Below, one piece after another: positions 1 through 64,000 of a stretch of 64,000 nt of DNA. Made by a program: the position numbers and the translations under genes. Each line of letters begins with the position of its first letter. The stretch's first letter is position 1. Source of the stretch: a virus. Lineage: Duplodnaviria > Caudoviricetes. The stretch lies in IMG/VR virus record IMGVR_UViG_2879636102_000002, positions 15,566 to 79,565 of that record; one strand, given 5' to 3'. Under the pieces are notes generated by a model, which was not told where the DNA came from, ran no database searches, and saw only the letters and a program-made list of their open reading frames with translations.

Positions 1-249
1 AATCGCTTCCAAAAGTTCGCCACCACCTAGAACTTTTTTCGCCTCATCGAACGAGTAAAAAATATAATATCTTTCGTCATCTGGTAAATTTGTATCATTA
101 CAATTTACACCATTGTCGGCTTGCCCAATAATTAATTGAGTGAATAGATCAACAGAATCGCCAGGGATTTGATCCTTAGCACGAAATTTTCCTCTCGAAC
201 CTGGTCGAACGTAAGAACGTCCCTCGAATGCTTTTCCTAAAACGCCCAT
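1..249 (-). CDS. Contractile tail sheath protein, 5' part (runs off window)
   Basis: Not in ORF track. Hand translation from ATG 249 gives MGVLGKAFEGRSYVRPG...LIIGQADNG...FYSFDEAKKVLGGGELLEAI, resembling the N-terminus of Twort/SPO1-like sheath proteins (RP...IGQAEGG...AK..F.SGELLDAI). Confidence 0.8.
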   Translation of the reverse strand, partial: MGVLGKAFEGRSYVRPGSRGKFRAKDQIPGDSVDLFTQLIIGQADNGVNCNDTNLPDDERYYIFYSFDEAKKVLGGGELLEAI

Positions 250-501
250 TTACTTTTTCACTCCCCAAAATTCCTGAAATGCTTTCTCGTAATCATCTTT
301 GGCCTTCAAACCGTTAAACTTTCCATGGTTCTTTACCAAAAACTCCCGGAATACTTGCGCCATAGAATAACGGGCAAGTTCAGGTTTGGACTCAATGAAT
401 TTTGCAGTTGGATCCTTTACCAATTCTTTGTTAGGTGAAGCATCCACGACTTTTGTAGCTTTTTGCTTTGTTTCGACGTTAGAATCTTGAGTCCCTTGCA
501 T
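250..501 (-). CDS. Small hypothetical protein preceding the sheath gene
   Basis: ORF 250..513; start reassigned to ATG 501, which directly follows the repeated late motif. Confidence 0.65.
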   Translation of the reverse strand: MQGTQDSNVETKQKATKVVDASPNKELVKDPTAKFIESKPELARYSMAQVFREFLVKNHGKFNGLKAKDDYEKAFQEFWGVKK

Positions 502-516
502 GGGAAGTGACAAGGG
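502..516 (-). promoter_or_regulatory. Late-gene motif CCCTTGTCACTTCCC abutting ATG
   Basis: One of 7 minus-strand copies, all upstream of virion genes. Confidence 0.75.
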
Positions 517-538
517 AACTAGACTCCAAAATTATCAA

Positions 539-1315
539 CTAAATTTTTGATTTGAGAGGATGAAAATTCATGTTTCTGTTTGATTTTCCTAGCTTTTCTT
601 TACCGGGAAGAGTCCCTACTCCATCAAAGTAAACATCAGCTTTTTCAATGAGAGTTCCTTCAGTGAACCTAAACTCTCTTTTGATTTGCCTTACTGATAA
701 CATTACTTCGAAACCCCATGCACCTCTTCCGATTTGAGGTGCTTCTACGTTAAGAGCAGGTTTCCCTTCAAGACTTACTGAAGCCTTAAATTTCTTTTGT
801 ATGTTGTGTTTGAGAAAAGGAAGGACTGACATCGTCGCCTTATATAATTCTTGGGCCGTTTTCCTTCCATTGTTGCCGCTTCCTCCCCAACCAGATATGT
901 TTACATTTGAAACGATATGTGAGGTGTAAGATTCCACTATACCAAAGTTAGTTGATTTTAGAATCTTATCAAATTGTTTGTATCCAAAATGTTCGTATTC
1001 AGAATCTTTTTTATTTTTATAGGCGATAATTTTGTTTTTTATCTGTGAATCAAAAGGGAAAATTCTGTAATTCCCAGCTAAATCATCAGAGGGTTCATCA
1101 TCTGACCATTCCACCCCAACTTTTGGGAAAAATGAATCAGAATCTTTAGCCCCTTCCCCGGAAGGGACAGAAGCGATTGAATACAGTGGATGACCCGGGT
1201 GAACAATTTTATCACAAGAAATGCCCCTATCTCCCAAACCAGTCTCTAGGTAGAGTGCTTTCAACTCTTGGATGATCCGAAATTCAGGATCCAATTGCCA
1301 CATTGATAATATCAT
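539..1315 (-). CDS. Putative tail terminator/completion protein
   Basis: 258 aa ORF just upstream of the sheath gene, coupled to the previous gene; call from position only. Confidence 0.5.
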   Translation of the reverse strand: MILSMWQLDPEFRIIQELKALYLETGLGDRGISCDKIVHPGHPLYSIASVPSGEGAKDSDSFFPKVGVEWSDDEPSDDLAGNYRIFPFDSQIKNKIIAYKNKKDSEYEHFGYKQFDKILKSTNFGIVESYTSHIVSNVNISGWGGSGNNGRKTAQELYKATMSVLPFLKHNIQKKFKASVSLEGKPALNVEAPQIGRGAWGFEVMLSVRQIKREFRFTEGTLIEKADVYFDGVGTLPGKEKLGKSNRNMNFHPLKSKI

Positions 1316-2070
1316 TTCCGTTTTTCCTTTTGAGCCTTGATTCTATTCTCTTGAAGATCGATTATAATAGCCTCGGCAAGCGCCTTGAGAAAGGGTTCGC
1401 TTGTAAGAAGCTGATCAGCAACCTTTTGCATTTTGGCTGAAAATTTCTGTCCCTTGATTTCAGGATAAGGCTTCCATTGGGAATCCGAAGTCACCATTAT
1501 CAAATTATGATTTGAACTACTGCTTCCACCTCTTTCTTGAGTTTGAGAAAATTGGAATGTTTTAGTTCCTTTCTTTTTGTCTGTTAGCTTGGTATAACTA
1601 TATTTATTCCGAGTTACAAATCCGCCATTTGGTGACTCTTCCTTGTGACTCCCAATAATTTTCATGACTACGTCCGCTTGGCTTTCGTTAGATGCCATGG
1701 GAACAATTAAATATTTTTTCCCACCTTTAGATATTCTGACTTTCTTTGAATTATTCAATAGGCTTTGAACAATATCAAAAGCACCTCTACCGTTTTCGGC
1801 AATTTTATCAACATCATAGTTCCCAGATCCTTTTGAATAAAATATTTTATATCCAATGCCTTGTTGTTCGATTTGTATCTGACCTCTACTAAGATACTGA
1901 ACTCCCCACCAACCTAATCCTCCTGCTTTAACCCCAAGTTTCGCTCGTTCGCCTGCCATGAAGAGCCATCGAGACTGGATTTTTTCAGCAGCTTCTCGGA
2001 GAACTGAAAAATATCGAGGGAAATTTTCAGGCCTCTTTTTGATTTGCGATAACACATTGGAAATACTCAC
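1312..2070 (-). CDS. Putative neck/tail completion protein
   Basis: 252 aa basic ORF; IAENGRGAFDI...KYLIVPM resembles Twort-like virion completion proteins; position supports it. Confidence 0.5.
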   Translation of the reverse strand: MSISNVLSQIKKRPENFPRYFSVLREAAEKIQSRWLFMAGERAKLGVKAGGLGWWGVQYLSRGQIQIEQQGIGYKIFYSKGSGNYDVDKIAENGRGAFDIVQSLLNNSKKVRISKGGKKYLIVPMASNESQADVVMKIIGSHKEESPNGGFVTRNKYSYTKLTDKKKGTKTFQFSQTQERGGSSSSNHNLIMVTSDSQWKPYPEIKGQKFSAKMQKVADQLLTSEPFLKALAEAIIIDLQENRIKAQKEKRK

Positions 2071-2071
2071 T

Positions 2072-4645
2072 TTAACATACCTGATTTTTATTTTTCAGAG
2101 CTTTGAGGAAAGTTCCAATCGAGCTTTTGAAAGCGAACATATCCGGAGTTTGGGAATCTGCTTTTATTTCGCTGAATTTCTTTTTCAATGAATCTCTAAA
2201 AGCAGCGATATTATTGAGTGCATCAGATAGCCTTGCAAGTTCTGTTTCCAGTGCACTCTCACCTTTCGTTGCTATAATAGAAGCTGCTAGTTCTTTCGCT
2301 TTTCCTTCATTGAGATCCGTAATTGTATCACCAAGGAATTTCTGAATTGGTTTTTGAATTGCTGTTAGTAAGTTTTCGAAGCCTGCTGAATTTGCCCTCG
2401 CATTGTCCTCGCCACCTGCATATTTCACAGCCTCCTGTTCTACTTCAGATCTACCGGTAGAGTCCACGTTCCCGAAGGAAAAATTCTGTGCTTTGAGACT
2501 ATCAATATACGACTTAACTTGGTTAGGTGAAATTCCTTTGCCTTTGTTTTGATTGTACCATGAGAACGCCTTTCTTTGGATAGTAGGTGAGGGATTCCCT
2601 CCTTCATCGATCCCGTTTTTTGCGATAACGATTGCCAATGACTCAGGAATCGATTCCCTTTTCTCTTTGGATCCATCGTTTGCTTTATCTGATGTACGGA
2701 TGTTCTTTTTCGCATCGGTTCGGAGAAGGTCTTGAAGTTCTGGAATTAAATTGTTGAGTGCAATGGTTCCCTTGACATATTCCGTAGACTCTCCTGTTCT
2801 TTCTGAAATTTCCTGTACGGACTTACCTTGCTCGATAAGTTTCGCGTAGGCTTTTGCATCATCCAACCGTTCCACTTCACGCTTGTTTTTGTTCGCTGAG
2901 ACCTGCGCGAGTAAACGATCAGATTCAGAATTGTATTTTTCCTCAATTACATAGATTGGGGTATCTTTTGGAAGTTTTGCTTCCGAAATAAGTTCTTTTA
3001 CGGCTGTGAAACGATGATGTCCATCGACTACTGTCAGTTTACCGTTTTTATCTCTATCAACTTTAATTGGAGAACCAGGATCGAAACCTTTGGCAAGAAT
3101 TGAAGATTTGATTCCTTCTATAACTTTTCGATTATAATTTTTCTCGTCAGTGTATTGCTCAATTGTAGAGATATCTGAAGCAGGAACTTCTTTTAATTTA
3201 TTTGAAGTCTTCCCGGACACAGATTGTCGATAGACATGTTTGTCTCCAGAAATGCGAAGTGCTTGCGATCTTATCTTAGGGCTTTTTTTTTTAATTTCAG
3301 AAATTGCTTTTATTGCACCATCTTTCTTAGCATTATCATTCCCTTTCATTGCTTTGGAACGTGCATCAGGATCGAGTGCTTGTTTTTCTTTGACGTAATT
3401 CGAAATTGCTTTCTTGTCTACGTTCCCTTTAGCATCAACTGGAAATGTGTCAGGTGCATCTACCTTGTATAATGCTTCAAATGCGACTTTCTCTAGATCG
3501 CTAAGTGTTTTGAAACCATCACGCACCTGTTTTTCTTTCATTGCTGATCTTAATTCAGAACGGGCTTTTTCAATTTCCGTCCTAAACTCATCCTCACTGA
3601 GGCTTTTATCCTTCCGAATGGTATCAATTTTATTCCAGGATTGAGCGATTTTAGCTTCAATCGGGTCCTGCTCGTTGACTAATTTGGATAGTTCCTTAGT
3701 ATCAGTTTGGGATTTAGGTAAGCTGGAATTCTTTTTCAAACTATCCAGCAATTTACCCAATTCATCTTTTTTGGATTTTGGGATTTCGCTCCAATTGGAA
3801 ATACCTTGCTCTCCGAGACTTTCAATAGAGTGCTTTGCCTGTGACAAAACTTGTTTTGGATCTTTTTCGGAATAAAATTTTTCAGCTCCTGATCCTTGAG
3901 ACCAAATCCATTTATCTTCCGTAGGTTTATAAAAAAAACTCACTTCCTTCCCACTTTGTGAAAGGTATTTGTATTTTGTTGCGTTTTTTACTTCTGAAGT
4001 TTGCTCTTTGGTGAATCCAAGTTTCTCCAAATTATTTACAATTTCTTGAGAGGATCCCTCCCCATGTTTCTCATTTGAATCAGTATACTTACTTGCTATG
4101 AATTGCATGAGCTTCAGATTCCATTTTTTCCCATCCTGAAATTTATCTGCCTGCTCTTTGACCTTTTCCTTTGGAGTTTTTTCCTGTTTCTCTTTGGTGA
4201 CGACATCGATGTCGTCACCAATCTCTTCTTTTGGTTCAGCAGTTTCTTTTGTAGGCTCGGTTTTTTTTGCCTTAAATTTTGTATCCCATTTGGTTTTGTT
4301 TGCTAAATATTCTGCTAGGTGAGAGGAGAAATCCTGTTTTGAGACGGGTCCAACTTCCTTAGTTATTGCATCCAAGTTCTCTTTGTATTCCGATTCAATC
4401 TTTGCATTGATTTCCGTCGGCTTGACTCCGAAAAAACTTGCAACCTTGCTCCAAATAGAAGGCTCTTTCTGGCCTTCCTTTTTCGGTACTTGTTTTTTGT
4501 GATCTCGATCATACGCTTCTTTTGTGTACCAATAACGATAACCACCTTTCGCCTTTGGTTCTCGCTTGTAGTATTTTACATTCGTTCCTTGTGAGCCTTT
4601 GCTCCCTTTAAGGAAATTTAATATGATTGCAAGATTTTGATTCAT
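2072..4645 (-). CDS. Large polyvalent-type protein with ParB/Srx-like domain (putative head-packaged protein)
   Basis: GFDPGSPIKV...VVDGHHRFTAV is a ParB-N motif, followed by an HTH (KSVQEISERTG). C-terminal QTPDMF is clamp-motif-like. Start moved to ATG 4645 after a late-motif variant. Confidence 0.7.
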   Translation of the reverse strand: MNQNLAIILNFLKGSKGSQGTNVKYYKREPKAKGGYRYWYTKEAYDRDHKKQVPKKEGQKEPSIWSKVASFFGVKPTEINAKIESEYKENLDAITKEVGPVSKQDFSSHLAEYLANKTKWDTKFKAKKTEPTKETAEPKEEIGDDIDVVTKEKQEKTPKEKVKEQADKFQDGKKWNLKLMQFIASKYTDSNEKHGEGSSQEIVNNLEKLGFTKEQTSEVKNATKYKYLSQSGKEVSFFYKPTEDKWIWSQGSGAEKFYSEKDPKQVLSQAKHSIESLGEQGISNWSEIPKSKKDELGKLLDSLKKNSSLPKSQTDTKELSKLVNEQDPIEAKIAQSWNKIDTIRKDKSLSEDEFRTEIEKARSELRSAMKEKQVRDGFKTLSDLEKVAFEALYKVDAPDTFPVDAKGNVDKKAISNYVKEKQALDPDARSKAMKGNDNAKKDGAIKAISEIKKKSPKIRSQALRISGDKHVYRQSVSGKTSNKLKEVPASDISTIEQYTDEKNYNRKVIEGIKSSILAKGFDPGSPIKVDRDKNGKLTVVDGHHRFTAVKELISEAKLPKDTPIYVIEEKYNSESDRLLAQVSANKNKREVERLDDAKAYAKLIEQGKSVQEISERTGESTEYVKGTIALNNLIPELQDLLRTDAKKNIRTSDKANDGSKEKRESIPESLAIVIAKNGIDEGGNPSPTIQRKAFSWYNQNKGKGISPNQVKSYIDSLKAQNFSFGNVDSTGRSEVEQEAVKYAGGEDNARANSAGFENLLTAIQKPIQKFLGDTITDLNEGKAKELAASIIATKGESALETELARLSDALNNIAAFRDSLKKKFSEIKADSQTPDMFAFKSSIGTFLKALKNKNQVC

Positions 4646-4660
4646 GGGGAAGGACAAAGG
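4646..4660 (-). promoter_or_regulatory. Late-gene motif variant CCTTTGTCCTTCCCC abutting ATG
   Basis: Variant of CCCTTGTCACTTCCC directly before ATG 4645. Confidence 0.6.
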
Positions 4661-4696
4661 AATGGATCCCAATGAAAGTCAATTCTTTTCAGGATA

Positions 4697-4725
4697 GACC
4701 ATAGCGGAAATAGTTCGCTATGGTC
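4697..4725. terminator. Stem-loop after the 739-aa gene
   Basis: 10-bp inverted repeat gaccatagcg/cgctatggtc overlapping the stop codon; poor U-tract. Confidence 0.5.
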
Positions 4726-6931
4726 ATTGGCCAGGCAATTCCGCGCCATGCCTTACAAGAGAAGCAATGTCATCCCTAGTCATAGATTTATCACTTTGTA
4801 AGAGTTGAGCGACTCGGTAAATCGTTCCCTTGACTTCTAATTTTCGAAGTGCATTGGCGTTTCCTTGCTTCTCTGCCATCGCTATTTGAACATCAATTAG
4901 AGAAACGTTTTTCTGTAGCTTCTTAGAATCGAGAAGGGAAGCATCCCTTACATTTTCAAAAATTTGTGAATCTGTTAAGGTTTCGGGTTTATTGATTTTC
5001 CCAAGTCGTTCCGAATCGGATTTGAACTCCCGCATTACTTCATGATAAATATCATCTCTTTCTTTCTTGAGTTCGCTACTAAGATGGCCGAGTTTAATAT
5101 GTTTTTTCCTGTTTTCCTTTAGTGCAAACAAATACTTTTTGTTTTTAAGTTTGTTTGCATAAACCATAATCGCTTCTGTTGCAAGATTTTTGTTCTCTAA
5201 GTCATCCACTCTTTTCTGTTCTTTCGAAGTGAGTTTAAGTTTGGCTTCCGATTTTATTTTTTTAACTGCTCCTTTAAGTTGACCTTTGGATGACATTAGG
5301 TTATTCAATTTTTCAGAAGCTTGGATTTTGGCTTCACCGGTTTTATTTGAACTACTCTGATTGGTTTTGATTAAATTGATGGATTTGATTGCATCGGGAA
5401 TTTTCCCTTGTTTTAATGTATTTGCGGTCTTCTCCAACTGATTACCAATTTTCTCTCCTTTCTTAATCCCTTTAGAAAGAGAATCTATAGCACTCGCTCT
5501 TTCCTTATATTTTGGATATTTTTCAAGAAGTGCGGGGTATTCTCGTAATACTTTTACAGGAATTTTAATTCCATTTTGCATGGCTTTTTCGGTAGCTTGC
5601 GAATGTTCTTCTTTGGACATACCTGCTTTTTTTGAAGTTGTTTGATGTGCAGCCTTGTTCTCGCTCTCACCAATCATTCGCCATCCATTTGATTCTTTCC
5701 GATATTTATTCCCATCAGACCATGTTCTAATTTCCCCAACCTGAGCGAGTTTTCCTTTATTGAAGGGGAGCAATTTATCAATGAAATGCTTTTTACTTGA
5801 TTTTGCAAAAGCTAGATCTGCGGCCAAAAATAGAAAAATACTTCCTGAAGGGAGCATAACTTTTAGATGACCATCAATCTTATCCAAAACTTTCGCTAGG
5901 TGGCCTCGATTTACGCGTCCATCTATTGGTCTCTCAATCCTAACGATATCACCTGGTTCGGCATTTTTAATATCAAATGCCTCGTTTCTCTTCTCTGGCT
6001 TCATTTTAGAAATTCTCTGTTTGTTTCTCTCTTTCGCAAGTTGCTCGAACTCCTTCCATCTTTCAAGTGCCTCAACAGCTTTCTGTTCGTAAGTTTTATT
6101 TTGACCAGAATTTGAATCTACATTTGATTTTCGTTTATCATTTGAGTCTTGAGAAGGAGTACTGGTCTGCTTGTTACTGGAGACTTCTACCCATCCATTG
6201 TCGGTTTTACGATGCTGCTTCCCATCGGACCAAGTACGAGTTTCACCTACTTGGGCTTTATTACTTTTTACGAAAAAGTTTTTTAAAGAGGATTTAATAA
6301 TCACTGCTTTTGCTTTCTTGGTGGTATCAGCTTTCTCTAACCATGTTCTAAATTGATCCAAAGTCATGGACTGGATATCGCCTAATCCTTTCCAACCAGG
6401 AGTATAGTTTGCTAAATATCCTTCTTTTGCTTCTTCCAAAGAATCGAATCCAAGCATGACTTTATGCTCATCGAAAATTCCGGATGAAGGCTTGATTTGA
6501 TTGATTATGAAAACTAGTTCCGATTTTATGTTTGGACCAATAAAGCAATCGATATGATCACCGTCTTTTCCAAGAGTCCTTTTGAAATAGCCATAATGGT
6601 GAACCATTTTATTTTTCCATTCTTTGCCATTGGAATCTTTTCCACATCTATACGTTCCCTTGGGATTTTCGATGGAAATATCGAATCCTTGAACTTTGAC
6701 GTGGGCTTTTTTATAGTTCCCTGCTTGTTTTTGAGAATGAGTAGGATTGGAATTATAATCTTCTTTTGAAATTTTAAGATGAGATTTTTGGAAAAATTTT
6801 CCCTTGAGAGATTTTATATATTCTTTGAAGTTTTTGCCTCGGATAGATTTGGAAAAAGGATCTTTCTGAAGCGCTGCTCCCCCAGTCAAATTTCCTATGT
6901 CTGTATTAACTTGGCTATTTGCAGTGAGCAT
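4724..6931 (-). CDS. Polyvalent protein with InPase (inorganic-pyrophosphatase-like) domain and two short beta repeats
   Basis: GNYKKAHV..GFDISIENPKG..HYGY..DGDHIDCFIG..FDEHKVMLGF matches the polyvalent-protein InPase domain. Repeats AQVGETRTWSDGKQHRKTDNGW / AQVGEIRTWSDGNKYRKESNGW. ATG 6931 preferred over TTG 6943. Confidence 0.8.
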   Translation of the reverse strand: MLTANSQVNTDIGNLTGGAALQKDPFSKSIRGKNFKEYIKSLKGKFFQKSHLKISKEDYNSNPTHSQKQAGNYKKAHVKVQGFDISIENPKGTYRCGKDSNGKEWKNKMVHHYGYFKRTLGKDGDHIDCFIGPNIKSELVFIINQIKPSSGIFDEHKVMLGFDSLEEAKEGYLANYTPGWKGLGDIQSMTLDQFRTWLEKADTTKKAKAVIIKSSLKNFFVKSNKAQVGETRTWSDGKQHRKTDNGWVEVSSNKQTSTPSQDSNDKRKSNVDSNSGQNKTYEQKAVEALERWKEFEQLAKERNKQRISKMKPEKRNEAFDIKNAEPGDIVRIERPIDGRVNRGHLAKVLDKIDGHLKVMLPSGSIFLFLAADLAFAKSSKKHFIDKLLPFNKGKLAQVGEIRTWSDGNKYRKESNGWRMIGESENKAAHQTTSKKAGMSKEEHSQATEKAMQNGIKIPVKVLREYPALLEKYPKYKERASAIDSLSKGIKKGEKIGNQLEKTANTLKQGKIPDAIKSINLIKTNQSSSNKTGEAKIQASEKLNNLMSSKGQLKGAVKKIKSEAKLKLTSKEQKRVDDLENKNLATEAIMVYANKLKNKKYLFALKENRKKHIKLGHLSSELKKERDDIYHEVMREFKSDSERLGKINKPETLTDSQIFENVRDASLLDSKKLQKNVSLIDVQIAMAEKQGNANALRKLEVKGTIYRVAQLLQSDKSMTRDDIASLVRHGAELPGQ

Positions 6932-6942
6932 TTTATATTGCA

Positions 6943-6967
6943 AAGGCAGGATGTTAAGTCCTGCCTT
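6943..6967 (-). terminator. Hairpin terminator/attenuator after major capsid gene
   Basis: 9-bp stem aaggcagga/tcctgcctt with 7-nt loop and a short T-run. Confidence 0.65.
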
Positions 6968-6979
6968 ATAATTTCAAAC

Positions 6980-8533
6980 CTATACGAGTGTAGTAGGTAA
7001 GTTCTTAATTAAATAGAATCTCTTTGGTTGTAAAACCGCAAGACCACCATACCATTCGACCATACCCGCTAGTTTTCTTTGATAAACTGCGTTCGGTGAG
7101 AACTTGGTTTGTAACAAAGGCAACATACGCAACATTTGGTAGGTTCGCTTCTGGTCGAGAGCAGATCTTGAATTGAAATCACCCACAACACCTTCTGTGC
7201 AACCTGGGCGCCAAGCATTGAGATCAACATACACAGTGGTAGGGTTTGCAGATTTCACGATTCTTTCTGTCAATCGGAAGTCTCCAGAACCAGGTGATGT
7301 CTCACGGAAAATTTGGAAATAAGTAGCCGCATACCCACTTCCAGCAGGTGTAATTGTTACTGTGATTGATTTACCTGCGCTCATTGCACCAGAAGTTACA
7401 ATCGCACTTGGAGCAGAACGTCCAGATTTGTTACAAGCAACCACTCGATAACTTACTCCAGCATCAACACCAGAAGAATTTTTGGTATCTTTCGGAAGCC
7501 ACTCAGAACCCAAAACTGGGCCACCGGATACTGCTAACGCAATGCTCGGTGCATCAGGAGCTAGAGAATTTGTTTTCCCAGATACTTTGTTACCATTGGC
7601 ATCTCTATAAGTTGGCAATTCAACTAGATGACGGTTCATCCAAAGATCAGTTTTAAATTCCAGCCTCTTATCTTTAAGTGGAGCACCAACTAAACCTGGG
7701 ATATTGTATCCAATGTCTGCCATAGATCCGTTATTCGGTTGGGTAAAAAATTCTTTGGATTCAGTGTAGTATGTATCCAATACGTTTTTAACACCATCAT
7801 GGAGCCAAAATTCGTTTACCATACCAAAGTTTGTTCTGATATTCACTGCTAATTCTTTAATGATTTTAATTTCCGGAAAACCACCGCGAGCATCATAAAC
7901 TTGTCCAGCATTCTTAAGTTCAGTTACAAAACCATCGAATTCAAGTGGATTGATAGCCTTCTCAGCATACCATGCACCATAAGCAAGAGTTTGCATAATT
8001 CGGTTAATCGCACCTTGAACTTGGATCGCTTCTGGATCATAAGAACCTGTGTCTTGGATATCCAAAACCTTAGATACTGCATATCCTTCCGCGAGGAAAG
8101 AAACCGTTTTTGAGATTCTCTTGATGGAAACATCTTTGAATTCTGCGTCGTCAACTTCACCTACGAAAGAGAAATCGCCATTGCCACCCCAATCGAGAAT
8201 TTGACCAAACACGTTTAGAGTCGATTTGGTATCTCGATAGAACATAGTATTCAAGAAGTTATATTCGTCTGAATCCTGTGCTAAGAGAACCATCTCTTCG
8301 TCCAAATTGTGCATAGTTGTCGCAGCACCATTTGTGAGAGCAGTAACGTCGGTAATACCGTCGCTATTTGCGTTAAATGACTTCATGAAGTTTCTGATTT
8401 CTTCTAGCGAACCGAATGATGGGGTTAATAACCCGAGCATAACAGTCTCAGTGCCTCCAAGATGGAGGAGGCCAATGCAGAAGAGAATTGTTGAAACAAC
8501 ACCAATCAAAGTGAATTTTAAGTTGAGTTTCAT
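6980..8533 (-). CDS. Major capsid protein (SPO1/Twort-like) with hydrophobic N-terminal propeptide
   Basis: FMKSF..TDVTALTNGAA..LD, PLEFDG and a C-terminal YGGLAVLQPKRFYLIKN pattern. Follows protease and scaffold; TAATG coupling to scaffold. Confidence 0.85.
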   Translation of the reverse strand: MKLNLKFTLIGVVSTILFCIGLLHLGGTETVMLGLLTPSFGSLEEIRNFMKSFNANSDGITDVTALTNGAATTMHNLDEEMVLLAQDSDEYNFLNTMFYRDTKSTLNVFGQILDWGGNGDFSFVGEVDDAEFKDVSIKRISKTVSFLAEGYAVSKVLDIQDTGSYDPEAIQVQGAINRIMQTLAYGAWYAEKAINPLEFDGFVTELKNAGQVYDARGGFPEIKIIKELAVNIRTNFGMVNEFWLHDGVKNVLDTYYTESKEFFTQPNNGSMADIGYNIPGLVGAPLKDKRLEFKTDLWMNRHLVELPTYRDANGNKVSGKTNSLAPDAPSIALAVSGGPVLGSEWLPKDTKNSSGVDAGVSYRVVACNKSGRSAPSAIVTSGAMSAGKSITVTITPAGSGYAATYFQIFRETSPGSGDFRLTERIVKSANPTTVYVDLNAWRPGCTEGVVGDFNSRSALDQKRTYQMLRMLPLLQTKFSPNAVYQRKLAGMVEWYGGLAVLQPKRFYLIKNLPTTLV

Positions 8534-9264
8534 TAGTTTCCCCCTTTGGATGAACTTTTTAAAAATTCCACAACAGCTTCAGTTTGACGTCCGGACGATT
8601 TGAACGTCTGCAAGTCACCGAGAGCTAATTTTTTATCCTGGACACCTTTGGAAATAAGCTGGATAATTTCAGCTCTTCCATATTGTGCAGGGATCCCGGA
8701 AGTATCAAGAACCGGTTTCTTTGAATCTACCGGTTGTTTTAATACTTTCCCGAGTTCTGATTTTAAGAATGCGATTTCCTTTTTGATTTCTTGGTTTTCT
8801 TTTGCGAATACAGCATTCTCTTCAATTAAGGAAGCGATCGCCATTTCATGCGTTTCTGCGCTTTTAACAGCCATTGCTGTTGATTTTGCAAAAGCCACAA
8901 AGTCTGGGTCCATCGCCTTGTTCCCACCTTTCTGGATATCACTTTCTGGATCTGAGCCAGGTGCTGGTTCTTCACCACCTTCATCACTCAACCCTTCAGA
9001 GATAATTCCCCAAATTTCCGCGCTGTCTTCTTCAGAAATTCCATTCGTTTTACAGTAAGCCTTGATAGCCGATTCTTCGACTGCAACCTCACCTGATTCA
9101 ATCGCTGACTTCAATTTATCTAAAAATTCATCAGAGATACCTTCTCCTGCTCCTGTTCCACCATCGTCAGCACTAGGAGGTGGCGGTGTATCCTCTGCTC
9201 CTGTACTGGATTTGGTAAACGAGGAGACAAGTCCCATAAACTGTTTCTGCCAATCCTTATTCAT
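8533..9264 (-). CDS. Putative capsid scaffolding protein
   Basis: Acidic low-complexity N-half plus coiled coil, many KS/KG motifs, located between protease and MCP. Confidence 0.7.
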   Translation of the reverse strand: MNKDWQKQFMGLVSSFTKSSTGAEDTPPPPSADDGGTGAGEGISDEFLDKLKSAIESGEVAVEESAIKAYCKTNGISEEDSAEIWGIISEGLSDEGGEEPAPGSDPESDIQKGGNKAMDPDFVAFAKSTAMAVKSAETHEMAIASLIEENAVFAKENQEIKKEIAFLKSELGKVLKQPVDSKKPVLDTSGIPAQYGRAEIIQLISKGVQDKKLALGDLQTFKSSGRQTEAVVEFLKSSSKGGN

Positions 9265-9265
9265 T

Positions 9266-18642: not shown

Positions 18643-18655
18643 GGGAAGTGACAAG
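18643..18655 (-). promoter_or_regulatory. Late-gene motif CTTGTCACTTCCC abutting portal ATG
   Basis: Exact core copy; no Shine-Dalgarno between motif and ATG. Confidence 0.75.
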
Positions 18656-18768
18656 AAATATAGTTCTCAATCATTGCAATCGTTTTTTAAGGTTGAAAGT
18701 GGGGTTTTAAGGGGTTTTTAAATTCGTTTGAAAACGATTTGAAAACAAACTCTGAAAAGGTTGCTTTC

Positions 18769-19338
18769 TTATATTTCATCATCCAATACCCAGGAGACAA
18801 TATTTTCAACTAAGGAAGACTTATCGATTCCCGGTAACATTCCTTCTTTGTTAAAGGACAAAATCAAATCCTCCATAAGAACCAAACAATTAACAATTTC
18901 CGAAGTATTTTCTTTTATTTCCCTGGCCAATTCAGCGCGAAAGTTTGCTTTATTAATGTTTTCAGGGTAACCCAAACACAAGTCATGCGCAATAAAGTTT
19001 CTCGCTTCTCTTGCTTTATCAAAACGGCCAAAAAATCCAATAAATTTATCATTTTCTGTATTTATTTTTGATAATATTTTAATACATCTATCTAAATTAA
19101 TTTTATCCGCAATTTTCATTATTTGGCTATATAATTCATCTGAATTTAAATTTATATTATTAAATTCTTTAAATTTTTCTTTGAAATACTGAGGATACTT
19201 TATCACCAATGCTAATAAGAAATTCTTGCAAATTTTATCAAAGTAAGTAGCCACACAAAGCGCTTTCCCTATGATACTGAAATTTATAATGCTATATTCA
19301 GTAAGTTCTGGAGTGTAATAATTAATTCTTTTTTCCAT
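18769..19338 (-). CDS. HEPN-like domain protein (putative RNase/Abi)
   Basis: Helical AT-rich ORF with R-x4-H motif AREARNFIAHD; own RBS (AAGGGAG). Confidence 0.55.
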   Translation of the reverse strand: MEKRINYYTPELTEYSIINFSIIGKALCVATYFDKICKNFLLALVIKYPQYFKEKFKEFNNINLNSDELYSQIMKIADKINLDRCIKILSKINTENDKFIGFFGRFDKAREARNFIAHDLCLGYPENINKANFRAELAREIKENTSEIVNCLVLMEDLILSFNKEGMLPGIDKSSLVENIVSWVLDDEI

Positions 19339-19460
19339 AGACTCTCCCTTTAAGTGTTTGAATGGTCATCACTCATGAAGAGGTAGACTCTACTTCGAAT
19401 ACTTTTACTTTTGAAGCATTATTTCTATTTGAGATACTATGAATTATGAAACAATATGCT

Positions 19461-19488
19461 TCTTCCTATAATGTATATTATGTCACAT
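19461..19488 (+). other. dif-like XerC/XerD recombination site
   Basis: TCTTCCTATAA-TGTATA-TTATGTCACAT, in the 11-6-11 layout of E. coli and B. subtilis dif. Confidence 0.75.
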
Positions 19489-20088
19489 TACAGATGCTAG
19501 ATGGTGTATAGAAAGGCACATCGGTAACACTTTAGATCACTCACATGGGTTACACATTTGCTAGTCAATTCTATACAACAACCTCTGGTATTTCAACACT
19601 TTACTCGTATACAAATCTAAAATTCCAAGGATTGCGTTCGCAAAATAAAGACGACAATGCCTGCCAGAGACCTCTTCAAAGCCAACCAACTCTCCAATAG
19701 CAGGAGTCCCAATAAAGCTTAATTATGATAGTAAAGGTTCTAGTAAAAATACTGAAATTGCTATTAAAATAAGGATTCGGAATCGCAAGGGCACTTATTA
19801 ATGTTGCATAAAAGCAGCTAGCCCAATATAATATTCTTTCGAAGAAATTAATAACATTTTGAAGATGTCAAATTTCTTAATTATAAAGGTGAAAAGAAAA
19901 GTTCCGTTTAAAAATCCTGGATGAGTGGAATTATCAAATTCTAAATTGTTGATGCAGCCGATTTTTTAACAGTATTGTTTTTCCTTAAATTATTTATTAA
20001 AACTTGCATCTTACTCGACACAACAATATCAGTTCAATTGTTGCAAACTTAGACCTGTATCGAAACCATATCAATTCATTATTAATAC

Positions 20089-20697
20089 TTACTTCTTAAG
20101 CTTTAAATAAAGGAATACCACTACTCCTATAGAAATAAGTAACAAATTCATAAAAACAATATTCCCAATGATGAGAAACATTATTTTTTCATTAATTGAT
20201 TCTATTTTACTTGAAAGTGATAATTCAGATTCTTGAATTTTGAAATTCAATTGAATCAACTCATTCTTAAATAAAGGTTCATCATTTGATGGATTTTCTT
20301 TTTTTGTTGGCAGAGCAACTGGTATTTTCGTTTTCTTTACTTCTAGAATCTCTACTTCATCTACTAAATCTTTATTCTTAAGTTCATAATAACGTTGTTG
20401 AACTAGTGGGTCTGCGCTCCAAAACTCATAAGCTTTGGAATAATACTTATAAGCTGTGCTAAACTTTCTTTGAATATAATTCTGATTTCCAAGTTCGATC
20501 CAAATTTTCGATTGCAATAAATCATATTCAGGATTTGAAAACTGCACTTCAGAACGTCTTAAAATTTCCGTTTCTGCTTCTTGAAATTTTTTTTCTTTAT
20601 ACAAGTTTTTCGCTAACTGAAGAGGGTCTTCTACTTTTTGCGAAAAAAGAGAAAATTGGATCACGAAAGCAGATAGGATTAAATATACTACTTTCAT
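20089..20697 (-). CDS. Exported TPR protein with C-terminal transmembrane helix
   Basis: Signal peptide, TPR-like helices (ELGNQNY..AYKYYSKAYE) and a C-terminal hydrophobic segment. Confidence 0.7.
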   Translation of the reverse strand: MKVVYLILSAFVIQFSLFSQKVEDPLQLAKNLYKEKKFQEAETEILRRSEVQFSNPEYDLLQSKIWIELGNQNYIQRKFSTAYKYYSKAYEFWSADPLVQQRYYELKNKDLVDEVEILEVKKTKIPVALPTKKENPSNDEPLFKNELIQLNFKIQESELSLSSKIESINEKIMFLIIGNIVFMNLLLISIGVVVFLYLKLKK

Positions 20698-22097
20698 CTG
20701 CTTAAGATAACTGCCTTATGAGAAAATCTCGGTCTTGGCATTTTTATGGATTCCAATCGCCATGGACCTCCTATAGGATTTGCCAAATCAATAGAGTATA
20801 TATTATCTGTCGGAATGTTTATACTGGTGGAACCGCCCATAACATAAGCCCTTCTGTTTTGATAAGATATTTCGATACTTGGATAATAGACTGAAACTGG
20901 TAGCACAGGGCCTGCTTGAAAGATATTTGAACTTATACCCGTTCTATAGTAATCGTAAGAAGAGGATGGTGTTATCGCAGTTACTGGTTGATTGAAATTG
21001 GAAGCTGTACTTCCCCCCACTACTAGAAAACCTTGAGAATCATTCGGATAAGGATCTGTATTCTTTGGATTATAGCAAACAGTTGCGACGCCATGTCTTG
21101 CTTGGTTTATTGAAGCTTCGACTAATGTTGTAGTAGAATTGGCTGATGGCAAATATACATCTGTGGTAGCATATGAATTTCCATCAGAGTATAAACGTCC
21201 TCCGCTGTAAAAAAGAGATCCGTTCATGATACATCCACCCATATCGAGCCTCGGAAAAATTGCATTATTTGATGTGTATTGAATCCATTGTCCGGCACTT
21301 CCTAAACTTGGATTAAAGCGAAAGACTGTATTTAAGATAGTCCCGGTAGTCATATCCATAGTTGTAGAACCAGAGATTAGATAAACTTCTTCACCATTGG
21401 AAACGCCGATTCCCCCTTGCAAATCGATCGGCATATCAGCCATTCTTTTCCATTCATTTCTGGCTGTGTCTAATCGCTCGACTATTCTAGATTGTAGCCA
21501 AGATGAACCGACTTTCGTAGCTCCGCCAATGACAAAGATATACCCTTTATGATATACTATCTGTGCAAAGGCTCTTGGCGTAGGTATCTGAGAAACATTT
21601 TCAAACCATCGATTTTCAACTGGATCAAATACATCGATCATTCCTATAGGTTCAAAATTGGATCCAATCCCGCCCAGAATCCAAATCGATCTAAGTCCAT
21701 TAATTCTATCAAGAAAGTCATTTGATGTTGTCACAAAGGATTGATTACCACTAGTAACTGCACCTAATTCTTTACAATACACCTGATAATAATATCTAGT
21801 ATTGGGTTTTAAACTATCGACGATGAAAAGGTGCTCTTTCCCTTCTCTAATACTAGCTCTTACATTATCTGCACCAAGCAAAGCCCCTATTCCATTCAGC
21901 GGAAGTTCTGAAAAAGCCATTAGCCCATTAGTTTTTTCAGAACACAGGACAAAGATATTTGCACTAGTTTCACCTACATTCGAAACTCCAAATCCTTCGA
22001 GCTTTAGTTTTTCTATTGCTCCAGTATCAGAAAGGGGCGAGTTGTAACAGTTAAACAAAAAAAGAAAAGAAAGATTGATGACTAATATAAATTTCAA
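20694..22097 (-). CDS. Lipoprotein with FN3-like and Kelch-repeat domains
   Basis: Lipobox FLFNC; LKPNTRYYYQV (FN3); repeated GG Kelch motifs (IFVIGG, AYVMGG, PRPRFSH). TTG 22097 overlaps the upstream stop. Confidence 0.8.
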   Translation of the reverse strand: MKFILVINLSFLFLFNCYNSPLSDTGAIEKLKLEGFGVSNVGETSANIFVLCSEKTNGLMAFSELPLNGIGALLGADNVRASIREGKEHLFIVDSLKPNTRYYYQVYCKELGAVTSGNQSFVTTSNDFLDRINGLRSIWILGGIGSNFEPIGMIDVFDPVENRWFENVSQIPTPRAFAQIVYHKGYIFVIGGATKVGSSWLQSRIVERLDTARNEWKRMADMPIDLQGGIGVSNGEEVYLISGSTTMDMTTGTILNTVFRFNPSLGSAGQWIQYTSNNAIFPRLDMGGCIMNGSLFYSGGRLYSDGNSYATTDVYLPSANSTTTLVEASINQARHGVATVCYNPKNTDPYPNDSQGFLVVGGSTASNFNQPVTAITPSSSYDYYRTGISSNIFQAGPVLPVSVYYPSIEISYQNRRAYVMGGSTSINIPTDNIYSIDLANPIGGPWRLESIKMPRPRFSHKAVILSR

Positions 22098-23062
22098 AAC
22101 TTCAACATTCCTTGAATCGTAGGGCCAGAAAAACAAACAGTTGAGGAAGTTTCAAAAGCACAAAAAGTATTTATACCCAGCCGCAATTGAAAATCATTTA
22201 GTTTATATCCCTGCCAACCTAGCTCTAACATGGCAAGTGGATTTAAACCTGATCGATTCCTATCTTCTGCAATCGTATTTACATAATTTCCACCAAACCC
22301 AACCTTTCCATAAAAATCCAAAAGAGGATTTTGTTGAAATTGATAATGAGAGTAATAATAAACGATTCCATTGATCATATTGACTTTGTATTCAGAACTT
22401 ACTCCCCAAATACCATCTAATTGCAAGCCTATCCTTCCAAAGCCTTTCCAATCTAGATAAGCTGGCTCAATGTTTAAATTCAATTGATTTAGAGTAATAT
22501 CTAAATTTGAAGATCTGTAAATTCCATAACCTAACCCGACAAAGGTGTTAAGTGATTCTAACGACGAGACTAGATATTTTTTGGGAGGTGGAAAATTCTT
22601 TTCTCTATTTAATTCCGATTTTTCAATTTTAGATTTTTCTACGTTAACGAAACCAATTTGAGTTTGCAAAATTATGTGATCTTGGTCTTCTTCAATCAGA
22701 TAGCCAATTAATTGGCTTTTATCATACAATACAATTCTCGATAAACTTATACTAAAATCACTACCAGACTTATCTTTTTCATTTTTAGTAAGCTCAGATT
22801 TCGGAATCCGATAATCCTTACCCTGAAATTGAAATAGAATAGATCTCTCATCTTCAGATATTATTTTTCCTAAAAACTTTTGACCAGAAGCAAACTCAAT
22901 TTCCGCACCATAAAGTATCGTAGCAAAGAAAAACGATAGAAAAAGGCAAAGCCATCGAATTAAAGATCCAGTTTTATTTGAGAATCTAAGCTTGTAGGTT
23001 GAAAGAAATGATGAAAAAAAAATAGTAGTTTTCAATTTTATAAAATAGTCTCGTAATTTCAA
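22094..23062 (-). CDS. Putative outer-membrane protein: two Leptospira-type small beta domains plus C-terminal beta-barrel
   Basis: Signal peptide; duplicated G(K/Y)(I/L)I.ED...I..Q unit; alternating beta strands ending in terminal Phe (QGMLKF). Confidence 0.6.
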   Translation of the reverse strand: MKLRDYFIKLKTTIFFSSFLSTYKLRFSNKTGSLIRWLCLFLSFFFATILYGAEIEFASGQKFLGKIISEDERSILFQFQGKDYRIPKSELTKNEKDKSGSDFSISLSRIVLYDKSQLIGYLIEEDQDHIILQTQIGFVNVEKSKIEKSELNREKNFPPPKKYLVSSLESLNTFVGLGYGIYRSSNLDITLNQLNLNIEPAYLDWKGFGRIGLQLDGIWGVSSEYKVNMINGIVYYYSHYQFQQNPLLDFYGKVGFGGNYVNTIAEDRNRSGLNPLAMLELGWQGYKLNDFQLRLGINTFCAFETSSTVCFSGPTIQGMLKF

Positions 23063-24045
23063 TTAATGATAATCTTTAAATGCATAATAGCCAGCTGTTC
23101 TTTTATTTTCTCTTTTAGGTAATAATCATTAAACTTACCATCTTTAAGTTTTTTTTCCAATTTAATTAATTGGTTCCAAAATGTGATTCCACAGGAATTA
23201 TCGCCAGGTTTCAATTGATTGCAGTTGTAATTGTCTTCGCAAATTGAATCAAAATCAGATTCAACAGGACATTTACTAAAAAGATTTGGATCAGGATTGG
23301 TTCTACAAAAACAACCATGTGCGAAGTTCTTTTCTTTCGTATTTAATCTTTCTCTTAATTCCGCCAAATCTGAGATAATTTTATTATCTTTCTTCTCTAT
23401 TTGAATCGCTATCTTTAACCTATGCTTGATTGCCTCATTCATAGCACATTCATATAAATCAAACGAACATTCCCTAAATACATTACGAAACTTCTTTTCA
23501 GAAGAGACAGTTGGCCTATTTTTTTCAATGGCATAAAGTTTTTCTTGTTCTTCTACTTCCAGGATATGATTTAATACCTCTTCGAAAATTAAATCTTCAT
23601 GACTCGTACCAAAGAAATAATTTGGAATCAGAAAAATATACCATGGTGATATATTCCGACTGAGAACAATTGTTCCTTTTGAAATAAATTTATTTTTAAC
23701 AACTTTAATTTGATAACCGCTGGATTCTAAAAGTGGTACGAGAAAAAGACTGAAAATAAACGATCCATAATTCAAACTTTCATCATCAGTAGATCGCTCG
23801 ATCGTAATATCAATTCTATCTACCATATTATTTTCGCATAGGGCAATGGCCTTATTGACCCCTTTCTTTACATCATCGCTTGCCCCGCCATTTACACTCG
23901 CGACATACTGCACATTGAATTTCCCACCCCAACAAAGACTTTTATTTAGTTGGCTTACTTTATACGAATGGTCAGAGCGAATCGTCATCAATTCGCAATT
24001 GAAAAAGAAGAAAAAGAATAAACTGATAACAAAACTAATCTTCAT
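23059..24045 (-). CDS. Lipoprotein with Cys-rich C-terminal domain
   Basis: Start MKISFVISLFFFFFFNC (spirochaetal lipobox); C-terminal HGCFC...CPV..DFDSIC...C. Confidence 0.65.
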   Translation of the reverse strand: MKISFVISLFFFFFFNCELMTIRSDHSYKVSQLNKSLCWGGKFNVQYVASVNGGASDDVKKGVNKAIALCENNMVDRIDITIERSTDDESLNYGSFIFSLFLVPLLESSGYQIKVVKNKFISKGTIVLSRNISPWYIFLIPNYFFGTSHEDLIFEEVLNHILEVEEQEKLYAIEKNRPTVSSEKKFRNVFRECSFDLYECAMNEAIKHRLKIAIQIEKKDNKIISDLAELRERLNTKEKNFAHGCFCRTNPDPNLFSKCPVESDFDSICEDNYNCNQLKPGDNSCGITFWNQLIKLEKKLKDGKFNDYYLKEKIKEQLAIMHLKIIIN

Positions 24046-24595
24046 AAATTTTTTCTCTATTTTCAAATCGTAAAATTGCATTTTTCATATGTTCATAGTA
24101 GATTGCTTTAGCGTTTTCGGAATTTGTTTGAAAATTCCATCTGAATAAACTATATAAGGGACTTCCAACTTTAAAAACTTTTCGATGCACAACGAGCGAC
24201 CTAAACTTATACAAGTTATCAAATTTAATGTCTAATTCAGTATCAACAGTCATTGGTAGAATAAAAAATGATCCTGTAACAAATGGCAGCGATGTAAATA
24301 CACGTGCCATTTGAGAATTTTGGTTTGATTTATCTTCAAGTGTTATGGTAACAATTATCGTTTTTTTGCTTTTTTTATTTGTACATTCATCTATTGCATC
24401 AAATAGTCCATCATAAGAAATACTAAACTTAGATTCTCTCCTAATTCTAAAATCAGAATTATCGGAGAAGACATAGTTGAAATCTCCGCATTTTTCCTGT
24501 TTTAATATTTTTTTCGTCTCCAGCCGGTTTGGCAGCATAACTATCCCTGCGCAGTTAATTATTATTATTGTTATTAGCAAAGGTAAATATTTCAT
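24035..24595 (-). CDS. Lipoprotein immediately downstream of Rhs (candidate immunity protein)
   Basis: MKYLPLLITIIIINC lipobox; starts 5 nt after the Rhs stop. Confidence 0.65.
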   Translation of the reverse strand: MKYLPLLITIIIINCAGIVMLPNRLETKKILKQEKCGDFNYVFSDNSDFRIRRESKFSISYDGLFDAIDECTNKKSKKTIIVTITLEDKSNQNSQMARVFTSLPFVTGSFFILPMTVDTELDIKFDNLYKFRSLVVHRKVFKVGSPLYSLFRWNFQTNSENAKAIYYEHMKNAILRFENREKIYED

Positions 24596-24600
24596 AATGA

Positions 24601-27600
24601 CTAACGATCGGTAACCCCAAAATTTATATCCCTATTATCCTCTCCATCATTTTGTGAAATCTCTTCCGATGCTCCATAATCACCGGAAAGTGCTATTGAT
24701 GAAAAATTCATTGCGATACCAATACTTGATAATACTATTATTGGAATAGATACATCAAATACAACTATCATAACCACTAGAGTCACTATCTGTATTATCA
24801 AAGAGAGAATTGCTTCAGAAGAAAAAGCTTGTTTCAACCCATTAAAAAATGCTTTACTATCAGCGTAAGGCCTATCTAGTTTATCGACTTTGTTACCAGT
24901 GCGATAGCCAGCAGCCACAAACCTTAACACATCAGGTTTATCTTTCCAAAGCATATATCCCATAAAAGCCATTTTCCAAGATTTTCCAATATGTATTCGC
25001 TCTTCTTTTTTACCTTGGATGTCATTGTACGACCCGCCAGCTTTCTTTCCCATAGTAAATCCCATAAATAGATTTCGAACTTTGTCGAGATCATTTTCTG
25101 CTGGCAGCAAGTAATAAGCAGCCAGCGCATATTGTAAAGCCTTTGAAATATGCGGCTTACCCAAATGAGATGCATTTTGACCGAAAGTTTTTTCTATATA
25201 AGATTGTCTTCCTCTCTCGTTCCCTCTATAGGTCCGAAAAGCTGCCGATGTTAGAAGTAACCGATCACTTTCATTCATACCTTCACTAAGCATATATACG
25301 ACAACTGCCGAAAAGTAGGGGGATTGTCTTCCATAACCAGTCGGATCATTGTATTTAATTGGGTTTCCATTTGTATACATATAACGGTTCAATCCGTTGA
25401 CTTGTTTTGAGAATAGCTTTTTGTCTCCCGTTAAAAATCGGCCAATAAAAGGATCATAATATCTTGCCTTCATATAGTATAATCCAGATTCTTTGTCTTC
25501 CGTTTGACCAGCATATTTAATTTTACTAATATCAGGTCCGCCGCTATCAGTTCTGTGAATCAATCCATAAGGTTTGTAAGCAATCCTGGATCTCCCCGTC
25601 CAATCACCACCAGACAAAGGATTCCCTTTCGAATCCGATAAAAAACTAACGGAACCTAAATGGTCAGCATGTTGGAAAGAAATACCCGAAAATGAATTTG
25701 ATGAAATAGGAGGCACTATTGTGCCTGTCCCTGGAAAGTAATCGTTTCCTTCATCATTAACAGAAGGGGCGGAGTCAGAGACATGCGTTGGGAACAATGT
25801 TAGAGGTTTCTCATCCCCATTGCCTCCGATGCCAAGAAACGAACAATTCTCAACGCCAATCATAAAAGAAAACAACAATATTACATTTGCATACCGCATA
25901 ACAGGCATAATATAAATCGAAAAATAAGGTCTTTTTTGTTTATGAACGAAAATGAATAAAAATCCAAGAAAAGCGAATTGAAGAGAATACGATCCGAATT
26001 TGATATTTTCTCTAGTTAAGTGTTTTCTTAGCGGCTTAAATATCAAAGAATCAAATTTATTTTTTCGATATACTTCGCAGTCCATCTTAGTTTTAGAACA
26101 ATCAAATACAGAGAAATTCAAACTTAGGATTTTGTCCCAAGGGGTTAGAGAACTAAAATTTTCATCCCTCAAAAATTGTACATCAGGAACTGCTATTTGA
26201 GCCAGAGGCTCCCCTTTTAATCCTTTAAGATATAAAGTTGCAGATTCTGGAATGCCCTCCTCCCTTGTAATTTCAAACGCATCCCCAAATAAAGTATAAT
26301 TAATCTGTTTTCCATTGCCCACATCTTTTTTGATTCGATTACCAGAATGATCGTAGTAATAGCGAATGGAAGTGCCGCCCGCAGTATTGATACTTGTTAA
26401 CAAATTGTTAGAATCATAAGAATGAACATCTCCATTCCGATTAACCATATTTCCATTTGAATCATAGGAGTAATGAAAAGTTCCTATTTGAGGAGATCTG
26501 GCTTCAGTGACTAAATGAGGTTTATTTAAATTTTCATATTTAAAAGTAACTTCTCCTCTTTTTAGTAAATTACCATCCGCTGAATATTCATATAGTTCCT
26601 CACCATATTTTCCAACTGACTTAACAAGGCGGTTCAGTGAATCGTACTCAAAATTTTGAGTCCTGTCTTCTCGGTTTTTATCCTGTATCTTGCTTATATT
26701 TCCAGCTGGATCATACTCATATTTCAAGTTTTGTTCCAGAAATCCATCCGCCAGTTTGGTTCGAAGCCCAGTTAACCTCTTAAATTTTTTATCAATTTCA
26801 ATAGTTGATTCAACACCGTTCCCAGTAATTTTCTTTATAACAAAGCGATCCTCTTCTAAAAAAGGTCCTTCATATTTCACCAGTAGCTGGTCCACTGAAT
26901 TACCATCAGCCGAATCTAAAGTCATTTTATTCAAATGCCCTCCAGATCCGTAAGAATAATGAACGACTGTTCCTTCTGGATACCGAATAAGTGTTGGGTT
27001 ATTATTAGTATCATACTCCGACTCGACAAACAAATTCACATCATCCATCATTTTCTTTTGTCGGATTACATTACCTCGCAAGTCATAGTCCATCAATGTT
27101 GTAAGGTTTCCATCATTCACTTGGGTCAATCTTCCTACTGGATAGGACTGTGATGTTGCACCACCAACATCATAAACATATGAAATTGTTTTCCCACCGG
27201 TCATTTGAGATATGATTCTTGATAAACCGTCATAGTTAAAATCAGTTACCGTTCCATCCGACTTAATCGTTCTCGATAGGCGTCCGAGCATGTCATATTT
27301 CATCTCGATGTTACCGGAAGATTTGTCAGTTTGACTAACTTTCCTTCCCCTGGAATCATACTCATAACTTATTTGATTGCCCGACGGATCAGTAATTTTT
27401 GCAATATTCCCCCGAGCACTATAGCTCATCGTATGAGTAGAACCATTCATCGTTCTTCGGATTTCTTGACCCAATATATTCTTTTCAATCTCTATCGTGT
27501 GAACTAGCTCGCCTGTAGCCGAAAATATACTCGAAGTAGTAACCAATTGGTTTGGAGAGTATGAAATAGAGATTCTTTCTCCTTTCGAATTTATAATCCC

Positions 27601-30600
27601 TATAACTCTATCATAGCCATCATAATTATACTCTTCCCAATCATCTTCCATCAAACCCGAAATAATAGGATTATATTTACGGTAAAGTCGTCCAAAAGAA
27701 TCATATACCATTCGTTCGGTTAGATTGGCTGATTCATTTAACTGAGTTATCCTACTTTGAAGTTTCCCTTCATGATTCATTATTTCCGTGATGACCGAAT
27801 ACCCACCTTCCGAGTTACGCGACTGCTTGACGACCTCTAGCTTCAGTTCCTCTTTCTTATATGTAAAACTTTGTTTAAGGTTAGGTGCAGAGTCACCGGG
27901 AAGTGTTTCGCTCTTTTCATTCAAAAAAGGATCGTACGATCTCTTTAAGCTCGCTCCGTTTGGCGAAATTTCTTCAATTAATGAATCTGTAAGTAAGTCA
28001 TATCTTTTCTCTGTTCTATGACCTAAACTATTCATTTGCGATACAACATTGATTCCAGAATCTGAATCATATTCAGTTATCACTTCACCGATACCTGGAA
28101 CATTTTTGACCGTATTTCTGCCGAGCATGTCATAACTCATTGTCACTTTCGATTGGTCTGGACTTCCAGAAAATGACACAACTTCAGCAACCAAACTGTT
28201 ATTGGTATAATTAAACTCTTCATCTGAAACTAATTCAGATTGCAAATAACTTTTTATTCTTTTAGGTCTTCCAATAAAATAGTTATCAAAAGAAGTATTA
28301 TTATCAAAATTTGATTCTTCTTCTTTTACCAATATGTTATTGGCGAATTTTTTTTGAGACAAAGCATTGCCATATATGTCATACCCTGCTTCGTATTCTT
28401 CTTTTTTATAAAGATAAGAGTCTATGTAGGATTCTGAAACCTGCGAATTTCTTAATACTAATTCAACACCAAAAGGATTTTTGATTTGATAATTATAAGT
28501 TAAGCTTTTTGCAAGGGTCCCATCCGAATAATAACTCTTTATCGATTTTTCGAGACCGGCAAATTGGGGTCCTGCTTGGTTATATATTATTTCTTTTCTT
28601 AGATTATGTAATAGATTAGTTTCAATTACTTTTTCAAACCCATAATATGCCCGGGAAAATAAATCACCAAGGTGAATTCTAAAATTTTGATAATCATATC
28701 TATCTGTTATGACTTTATCTGCACTTTTCGATTCTATCTCATAAACCTGTTGTTTTGATATTGGAACTGAAAGCTTTGGGTAGGAGCCATTATTAAACTG
28801 GATAGCATTTTGAAATTCTTCTGTCTTTTTATATCGAATTTCAGTTTCAAACCACATCCCATCTGATAGTTTTACAAGCTTATCATGTGAATTATTCAGA
28901 ACTACCGGAGTAACACTTAAATTTCCTCCTTCTGGAGTATCGTAAAGAGCTAATAAGCTAAGGAGACTTAGAAGTAAGCCTGGTGACATTGTTGTTTTGG
29001 GAGCTTTAAATAAGGAAACAAAAGCATCAAACCCCCTTGCATGCATCGCAAAATAATTCTGACTTCTGCGCGTACCATCAACATAGTCCTGAATTGCAGG
29101 GTAATAACTTAAGTAAGGTACATTTAGTAAAAATGCGTTTTTATCAGCCTTTAGATGAATTAGTTCTACTCTTCCATCCTTGTTTAAGTCCATTGCCCCA
29201 TAAAACGAATCAGCTTCTGCCAATGTACCTCCACTGACAAAGCCTTGTCCGTTCCCATAATTGACAGCTACTCTCGATCCATCAAAAGCTAGTAAGTCGA
29301 CCTTCCCGTCTCCATTCACATCAGCAAATGTTTTAGTTTTAAGAATTTCATCTCCAAAAACTTCTCCCTGGTAAACCATTCCGGAAAGATAACCTTGATT
29401 AACTCCTTCCGCAAAACTTTTCCCTAAATTTAAATAAGTATAAAATAATCCATTGGGTAGTAATACGCAGAAATCAGGTCTACCGTCACTATTGATATCT
29501 GCAAGCCATCTGTTGTATCCTTCCTCTTTAATATTCCCATTGCCCGTGTAGATTCCACCCATTCGATACTCAATGGAATTACCGGAGCTTAAGAATATTT
29601 TTCTTATAACTACCTCGCCGTTTAAAATATGTACAAACTCAGGCTTTCCATCAGAATCAAAATCAATAAACTGCCCCATTTTTTCATTTATAAAGATTGG
29701 GCCAATGTCTATATGATTTTCGCCAGAAAAAGAAGTACCTTGTGAGTAACTGATTGAAATCGTTGTATCATTAATCTTTTTTATATAATCTGAACGTCCG
29801 TCTCCGTCCATATCAACAAGACCCCCCTTCCAGGTTAAATCAGGAGGACTAAATAGAAAATCAACGGGCGGGGTAACTAAACTTAAATTTGATATCAGAT
29901 ATGGTTCAGTATAATAGCCATTCCGCGCGAAGGTAACTAATACATTTTGACCATTCGAATATGCTAAGTCTACGTTTCCATCTCCATCAACATCCCCCCA
30001 AGACATTGTAGAAAAACTATTATAACCTATACCATGCAAATTCGGAGATACCGTGGATTCATCCATACTTGTTGTTGGATTTTTAATTGTGACAATTCTG
30101 AACGAACCTTCATCTTCATTACCTACAAGTCGAACTCCTTCCAAGCTTCCATCACCATCCGTATCACCGAAAGTTAGAAGATTATTTGGACTTCTGGTTC
30201 CTGTCATACAAGGAAGCCACCACGTATTCTGAAATTGACTGCAAAGCAAACCATACCTTGCTTTTTCGGTCTGGCAGACCAATAGACTCGCTGGGTTTGG
30301 CATATTACATACCATAGTGTTGAATGCCAAACAGTTTAGTGTACCTAGGTTGCATTCAAATTTATCTTGCAATGGCACTCGTGAAACCGCAAAAAGATTT
30401 GGAATTCGTTTCTCAACTTTTGATCCATATACAGATTGTGTTCTCTGGCTATAGGTTAATTGAATATCAAAGTATTTGCCATCTCCAAAGTTATTTGATT
30501 CTTCGCGAGAAATCGCAATTAATTGTGCTTCTCCTAATAGATTTGTAGAATAATCAAATTTATATAAACGGACAGTTACTCCAGCTACTTTTACTCTAAT

Positions 30601-31320
30601 CTCGCTTATTAATTGGTTATCTTGCGATTGAATAAAATTCGTATATTTCTTTGCGTTATCGTCATTGTCTCGATATTCGAATGAGATTTCTCTGTTTTGG
30701 TATGCAATTTTTGTAACAAATATACCTGCACTGCTATTCGGTTTCCCATATGTTACAGTATATCCAACACCAAAAGTGTCCTTTACGCTCGTTAGCCGCC
30801 ATCTTTGGACCTGATCTTGGCTATACAATGAATTTTCAGTTTGATACTGATCGTTGCCCCCAAATGTATAAATCAACCCGTTTTTGTCTTTCGCTTGCCA
30901 AGTTTTCGAGTCAAGTTTCTTGAATATAAATAATGATTCAGGTTTAGTTCGATAAATATTTAATGTATTCGAGGGGACTAGCTCTCCACCTAGTGTAGAT
31001 GTAAAGCGCTCGATCCCATGATCATACGATCCGCGAACATCTCTTTCTATGTAATGATTAAGATTTAAATCCCATCCTTTTCCTAATAACCCAGTTGGTA
31101 ATTCCGAATTATACGAAAGTTGCAAATTAGGTGCTATTTCTTTTAGGGCAACAGGCAGCTCAATCGGGAAAGTAGTAATAGCATTCCCGAACTGATCAAC
31201 CGAGATTGTTGGTAAATTTTGAGGAATTTTTTCGTTCCAAAAATCCATCAAGGTAAAACTTGAAAACGAAAAAAACGCAAAAGATAATAGTAGTATATTC
31301 TTTAATTTTGATAATTTCAA
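24601..31320 (-). CDS. Rhs/YD-repeat protein with SpvB-like and FG-GAP repeats and C-terminal membrane-active domain
   Basis: Signal peptide; PNLQLSYNS..GLLGKGW (SpvB-like); D.DGDG repeats; YD repeats; core YYMKARYYDPFIGRF...YTNGNPIKYNDPTG. Confidence 0.92.
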   Translation of the reverse strand: MKLSKLKNILLLSFAFFSFSSFTLMDFWNEKIPQNLPTISVDQFGNAITTFPIELPVALKEIAPNLQLSYNSELPTGLLGKGWDLNLNHYIERDVRGSYDHGIERFTSTLGGELVPSNTLNIYRTKPESLFIFKKLDSKTWQAKDKNGLIYTFGGNDQYQTENSLYSQDQVQRWRLTSVKDTFGVGYTVTYGKPNSSAGIFVTKIAYQNREISFEYRDNDDNAKKYTNFIQSQDNQLISEIRVKVAGVTVRLYKFDYSTNLLGEAQLIAISREESNNFGDGKYFDIQLTYSQRTQSVYGSKVEKRIPNLFAVSRVPLQDKFECNLGTLNCLAFNTMVCNMPNPASLLVCQTEKARYGLLCSQFQNTWWLPCMTGTRSPNNLLTFGDTDGDGSLEGVRLVGNEDEGSFRIVTIKNPTTSMDESTVSPNLHGIGYNSFSTMSWGDVDGDGNVDLAYSNGQNVLVTFARNGYYTEPYLISNLSLVTPPVDFLFSPPDLTWKGGLVDMDGDGRSDYIKKINDTTISISYSQGTSFSGENHIDIGPIFINEKMGQFIDFDSDGKPEFVHILNGEVVIRKIFLSSGNSIEYRMGGIYTGNGNIKEEGYNRWLADINSDGRPDFCVLLPNGLFYTYLNLGKSFAEGVNQGYLSGMVYQGEVFGDEILKTKTFADVNGDGKVDLLAFDGSRVAVNYGNGQGFVSGGTLAEADSFYGAMDLNKDGRVELIHLKADKNAFLLNVPYLSYYPAIQDYVDGTRRSQNYFAMHARGFDAFVSLFKAPKTTMSPGLLLSLLSLLALYDTPEGGNLSVTPVVLNNSHDKLVKLSDGMWFETEIRYKKTEEFQNAIQFNNGSYPKLSVPISKQQVYEIESKSADKVITDRYDYQNFRIHLGDLFSRAYYGFEKVIETNLLHNLRKEIIYNQAGPQFAGLEKSIKSYYSDGTLAKSLTYNYQIKNPFGVELVLRNSQVSESYIDSYLYKKEEYEAGYDIYGNALSQKKFANNILVKEEESNFDNNTSFDNYFIGRPKRIKSYLQSELVSDEEFNYTNNSLVAEVVSFSGSPDQSKVTMSYDMLGRNTVKNVPGIGEVITEYDSDSGINVVSQMNSLGHRTEKRYDLLTDSLIEEISPNGASLKRSYDPFLNEKSETLPGDSAPNLKQSFTYKKEELKLEVVKQSRNSEGGYSVITEIMNHEGKLQSRITQLNESANLTERMVYDSFGRLYRKYNPIISGLMEDDWEEYNYDGYDRVIGIINSKGERISISYSPNQLVTTSSIFSATGELVHTIEIEKNILGQEIRRTMNGSTHTMSYSARGNIAKITDPSGNQISYEYDSRGRKVSQTDKSSGNIEMKYDMLGRLSRTIKSDGTVTDFNYDGLSRIISQMTGGKTISYVYDVGGATSQSYPVGRLTQVNDGNLTTLMDYDLRGNVIRQKKMMDDVNLFVESEYDTNNNPTLIRYPEGTVVHYSYGSGGHLNKMTLDSADGNSVDQLLVKYEGPFLEEDRFVIKKITGNGVESTIEIDKKFKRLTGLRTKLADGFLEQNLKYEYDPAGNISKIQDKNREDRTQNFEYDSLNRLVKSVGKYGEELYEYSADGNLLKRGEVTFKYENLNKPHLVTEARSPQIGTFHYSYDSNGNMVNRNGDVHSYDSNNLLTSINTAGGTSIRYYYDHSGNRIKKDVGNGKQINYTLFGDAFEITREEGIPESATLYLKGLKGEPLAQIAVPDVQFLRDENFSSLTPWDKILSLNFSVFDCSKTKMDCEVYRKNKFDSLIFKPLRKHLTRENIKFGSYSLQFAFLGFLFIFVHKQKRPYFSIYIMPVMRYANVILLFSFMIGVENCSFLGIGGNGDEKPLTLFPTHVSDSAPSVNDEGNDYFPGTGTIVPPISSNSFSGISFQHADHLGSVSFLSDSKGNPLSGGDWTGRSRIAYKPYGLIHRTDSGGPDISKIKYAGQTEDKESGLYYMKARYYDPFIGRFLTGDKKLFSKQVNGLNRYMYTNGNPIKYNDPTGYGRQSPYFSAVVVYMLSEGMNESDRLLLTSAAFRTYRGNERGRQSYIEKTFGQNASHLGKPHISKALQYALAAYYLLPAENDLDKVRNLFMGFTMGKKAGGSYNDIQGKKEERIHIGKSWKMAFMGYMLWKDKPDVLRFVAAGYRTGNKVDKLDRPYADSKAFFNGLKQAFSSEAILSLIIQIVTLVVMIVVFDVSIPIIVLSSIGIAMNFSSIALSGDYGASEEISQNDGEDNRDINFGVTDR

Positions 31321-31566
31321 AGCGAACCCCAGAGCCTTTACCTACAATAACACGTGTTTCATAATAAATTAAAATTTAGAAACATAGGTCAATGTTTTTT
31401 CGTACAACTTATATATTCTAAAAAGTTTTATTTGTAATCGAAAAGGCTTAGGATTTGATGCCAGCAAAAAGCTATTATATTAATAACAGTTCAGATTAAT
31501 TTTATTTCAGAAATTTCAAATTATTTTGAATTTCGCATTTTTTTTTCAGAATTAATAAAACAGAAA

Positions 31567-31610
31567 TATCACAGACCATTGCGGAAAACATTCCGCAATG
31601 GTCTGTGATA
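31567..31610. terminator. Perfect 20-bp inverted repeat (probable terminator downstream of terL)
   Basis: tatcacagaccattgcggaa-aaca-ttccgcaatggtctgtgata; T-rich tail on the minus strand. Confidence 0.7.
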
Positions 31611-31856
31611 GAAAAAAGGCCTTTATTCCCAATTCGAAATTCTATAATCGAAAAAGTGGATGATTTTAAATTACTACTATGTCACCTAACGCCTGAAACC
31701 ATTTACAGTCATTGAAAAAATTAGGGATAATTAAATCTCTGTAAATGAAAATACGGCCTTTTTTAGGAACCATATAAAGAACCTCTTTAAGTACCTTACA
31801 TAGAACACTAGCGTAAACGAAAAAGATTTCCTTTTTCAAATACACAAAAGAAAGAC

Positions 31857-33548
31857 TTAATAACCTCGCCTTCTTAATTGTTCTCTTCGAAGCTGCTCAA
31901 TAGACTTTCCAATTGTAACTTGCGATTCTTGATGCAACCCTGCTTCCCGTTCCCTTGCCTTCGCTAACTGTTCTGGTGTGACTATACTTATCATATTCCC
32001 CATTTGTTCTACAATCAATCGATGAGCCATCTCCAATGCGTCAGGACCATCCAGTTTCTTGTAAGGGAATTCGTTTAGCATTTCAAAAAGTAAATTGGAA
32101 TCGGATCTGAGTAACATGAGGCCAGTTGCAATTATAGTTTGCAATGCCCCTTCGATTCGTTTGATCTTATCTCCAGTGTTTGGGATCCCAACCATTGGAA
32201 CAATGATTCGATCTGTGGGTGATAATCCTTGCCCGTTGTTTGGGTTTACACACAGTTCATTCCAGTCTTCTAAATGCCGTTTAAACGCGTCCAGGAAGTA
32301 TTCCTGCCCTCCACTGGTCTCAACACCCGCAACTGTCCATGGAAACGCTCTGAGAGCCTTTACGAGGTCAATTTGGATCTGATCTGGAGGTCTTCTAGCA
32401 ATGTCTGAATAGAGTTCGTAGAATTTTCCCTGTGGAGAAAGTCCAACACCGACAATTGCGGAATAATCTGATCTCTGAGTCTTCCCAAGCGAAAGATCCA
32501 CTGCCAATCCAAGAGTCCATCCTTGAAATGATTCCGGCCTAACAAATTCGTAAGTTTGAATTCTACCTTTGAATTTCTGATCGATCTCTGCGAGTATGAC
32601 GTTCTGCCTTTCTCTTGCGAAAGAGATTGGATCGACTTCTCTTTCCTTTAGAAGCATCGAGAGAGGTGCCCCGGCTTCCCAAGTAGAATACTCGGATCCA
32701 TCTGGACGAGTTCCAATGGCAGAGAATTTCTTACGATTCCAATCCCAATACTTTTTGGTATCGTTGTAGATAACTTCTCCTACGCAATTTGGTGAAAGAG
32801 TTGTGTAAGACAAAACTACATCGATACCCCATTGAGCTCCGAGCTTCAATGCCGCCCGATCGAACCAACGATATTTTTTTTGCATTCTGGAATCTGATTC
32901 AACGTCCTTCTCTTCATCCGGATCATCGACAATCAAAGCGTCTGGCCGATATTGTCTATACCGAGTTCCACGAATGGCATTAAGAAAGCCTTTCGCAATG
33001 ATCCTGGCACCTCCCCTGAAAACGATATCCAAATCATTCCAAGCAACATTCTGGCCTTTCTGATCTTTTGCAGGCCTTAGTTCAGGAAAGTCAGATACAA
33101 GCAGTTCGTTATCTTCACACTCATCCACAATCTTTTGGAGAAAACCTTTCGCCTGTGTGAGTGAGGCACTGACCATGATCACAAAATGCCAATCACGCCT
33201 AAGCACCAACCACATGACACCGCATAAAGAGAGAATGGTTGATTTTCCAAAACCTCGGGAGAGAGCTCGGATTATTTTCATTGGCCCCCTACCCTTCTTT
33301 CCGGCAAAGGCTTGTATGTCCTCTATCAATTCCAATTGCTGTTCCCCAAACTCAGTAGAGAAGTAGTGAGCAAAATAAGTATTGAGAAAGACTCGAAAAC
33401 TTTCTATGGCCTTTACTCTTCGTAAGGTGGCGGGATTCCCTTCTCCGTATTGTGCTTTTTGTTTTTCTAAAAATCGCTTGAGATAAATTTCAGCGACTTT
33501 GGCAGGATACCTTTTTAATTCCTTACGCAATTCCTCGATTTGGATCAT
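31857..33548 (-). CDS. terL: Terminase large subunit
   Basis: Walker A SRGFGKST, Walker B LIVDD, nuclease motifs AVDLS..DYSA and LDGPDA. Confidence 0.92.
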   Translation of the reverse strand: MIQIEELRKELKRYPAKVAEIYLKRFLEKQKAQYGEGNPATLRRVKAIESFRVFLNTYFAHYFSTEFGEQQLELIEDIQAFAGKKGRGPMKIIRALSRGFGKSTILSLCGVMWLVLRRDWHFVIMVSASLTQAKGFLQKIVDECEDNELLVSDFPELRPAKDQKGQNVAWNDLDIVFRGGARIIAKGFLNAIRGTRYRQYRPDALIVDDPDEEKDVESDSRMQKKYRWFDRAALKLGAQWGIDVVLSYTTLSPNCVGEVIYNDTKKYWDWNRKKFSAIGTRPDGSEYSTWEAGAPLSMLLKEREVDPISFARERQNVILAEIDQKFKGRIQTYEFVRPESFQGWTLGLAVDLSLGKTQRSDYSAIVGVGLSPQGKFYELYSDIARRPPDQIQIDLVKALRAFPWTVAGVETSGGQEYFLDAFKRHLEDWNELCVNPNNGQGLSPTDRIIVPMVGIPNTGDKIKRIEGALQTIIATGLMLLRSDSNLLFEMLNEFPYKKLDGPDALEMAHRLIVEQMGNMISIVTPEQLAKAREREAGLHQESQVTIGKSIEQLRREQLRRRGY

Positions 33549-34186
33549 ATCGCAAGGTCATTCCCAAACTTTTCCGCGAGCGCAGTTGAAAGTGCCTGAA
33601 CTGCTTGTTCTATCTTTTTGTCTTCTTCCTCTTTGTCATCAGACTTAGGAAGTCGTCCCGTTTTTTCTAAATAAGCGAAGGCTAATTTTCCGGCCTGGAT
33701 CTTATCCTCAAAGTCATAGTCACCTGATGCTATCTCTTCTAAGATTCGAAAAAATCCGACGGCCACTGGAACGGAATTTTGGCGAATATGCGATAAGAGT
33801 TCCAGTTCAATTTCATCGGCATATTTTCGGAATGGTTCACAATGCTTATAATTCCATCCGAACCAATCTCGAGCTCTCCCAATCATAGGACCAATGTGCG
33901 TTTTATATTTTCCAGCACGGAAAAGTATTAATCCAGATTCTTGAAATGGGGAGACTTCTGGAAATTCTCTGTAAAGAACCACGGCTTTGTTTTTTGGAAT
34001 TGGTTCAAATTCTTTTCCTCCCCTACTCTCTAAAAAGATCTCCTCTGGTTCTCGACTCGGTATTGTATTTTCGGTCGAGTTATTTGAGATTGTTGAGTCA
34101 GGATTTTCCCATGATTTAGAACTACCTTTCTTCACCACACGTTTGCTAGGTGCTTTTTTCCGAGGGATTTTCTTCTTTGGTGCCAT
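33545..34186 (-). CDS. Probable terminase small subunit
   Basis: 213 aa ORF with ATGA overlap to terL, preceded by the late motif. Confidence 0.6.
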   Translation of the reverse strand: MAPKKKIPRKKAPSKRVVKKGSSKSWENPDSTISNNSTENTIPSREPEEIFLESRGGKEFEPIPKNKAVVLYREFPEVSPFQESGLILFRAGKYKTHIGPMIGRARDWFGWNYKHCEPFRKYADEIELELLSHIRQNSVPVAVGFFRILEEIASGDYDFEDKIQAGKLAFAYLEKTGRLPKSDDKEEEDKKIEQAVQALSTALAEKFGNDLAI

Positions 34187-34187
34187 C

Positions 34188-34200
34188 GGGAAGTGACAAG
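34188..34200 (-). promoter_or_regulatory. Late-gene motif CTTGTCACTTCCC, 1 nt before ATG
   Basis: CTTGTCACTTCCCGATG. Confidence 0.75.
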
Positions 34201-34235
34201 TTGCAGTAAAATACTACCTGTCAACGAAAAACGCA

Positions 34236-34263
34236 TTGACCACTTACAGTGATTTACTGTAAT
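34236..34263 (+). promoter_or_regulatory. Sigma70-like promoter with overlapping palindromic operator
   Basis: TTGACC-16 nt-TGTAAT, with palindrome TTACAGT-gattt-ACTGTAA (34244-34262) across the spacer. Confidence 0.55.
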
Positions 34264-34269
34264 GAAGTA

Positions 34270-34428
34270 ATGCCTAGAATAACTTTAGATTTGGATGATG
34301 ATTCCTATGAGTTGCTTGAAAGTGATCGGGGAGAGATGTCACAACAGAAATATATGATTCGGTTACTGAAAGAGTTTCAGTTACATATATCAATCAAAAG
34401 ACGAAAAAAGGAAGGAAAGAATGGGTAA
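34270..34428 (+). CDS. Ribbon-helix-helix (CopG/Arc-like) regulator, 52 aa
   Basis: Below ORF-track cutoff. MPRITLDLDDDSYELLE...MSQQKYMIRLL fits the RHH pattern; overlaps the next start. Confidence 0.7.
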   Translation: MPRITLDLDDDSYELLESDRGEMSQQKYMIRLLKEFQLHISIKRRKKEGKNG

Positions 34429-35230
34429 ACGTGAAAAATTTCGCTATTCTATCATTAATATAAATTGGTTCAAAATAGTATTGATTTCTTTCTCTTTGGT
34501 AAGCATCGGGATTATTGGGGCAGTTTTTCTATTCTATTATTATCATTTCCCAATGCTAACAGATGATAATGAATTATGGGCACATTTTGGCGATTTTGTC
34601 GGTGGGACCCTGAGCAGTATTTTTTCTTTTTTTACATTCATTGCAATATTATACACTCTTCATTTACAGCGGGAAGAATTAAGCCTAAACCGGGAGGAAT
34701 TAAGACTTAACCGATTAGAATTGCAAACTGCTAACAAAGAAGCTGGAAATCAAACTCGCATTGCATCTAAGCAACTGGAAAACTCCATTAGGCAAAAGAA
34801 CGAAGAATATTTGCTTAATTATATGAAAGTATACTCTGAAATCGAACTAAACTTAATTCATCGCGGTTTCCCTAATACAACAGGTGCGGCGTTAATAGAA
34901 AGTTTTTTAAATACAGATAGTAAGATAAAAGTAACTACGAAACTCATTTCTATAGAAGATGCTGGAATGGCGATATCGACTAAACTCATATTAAAATATC
35001 TAAATTGCTTAGAGTATCTAATCTATTGGGATCTTTTACAATGCCGTAGTGAAACTTTTGATAGTATTGTTGATTCCGAACATCAATCTTTCTCTTCTGA
35101 TTATTCCCCATTTATAAAATCTTTTTGTAACGATGCAACGTTTGTCCATTTGAGAAAATCTGGTATCATTGCTAAAATGAAAATAGAAGACCAATTCCCA
35201 AATATTGCTAGATTTATCAATCAGGTATAA
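34421..35230 (+). CDS. Membrane protein resembling putative phage abortive-infection family
   Basis: Two TM helices, WAHFGDFVGG...TL..QREEL...REEL coiled coil. Confidence 0.6.
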   Translation: MGKREKFRYSIININWFKIVLISFSLVSIGIIGAVFLFYYYHFPMLTDDNELWAHFGDFVGGTLSSIFSFFTFIAILYTLHLQREELSLNREELRLNRLELQTANKEAGNQTRIASKQLENSIRQKNEEYLLNYMKVYSEIELNLIHRGFPNTTGAALIESFLNTDSKIKVTTKLISIEDAGMAISTKLILKYLNCLEYLIYWDLLQCRSETFDSIVDSEHQSFSSDYSPFIKSFCNDATFVHLRKSGIIAKMKIEDQFPNIARFINQV

Positions 35231-35244
35231 AAAGCAAAATTGCC

Positions 35245-35541
35245 ATGCCGAACTGGAAAGAAATTCAAATGGATAGAGTAAAAACACTTCACTGGGAAGC
35301 GCAGGAATTTTATACTTCCCTAAAGTTTGAATCATTAAAATCCTCTGTCCTTCAAATCCTAGCTCATAAAACAGAATTATACCATAGAGAACATGGGGAA
35401 AGTGCAAACATTATAGTAATATCCCCTGAATTTAGGATATTGATTGGAAAGGATATTTTAGATTTCAGGGGTATCCCGATAATTTATTCTCTAAACCTTA
35501 CTTCAGAGACTAATTTTGAAAAATCTATTCAGGTGTTTTAG
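35245..35541 (+). CDS. Hypothetical protein
   Basis: 98 aa ORF following the Abi-like gene. Confidence 0.5.
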   Translation: MPNWKEIQMDRVKTLHWEAQEFYTSLKFESLKSSVLQILAHKTELYHREHGESANIIVISPEFRILIGKDILDFRGIPIIYSLNLTSETNFEKSIQVF

Positions 35542-35932
35542 GTGAATCTTCTTTCTCTGATTGTGTAGTTTTAATTTTTAGAGCATTCACTAGAAAATCG
35601 ATTTTCTCTTTCAAACCACTTATCGTATAAGCTTGAAAAGCTAAAACTAAAGCAGATAAAATGGCCGCGATAGGAGATGCATATTTGCTAAATTGCTCGC
35701 CTCCGGAAAGGCCAACTTTCGCATTCTCTCTTCTGTTGTATCTTTTCCTTTCCTGTGCTACTTCTTTTTCCGGAACTATTTCCAATGCACTTAATTGAAA
35801 AGTGTAAGAATTTATCTCTCCACCATCGATTGTCCACGTAACTTCGCAGTTATACTCTCTTAGTTGAGTGACTGTCATTAGCTGGTTACCTCCTTTCAGT
35901 TTTACCGTGGATCCAACTTTGAAATCACTCAT
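35525..35932 (-). CDS. YodC/DUF2158-like domain fused to a TM helix
   Basis: FKVGSTVKLKGGNQLMTV...W...F...AL pattern, then a hydrophobic segment. Confidence 0.65.
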   Translation of the reverse strand: MSDFKVGSTVKLKGGNQLMTVTQLREYNCEVTWTIDGGEINSYTFQLSALEIVPEKEVAQERKRYNRRENAKVGLSGGEQFSKYASPIAAILSALVLAFQAYTISGLKEKIDFLVNALKIKTTQSEKEDSPKTPE

Positions 35933-36777
35933 TCTTTAAGTGCCTCTTTTCCTTCGATAAACTTCTTTAGGTCCTTCAGTTTCTTGATATCTGGATCCTT
36001 TTGAATTGCGTATTTCAAGTAGTGTTCAAACCCACCTACTTTACCAAAATCCTTTTTGAATTCAGTTTGTTTCTTGGATATTTTATTCAATCGCTCTTTG
36101 TAGGAATCAATTTCTTTACGTAGGTCCTCTTTGACTTTGTTCTTTTGCTTTTCTGCTTCCCACCAATCAAGGATTCTGTTATTGAAATATCTTACCTCTC
36201 CATCCTTCAGTTCTGGTAACTCCTTGGGAGGTTTCTTCATATCTTTCTTTAGTTCGTCTCGGAGTTCCTTTAGGTCCCGATTTACTGTTCCAAGAGGCCA
36301 GCCAAACATATCCATGATCTTACGTCGAATGGGAGTTTTGAATTCTTTTCGGGAGGAGAACTTATTCCCATAGGACCCTCCCCTATCGTCTTGGAGAACT
36401 TCATCTTTTCCAAACCAAATAAGGATTACGCGTTTTCTGTTTTCTGGAGTATAGTCCTTCGCAAAACCGTTCTGAGCTACCATAACACGAGCTCGAACGA
36501 TATCAGTTAATTCAGATAAAACATGTTTCGCTGGGATAGTTTTGAAGCCTGCTTTTTTGGAAGCACGGTATCTTCTGGCGCCATTTAGAATTTCGTATTG
36601 GCCGTTTGCATTTTTTTCTTTGGTTAGGACTATTGGATCTTGTACGCCTTGAGTGGCAACATCCGCATCAAACTCTTTTTGTGATTCGCGATCTACATCT
36701 CGGAAGAAGTTATCTTTGTGGATGACTAAATCATCGAGTTTGACTAGTTTTATTTCGGAATATAAAATCTTTTCCAT
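35929..36777 (-). CDS. ParB/Srx N-terminal domain protein
   Basis: GVQDPIVL...YEILNGARRYRA; ATG 36777 preferred to TTG 36786. Confidence 0.8.
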   Translation of the reverse strand: MEKILYSEIKLVKLDDLVIHKDNFFRDVDRESQKEFDADVATQGVQDPIVLTKEKNANGQYEILNGARRYRASKKAGFKTIPAKHVLSELTDIVRARVMVAQNGFAKDYTPENRKRVILIWFGKDEVLQDDRGGSYGNKFSSRKEFKTPIRRKIMDMFGWPLGTVNRDLKELRDELKKDMKKPPKELPELKDGEVRYFNNRILDWWEAEKQKNKVKEDLRKEIDSYKERLNKISKKQTEFKKDFGKVGGFEHYLKYAIQKDPDIKKLKDLKKFIEGKEALKE

Positions 36778-36853
36778 TGAAGACAAGTATGACCTGCGAT
36801 TGAAGAATCAAGCAGTTTTCAAAAGTTGGAATTAGTCACTGGTATTGGAAAAT

Positions 36854-36934
36854 TCAAGCAACTGCAATGCTGGCAGAGTAGGAGATGAGGAAATTAGAAA
36901 CGGAATCGATTAGTGAATTTAAAGTTTTAGCCAT
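36854..36934 (-). CDS. Small 26-aa peptide
   Basis: AAGGGGT RBS then MAKTLNSLIDSVSNFLISYSASIAVA*. Confidence 0.4.
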   Translation of the reverse strand: MAKTLNSLIDSVSNFLISYSASIAVA

Positions 36935-37134
36935 AGTTTTTTTTACCCCTTTTATCTTACGTTTAGATACTACTTTTGCTAAGAAACCGAGGATAAATAT
37001 CAACAAGACACAGACCCAAATTTTTACGTTCTGTTGCTCCTTCTCTACCAGACATGTTGGAGTGCCATAAGACCAGTATGATTATTTCTTAGACGAAACG
37101 AATCGGAGTAAAGAACAGATTTTTGGTCTACTCC

Positions 37135-37383
37135 TCATTCAAGAAGTTCTTCAACTCGGGCTAAATTTCCATCTATAAAATGAAATCGCAAGATATTCCC
37201 ATGACATGCAAATTCTACTCCATCTTCTCCCCATTCGTGGTATGCAACTTTGGCTTTGCAATTTTGACAAATAGGTATTTCAGACGGCTTTTCAAAATAC
37301 CTTTCTGCATCTGGTGTAGAAATAAATTGGTCATTGTCAGACTGTGGAAATAGTTCGATCATAATGGTGCCCAATTTTTCCAC
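37135..37383 (-). CDS. Small zinc-ribbon-like protein
   Basis: CQNC...ACH; overlaps the end of rep. Confidence 0.5.
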   Translation of the reverse strand: MEKLGTIMIELFPQSDNDQFISTPDAERYFEKPSEIPICQNCKAKVAYHEWGEDGVEFACHGNILRFHFIDGNLARVEELLE

Positions 37384-37913
37384 ATGAGAAAAGCGGATCC
37401 TTTCAAATCCTCTGGTCGAGATGCTTTCGAAACTAAGTCCCAGGTTGAAGGTGATAACCTATCCCTACTCCATTTTAAAAATTCATCCCAGCTCTTTTGT
37501 ACATTGTACTGTGATTGTACTCTCTTTATAGGAACGTTGGAAATTGCAAAGCCTGCCTCGGCACTTTCGCCTACCCTGCTTTTGGTTTTGGGAATATTCT
37601 GTTTTGGCGCGGAGGATAAAGCTTTGGACAAAATATGATCTTCTTTTTGCACCGATTTTGTCTCAAGAATCGGTATTAGTTTTCTTCGTCTCCCATCGAA
37701 ACCAGTTTGTTTTACCAAACCCATTTTTTTAAGTTTGGAAATGATCCTTGAAACCGAGTCCGATCTTACTCCAATTAATTTGGAGAAATGTTCGTTAGAT
37801 GCGAAACACTCCCCTACCCTATCGAGGGAAACGATTTCTGCTAGTAAGACTTTTTCTGTGAGATTCAAAGGCAATACTTCGATCTCAACAGGTATCCATA
37901 ATCCTGTCCTCAT
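37359..37913 (-). CDS. Replication initiator, winged-HTH (LE1 Rep-like)
   Basis: GLWIP..LNLTEKVLLAEIVSL...CFASNEHF...SVSRIISKLKKMG; size and position next to parA match the LE1 replicon as I recall it; AGAGGA RBS. Confidence 0.75.
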   Translation of the reverse strand: MRTGLWIPVEIEVLPLNLTEKVLLAEIVSLDRVGECFASNEHFSKLIGVRSDSVSRIISKLKKMGLVKQTGFDGRRRKLIPILETKSVQKEDHILSKALSSAPKQNIPKTKSRVGESAEAGFAISNVPIKRVQSQYNVQKSWDEFLKWSRDRLSPSTWDLVSKASRPEDLKGSAFLMWKNWAPL

Positions 37914-38242
37914 AATGATCCTCTTAGGTGGACACGCCTACGGCCACGTAATAAATTGATTTTTTGTTTGGATCATTGGATTGATCCAGCTTCACTAAAT
38001 TGCCAAATTTTCGGAAGTGGCAAGTCTTAGGCGTTAAGACGGGTACACGGTATATTTAAGAGACATAATAAGTCAAGCACATAATGAGACATAATGGCAC
38101 AGGTTGGGAGGGAGATGAATTTTGGGAATTGTGTTTTGGGAGGTTTGAACTTTGCGGGCTTCCGAATTCCCGCATCGTTCGTATCCAGTGAAGCTAGACA
38201 TGTACTAAGTAGTCAGAAACAAAAAGAAGTACAAGAAAAAAA

Positions 38243-38773
38243 TTAAATTTTTGCTAAGTCAGATTTTATTTTTTTCAGTTTCTGTTCTGTTGACTTTTCC
38301 TTATCCTTTAGCCAAGTTTTCAATACTTCTCGGTCCTTCTTGCCTAGGTTCTCTCCAGATGAAAATTTCTTATATAATTCAACTGGAGAAATTGTCGGAG
38401 TAACATCCTTTTCTTCTTTCTTGGATTCAGAAATTAGCTGTAATGCCGATTTCAAATCGGTCACTGTTGACCGATTTAACAAAGACTTGTTTTCAAAAAG
38501 ACGAATGTATCTTTTGGCTGTAGAGTCTGAAAATTGTAAATTTTCTTTCATCCAAGGAATCCAATTTCCATGACCGATGATTTTCTTCTGATTTGAAAGT
38601 TTTTCTCCAATTAATATCGCGGATTGAATCGCATTGGATAGATCTTGGATGATGGATTGATGAAGAAGATTGATTTCTGTAACTTCGTCATTTTTGATTT
38701 CATTTTTTGGTGTCACGATATGGCCTGGTCGCGCACCGACTAAATTAGTTATGAGTTTTTTTCGTTCACTCAT
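38243..38773 (-). CDS. DUF3102-like protein, ParA partner
   Basis: IGEKL...HGNWIPW...FSDSTAKRYIRLF; ATGA coupling to parA. Confidence 0.7.
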   Translation of the reverse strand: MSERKKLITNLVGARPGHIVTPKNEIKNDEVTEINLLHQSIIQDLSNAIQSAILIGEKLSNQKKIIGHGNWIPWMKENLQFSDSTAKRYIRLFENKSLLNRSTVTDLKSALQLISESKKEEKDVTPTISPVELYKKFSSGENLGKKDREVLKTWLKDKEKSTEQKLKKIKSDLAKI

Positions 38774-39465
38774 CTCAAAATCTCTTTTGTTAAGTCTGAA
38801 AATTCATCCCAAACTTTCTCAGATAGTTTACCATTTATCGCTGACTTGGCAAATTCTGCTGATTTTGGAATTGATGTTTTTGTCGAAGGGAGTTCAATTT
38901 CCGAAATTCTTTCTGAATCCTTCTTCGAAACATTGAAAGGAACACACACAGGTTCGGTTACGTTGTTTTGCGCACATGCTTCAGCGATAAGCTGATATCC
39001 TTGGATTGTCCATCTGGAAAATCCTATCGGGCAAATCACATGATCTGCATTGTAAAGTGCTAAATACAATTCGTAAGTCAATGATGGTGGAGTATCAAAA
39101 ATAATATAATCAAAGTCCAAAGATTTTAAAGCGTTGTGAAACCTTAAAGCTGTGCCTGGGTTTGCCCCAAACTCATTTTGAGCTTTCGCGAGTTCAGGTG
39201 TAGTCGGGACAACGCCGAGACCTGGCTCAACGATTCTTATCGCATCTGAAATTGAGACCCTTCCTTTTAAAATATTGTATAATGACTTAGATTGAAGTGA
39301 ATCAAGTTCCTCGTTTCTAAGGAAGAAATCAGTAAGATTGTTATTTGGGTCCGCATCGATAAGCAAAACTCGCTTTTTTTGTCTCGCAAGGGAGGCCGCA
39401 AAATAAATGGCTAGTGTAGTTTTCCCAACTCCGCCTTTTAAAGATGCAATGGTGATAGACTTCAT
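38770..39465 (-). CDS. parA: ParA/Soj family partition ATPase
   Basis: KGGVGKTT, LLIDADP, DYIIFDTPP. Confidence 0.93.
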   Translation of the reverse strand: MKSITIASLKGGVGKTTLAIYFAASLARQKKRVLLIDADPNNNLTDFFLRNEELDSLQSKSLYNILKGRVSISDAIRIVEPGLGVVPTTPELAKAQNEFGANPGTALRFHNALKSLDFDYIIFDTPPSLTYELYLALYNADHVICPIGFSRWTIQGYQLIAEACAQNNVTEPVCVPFNVSKKDSERISEIELPSTKTSIPKSAEFAKSAINGKLSEKVWDEFSDLTKEILR

Positions 39466-39547
39466 CTAGGGATAATTTATATGCTGGAATTCAAATGCAA
39501 GGAAAAACGATTTCATTTTTCCATTATAAGAAAAATACTTAGAAAAA

Positions 39548-40492
39548 ATGTCTCTTCTTTCCAATATTGAAAAAGTTTTAGCGATTCCAGAAATCCAATC
39601 AGACCCATTTGTTTTTGAAAAAAACTTTTTTGACCCTTCTTTTTGGGTACTTTTTCTTTCCCAAAGGCATGGAATATCTAAGATAAAATTTGATTGGGAA
39701 CAAAATAGATCTTTTGCAAATACTATTGGTTTGTTTGGTTTTATTGATCCTCGCCAATCAGTTAATATAAACCGACATTCTGAGGGTAATAAGTATTCTA
39801 GAATTCAGAGAATTGATTCAGAGGATCCAAAATCAGTCGATTTAGCGAATACAGGAATTAATACTTGTATGCGTAAGGTTTTACAAGATTACCCGTTTTT
39901 GTTGGTAAGTCAAAGTGCAACCGGACTTTTGCAAACCGTCATGGAATTGCATGATAATGTCGCAAGTCACAGTGAATCACAAGGATTTTCATTTTTCCAA
40001 TTAAGGAAACAAGAGCTTTATTTCTGTATTTCAGATTCAGGGAAAGGCTTCCTAAACGAAATCAGATCACATAATATCCCTGGGATTATGTCGCATCAAG
40101 AGGCAATAAATTGGAGTCTAAAGAAGGGAAATTCAACAAAGAAAGTTGATGATGAATTTGCTCAGATGCTACCTGAGGATGCTTTTATCAATCCTATGAG
40201 AGGAACGAACACGTTTCGTAGAAAAGCTGACGGAAATCATCACATGGGAATAGGATTGGATATTCTGAAATCATTTTGCTTGGATTCAGGTGGAACATTG
40301 GAAATTGCAAGTGGTGATTCCATTTACATTCTAAATTCGAGGGGAGAGGAAAATTTTATAAATGGGCCAAAAATAGTTGGCGTAACGATATCTATGTCTA
40401 TTAATTTGTCCCTAGCCAAGGCTAGACTAGAAAAGTTGGCGAAATTACCAAATATTTTGCCGTCAATTAAGTGGGAGGTTAGTCATGAATGA
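39548..40492 (+). CDS. GHKL/HATPase_c (anti-sigma kinase-like) protein
   Basis: ELHDNVASHS (N box), ISDSGKG (G1), MGIGL (G2). Confidence 0.8.
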   Translation: MSLLSNIEKVLAIPEIQSDPFVFEKNFFDPSFWVLFLSQRHGISKIKFDWEQNRSFANTIGLFGFIDPRQSVNINRHSEGNKYSRIQRIDSEDPKSVDLANTGINTCMRKVLQDYPFLLVSQSATGLLQTVMELHDNVASHSESQGFSFFQLRKQELYFCISDSGKGFLNEIRSHNIPGIMSHQEAINWSLKKGNSTKKVDDEFAQMLPEDAFINPMRGTNTFRRKADGNHHMGIGLDILKSFCLDSGGTLEIASGDSIYILNSRGEENFINGPKIVGVTISMSINLSLAKARLEKLAKLPNILPSIKWEVSHE

Positions 40493-40781
40493 AACAGTAA
40501 GATTAAGTTTTTCTGGAACTGATTTATCCTCACGGACTTATGGCCAAGAGCAAAGGCTAATTCTTGAAAAACTTCTCCAAAATGGCGACAAGGTAACTAT
40601 AGATTTAAGGAATATAGAATCTATTTCTCATTCTTTTGCTGATGAACTCTTTGCAGTTTTATATTCAAAAGTAGGGGAGAAGACCTTCTCAGAGAAGATT
40701 AACTTTATAGTAAAAAGTGAAGATTTAGTACAAGTCATCTCTGATTCTATTCGCTATAGATGCAATTTACAAAGCGTTTAA
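40485..40781 (+). CDS. STAS-like (DUF4325-type) protein
   Basis: LSSRTYG...VTIDLRNIESISHSFADELF. Confidence 0.8.
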   Translation: MNETVRLSFSGTDLSSRTYGQEQRLILEKLLQNGDKVTIDLRNIESISHSFADELFAVLYSKVGEKTFSEKINFIVKSEDLVQVISDSIRYRCNLQSV

Positions 40782-40793
40782 CACGCTTAAGCC

Positions 40794-41801
40794 TTATTGA
40801 TCAATCTCACTCGGGATATAGAATTGATCAACATTTGAAATATGTTTAACTTCAATGCTTTCTTTTCCAGGGTAGTGATTTTGCTTAATTAGCTGATTGA
40901 CTCTTCCCAATGCTTGTTCGCTTGAATCTTGAACATAGGCCTTTTTAAGTTTCCTAAGCATTGAAAAAATTCTACTGTCTATGAATCTATTGAAAGTGGG
41001 AAAGGAGTACCCAATTACTACTAAAACCTCTGTATCTGAAATATCCGCAAAAAATTTTTCTCTCTGATTTTTTATTGGCTCATGGCTATCCCAAGCAAAA
41101 TGGAAATTTAAATCAGCTTCGCTTTTTAACCATTCTAAAAAAAGTTTTTGGATTTTCTCCGGGTGACGGCTCTCGTTAGGTAAGTGAAAATATGCAGCAG
41201 ATAAAGAATTCGATAAAATATCATTACCAAAAAACTCGGCACCAGCATATCCGTTTAATCTATAAACTTGATTCTTACTAGGAGTATTAGAATGCAAATC
41301 AGAGGTTTTAAGTAAAATAGAGTTAACTTCGCTTTCTTTGAAGTTCGTTAAAGACATTAATGCTTCGGTAATTTGAAGATCGTAATTCCAAGTCGCAATT
41401 TTTATCTCGGGATGGAAAGTAACATTTGAAGATTCTTCATTAAAATTAATTAAGGCAGAAAAAAAACCGAAATATCTCTTATCTACCTTTTTTATGCTCT
41501 GTTCAAGTACAATGTAAGTAGCTAAAGTAATCTTTGCAATTTTATATTCTTGGTATTTTTTTGAAAGAAGTAAGCTCTTCGCAAATATATCGGGAGTACC
41601 GTAATCTCGAACCCCGTTGGCGAGCCATTCAAATTTCTCGATTAAGATATTGTCCGGTGAAAAGCTTATTGGAGTGCTATATCTTTCAGCCAGACCATAA
41701 CCAAAAGATTTGGTCCATGATCTAATACTATCTTCCATTTTCGGAACTGTTGATATTGTATTGGCACTAGCCCCAGCGCCCAATAGATAGAGTGTCTTCA
41801 A
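40794..41801 (-). CDS. SIR2-like domain protein
   Basis: YLLGAGAS, ATWNYD, RLNG and VVIGYSF motifs. Confidence 0.75.
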   Translation of the reverse strand: MKTLYLLGAGASANTISTVPKMEDSIRSWTKSFGYGLAERYSTPISFSPDNILIEKFEWLANGVRDYGTPDIFAKSLLLSKKYQEYKIAKITLATYIVLEQSIKKVDKRYFGFFSALINFNEESSNVTFHPEIKIATWNYDLQITEALMSLTNFKESEVNSILLKTSDLHSNTPSKNQVYRLNGYAGAEFFGNDILSNSLSAAYFHLPNESRHPEKIQKLFLEWLKSEADLNFHFAWDSHEPIKNQREKFFADISDTEVLVVIGYSFPTFNRFIDSRIFSMLRKLKKAYVQDSSEQALGRVNQLIKQNHYPGKESIEVKHISNVDQFYIPSEIDQ

Positions 41802-42072
41802 AATAAATTCCTCTATTATAAATTTTTAAATCTTCTTACCATAGAAGATCCTTTTATCAAATTCTCCCAACCAAAAAAGTATTTGTAAATTTTCGTACCA
41901 AATGGATTCGTCCGTTCTCCGTGAACGATTTTGCGGAACCATATCTAATCAAAAAATTCTTCGATGGAGATGTCGAAAAATACAAACTCTTCGATAAAAT
42001 CCAAAACAGATTTATTGCAGAATCGACAGAAAAATCTCTATTAGTCCATGAAATAATCAAAAGAAGTAGAGA

Positions 42073-42378
42073 ATGATTATGTCACTTAAATGGGACAAAT
42101 TAGAACATTTTTTTAAAATAAAATTGTTTTGGATGATTTCTGTCCCAGGAGCATATTACTATACATATGTGGAGTTAAGTAAAAAGCAGAAGAAGGAGAT
42201 AGTGAAAGAGGAGCTTTTGCAGTTTGCCAATGCCATTCTTTATTCTGAGGGATCGTTAGAAACCCTTATAGAAAAATTTTCCGATAGAATAGGGGAGTTG
42301 AATAGTGATGAGCTTCCAAGTTTTTGTTCAAATCCCCAGAAACCCTCGAATAACAGAGAAAAGCCGATCACGCTCTGA
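42073..42378 (+). CDS. Hypothetical protein
   Basis: 101 aa ORF convergent with and overlapping the repressor; no motif. Confidence 0.3.
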   Translation: MIMSLKWDKLEHFFKIKLFWMISVPGAYYYTYVELSKKQKKEIVKEELLQFANAILYSEGSLETLIEKFSDRIGELNSDELPSFCSNPQKPSNNREKPITL

Positions 42379-42708
42379 CTTTTTTAATTCTAATATTGCC
42401 TGGAGTATTTCTTTCAATTCCGGATCTTTCAATATTTTTCTAGTAAACTCTACATCCTCACTGACGGCTTTTTTGGAAATTTGATCCACTTTCTTGGGAA
42501 GTTCGCCATTTAGGAGCCATTCCTTGCGATAACCGAAACGGATCTCAATTAGCGTTGCGACCGGTGATGAAATTTGGCTATCCCCTCTGATATATGCACT
42601 TATCGCGCCTTGGGTAATACCAAGCGCTTCGGCAATTTTGACCTGGGTATGACCTTCGTTCTTTAATTCAGAGAAAACCTCGAATAATCGCTCACGAACA
42701 TTGGTCAT
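42328..42708 (-). CDS. CI-like XRE repressor (no peptidase domain)
   Basis: TQVKIAEALGITQGAISAYIRG...EWLLNGE; divergent from the early operon. Confidence 0.85.
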   Translation of the reverse strand: MTNVRERLFEVFSELKNEGHTQVKIAEALGITQGAISAYIRGDSQISSPVATLIEIRFGYRKEWLLNGELPKKVDQISKKAVSEDVEFTRKILKDPELKEILQAILELKKSERDRLFSVIRGFLGI

Positions 42709-42717
42709 AAAATAAAA

Positions 42718-42794
42718 TAACCATTATTATTTATTTTGCTTGCTAAAATAATACTCACTATTATTCTCTTATCAATAGTGGTTATTAACCACTA
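42718..42794. promoter_or_regulatory. Immunity operator/promoter region
   Basis: Palindrome TAGTGGTTA-T-TAACCACTA (42776-42794), related half sites (ATAACCATTATT at 42718) and a TTGCTA...TATTCT promoter. Confidence 0.6.
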
Positions 42795-42810
42795 GAGGAT
42801 TTAAAATTAC

Positions 42811-43113
42811 ATGAGCAGTGCAGAGATTCAAGCAGATTACAACGAGCTTTTAACTATGTCTCTTGGCCCACGCCGACCTTTCCCGGACGATCCGGATCTC
42901 ATCAATAGGATGTTATCTCTATTAGGAAAAAACCAAGAGATGATAGCGCATGAGACTGGAAAATCCAAGCAGCTTGTTTCTGCCTTTATTCAGGGGACTC
43001 GCCACAATCCAGACATTGCGCTCTGGTTTGAAAAACATGGAATTTATTTAGATAGGGACTATGTAGACCCTCTCTTAGATTCCAGAAGGACAGTAGAGAG
43101 GTTAACCGCATGA
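42811..43113 (+). CDS. Cro-like HTH protein
   Basis: NQEMIAHETGKSKQLVSAFIQG. Confidence 0.75.
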   Translation: MSSAEIQADYNELLTMSLGPRRPFPDDPDLINRMLSLLGKNQEMIAHETGKSKQLVSAFIQGTRHNPDIALWFEKHGIYLDRDYVDPLLDSRRTVERLTA

Positions 43114-43352
43114 AAACCAAACAATTGTCACCAAAGCAAATTCAATCTGAACTTTCAAAGATCGGTTTCAATGAGTATGATGTTTTTCTTCGGGTTGGTG
43201 GAGTATCTTTGATGCAGGTTAAAAACACGATCAAAGGAAAATCCAATAACCAATCGATCCTTATGAGATTGGAAGAACTAGGAGTAAAACATGGAAGAAC
43301 ATTTAAGCACGGATTAAGTAAGGAGAATAGAAGTGTTGGAAAAAGAAACTAA
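43110..43352 (+). CDS. Small HTH-like protein
   Basis: 80 aa, ATGA coupled; weak HTH pattern. Confidence 0.55.
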   Translation: MKTKQLSPKQIQSELSKIGFNEYDVFLRVGGVSLMQVKNTIKGKSNNQSILMRLEELGVKHGRTFKHGLSKENRSVGKRN

Positions 43353-43515
43353 GACAATCGTCAAGTTAATGGAAAACGGGAATATCCGCTTATCTGAAGA
43401 TGGCTTTTTGTTAGGCGAGATGTCAAAAGAAGTTTTCGAGACTCACTATAAAAGTAAGTTAAAGGGAACAACAGTGTATATGGCCGAAAAAAAAGCTACC
43501 AGGTTGACTGCCTGA
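43333..43515 (+). CDS. Hypothetical protein
   Basis: AAGGAG RBS; 60 aa. Confidence 0.55.
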   Translation: MLEKETKTIVKLMENGNIRLSEDGFLLGEMSKEVFETHYKSKLKGTTVYMAEKKATRLTA

Positions 43516-43524
43516 TAGCTTTTT
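43490..43524 (+). terminator. Intrinsic terminator (tR1-like)
   Basis: aaaaagctaccagg / cctgatagcttttt hairpin with a T-run. Confidence 0.65.
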
Positions 43525-43607
43525 CCAGAGAAGAAAAGTTTTAGCTAAACTCACTTCTCTATTTTTAAAAATACAAGTCAACAAAAATTTAATAGGAGAA
43601 GTTAGAG

Positions 43608-43802
43608 ATGCTTAAATCTGAAAGTTTATCTCAAAATATTGATCAAGAAATATTTTCCGTAAGGAATGTTTACGAAATCTTAATTGATCATAAATATCAC
43701 CATTCCGAAGCAATCGAATTACTCCAGGGATATGGTTATCAAACCTACGAACTGGAAGTGGAATTTAATCAAAAATTTGAAATGGAGTTACAACATGTCT
43801 GA
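43608..43802 (+). CDS. Hypothetical protein
   Basis: AGGAG RBS; 64 aa. Confidence 0.55.
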   Translation: MLKSESLSQNIDQEIFSVRNVYEILIDHKYHHSEAIELLQGYGYQTYELEVEFNQKFEMELQHV

Positions 43803-44682
43803 AACAACTACCACAGAAAATTCTATCTTGCTCTCAAATGGCGAGATCAATCCAAGTGCTTACGCAAAGGATCCAATCGAGAAACTAAAGAACCTTCGCA
43901 CATTGTTTCCACCAGAGAAATATAATATCGTTATGTTCTCTCAGTTTCTTATGAATTCTCTCCCGGAAGGGATCTCACTCAAGCCACAGTTTGTTACTGT
44001 TAGCGATGACGATCTTTGGGACGAAAAAAATGCATCAGGTGTTAAACTAACTGCGGGCCATGTTATGTTGAAATCCGAAAAGGTGATCAATATCGCTCAA
44101 GCAATCGGACTCCGGCTAGAAAAAGTTTTGGAAGAAGAAACAATACTCAATAAAATCCCTCACCTTCGAATTGAATACGTTGCCTCTCTCCGTTTACCAG
44201 ATGGCACAATAGTGAAATCATCGCCAGTTGGCAAAAGTCTACCCATTACTACAAAGGATGGCTCAAACCAAGCCCACATTTACGAGAACGTAGATCGAAA
44301 AGCAAAGAGAAATGCGATCAAAGAAATGCTCGCAATACCCACCCAGATGAAAAGGGAAGAAGCGCAGAAAATGTGGGTTTGTGTGAGAGCTGTTGTTGGT
44401 GATGGATCTACTGAATCTCAAGAAGTGGGAAAAACCATCGAGGCGTCTGCGACCGTTGCAACAGAGAACCTTTATGGAGATCCTACTCCAACAGTCCTGA
44501 AACCTTACACGGCCCAGGAATTTCAATCTTGGATTAAAGAATGCAATACCCAGGCACGTTGGGATGAACTTCGAGATTCACTATCAAGAGATATCATCGA
44601 AGAAGAATTAACTTTTCTAGGATTGAAAACATTACTCGCAAACAAATATCGCGAATTGAAACCAAAGGAGCAGAAGCTATGA
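43795..44682 (+). CDS. Hypothetical protein, possibly recombination/single-strand annealing
   Basis: Start reassigned to ATG 43795 (GGAG RBS); directly upstream of sbcD/sbcC; function from context only. Confidence 0.55.
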   Translation: MSETTTTENSILLSNGEINPSAYAKDPIEKLKNLRTLFPPEKYNIVMFSQFLMNSLPEGISLKPQFVTVSDDDLWDEKNASGVKLTAGHVMLKSEKVINIAQAIGLRLEKVLEEETILNKIPHLRIEYVASLRLPDGTIVKSSPVGKSLPITTKDGSNQAHIYENVDRKAKRNAIKEMLAIPTQMKREEAQKMWVCVRAVVGDGSTESQEVGKTIEASATVATENLYGDPTPTVLKPYTAQEFQSWIKECNTQARWDELRDSLSRDIIEEELTFLGLKTLLANKYRELKPKEQKL

Positions 44683-45839
44683 GTATCAAAATTGGTAACA
44701 TTGCGGACATCCACCTCCAAGGAGGTTTTGAATCCAAAGAAGCAATAGCTCTTCTCAGAGCAGGTGAGATTTTTCGGGAAACGAATGTGGATGTGGTAAG
44801 TGTAGGTGGCGATATCTTTGAAGATGTATCCACAGAAGAGCAAAGACTTGTTTTCAAAACATTCTTAGATGGTTTCCAAGGTCGAACTCCCATTCTAATT
44901 ACACGAGGAAATCATGATAAACCGAAAGAGCTACTTTCTTACCAGAACAGAAGCCAACTGCAGATCTATGTTTCAGAATATCCTGAAGTCTTAGATTTAT
45001 ATCTTGGTTCAGGAAAAGAAAAAGTTCGATTCTTGACTATCCCACATTACTCAGCCGGAGCCTTAGCACTTCAATCTCAGAGTGTTGAGCAATTGGGAGA
45101 AAAAGGAACGAATGCATTCATGGATCTCTTGGATGGTTACTATCAAAAAATTCAAAGATCGGACTGCCCTTGCTTTGTGCCTTTTCATGGAACAATTTCG
45201 GGTGCCAAATTGGATAACGATAAGATTCCGAGACTAAATGGAATTCACCTTCCTCTGGGGTTACTGGAGTCATTTGGCTGTCCGGTTGTCGGTGGCCACT
45301 ATCACAAAAAACAAAAAGTCGGTGGTAAGGTTTGGTACCCCGGATCGATTACTCGCCAAACATGGGGAGAGGCGAATGACGATAAAGGTATTCTCATCTG
45401 GTCCCTAAACGATGGAATTTGGTATGAGGAGCCTGAATTTATATCCTTAAATCCTGAGCCGATGATTTCCATATCCGCAAAATGGGACGGATCCCGTTTT
45501 ATTGGAGAATCTGGAGAAGAGATCAATCTTGAAAAGATTTCTGAAAACAGTGCAAAATTGAGATTCCGATACACCGTAGAGAAAGAACTCACCCACACGG
45601 TTCCAACTAACATTAAAGAAATTCTCTCTGTAGTAGATCCATCGGTTAAAATTGAAAAAACTACAATCACAAAAATTGCAGTTCGAAATGAGGAGATTGC
45701 AAAGACAAACGATATCGAAGAATCTCTTCGAATCTATTTTAAAAGCAAAGGCATGGATGATTCGGAAATCGAAACACATCTCGAAGAACGTCGGGCAATC
45801 AAAGAGTCCCAAGAAACCAAAGAAAAGGTGGCAGCATGA
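44679..45839 (+). CDS. sbcD: SbcD/Mre11-like metallophosphoesterase nuclease
   Basis: ADIH, GGDIFE, GNHD, GHYH, YPGS motifs. Confidence 0.9.
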   Translation: MSIKIGNIADIHLQGGFESKEAIALLRAGEIFRETNVDVVSVGGDIFEDVSTEEQRLVFKTFLDGFQGRTPILITRGNHDKPKELLSYQNRSQLQIYVSEYPEVLDLYLGSGKEKVRFLTIPHYSAGALALQSQSVEQLGEKGTNAFMDLLDGYYQKIQRSDCPCFVPFHGTISGAKLDNDKIPRLNGIHLPLGLLESFGCPVVGGHYHKKQKVGGKVWYPGSITRQTWGEANDDKGILIWSLNDGIWYEEPEFISLNPEPMISISAKWDGSRFIGESGEEINLEKISENSAKLRFRYTVEKELTHTVPTNIKEILSVVDPSVKIEKTTITKIAVRNEEIAKTNDIEESLRIYFKSKGMDDSEIETHLEERRAIKESQETKEKVAA

Positions 45840-48175
45840 AAATTCTAGAAATCAAAAACAAAGGATCTATCGCTTTCCCAGAGGGCATCACATGGACTCC
45901 CGGGAATGAGGCAAAAATTGCAATCGTTGGCGATAACGGATCAGGAAAGACCACTCTCCTTGATACGATTTCGATGGCATTCTATGGAGTAACACCAAAC
46001 AGACGTTCCGAATCTGGAAGAGAAGAAGGTGCCATTTACGGATGCTTTAAAGCTAAATCTTCCTCGATTGAAGTGAAGGCGGAGATCGGTGGGAAAATAA
46101 TCCACGTGAAGAGGCTGATCGATCCTATTGCTAAAACTCAAAAGCCCTATCTTTATGTAGATGGAAAAGCAGTAACAGAAGGAAAACTCAAAGAGTTCCA
46201 GGAAAAGTTTTTGGAACACACAGATCTTCCACAGGATCTTTTCCTTTCTGCTCTTTACCATTCTCAAAAAGGGAAGGGTCACATTGTCTCCCTGGACCAA
46301 GCAGGATCTAGAGAACTACTCGGAAATCTATTGGGATTTCAAGAATATGATTCGGAATTCGATCTACTCGAAAGCGAAAGGAAGGTGCTAGAATCAAATA
46401 TTGCCACAGATGATCTATTGTTTAAAAATTTAAACTTTATCATCGAAGGTGAGGAAAATGCCAAAGAAAGTCTTCAGGTTTTTGAATCTGATAAAGTTAG
46501 AATAGATTCAGAATTGGCATCTTTGGAAAAAACTCTCTCCGATATTCAACAGAGATTGGCAGAATATAAATCTGAATCGTCCGATGTTCAGGCACTCATC
46601 GAGTCCAGGACTTTTACCGAAAAGGAAATTAAAGTTCTTGAGGATGAGATCGCCGATATCTCCGAGAGACTGAAAAATAACCAAGCATTAAAAGCCAAAG
46701 AGAAAGAGATTCGCTCAGCCGTTGAAAAAAAATCAATTTTGGAAGGAGAAATTTCTGAACTTGAAAATCATATAGTTTTGGCCCAAAACCAAATAGATTC
46801 TGCAACCAAAGAGATCGAAGAATTCAATAAAACTTTAAAGATTGAAATTGAGGAACTTGAGTCTGAGAAGGAAGCAGCGAGAAAGAATTCCGATACATTA
46901 AATTCCTCATGGTCAGATCAAAGAAGTAAGGTTGCCAAACTGGAATCTGAAATCACAGAATGTGAAAATAAGGCCAGTCTACTTCAGAGAGTACCATGTA
47001 ATGGTGTAGAAGTCTCAGGAAAGCAACTGAACGAATCCTGTGAATTACTAGCCGATGCCGTAAAATCAAAAGAGAAAATTGCATCTCTGAAAAGCGAACA
47101 CGACGAACTTCTAAAAGAAATGGAGCAAGAAGTTCTCAAAATCGAAAAGTTCAAAGAAGAAATGAAATCAATTGATTCTCTGAAACTAACTTTGTCTTCG
47201 AAGCTGAAAACCTTTGATTCCCTTACAGATGAGCGAGTAAAACTCGAGAACCTTAAAATGGAAATCAAGGTGAAAAAGGACGAAATCACTAGCTATACTG
47301 ATGCTCTTAAAAACTTGGCCCATTTGGATCTCGTAGACGAAAGGATTAGAGATTATCAGGCAAAAATTGAAATCGCTTCCAATAAGAAATCGGAATTAGA
47401 TTCCAAATTATCGGGATTGGCTCTTTTAATTACCGCAAAACAGTCCCAAGTTGATGGACAACTTCTAATAGAGAAAGAACTTGCTGACGCAAAGCTCAAA
47501 AAAGATGAAATGAGTAAGCGACGTGACGAGATACTGACCGAAGTCTCTAAGCTAGAAACCAAACTCAAACAGATTGAGGAATCCAAAGAAAAGTTGGAAG
47601 CTTTCGGTACACCCAAAAAATTGGAAAGATTGGGACGACTTAGAAATCTCTGCGAAGCCCTTTCTCCGAAAGGTATCCGGGCTCTTAAATTGGATGCTTC
47701 TGGACCTGAAATTTCTGCAACAATTAACGAAGTTCTTTCCGAATGTTACGGATCCAGATTTCAGGTATCTTTCAAAACTACCAAAGAAACTGGTAAAGGA
47801 ACGGTAAAAGAAGATTTTTCCATCGCAGTTTATGACGAAGAAACCGGAGAAGAAACCTTTGTAGATAACAAATCCGGTGGCCAGGAAGCCATCATTAAAG
47901 AAGGGATCTCCCTCGGAGTGGCCGTCTATAAGATCCAAAAAACAGGGAAGGCTATCGAGACACTGATTCGTGATGAAGCAGACGGTGGCCTCACTCCAGA
48001 GAACGCCAAATTATATCAAAAAATGTTAGATAAGGCTATGGTGCTTGGTGGATTCAAGCAGGTGATCTTTGTTTCCCACAAACCTGAAATCCAAAACTTA
48101 GCTGATGCGGTTTTCAAAGTGGGAGAAGGCAAAATTGCAGAATTATCTTTAGAAGATAAAGGGATGGATTTCTAA
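45836..48175 (+). CDS. sbcC: SbcC/Rad50-like SMC ATPase
   Basis: GDNGSGKTT, long coiled coil, KSGGQ, IRDEADG, VSH. Confidence 0.9.
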   Translation: MKILEIKNKGSIAFPEGITWTPGNEAKIAIVGDNGSGKTTLLDTISMAFYGVTPNRRSESGREEGAIYGCFKAKSSSIEVKAEIGGKIIHVKRLIDPIAKTQKPYLYVDGKAVTEGKLKEFQEKFLEHTDLPQDLFLSALYHSQKGKGHIVSLDQAGSRELLGNLLGFQEYDSEFDLLESERKVLESNIATDDLLFKNLNFIIEGEENAKESLQVFESDKVRIDSELASLEKTLSDIQQRLAEYKSESSDVQALIESRTFTEKEIKVLEDEIADISERLKNNQALKAKEKEIRSAVEKKSILEGEISELENHIVLAQNQIDSATKEIEEFNKTLKIEIEELESEKEAARKNSDTLNSSWSDQRSKVAKLESEITECENKASLLQRVPCNGVEVSGKQLNESCELLADAVKSKEKIASLKSEHDELLKEMEQEVLKIEKFKEEMKSIDSLKLTLSSKLKTFDSLTDERVKLENLKMEIKVKKDEITSYTDALKNLAHLDLVDERIRDYQAKIEIASNKKSELDSKLSGLALLITAKQSQVDGQLLIEKELADAKLKKDEMSKRRDEILTEVSKLETKLKQIEESKEKLEAFGTPKKLERLGRLRNLCEALSPKGIRALKLDASGPEISATINEVLSECYGSRFQVSFKTTKETGKGTVKEDFSIAVYDEETGEETFVDNKSGGQEAIIKEGISLGVAVYKIQKTGKAIETLIRDEADGGLTPENAKLYQKMLDKAMVLGGFKQVIFVSHKPEIQNLADAVFKVGEGKIAELSLEDKGMDF

Positions 48176-48176
48176 T

Positions 48177-48443
48177 ATGAATTTTCAGGCGAAAGATCTA
48201 ATGGAGTTAGTTGGAAACAAAAAGCCAACTAATGTGCGAAGAAGATTTGTTATTCGGCTATTGAACTGCATACGTGATTTACGTTCAAATGCATGTATTC
48301 AAAAGAAACAAATTCAGTATCTTCTTAATCAAATTGAACAACGTGATAAGATGATCGATGAATTGAGAGAAAAGAACATTGCACTTTTGAGTCAAAGACT
48401 ATCAGAACAAAGACCTTTTCAAAGAGTAAATATTGTAGCGTAG
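48177..48443 (+). CDS. Hypothetical coiled-coil protein
   Basis: 88 aa in the operon. Confidence 0.55.
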   Translation: MNFQAKDLMELVGNKKPTNVRRRFVIRLLNCIRDLRSNACIQKKQIQYLLNQIEQRDKMIDELREKNIALLSQRLSEQRPFQRVNIVA

Positions 48444-48452
48444 GGTAAGAAA

Positions 48453-48587
48453 ATGGAATTGATCTTGTATGGACTATTAATGTGTATTTTAAGTTTTTCC
48501 TTTGGTTATTTTTTCGGGAATCGAAAAATACCTTCAAAATCAGGTGTAAGCGTTATCAAGAATACACCTCGTAACTTTTTATCCTAA
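48453..48587 (+). CDS. Small membrane peptide (44 aa)
   Basis: Hand translation MELILYGLLMCILSFSFGYFFG...; fills the gap in the operon. Confidence 0.45.
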   Translation: MELILYGLLMCILSFSFGYFFGNRKIPSKSGVSVIKNTPRNFLS

Positions 48588-48606
48588 CAAGAGACATATA
48601 AAAATT

Positions 48607-49482
48607 ATGGAACAACAAAAATTAGACAGACACAAATTTAATCTTTATCCGCAAATGAATCCGACAGAGTTTAAAGAACTTGTCGAATCAATTCATAAAA
48701 ATGGGTTCGATAATTCAAACCCAATCATTCTTTTTGAGGGTAAAATCATCGATGGTTGGAATAGGTACTTGGCATCAGTTGAAGCAGGGAAACGATTCTC
48801 AACAAAAGTATTCAAAGGAAATAAAGAGGATGCACTTACCTTTATTCTACGTGCGAACATTCGTAGAAACTTAACGGCCTCGCAAAAGGCAACTCTTGCA
48901 AGCGAGTATTTACCTCTTTTGGAAGAAGCAGCCAAAGCAAGGAAAGAAGCCGGGAAGAAAACAGATTCCGAAAAAGGTCGCTCCACTCAAAAAGCCGCAC
49001 AACTATTCGATACGAATGAAAAATATGTAGAGAAAGCAAAGAAGCTGAAAAAAGAAAATCCTGTCGAATTTGAGAAAGTCAAAGCTGGCGAAAAATCAAT
49101 AGGTCAGGCAACCAAGAAGCAGGAAGAGAAAAAGAAAACACCGAAATCTAAAACAGTGAAGATAGAGGGAGCTTACGAAAACGCTCCAAACAATTGGGAC
49201 AAAATTTCAGGAGTATTGGCAGTTCACCTTGATGAAACTATCAATTTCCATAGATCTTTCAATGCCTTTATTCCGAATCCAGGAAAGGATTTTCTAAAGC
49301 TTTGGCAAGAGCATGAATCAGTAATGAAAAAACTTCGTTCTTGGTGTATTGATGTGGCAAAGAAGTGTACTCACTGTCACGGCACTACCCAAGTTACCAT
49401 CGATAAAAATGGTAACTATGATCCGAAAGGAACACCAGCACCTTGTAATAAGTGTATGAATGGATTTGCAGGTGACTTATGA
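48607..49482 (+). CDS. ParB-like N-terminal domain protein with C-terminal Zn finger
   Basis: IIDGWNRY..ANIRRNLT; CTHC...CNKC. Confidence 0.75.
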   Translation: MEQQKLDRHKFNLYPQMNPTEFKELVESIHKNGFDNSNPIILFEGKIIDGWNRYLASVEAGKRFSTKVFKGNKEDALTFILRANIRRNLTASQKATLASEYLPLLEEAAKARKEAGKKTDSEKGRSTQKAAQLFDTNEKYVEKAKKLKKENPVEFEKVKAGEKSIGQATKKQEEKKKTPKSKTVKIEGAYENAPNNWDKISGVLAVHLDETINFHRSFNAFIPNPGKDFLKLWQEHESVMKKLRSWCIDVAKKCTHCHGTTQVTIDKNGNYDPKGTPAPCNKCMNGFAGDL

Positions 49483-50984
49483 GTGCTGAACCATCTTTAT
49501 TCCAAAAACCAACGTTTCATTATACATTGAAACCATACCAATCGAAGGCTGTCGGCAGCGCAGTGCGCTTATTAGAGGAAGGAAAAAATCCTTTGATAAT
49601 TATGGCAACAGGTACTGGAAAAACGGTTGTTGGTTCTTCTATTATCAAAGAAAGAATTTCCCGTGGGAAAAAAATCCTATGGCTTGCACACCGAGAAGAG
49701 TTGATCGATCAAGCAAAATCGCAGATTGACAACATTTGCCAAATTAACAGTGGTTTAGAAAGAGCCGAACACCGCGCCAATCTGACCGAGAATGTGATAG
49801 TAGGATCGGTGCCTACCCTAAGAAAATCCAGGCTAGATTCTAGGTTCTCGGATTTCAGGATTGATGACATCATTATTGATGAATGCCATCATGCAACCGC
49901 AGACTCTTACCAAACAATCATTGAGTTCTTTCAATCCAGATTCGGTTCTAATGTTGTAGGATTAACTGCAACGCCCGATGGTGCCAAAGGTGGTGGCTTA
50001 AAGAGTATTTTTTCTGACATCGCTTATAACTACTCGTTACTTGAGGCTATTAAAGATGGAAACCTGTGTAATTTAATTGGAGTCAAGGTTGACTGTGATA
50101 TTGATTTATCTGGAATACGAACTGTTGCGGGAGACTTGGATCAAGGAGCACTTGATGATGTGATGTCTTCCAAAATTCTCAATATTGCCGAAGGAGTATT
50201 AATGGAAACAATCGGGCGTAGAACTATCGTTTTTACCGTGTCTGTCCGAATGGCGGTCATGCTTGAGGCAATTCTTAAAGAAAATGGGATCAAAGCAAAG
50301 GCATTATCAGCAGAATCTAGTGTTGAGGAAAGAAGATACGCAATTTCTCAATTCAGAAGGGGAGAAATTACTCACCTACTTAACTGTGCCCTTTTCACGG
50401 AAGGTTTTGATTGTCCGGAGATTGAGGCGGTAGTCATCGCTTGCCCTACAAAATCGAGAACAAAGTATTCACAAATGGTTGGGCGAGGCACCCGTTTATC
50501 ACCCGGTAAATCACATTGTTTGTTGGTTGAATTTGGTTACCAAGCGAATCAACACCAATTAGTGAAACCATTTGATCTCTTTATCACAGAGAATTATAGC
50601 CCAGAAGTTCGGAAAGAAGCAGAAAGACTCAGTTCTCTAAAACCAAACTACTACATGCTCGAATTGTTGGAACTTGCTAAGGAGAACTTAAGAAAATCAG
50701 CTCTGGATAGTGTAAAAATTGTTCAATATGGTTCAACGTATTATGATCCTTTCGCTTTATTAGAGCTCAAAGGCAAGGCGTATGATCAGGAATTAGATCT
50801 TGAATATGAGGGAAGAAGGCTAAGTAATGCTGAAGGCTCAATCACTTCTAAACAAAAAGAGATCTTAGCAAAACTTAAAGTTATAAATACAGAGAAGATG
50901 TCTGTCGCGAGTGCGTCTCTTGTAATTTCTATCTTTGCTAACAACGGATGGAGCGCCGAAAAAGTTCTAAGGAATTCCAAATGA
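49479..50984 (+). CDS. SF2 DEAD/DEAH-box helicase
   Basis: MATGTGKT, DECHH, TATP, TEGFD, QMVGRGTR. Confidence 0.92.
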   Translation: MSAEPSLFQKPTFHYTLKPYQSKAVGSAVRLLEEGKNPLIIMATGTGKTVVGSSIIKERISRGKKILWLAHREELIDQAKSQIDNICQINSGLERAEHRANLTENVIVGSVPTLRKSRLDSRFSDFRIDDIIIDECHHATADSYQTIIEFFQSRFGSNVVGLTATPDGAKGGGLKSIFSDIAYNYSLLEAIKDGNLCNLIGVKVDCDIDLSGIRTVAGDLDQGALDDVMSSKILNIAEGVLMETIGRRTIVFTVSVRMAVMLEAILKENGIKAKALSAESSVEERRYAISQFRRGEITHLLNCALFTEGFDCPEIEAVVIACPTKSRTKYSQMVGRGTRLSPGKSHCLLVEFGYQANQHQLVKPFDLFITENYSPEVRKEAERLSSLKPNYYMLELLELAKENLRKSALDSVKIVQYGSTYYDPFALLELKGKAYDQELDLEYEGRRLSNAEGSITSKQKEILAKLKVINTEKMSVASASLVISIFANNGWSAEKVLRNSK

Positions 50985-51472
50985 AAAATTTACCTAAATC
51001 CCAGACTGAGATTAAGCCAAATGAGTATTGGTCGAAAATGCCGTTGTCGGCTCCTCTTTACATTAGGTGTCCAAATAAACTTTTCATATATGGTCTCCTG
51101 CTTTTTAAAATAGGGAACCAGGGATCCTGGTCTGGACGCATCAATAAGATAGTAGAGATTGCAAACGAGAACACTCCACTTTCACAGAAAAGATGGACCT
51201 ATGCTAGAGTAGAATACATTCTCCGGTGGCTTCGGAAGGAAGGCTGGATTAAGGCAGATAGACCCGCAAGAAATAAGGCATTGGTTTACAGTGCGTCAAA
51301 ACCTACGGATGTGCTGCCGATGGAAGAAACGAAAACAGTAGTTCGAATACAAAATGTCTCGGCCTCTGTTTATGTTAAACGCACAGAATATGATTTAGAT
51401 CGGGATCCCGAATCTATCAGAATATTGGAGGAATTCGATGCAGCAATTGGCCACAAATTCACTAAATCCTAA
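50981..51472 (+). CDS. Winged-HTH protein (possible second replication initiator)
   Basis: ATGA-coupled start; RVEYILRWLRKEGWI wHTH-like segment. Confidence 0.5.
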   Translation: MKNLPKSQTEIKPNEYWSKMPLSAPLYIRCPNKLFIYGLLLFKIGNQGSWSGRINKIVEIANENTPLSQKRWTYARVEYILRWLRKEGWIKADRPARNKALVYSASKPTDVLPMEETKTVVRIQNVSASVYVKRTEYDLDRDPESIRILEEFDAAIGHKFTKS

Positions 51473-51695
51473 GAATAATTTCAGCGAAAACCCGGAGGCA
51501 TTTCTTTTGGAACATTGCGGGAATCTAGTTGCAGTTGGTGGTGGTAGTCTCGAAGAACGAATTTTATTTTTCGTTCGGAGGTTGAAAAAACTAAAAGCCT
51601 ACGTTCCCCCTTTGGATTTGAACAAATTCCCAATAGAACTTCACACTGAAAAAATTAAAACCATGTGTGGTTTTCTTCAGAAGGATGCAGCATGA
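51438..51695 (+). CDS. Hypothetical protein
   Basis: GGAGG RBS; 85 aa. Confidence 0.55.
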   Translation: MQQLATNSLNPKNNFSENPEAFLLEHCGNLVAVGGGSLEERILFFVRRLKKLKAYVPPLDLNKFPIELHTEKIKTMCGFLQKDAA

Positions 51696-52552
51696 ATCGT
51701 CCGGCATTAAAGTATAATGGTGGGAAATTCAGACTTCGAGAATGGATACTTTCACATTTTCCAAAACATCAAGTCTATGTTGAAATGTCTTGTGGAGCGA
51801 GTAGCGTTCTTCTTTCGAAAGATCGTTCAAAAGTAGAAGTGGCCAATGACTTAGATGGGAATATCACAACATTTTTTTCCGTTTTAAGAGATGAACCCAA
51901 AAAACTAATTAGAAAAATTAGTCTCACTCCTTACTCGGAAAGATCCCTGAAGTATGCATTGGATACGATTGATTCTACAGAAGATCCTATTGATCGTGCT
52001 TGGAAATTCTATACAATCTGTTGGATGTCGATGCGAGCTAATGATGTTCGAAAATCAAATATCGATTTCCGTGCAAAAGGTAATCTTGCAGAGGAAGGTG
52101 GCCACAATCCGGCACGTTTGTTTTCTAAAATCAAACACCTCTATAAAATCTCCGAAAGATTGAGAGGAGTTTTCATTTTGGAAAAAAATGCAATCGAACT
52201 GACTAAAATTTATGATTCAGAAGGCACTTTGTTTTACCTTGATTTACCTTATTTGGCAGAATCCAGAAATACAAAGAGCTTATACACCAAAGAATTTTCT
52301 CAAGTTGAACAACATGTAAGTGTACTTGAGACTTTAACAAAAATCAAAGGTATGGCTGTTGTTAGCCATTATCCTCATCCCGTTTACGACGAAATCTTTT
52401 CCGGATGGGAAGTAGTTACGAAAAGTACCTTAGCAAATTCAATGCAAAAAAGAAAAACGAGAAATTCTAACGAAAGGGTAGAGGCACTTTATTTAAGTCC
52501 CTTGGCGTCACAGAATCTTCATCCAAGTTTATTTCAGGAGATAGCAGTATGA
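51692..52552 (+). CDS. D12-class N6-adenine DNA methyltransferase
   Basis: LKYNGGK, EVANDLDG, FYLDLPY; ATGA-coupled start 51692. Confidence 0.85.
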   Translation: MNRPALKYNGGKFRLREWILSHFPKHQVYVEMSCGASSVLLSKDRSKVEVANDLDGNITTFFSVLRDEPKKLIRKISLTPYSERSLKYALDTIDSTEDPIDRAWKFYTICWMSMRANDVRKSNIDFRAKGNLAEEGGHNPARLFSKIKHLYKISERLRGVFILEKNAIELTKIYDSEGTLFYLDLPYLAESRNTKSLYTKEFSQVEQHVSVLETLTKIKGMAVVSHYPHPVYDEIFSGWEVVTKSTLANSMQKRKTRNSNERVEALYLSPLASQNLHPSLFQEIAV

Positions 52553-53001
52553 AAGGAAAATACGCTGAGAACACAGAGGTATCTTCGGACAGATCAAAAT
52601 CCGAGATTGAGAAAACTCTGCGAAAATACGGAGCTAAAGAGTTCGTCTCAGGTTGGAATGATAACCAAGCAATGATTCTTTTTAGTATGGAAGGCAGAAA
52701 GGTTAAGTTTCTATTACCACTTCCGCCAAAATCAGATTTCTCGAAAACGGAAACCGGAAGGGCGCGAAAGCCCAATCAGATTGAAGAAGCATACGAGCAA
52801 GGGATTAGGCAAAGATGGCGAGCACTTAGCTTAGCCATAAAAGCAAAACTTGAGATGCTGGAATGTGGAATTGCGACATTTGATGAAGAGTTTCTTCCAT
52901 ACATTGTAATGCCAAATGGAAGCACAGTGGCAGAGGAGGTAATCCCGAAAGTAAAGCAGGCTTACCTAGATGGAAAGCAACCTCAGATTTTAATTGGATA
53001 G
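52549..53001 (+). CDS. Conserved-type phage hypothetical protein
   Basis: YAENTEVS..RSKSEIE...RQRWRAL...KAKLE...EEFL. Confidence 0.7.
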   Translation: MKGKYAENTEVSSDRSKSEIEKTLRKYGAKEFVSGWNDNQAMILFSMEGRKVKFLLPLPPKSDFSKTETGRARKPNQIEEAYEQGIRQRWRALSLAIKAKLEMLECGIATFDEEFLPYIVMPNGSTVAEEVIPKVKQAYLDGKQPQILIG

Positions 53002-53033
53002 TTTTTATTTTTAAAAAAGGAGAATAAAATAAA

Positions 53034-53666
53034 ATGAGTAATTTAAGAGTAAAGTGGAATCGAGTGGTTCTATGGTTTGTATCTTTATGGGATGCAATAA
53101 ATGAATTAGGAAAAGGGAACCCTAAAAAGGTGGAAACTGTAAAAGTCAGACAGGATAATACAATAATCTATGATGCAGCAAAAGTTTTTTTAGCAAAAAA
53201 AACAAAGTTCAAAAAAGGTGATATTGTTCAATGGATCCCGGAATGCAAAACTCACCAAGTTCCTTCAACTGAAGAATTTGCAGTGGTCGTTGGATTTGAT
53301 TTGCCAAAATTTCCAGAAAATCAGGAAAGAACAAATGCAATTCATCATCTTGATATCAAATTACTTGTTCAACACGACAATGGGAATTGTTATATTTTCC
53401 CCTTTGAATCTTGGAGATTTAGAAGAGTGGGATCCATTTTTCTAGATTCTGAAACAAAGAAGAAAAAATCTGGGAAGAAACCTTCTGCTAAAAAGAAATC
53501 AGCGGTAAAGAAGCGTTCGAGAATCAATAAACTTCGAAATGATAAACCGAGAGGACTGGAAGCTATCCAGCAATTCCCTCAAGAGGAAGTAGCGGATCAG
53601 ATCGTAAAACCTGTTAAAAAGAGAACTAAAAGGATCCAGGCAGCGGATTCAATAGCTGTAGCATAA
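53034..53666 (+). CDS. Hypothetical protein with Lys-rich tail
   Basis: AAGGAG RBS; 210 aa. Confidence 0.65.
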   Translation: MSNLRVKWNRVVLWFVSLWDAINELGKGNPKKVETVKVRQDNTIIYDAAKVFLAKKTKFKKGDIVQWIPECKTHQVPSTEEFAVVVGFDLPKFPENQERTNAIHHLDIKLLVQHDNGNCYIFPFESWRFRRVGSIFLDSETKKKKSGKKPSAKKKSAVKKRSRINKLRNDKPRGLEAIQQFPQEEVADQIVKPVKKRTKRIQAADSIAVA

Positions 53667-53680
53667 ACAACATTTCAAAT

Positions 53681-53703
53681 CGGGGATTTAATCCCCGTCT
53701 TTA
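53681..53703 (+). terminator. Intrinsic terminator
   Basis: cggggat-tta-atccccg followed by tcttt. Confidence 0.6.
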
Positions 53704-53725
53704 TTGGGAACCATAGGAGAACCAA

Positions 53726-53896
53726 ATGCAAGAAGTCGTGATCATCGAAGGAGTGGAATACATTCACTCAGTAAAATACAGAATCTTGGAACGAAAACTT
53801 CAGGAGAAAGGTTTGGAAATTAAAAGACTTAATGAGATCGTTTCAATGCACACTCCATCTATTTTCGAAAGTTTCCCGATCTGTACGCCGAGTTAG
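53726..53896 (+). CDS. Hypothetical protein (56 aa)
   Basis: AGGAG RBS; MQEVVIIEGVEYIHS... Confidence 0.55.
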   Translation: MQEVVIIEGVEYIHSVKYRILERKLQEKGLEIKRLNEIVSMHTPSIFESFPICTPS

Positions 53897-53900
53897 CAAT

Positions 53901-54053
53901 ATGAAAGAAGTTATCTTAATCTACAAGAGTCAATTGCTTATAAATTATTTGTTAGTGGGGAGCCTTTCAGCTTTAGTTTTTTTTGTCATTGGTGCTTGGG
54001 TTGGAAAGCCAACCATACTTGATTCTTCAAAAAATTCGGTCACAAAATTATGA
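53901..54053 (+). CDS. Small membrane protein
   Basis: Internal ATG of ORF 53832..54053; one hydrophobic helix. Confidence 0.45.
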   Translation: MKEVILIYKSQLLINYLLVGSLSALVFFVIGAWVGKPTILDSSKNSVTKL

Positions 54054-54463
54054 TTCTTGGATTCTCAACAGTTTTTCCATGGGGAGGGAAGGAGCCTAAA
54101 TTCACTCACTTCCCGCAAAAGATTCTCGATGGCAGAAAGATCCATACTGCTCGCATTGATGAACACGATCGATGGAGGCCAGGAAGAATCATTCAGTTTT
54201 CAATTGGTGTTCGAACTCGAAACTACAAACAGTTTGCACTTGGAAGATGTAATAGAGCGTCTCAATTGATAATCGATCCAAATAAGGAAAGAGTATCCAT
54301 TAGTTTTGGTGAAACCGTTTATCGTGGTGCAGGTGTCTTAGAATTTGCTAAGAATGATGGCTTTGATTCATTGGAAGATTTCTGGAGATGGTTCAACAAG
54401 CCGTTTGAGGGGAAGTTGATATACTGGACTTTATTTGAGAATGGGAGTGTGAAGGATGAATAG
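54050..54463 (+). CDS. ASCH-like domain protein
   Basis: ILDGRKIHTAR...FAKNDGFDSLEDFWRWF...LIYW. Confidence 0.65.
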   Translation: MILGFSTVFPWGGKEPKFTHFPQKILDGRKIHTARIDEHDRWRPGRIIQFSIGVRTRNYKQFALGRCNRASQLIIDPNKERVSISFGETVYRGAGVLEFAKNDGFDSLEDFWRWFNKPFEGKLIYWTLFENGSVKDE

Positions 54464-54749
54464 TCCAAATCTAAATGAAATTTATAAAGAAGTTTTATCA
54501 GCCAACTATCATGAACTTTGGGGTTTTATTAAGGAAGGTAAAACTGCAATTGTTCTGCTAGAAACTGAAGAACCATTTTTTGGTGATGAAAAGAAAAAAT
54601 ACGAACGAGTTGCAATACTAGGAATTTCTTCTCAAGGTTACTGTCGATTTGGAACTCCAGGAATTGGCTATGGTCCAATAAAATTTGAAGACTATAATGA
54701 CTTTGAACGGCATATGATTTACTACAATTTGAAATGGGTGAAGGCATGA
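54456..54749 (+). CDS. Hypothetical protein
   Basis: Coupled ORF in the early operon. Confidence 0.55.
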   Translation: MNSPNLNEIYKEVLSANYHELWGFIKEGKTAIVLLETEEPFFGDEKKKYERVAILGISSQGYCRFGTPGIGYGPIKFEDYNDFERHMIYYNLKWVKA

Positions 54750-55120
54750 GTGAACTAACACCTAATCAAAGATTGATTAAAACCGCTGAAAAAATTACCG
54801 AAAGATGCTATTCCCCAGGCCACTATTTAGCATTGGTTCAAGAGTATGAAAAAAGCGAGAACCTATATCCTGCTTTGCTCTATTACGGAGATTACGAACA
54901 TGAAATACCTTGGGATATTTCAGAGGAAGAAGCCAAAGCAAATCTAGAATCAAATCAGGTTATAAGTGGTACTACAATATTCGGAGTTGGATTTCACCAA
55001 GAAATTGAACAGATCTCTGGAGAACACGATTTCATGGTTAAGGTGTTTCATTTCGACAAATTTCCTAAGATAATTGAACTGTCGCCATTACCTGCTGAAT
55101 TTCATGCAAGGAAGATATAG
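54746..55120 (+). CDS. Hypothetical protein
   Basis: ORF 54734..55120; ATGA-coupled ATG 54746 likely. Confidence 0.55.
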   Translation: MSELTPNQRLIKTAEKITERCYSPGHYLALVQEYEKSENLYPALLYYGDYEHEIPWDISEEEAKANLESNQVISGTTIFGVGFHQEIEQISGEHDFMVKVFHFDKFPKIIELSPLPAEFHARKI

Positions 55121-55126
55121 CTAGAG

Positions 55127-55435
55127 ATGCACCGGCGTACGATAGAAATTAAAACTGCGATGCGAGAATTCATGCAATCTGAAAAGGCACAATTTTGTAT
55201 CACATGCAAGAGCGTATTGTATTTAACTCCGAGCCATTTATTCAAAAAATATGCTTTGTATAAACAAAATAACCCATGTGATAAAAACTTAATCGTTTGC
55301 CAATGCTGGAAATGCCATTCCGAGTATGAGCTCTTATGTTCGGAGGATAGAGTGAGTTATTGGATCGAAAAGGGTTTTAACGAAATAGCTGATAGAATGC
55401 AGAAGGTAATCGATGGACAATACGTGGCAAAATAA
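55127..55435 (+). CDS. HNH/NinG-like zinc-binding protein
   Basis: CITC...SHL...N...CWKCH. Confidence 0.55.
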   Translation: MHRRTIEIKTAMREFMQSEKAQFCITCKSVLYLTPSHLFKKYALYKQNNPCDKNLIVCQCWKCHSEYELLCSEDRVSYWIEKGFNEIADRMQKVIDGQYVAK

Positions 55436-55679
55436 AAAAGAAATGGATTCGTTACTTGGGATAGAAGGTTCTCGAGAGGTATATTTACAATTGGAAAAGG
55501 TATTCGAAAGAATGAGACTAACCCTTGAAGATGGTAAATTGCATTCCTCCATTGACCAGAGTATGCCACTTATTGGACTCAAAATGCAGCTCTACTTTAA
55601 AGATCCAAACGCTAACGGTCTAGTTTATCAATATTTAGTAGAAGCAAGTTTTCAGGATTTACCAAATGACAATAAGTGA
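55413..55679 (+). CDS. Hypothetical protein
   Basis: 88 aa, overlapping neighbours. Confidence 0.5.
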   Translation: MDNTWQNKKEMDSLLGIEGSREVYLQLEKVFERMRLTLEDGKLHSSIDQSMPLIGLKMQLYFKDPNANGLVYQYLVEASFQDLPNDNK

Positions 55680-55863
55680 ATTCAATAAAGTGGTACCTGT
55701 CGCAGGTATGGTATTCCGAACTTATGATGGAATTGACCGCGAATTGATAAAAATATCTGTCGATAAGGAAACCAATTCTGTAATTATCTTTTCATGGTTT
55801 TTTACAGCAACTCTTCCGGAGATAGAGGGATTCTATCCTCCGAAAGAGCTAAATCCCATTTGA
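55666..55863 (+). CDS. Hypothetical protein
   Basis: 65 aa, last gene of the plus-strand operon. Confidence 0.5.
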   Translation: MTISEFNKVVPVAGMVFRTYDGIDRELIKISVDKETNSVIIFSWFFTATLPEIEGFYPPKELNPI

Positions 55864-55876
55864 GACTTAGGTAAGT

Positions 55877-56275
55877 TTAATTTGATATTCCGATCCCTGT
55901 AACTATTCCAACTAAGAATCCAAATCCAAATTTTATTCCAAATGAATAAATTTTCCCAAGTGTAGTCGGATCATATTTTGCGACTTGTGTTTCGAAGCAT
56001 AAATATTTTTCTCCACTCTCCTGGGAGGTGAAACAATAAGTTTCCTTTGTATTTACATATTCAGAATCAATCCTTTCCAAATTCTCTACTTCTACAGAGA
56101 TCACTGCATTACGAATACCTTCTAGTTGTTTAACTAGTCGGCCTATACAGGCAAGTCTTGCTTTTACTTCTTGAATATTCATGCATCCAACCTGAGAAGA
56201 AGGGGAGTATTCTATTTTTTTGGGCGGTGTTGAGCAGGCGCAAAGTAAAAATAAAAAGATTAGGAATGGTTTCAT
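55877..56275 (-). CDS. Candidate unimolecular spanin (lipoprotein with C-terminal TM)
   Basis: MKPFLIFLFLLCAC lipobox and C-terminal FGFGFLVGIVTGIGI; last gene of the lysis cluster. Confidence 0.6.
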   Translation of the reverse strand: MKPFLIFLFLLCACSTPPKKIEYSPSSQVGCMNIQEVKARLACIGRLVKQLEGIRNAVISVEVENLERIDSEYVNTKETYCFTSQESGEKYLCFETQVAKYDPTTLGKIYSFGIKFGFGFLVGIVTGIGISN

Positions 56276-56601
56276 TTTCGTTTCCTGTTTTTGTAAGTAG
56301 ATATTTCTAATGTGCAAAAGTTTTCATCTTCGCAATTTTCTATGATAAACTTTTCAGTTCCGGAACGAATATTATCATAAATACAAGAGTGTTGGATCCC
56401 TAGACACTCTAGAAAAGTGATATCGGGTCCATAGTTAGCCTTTTTACCTGAGTTTTGAATTACGACAGGGATCCGCGGTGAATGGAACAGGTCTTTTAAT
56501 GATTCCCTAAAAAACAAAATAGCAAAAATCCCAATCACACAGAAAATAAGACCAGGTACATTTGCTTGAATTAAAAGTCGCAATCGTTCGATTAGTTTCA
56601 T
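56272..56601 (-). CDS. Lysis-cluster membrane protein with Cys-containing soluble domain
   Basis: One N-terminal TM; four Cys in the C-domain. Confidence 0.55.
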   Translation of the reverse strand: MKLIERLRLLIQANVPGLIFCVIGIFAILFFRESLKDLFHSPRIPVVIQNSGKKANYGPDITFLECLGIQHSCIYDNIRSGTEKFIIENCEDENFCTLEISTYKNRKRK

Positions 56602-56999
56602 TGGATTTCCTCATCGATTTGTTTAGGGACAAAACCAACTTTCTCAAACATTTTTCTAGCGAGTTTGTCATATAGAAATTGAGAAAGAAGATAACTCAAA
56701 AATAAGAATGCACTTTGATATAGAGACAAAGTCCAACCCGGTAGTTCATTGCAGATAGGTTCCTGTACGAATGAAAATTCAACACAGTATTGGAAGTTTT
56801 CTGGAGCTGTAATCCAATAAAGAATATTCGGAGGAATCGCAATCAAAGTTGCGATGATAAATACCATTCTCTTCTTGTGCAAGAGGACTGCCTTGATTGG
56901 AATAAATCGAAAGACAGCCTGAGATACAATAATGACTGCTCCGATGTAGATTGTCGATGTGACTGCTTGAGGGATTGCCGAAGATAAAAATTCAACCAT
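56598..56999 (-). CDS. Three-TM membrane protein (holin-like)
   Basis: Three hydrophobic helices and a charged C-tail; in the lysis cluster. Confidence 0.55.
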   Translation of the reverse strand: MVEFLSSAIPQAVTSTIYIGAVIIVSQAVFRFIPIKAVLLHKKRMVFIIATLIAIPPNILYWITAPENFQYCVEFSFVQEPICNELPGWTLSLYQSAFLFLSYLLSQFLYDKLARKMFEKVGFVPKQIDEEIQ

Positions 57000-57210
57000 T
57001 GTTTTTTCCTTTTTTGAGTTCTAAAATTTCTTTTTCTAATTTGAAGTTTGTTCTAATCAGAGTTTCCATGAGATCCTTCGCTTCCTGCGGAAGATTTTTG
57101 TGCAAACACAAGATCCTATATCCTTCCGCAATTGCTTCGACAGAATTCATTTTACGAGTTCCAAAGATTTTAAAAAATTCACTGGATCGACTGTCTTTGA
57201 GTTCTTCCAA
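56992..57210 (-). CDS. Hypothetical protein
   Basis: 72 aa ORF; start uncertain (overlaps the endolysin). Confidence 0.4.
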   Translation of the reverse strand: MEELKDSRSSEFFKIFGTRKMNSVEAIAEGYRILCLHKNLPQEAKDLMETLIRTNFKLEKEILELKKGKNNG

Positions 57211-57797
57211 ACTTCAAAGTGTAAATGAGCTCCCATTGAATATCCAAAATTCCCACTTCTACCGACTTCAGTACCAGCCGTTACCTCAGCGCCTACTTCG
57301 ACCGATGGATCTACGTGTTTGTATTTGTACTCATTCCCTGTATGAATCCCTTTCAAGATGACATATGGAGTCCATGCGCGATCGGATGGGATTTCCTTTG
57401 CTTTGATAAGATCTACCCAGGTTCCCCCGCGTTTCGCAAATCTAACTGGATGCTTTTTGTCGGCAGCCAAAGCCTTCACAACAATCGAATCTTCCACAGC
57501 ATATACCGGCCCAGAACCTCCGAAATCAGTTCCTATGTGAAACTGCCTGATTGCTTTCCCATCGATGTTCAAAGTTCGATATCCATACGGTGATGTAACT
57601 CTTTCAGAAACAATCCGAACTGGATGGAAAAATTTAGGTTCCTCGCTGGTTTCTGGAATTGGGATCTCAGATCGTAAGGTCTCAGTTTTCTTTGAGGCGA
57701 TAGGGGAGTCGTTCCAGTTATTTGATTTCTTCTGTAATTTTTCGTGATTAAGAATTAATCTTAAAATTGGTAGAAGTAAATTTAGAATTTTGTTCAT
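57147..57797 (-). CDS. M23 family peptidase (probable endolysin)
   Basis: TSPYGYR, HIGTDF, YKH, GAHLHFEV, VDP. Confidence 0.88.
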   Translation of the reverse strand: MNKILNLLLPILRLILNHEKLQKKSNNWNDSPIASKKTETLRSEIPIPETSEEPKFFHPVRIVSERVTSPYGYRTLNIDGKAIRQFHIGTDFGGSGPVYAVEDSIVVKALAADKKHPVRFAKRGGTWVDLIKAKEIPSDRAWTPYVILKGIHTGNEYKYKHVDPSVEVGAEVTAGTEVGRSGNFGYSMGAHLHFEVWKNSKTVDPVNFLKSLELVK

Positions 57798-58459
57798 AAG
57801 TTATCCATTCCTGTTTTGAGTATTGATGAAATTCGGTCAGAGTATTCGATTAGCTTTTTTGAATCAAAAGTGGACTTATCAATTATGTTATCCCTGAAGA
57901 ATAACCCAACAATAAGTTCCTGTGCATCATTTGTTTGTACGAGTTTAAATACACATGAAACAATTGAATTGCGTACAAATTCCCTGCGCCAGGCAGATGT
58001 TTCTCGCATTGTCGAAATATCTAAAAAATATAAATCTTCAATAATCGCATTGGCTACCCAATCAGTTTGTGAGATTAGTTGGTCTCTATACTTTAAGCTT
58101 TTATCGTAAAACGGAAAAGATCCATCTGCGCAGCAATCATGAGTTAGTGACCATTTTTGAACTGAAATACCGTTATTGAATTTTCCACCATTATGGAGTG
58201 AAAATACTGCTGCAATTTCAGCATTCGAATATTCTCTGAGTGTGCTTAACTGTCCAAATACAAGTGTATCTCTAGATACGTATTCCGAAAGAGGAATCTT
58301 TTCTGATTTTAAGTTTAACCATTTTGATGTGAGATTCAAAGAATACTTATTAATCAAAAATACAAGAAACCAGAAAATCATTGCAAAAATGAAAGTTATA
58401 GAGAGTAACAGAAAAAATAATTCAAAGAAATGCAAGTGAGCAAAATCCCAAAAGGTCAT
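57794..58459 (-). CDS. Membrane protein with GAF-like soluble domain (T4 T-holin-like architecture)
   Basis: N-terminal TM then L..LRE..NA....VFSLHNGG.F.NG...QKWS; directly upstream of the endolysin. Confidence 0.5.
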   Translation of the reverse strand: MTFWDFAHLHFFELFFLLLSITFIFAMIFWFLVFLINKYSLNLTSKWLNLKSEKIPLSEYVSRDTLVFGQLSTLREYSNAEIAAVFSLHNGGKFNNGISVQKWSLTHDCCADGSFPFYDKSLKYRDQLISQTDWVANAIIEDLYFLDISTMRETSAWRREFVRNSIVSCVFKLVQTNDAQELIVGLFFRDNIIDKSTFDSKKLIEYSDRISSILKTGMDNL

Positions 58460-58515
58460 TTTAGTTTACTTCCTTATGAGAACTTGTATTGAACTTGATA
58501 TTCTTTATTGGCTTG

Positions 58516-64000: not shown

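Follow-up and report, generated by a model that had tools for sequence, protein, structure and literature searches.

A mimic of the mature capsid N-arm as a probable capsid-targeting tag on a polyvalent protein of LE1-like Leptospira prophages

The window, a 64,000-nucleotide stretch of viral DNA analysed over its whole length, is part of an LE1-like Leptospira prophage. Its head module is arranged in the order prohead protease, scaffold, major capsid protein (MCP), hairpin, and a gene for a large polyvalent protein that we refer to as the cargo in view of the role proposed for it below. The principal features of this region and its surroundings are as follows.

9266..10099, minus strand: prohead (capsid maturation) protease, 277 aa
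8533..9264, minus strand: candidate scaffolding protein, 243 aa, between protease and MCP; matches phrog_3660
6980..8533, minus strand: MCP precursor, 517 aa; matches phrog_752, "major head protein", E 1e-115
6943..6967, minus strand: hairpin with a 9-bp stem and a 7-nt loop, located after the MCP stop codon and before the cargo start codon
4724..6931, minus strand: cargo gene, 735-aa polyvalent protein comprising tag, basic linker, inorganic pyrophosphatase (InPase) domain and two further regions
6335..6736, minus strand: InPase (type I inorganic pyrophosphatase-like) domain, cargo residues 66-199; Pfam PF18823, E 3.5e-56
2072..4672, minus strand: ParB-like gene, 866 aa, in the same variable island; matches phrog_4272
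16972..18654, minus strand: portal protein, 560 aa; matches phrog_12 and others, "portal protein"

The MCP is 98.6% identical to LE1 gp24, and its profile matches the MCP of Staphylococcus phage 812 (5lii_P, E 4.9e-31) as well as SPO1 Gp6.1 (E 2.4e-17). On its sequence, it is assigned to the Herelleviridae-type HK97-fold family (phrog_752). The protease, for which Pfam and PDB sequence searches returned no match, was modeled with AlphaFold2 (mean pLDDT 79.7). The three best Foldseek matches of this model in the PDB are chains of T4 gp21 (5jbl; E 3.7e-5 to 6.9e-5, probability 1.00, target TM-score 0.58-0.61), with herpesvirus proteases next in the ranking (E 0.015-0.1), and the predicted structure places the protein in the T4 gp21/herpesvirus assemblin fold. 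Residues H67 and S140, candidates for the catalytic His and Ser, are invariant in a sequence alignment of 11 homologues. The 243-aa protein is acidic in its N-terminal half and coiled-coil-like in its C-terminal half; its position and composition suggest that it is the scaffold.

The cargo is 85% identical to LE1 gp25 and matches phrog_10089 ("DarB-like antirestriction"), among others. The name that the LE1 depositors gave to gp25 is "tail protein". With several unrelated effector domains, including InPase, and a location beside head genes, the cargo is a DarB-like polyvalent protein of the class defined by Iyer et al. (2017). The ParB-like protein encoded in the same island contains neither the tag nor the F-x-K-S motif discussed below. 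Because phrog_4272 is common to both proteins, covering the InPase region of the cargo too, the pair appears to be one polyvalent protein split over two genes. The hairpin upstream of the cargo lies in a 57-nt stretch with an RNA folding energy of -15.2 kcal/mol (z -3.0). LE1 has a "terminator" annotated at the equivalent site, and a consensus terminator scan did not call the hairpin because it lacks a T-run.

The earlier note on this DNA reported that MCP residues 55-71 (8321-8371, minus strand; ANSDGITDVTALTNGAA) and cargo residues 4-20 (6872-6922, minus strand; ANSQVNTDIGNLTGGAA; numbering from the ATG at 6931) are identical at 10 of 17 positions without gaps, and both the coordinates and the sequences are confirmed here. 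It also saw no other similarity between the two proteins, and in BLASTP the tag match is indeed the sole notable one. Shuffling the whole cargo 300 times, or its first 25 residues 3000 times, never produced ten identities. No third arm-like copy was found in the six frames of the window, where the next best stretches reach 8/17 and 7/17, and a six-frame scan of the 4.19-Mb genome yielded a single further 22-mer that reaches 10 of 22 identities to either peptide. For the window pair alone, the significance of the sequence match appears modest to borderline; the match becomes convincing because it is kept in relatives.

The note further placed the start of the arm just after FMKS. The peptides stand as it gave them, and the cut point does not. 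In the alignment with the phage 812 MCP, residue K51 falls on K24, and the deposited 439-aa phage 812 chain 9row_B lacks residues 1-24 of the 463-aa chain, beginning at S25. By this homology, the MCP is probably cut within F-M-K↓S (the arrow marks the cut), between K51 and S52 (FMK↓SFNANS). Across 19 MCPs, K51, A55, and N56 are invariant and F53 is nearly so. A cut at this position aligns M-L-T of the cargo with S-F-N of the mature MCP, and since the phage 812 chain starts at S25, directly after K24, Met1 of the cargo is in register with Ser1 of the mature MCP.

8378..8389, minus strand: predicted maturation cleavage site F49-M50-K51↓S52, from homology with the phage 812 MCP
8315..8380, minus strand: residues 1-22 of the predicted mature MCP (S52-T73), SFNANSDGITDVTALTNGAATT; this stretch of the N-arm is copied by the tag
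6866..6931, minus strand: tag, cargo residues 1-22, MLTANSQVNTDIGNLTGGAALQ; lines up residue for residue with positions 1-22 of the mature MCP

Eleven LE1-like lineages have sequence beyond the MCP gene (the window, LE1, L007, L009, L010, L011, L013, and L023-L026), and in all 11 the gene directly after it carries the tag at Met1. All five database homologues begin with the tag too. What follows the tag varies. Relatives carry InPase only, a HAD-like domain plus InPase, InPase plus Zeta toxin, or a HAD-like domain without InPase (the domains include HAD_SAK_2-like and Zeta_toxin), so that at least four domain architectures are headed by the same tag. The earlier proposal of a capsid-targeting tag is thus partly supported, in its conservation at Met1 and in its portability. 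Each tag shares 10-19 of 23 aligned columns with the MCP arm of its own lineage (12 identities in LE1). Among the lineages compared, the tags are not consistently nearest to their own MCP arm, and therefore no clear covariation is seen. In nine aligned cargo N-termini, M1, N5, T10, G18, and A20 are invariant, while the basic linker beside the tag evolves much faster; an Asn at position +5 is invariant in MCP arms and cargo tags alike.

At the DNA level, tag and arm share 33 of 60 nucleotides in the window, where 5 of the 10 common residues use different codons, and 35 of 60 in LE1. This comparison indicates that selection acts on the tag as protein while the DNA has diverged. The conservation of the protein despite diverged synonymous sites also makes a start codon downstream of the tag unlikely, and stop codons two codons before the ATG in L009, L010, and L011 leave no upstream start. 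Two of the findings that the note would have taken as refuting the tag, lack of conservation in orthologues and a real start downstream of the peptide, are thus not borne out.

The likeness could instead be without function, left behind when the MCP gene and the cargo island beside it recombined or underwent gene conversion. Conversion does occur: in L009, the tag DNA is identical to that lineage's own MCP gene at 55 of 60 nucleotides, with unrelated flanks. The island downstream of the MCP gene is prone to recombination and variable in its domains, and the BLASTP E value of the window pair, a single comparison, is a weak 0.37. A relic is nevertheless difficult to reconcile with a tag retained as protein in every lineage and database homologue while its synonymous positions diverged, always at Met1, with four further residues invariant beside a far faster-evolving linker, and we regard this as the least probable of the readings considered. 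The natural swap in L009 implies rather that MCP sequence can serve as a tag.

Outside the LE1-like lineages, the gene after the MCP is untagged in a related but distant group of Leptospira phages (MCP 31-36% identical); a second arm-like copy occurs in 0 of 25 scanned loci. None of 16 neighboring genes in Bordetella phage PHB04, which has an MCP of the same family, has an arm-like N terminus.

The motif F-x-K-S is enriched about 20-fold in the four adjacent genes for protease, scaffold, MCP, and cargo. These proteins total 1,772 to 1,776 aa (depending on the cargo start counted) of the window's 20,051 aa and hold 11 of its 21 F.KS motifs, compared with 0.57 expected from composition (Poisson 3e-11, in a post hoc test, as the motif had been noticed in these same proteins before the count). 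The pattern is kept in 7 of 7 other LE1-like loci, which are homologues rather than independent replicates. Two copies fall in the protease, four in the scaffold (a number reached by 0 of 2000 shuffles), and four in the cargo; the portal protein has one, F-R-K-S at residue 52. In the scaffold candidate, K168-S169 is invariant in 12 homologues. Within the cargo, the motif marks every domain border, including a position just after the tag.

6782..6865, minus strand: basic linker, cargo residues 23-50, with predicted sites F26-S-K28↓S29 and F47-Q-K49↓S50
6263..6274, minus strand: predicted protease site F220-V-K222↓S223, just after InPase
5798..5809, minus strand: predicted protease site F375-A-K377↓S378 in the cargo

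LE1 gp25 likewise has F-x-K-S at each domain border (residues 47, 191, 364, and 519), and the post-InPase site is kept both there (FLKS at 364) and in P0011-P0015. In the aligned relatives, [F/Y/M]-x-K-S closes the linker. L009, L010, and L023 lack the site nearest behind the tag (FSK↓S), and in LE1 it reads FSRS. Four copies of a motif otherwise concentrated in protease, scaffold, and MCP lend indirect support to packaging of the cargo, and the name "tail protein" of LE1 gp25 is a further indirect hint of a place in virions; that the cargo is packaged, that it is cleaved, and what it binds are inferences.

The same motifs bear on two other readings of the tag. Since the tag mimics residues P1'-P20' of the MCP site, it might serve the protease, as a prime-side recognition element, an exosite ligand, or a competitive regulator of MCP maturation. 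The tag does begin exactly at P1' of the MCP site, and the cargo does contain protease motifs. Before the tag, however, there is no scissile bond, just Met1, with the stop codons of L009-L011 lying two codons upstream. Moreover, at the four scaffold and two protease sites the sequence after the cut is unlike the MCP arm, which argues that the protease does not need arm sequence and that its recognition does not explain the tag. A service to the protease therefore seems very improbable.

Alternatively, the cargo might be a permanent minor component of the virion, its tag anchored in vacant N-arm sites of the shell, for instance at the portal vertex, which lacks a penton. The register of the tag, which matches the mature, post-cleavage N terminus and includes no part of the MCP propeptide, agrees with this arrangement, as does the incomplete conservation of the first motif after the tag; the label of gp25 would fit too, if it derived from virion analysis. 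Yet [F/Y/M]-x-K-S at the linker end and F-x-K-S at the borders argue that the enzymes are cut from the tag, and InPase, HAD-like, and Zeta-kinase domains are, according to PMC5512222, typical of ejected effectors and not of lattice parts. We consider a permanent structural role unlikely.

We favor, with a probability of roughly 0.6, the explanation that the tag and basic linker together (~50 aa) form an N-terminal propeptide for capsid targeting, a mimic of the MCP N-arm at the head of a polyprotein that undergoes processing within the prohead. With a peptide in common with the arm, the tag would bind the arm's partner during head assembly, most likely the scaffold, then the shell, then the portal, and this binding would recruit the polyprotein into the prohead. 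There, the prohead protease would act on the F-x-K↓S sites behind the tag, at the linker end, and at each domain border, freeing enzymatic domains in the head that could be ejected with the DNA. The tag would then most likely be a removable address label that loads an enzyme into the phage head.

A tag acting after ejection, or otherwise outside head assembly, as a leader through the portal-tail channel or a signal for a host factor, is an improbable alternative; the tag would in that case resemble the MCP arm because both interact with the portal channel. The tag is N-terminal on a probably ejected effector, and a portal gene with one F-R-K-S is present; a tag removed at the linker sites, on the other hand, could not guide the mature domains during ejection.

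More tentative, and on balance doubtful, is a catch-and-release version of capsid targeting. The acceptor of the arm, on a neighboring subunit, the scaffold, or the portal, would recognize a free N terminus with Asn at +5. In the prohead, these acceptor sites would be empty because every MCP arm is capped by its propeptide, and only the ready-made "mature" N terminus of the cargo could fill them, tethering the polyprotein to the inner shell until the MCP is cleaved. The protease would then, in a single step, uncap the MCP arms, which would displace the tags, and cut the cargo at F-x-K↓S, which would leave the enzymes in the lumen while tag peptides of ~28-49 residues depart.

Short terminal peptides that direct proteins into HK97-fold shells have precedents. 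Encapsulin cargo-loading peptides are short and terminal, tether enzymes inside an HK97-fold shell, and are portable between cargos; they are usually C-terminal, are not known to copy a shell segment, and operate in DNA-free compartments without a known protease step. The N-terminal position of the tag and a shell that belongs to a tailed phage with portal and terminase genes rule out an encapsulin peptide. The C-terminal tail of the HK97 gp4 protease is reported to target the prohead interior and bind the delta domain of the MCP (Duda et al. 2013). That tail resembles the tag as a short terminal peptide targeting a nonshell protein and differs in being C-terminal and in that it is not known to mimic an MCP segment. 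The T4 protease gp21 cuts at L/I-x-E, whereas the motif inferred here is F-x-K↓S, and the likeness to the T4 capsid-targeting sequence (CTS) drawn below is one of description, not of sequence.

In passages of PMC5694885 and PMC9024508, the T4 CTS (of IPI-III, Alt, and gp24) is a short N-terminal propeptide that directs proteins to the prohead, is removed by the protease, is portable to foreign proteins, and belongs to cargo ejected with the DNA; the former gives its length as 10-20 residues. Those passages do not describe it as a copy of the mature MCP N terminus, whereas the LE1-type tag copies ~20 arm residues. P1 DarB is, like the LE1-type cargo, a large DarB-type polyvalent anti-restriction protein with an N-terminal signal, and its first 30 residues are reported as sufficient to load a reporter into capsids (PMC9024508). 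By eye, its first 40 residues resemble neither the LE1-type tag nor the six reported residues of the mature P1 MCP, SVAAEM. According to PMC9024508, its authors found no consensus among P1 Dar protein N termini, and P1 has no separate scaffold protein. A tblastn search found InPase within "minor head protein" or "portal protein" genes of Pseudomonas, Escherichia, and Pantoea phages. PMC5512222 notes an InPase-portal fusion and predicts that InPase polyvalent proteins are packaged. In fusions of InPase to a Mu F/SPP1 gp7-like minor head protein or to portal, the same cargo domain is head-delivered; packaging there is by a whole structural domain, in contrast to the ~20-residue MCP-copied peptide seen here. 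On our best reading, the tag is a previously unseen form of the T4/P1-type capsid-targeting sequences.

To our knowledge, the choice of proteins for packing beside the DNA has been worked out in just a handful of model phages, T4 and P1 among them. Because the signal here apparently copies a defined piece of the MCP, the candidate receptors are whatever the MCP N-arm touches, and the question of the receptor becomes directly testable. The proposed explanation also predicts that a "polyvalent" anti-defense protein is made as a polyprotein, from which the prohead protease releases separate enzymes by cutting at F-x-K↓S. LE1 is among the few genetic tools for Leptospira, and the finding offers a natural tag of ~20-50 residues for loading proteins into its particles. 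If the displacement of tags by uncapped MCP arms proved true, loading would time itself by means of a copied product of the capsid's own maturation, and HK97-fold shells of the LE1-type MCP family would have in the tag a minimal, portable signal for loading.

The window comes from a Leptospira genome (contig C11) and represents an LE1-like prophage or plasmid. The features used here are as follows.

Head-module features of the window
2072-4672, minus strand: ParB-like gene, 866 aa
4724-6931, minus strand: cargo (polyvalent protein), 735 aa, InPase domain at residues 66-199, 85% identical to LE1 gp25
6943-6967, minus strand: hairpin; the surrounding 57-nt stretch folds at -15.2 kcal/mol (z -3.0)
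6980-8533, minus strand: MCP, 517 aa, phrog_752 (E 1e-115), 98.6% identity to LE1 gp24
8533-9264, minus strand: putative scaffold ORF, 243 aa
9266-10099, minus strand: putative protease ORF, 277 aa, fold match to T4 gp21
16972-18654, minus strand: portal gene
31857-33548: large terminase subunit gene

A strict terminator scan made no call at the hairpin after the MCP gene. For a 2239-aa ORF at 24601-31320 (minus strand), the only matches are PHROG families without an assigned function (phrog_10385, E 5.8e-281).

The earlier note claimed that the MCP arm, the stretch following FMKS, resembles the N terminus of the next gene product, and this similarity is confirmed: MCP residues 55-71 (8321-8371) match cargo residues 4-20 (6872-6922) at 10 of 17 positions, without gaps. 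None of 300 whole-cargo shuffles and none of 3000 shuffles of the first 25 cargo residues reached this value. The pair scores E 0.37 by BLASTP, and in six frames of the 4.19-Mb genome a single unrelated 22-mer equals the tag-arm score, where the tag denotes cargo residues 1-22. No third copy of tag or arm occurs in the window. Taken alone, the similarity of the window pair is borderline, and it is the relatives that settle whether it is real.

The relatives comprised LE1 and the surroundings of MCP homologues in IMG/VR, in GTDB genomes, and in metagenomes. In eleven LE1-like lineages, namely the window, LE1, L007, L009, L010, L011, L013, and L023-L026, the sequence runs on past MCP; a twelfth, L008, stops inside the MCP gene and falls outside this count. 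Their MCPs are 63-99% identical, and the tag proved conserved in the orthologues: in 11 of 11 lineages, the gene after MCP begins with it at Met1. Its pattern, M-[L/F]-x-[A/S/T]-N...G-x-T-D-h-x-x-h-x-x-G-x-A, aligns with [S/T/A]-[F/W]-x-A-N...G-I-T-D-V-x-A-L-T-N-G-A-A in the MCP arm, with 10 to 19 of 23 columns identical across the lineages. Searching cargo residues 1-60 against 5.8 billion proteins yielded five further proteins of 642-1083 aa, all headed by the tag, and no match among proteins of 30-403 aa. The cargo start codon is secure, since L009, L010, and L011 have a stop codon two codons 5' of the cargo ATG. An in-frame TTG at 6943, four codons 5' of the ATG, falls within the hairpin, where relatives carry stop codons, and was rejected as a start.

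The register of the match was set against a related capsid protein. A profile of seven MCPs matches the Staphylococcus phage 812 MCP (5lii_P, 463 aa, E 4.9e-31) and also 9row_B (439 aa), which is the 5lii_P sequence minus its first 24 residues, starting at S25. K24|S25 of phage 812 aligns with K51|S52 of the window MCP, and across 19 MCPs, among them those of the distant Leptospira group, K51, A55, and N56 do not vary. The mature MCP is therefore predicted to begin SFNANSDGITDV..., while the cargo begins MLTANSQVNTDI... and the L009 cargo MFNANSQGITDV. Given the predicted cut, the position of the mature Ser1 is taken by cargo Met1, and a hydrophobic residue at +2 and an Asn at +5 are common to tags and arms. 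Methionine aminopeptidase leaves the initiator Met in place before Leu or Phe, so the cargo Met, followed by one of these, should stay on. AlphaFold2, given 19 sequences, modeled the full MCP poorly, at a mean pLDDT of 49 and with values under 50 across the N-terminal 184 residues. The portions of the phage 812 neck paper available to us contain no passage on the MCP N terminus (PMC12886913).

The MCP ORF itself opens with a hydrophobic, signal-peptide-like stretch, MKLNLKFTLIGVVSTILFCIGLLHLGG (residues 1-31; 8441-8533, minus strand), and its start shares one base with the stop codon of the scaffold ORF. In every LE1-like MCP ORF this stretch remains open and hydrophobic; MCPs of the distant Leptospira group lack it and start at the position of M32. 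AlphaFold2 places a low-confidence helix at residues 6-22; capsid precursors do not usually carry a membrane-like helix.

The 277-aa ORF has no Pfam match (E up to 10) and no PDB sequence match. Its AlphaFold2 model (pLDDT 79.7) matches the T4 capsid assembly protease gp21 (5jbl, E 3.7e-5, probability 1.00), with herpesvirus proteases as the next fold matches, and its designation as a putative prohead protease comes from this fold search alone. H67 and S140 are invariant among the aligned homologues. The scaffold alignment shows a recurring F-x-K-S, in which K168-S169 is invariant; this putative protease motif, with its predicted cut before the Ser, was defined post hoc, being spotted there and then counted. 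The 71 ORFs of the window (20,051 aa) contain 21 such motifs. Of these, 11 fall in a run of four neighboring genes (2 in the protease, 4 in the scaffold, 1 in the MCP, and 4 in the cargo), where amino-acid composition predicts 0.57 (Poisson 3e-11). Neither the scaffold's count nor the cargo's was reached in 2000 shuffles each. The concentration recurs in 7 of 7 other LE1-like loci, which are related to each other and whose MCP site, F-A-K-T or F-T-K-A, goes uncounted by the strict pattern. The portal has one F-R-K-S, at residue 52, and may lose an N-terminal propeptide too.

Within the cargo, the motifs lie at residues 26-29, directly after the tag; 47-50, at the end of a basic linker; 220-223, directly after InPase; and 375-378. 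LE1 gp25, with its additional HAD-like domain, has them at 47 (ahead of HAD), 191 (between HAD and InPase), 364 (behind InPase), and 519 (further along). The cargo resembles a polyprotein on which the putative prohead protease would act, and this would place it inside the prohead. Scaffold and protease sites have F-x-K|S in common with the MCP site and nothing alike downstream of the cut; because they share only this, the arm-like sequence appears dispensable for cleavage and must serve another purpose.

Tag and arm DNA share only 33 of 60 nucleotides in the window and 35 of 60 in LE1, and 5 of the 10 shared residues in the window are encoded by different codons, so the likeness is, judging from codon usage, one of selection rather than recent duplication. 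At L009, tag DNA (8635-8700 versus 7156-7215) matches the MCP gene of its own locus at 55/60 nucleotides between unrelated flanks, which points to a recent gene conversion that carried MCP sequence into the cargo gene and suggests that an MCP arm sequence can act as a tag. The identity matrix gave no clear sign of covariation between each lineage's tag and its own arm, since MCP arms hardly vary from one lineage to the next. A Leu-to-Val change in both L007 peptides was set aside, as it rests on one lineage.

The domains behind the tag vary: InPase alone in the window and L011; HAD-like plus InPase in LE1 and, by sequence, in L009, L010, and L013; InPase plus a Zeta-toxin kinase domain in L007 and the database protein P0014; and HAD-like without InPase in L023-L026. 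The tag is, on this comparison, the constant part of a variable protein, and the portability proposed in the earlier note is supported by its standing ahead of such differing domain sets. The Zeta-toxin-like kinase domain (PF06414, E 1e-26) ends some tagged cargos (L007, 8578-11463; P0014), and in these a toxin-antitoxin-type kinase is apparently delivered from the phage head.

Members of a more distant Leptospira phage group (about 30 loci, with MCPs 31-36% identical) follow MCP directly with a structural gene of 250 aa and have no tagged gene there. A second arm-like copy was found in none of 25 loci scanned there; six more, unmatched by the arm pattern, were left out. One phage of this group encodes an InPase-ParB fusion elsewhere in its genome, with an N terminus unrelated to the tag. 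In the distant phage LalZ_80412, a single protein joins InPase to ParB and has FLKS directly after the InPase domain; the LE1-like cargo and ParB-like protein therefore look like a split of such a fusion. The window's 866-aa ParB-like protein carries neither tag nor F-x-K-S. For Bordetella phage PHB04, of the same MCP family, the best arm match among 16 neighboring genes is 6/17, which is chance level, and the P1 DarB N terminus is by eye unrelated to the tag. As far as we looked, arm mimicry would be an invention of the LE1 clade.

The C-terminal part of a large SNF2-helicase-like (DarB-like) protein encoded 5' of the head genes has one to three F-x-K-S motifs in relatives (L007, 34-1419; L009, 56-2014; L010, 275-1930; L011, 169-1344) and in LE1 (gp15, 1971 aa), and this protein could be another cargo that is processed and packaged but lacks the tag. 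ORFs of the window upstream of 12719-13669 differ from this arrangement. In PHB04 (L055, 1-7982), a DarB-like methyltransferase, an Ulx-like protein, and a 1519-aa helicase lie directly 5' of protease, scaffold, and MCP; the helicase begins MKPILFLKAS, with F-L-K-A near its N terminus.

Together, these data make it probable, at roughly 60%, that the tag is an N-terminal capsid-targeting propeptide that mimics the MCP N-arm, on a polyprotein processed inside the prohead. The earlier note's targeting interpretation is to that extent partly supported: conservation and the F-x-K-S motifs of the cargo make a targeting tag likely, and portability stood. The N-arm is the usual scaffold-binding element in other HK97-fold phages. 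A candidate receptor is whatever binds the MCP N-arm, either the scaffold or else neighboring shell subunits or the portal. This reading fits the prediction, in the part of that source available to us, that InPase polyvalent proteins are packaged (PMC5512222). In the open-access literature, so far as it was accessible, we found no description of a packaging signal copied from an MCP N-arm. The tag would be of the same kind as known N-terminal capsid-targeting propeptides, but here the signal would reproduce the N-arm of the cleaved MCP itself.
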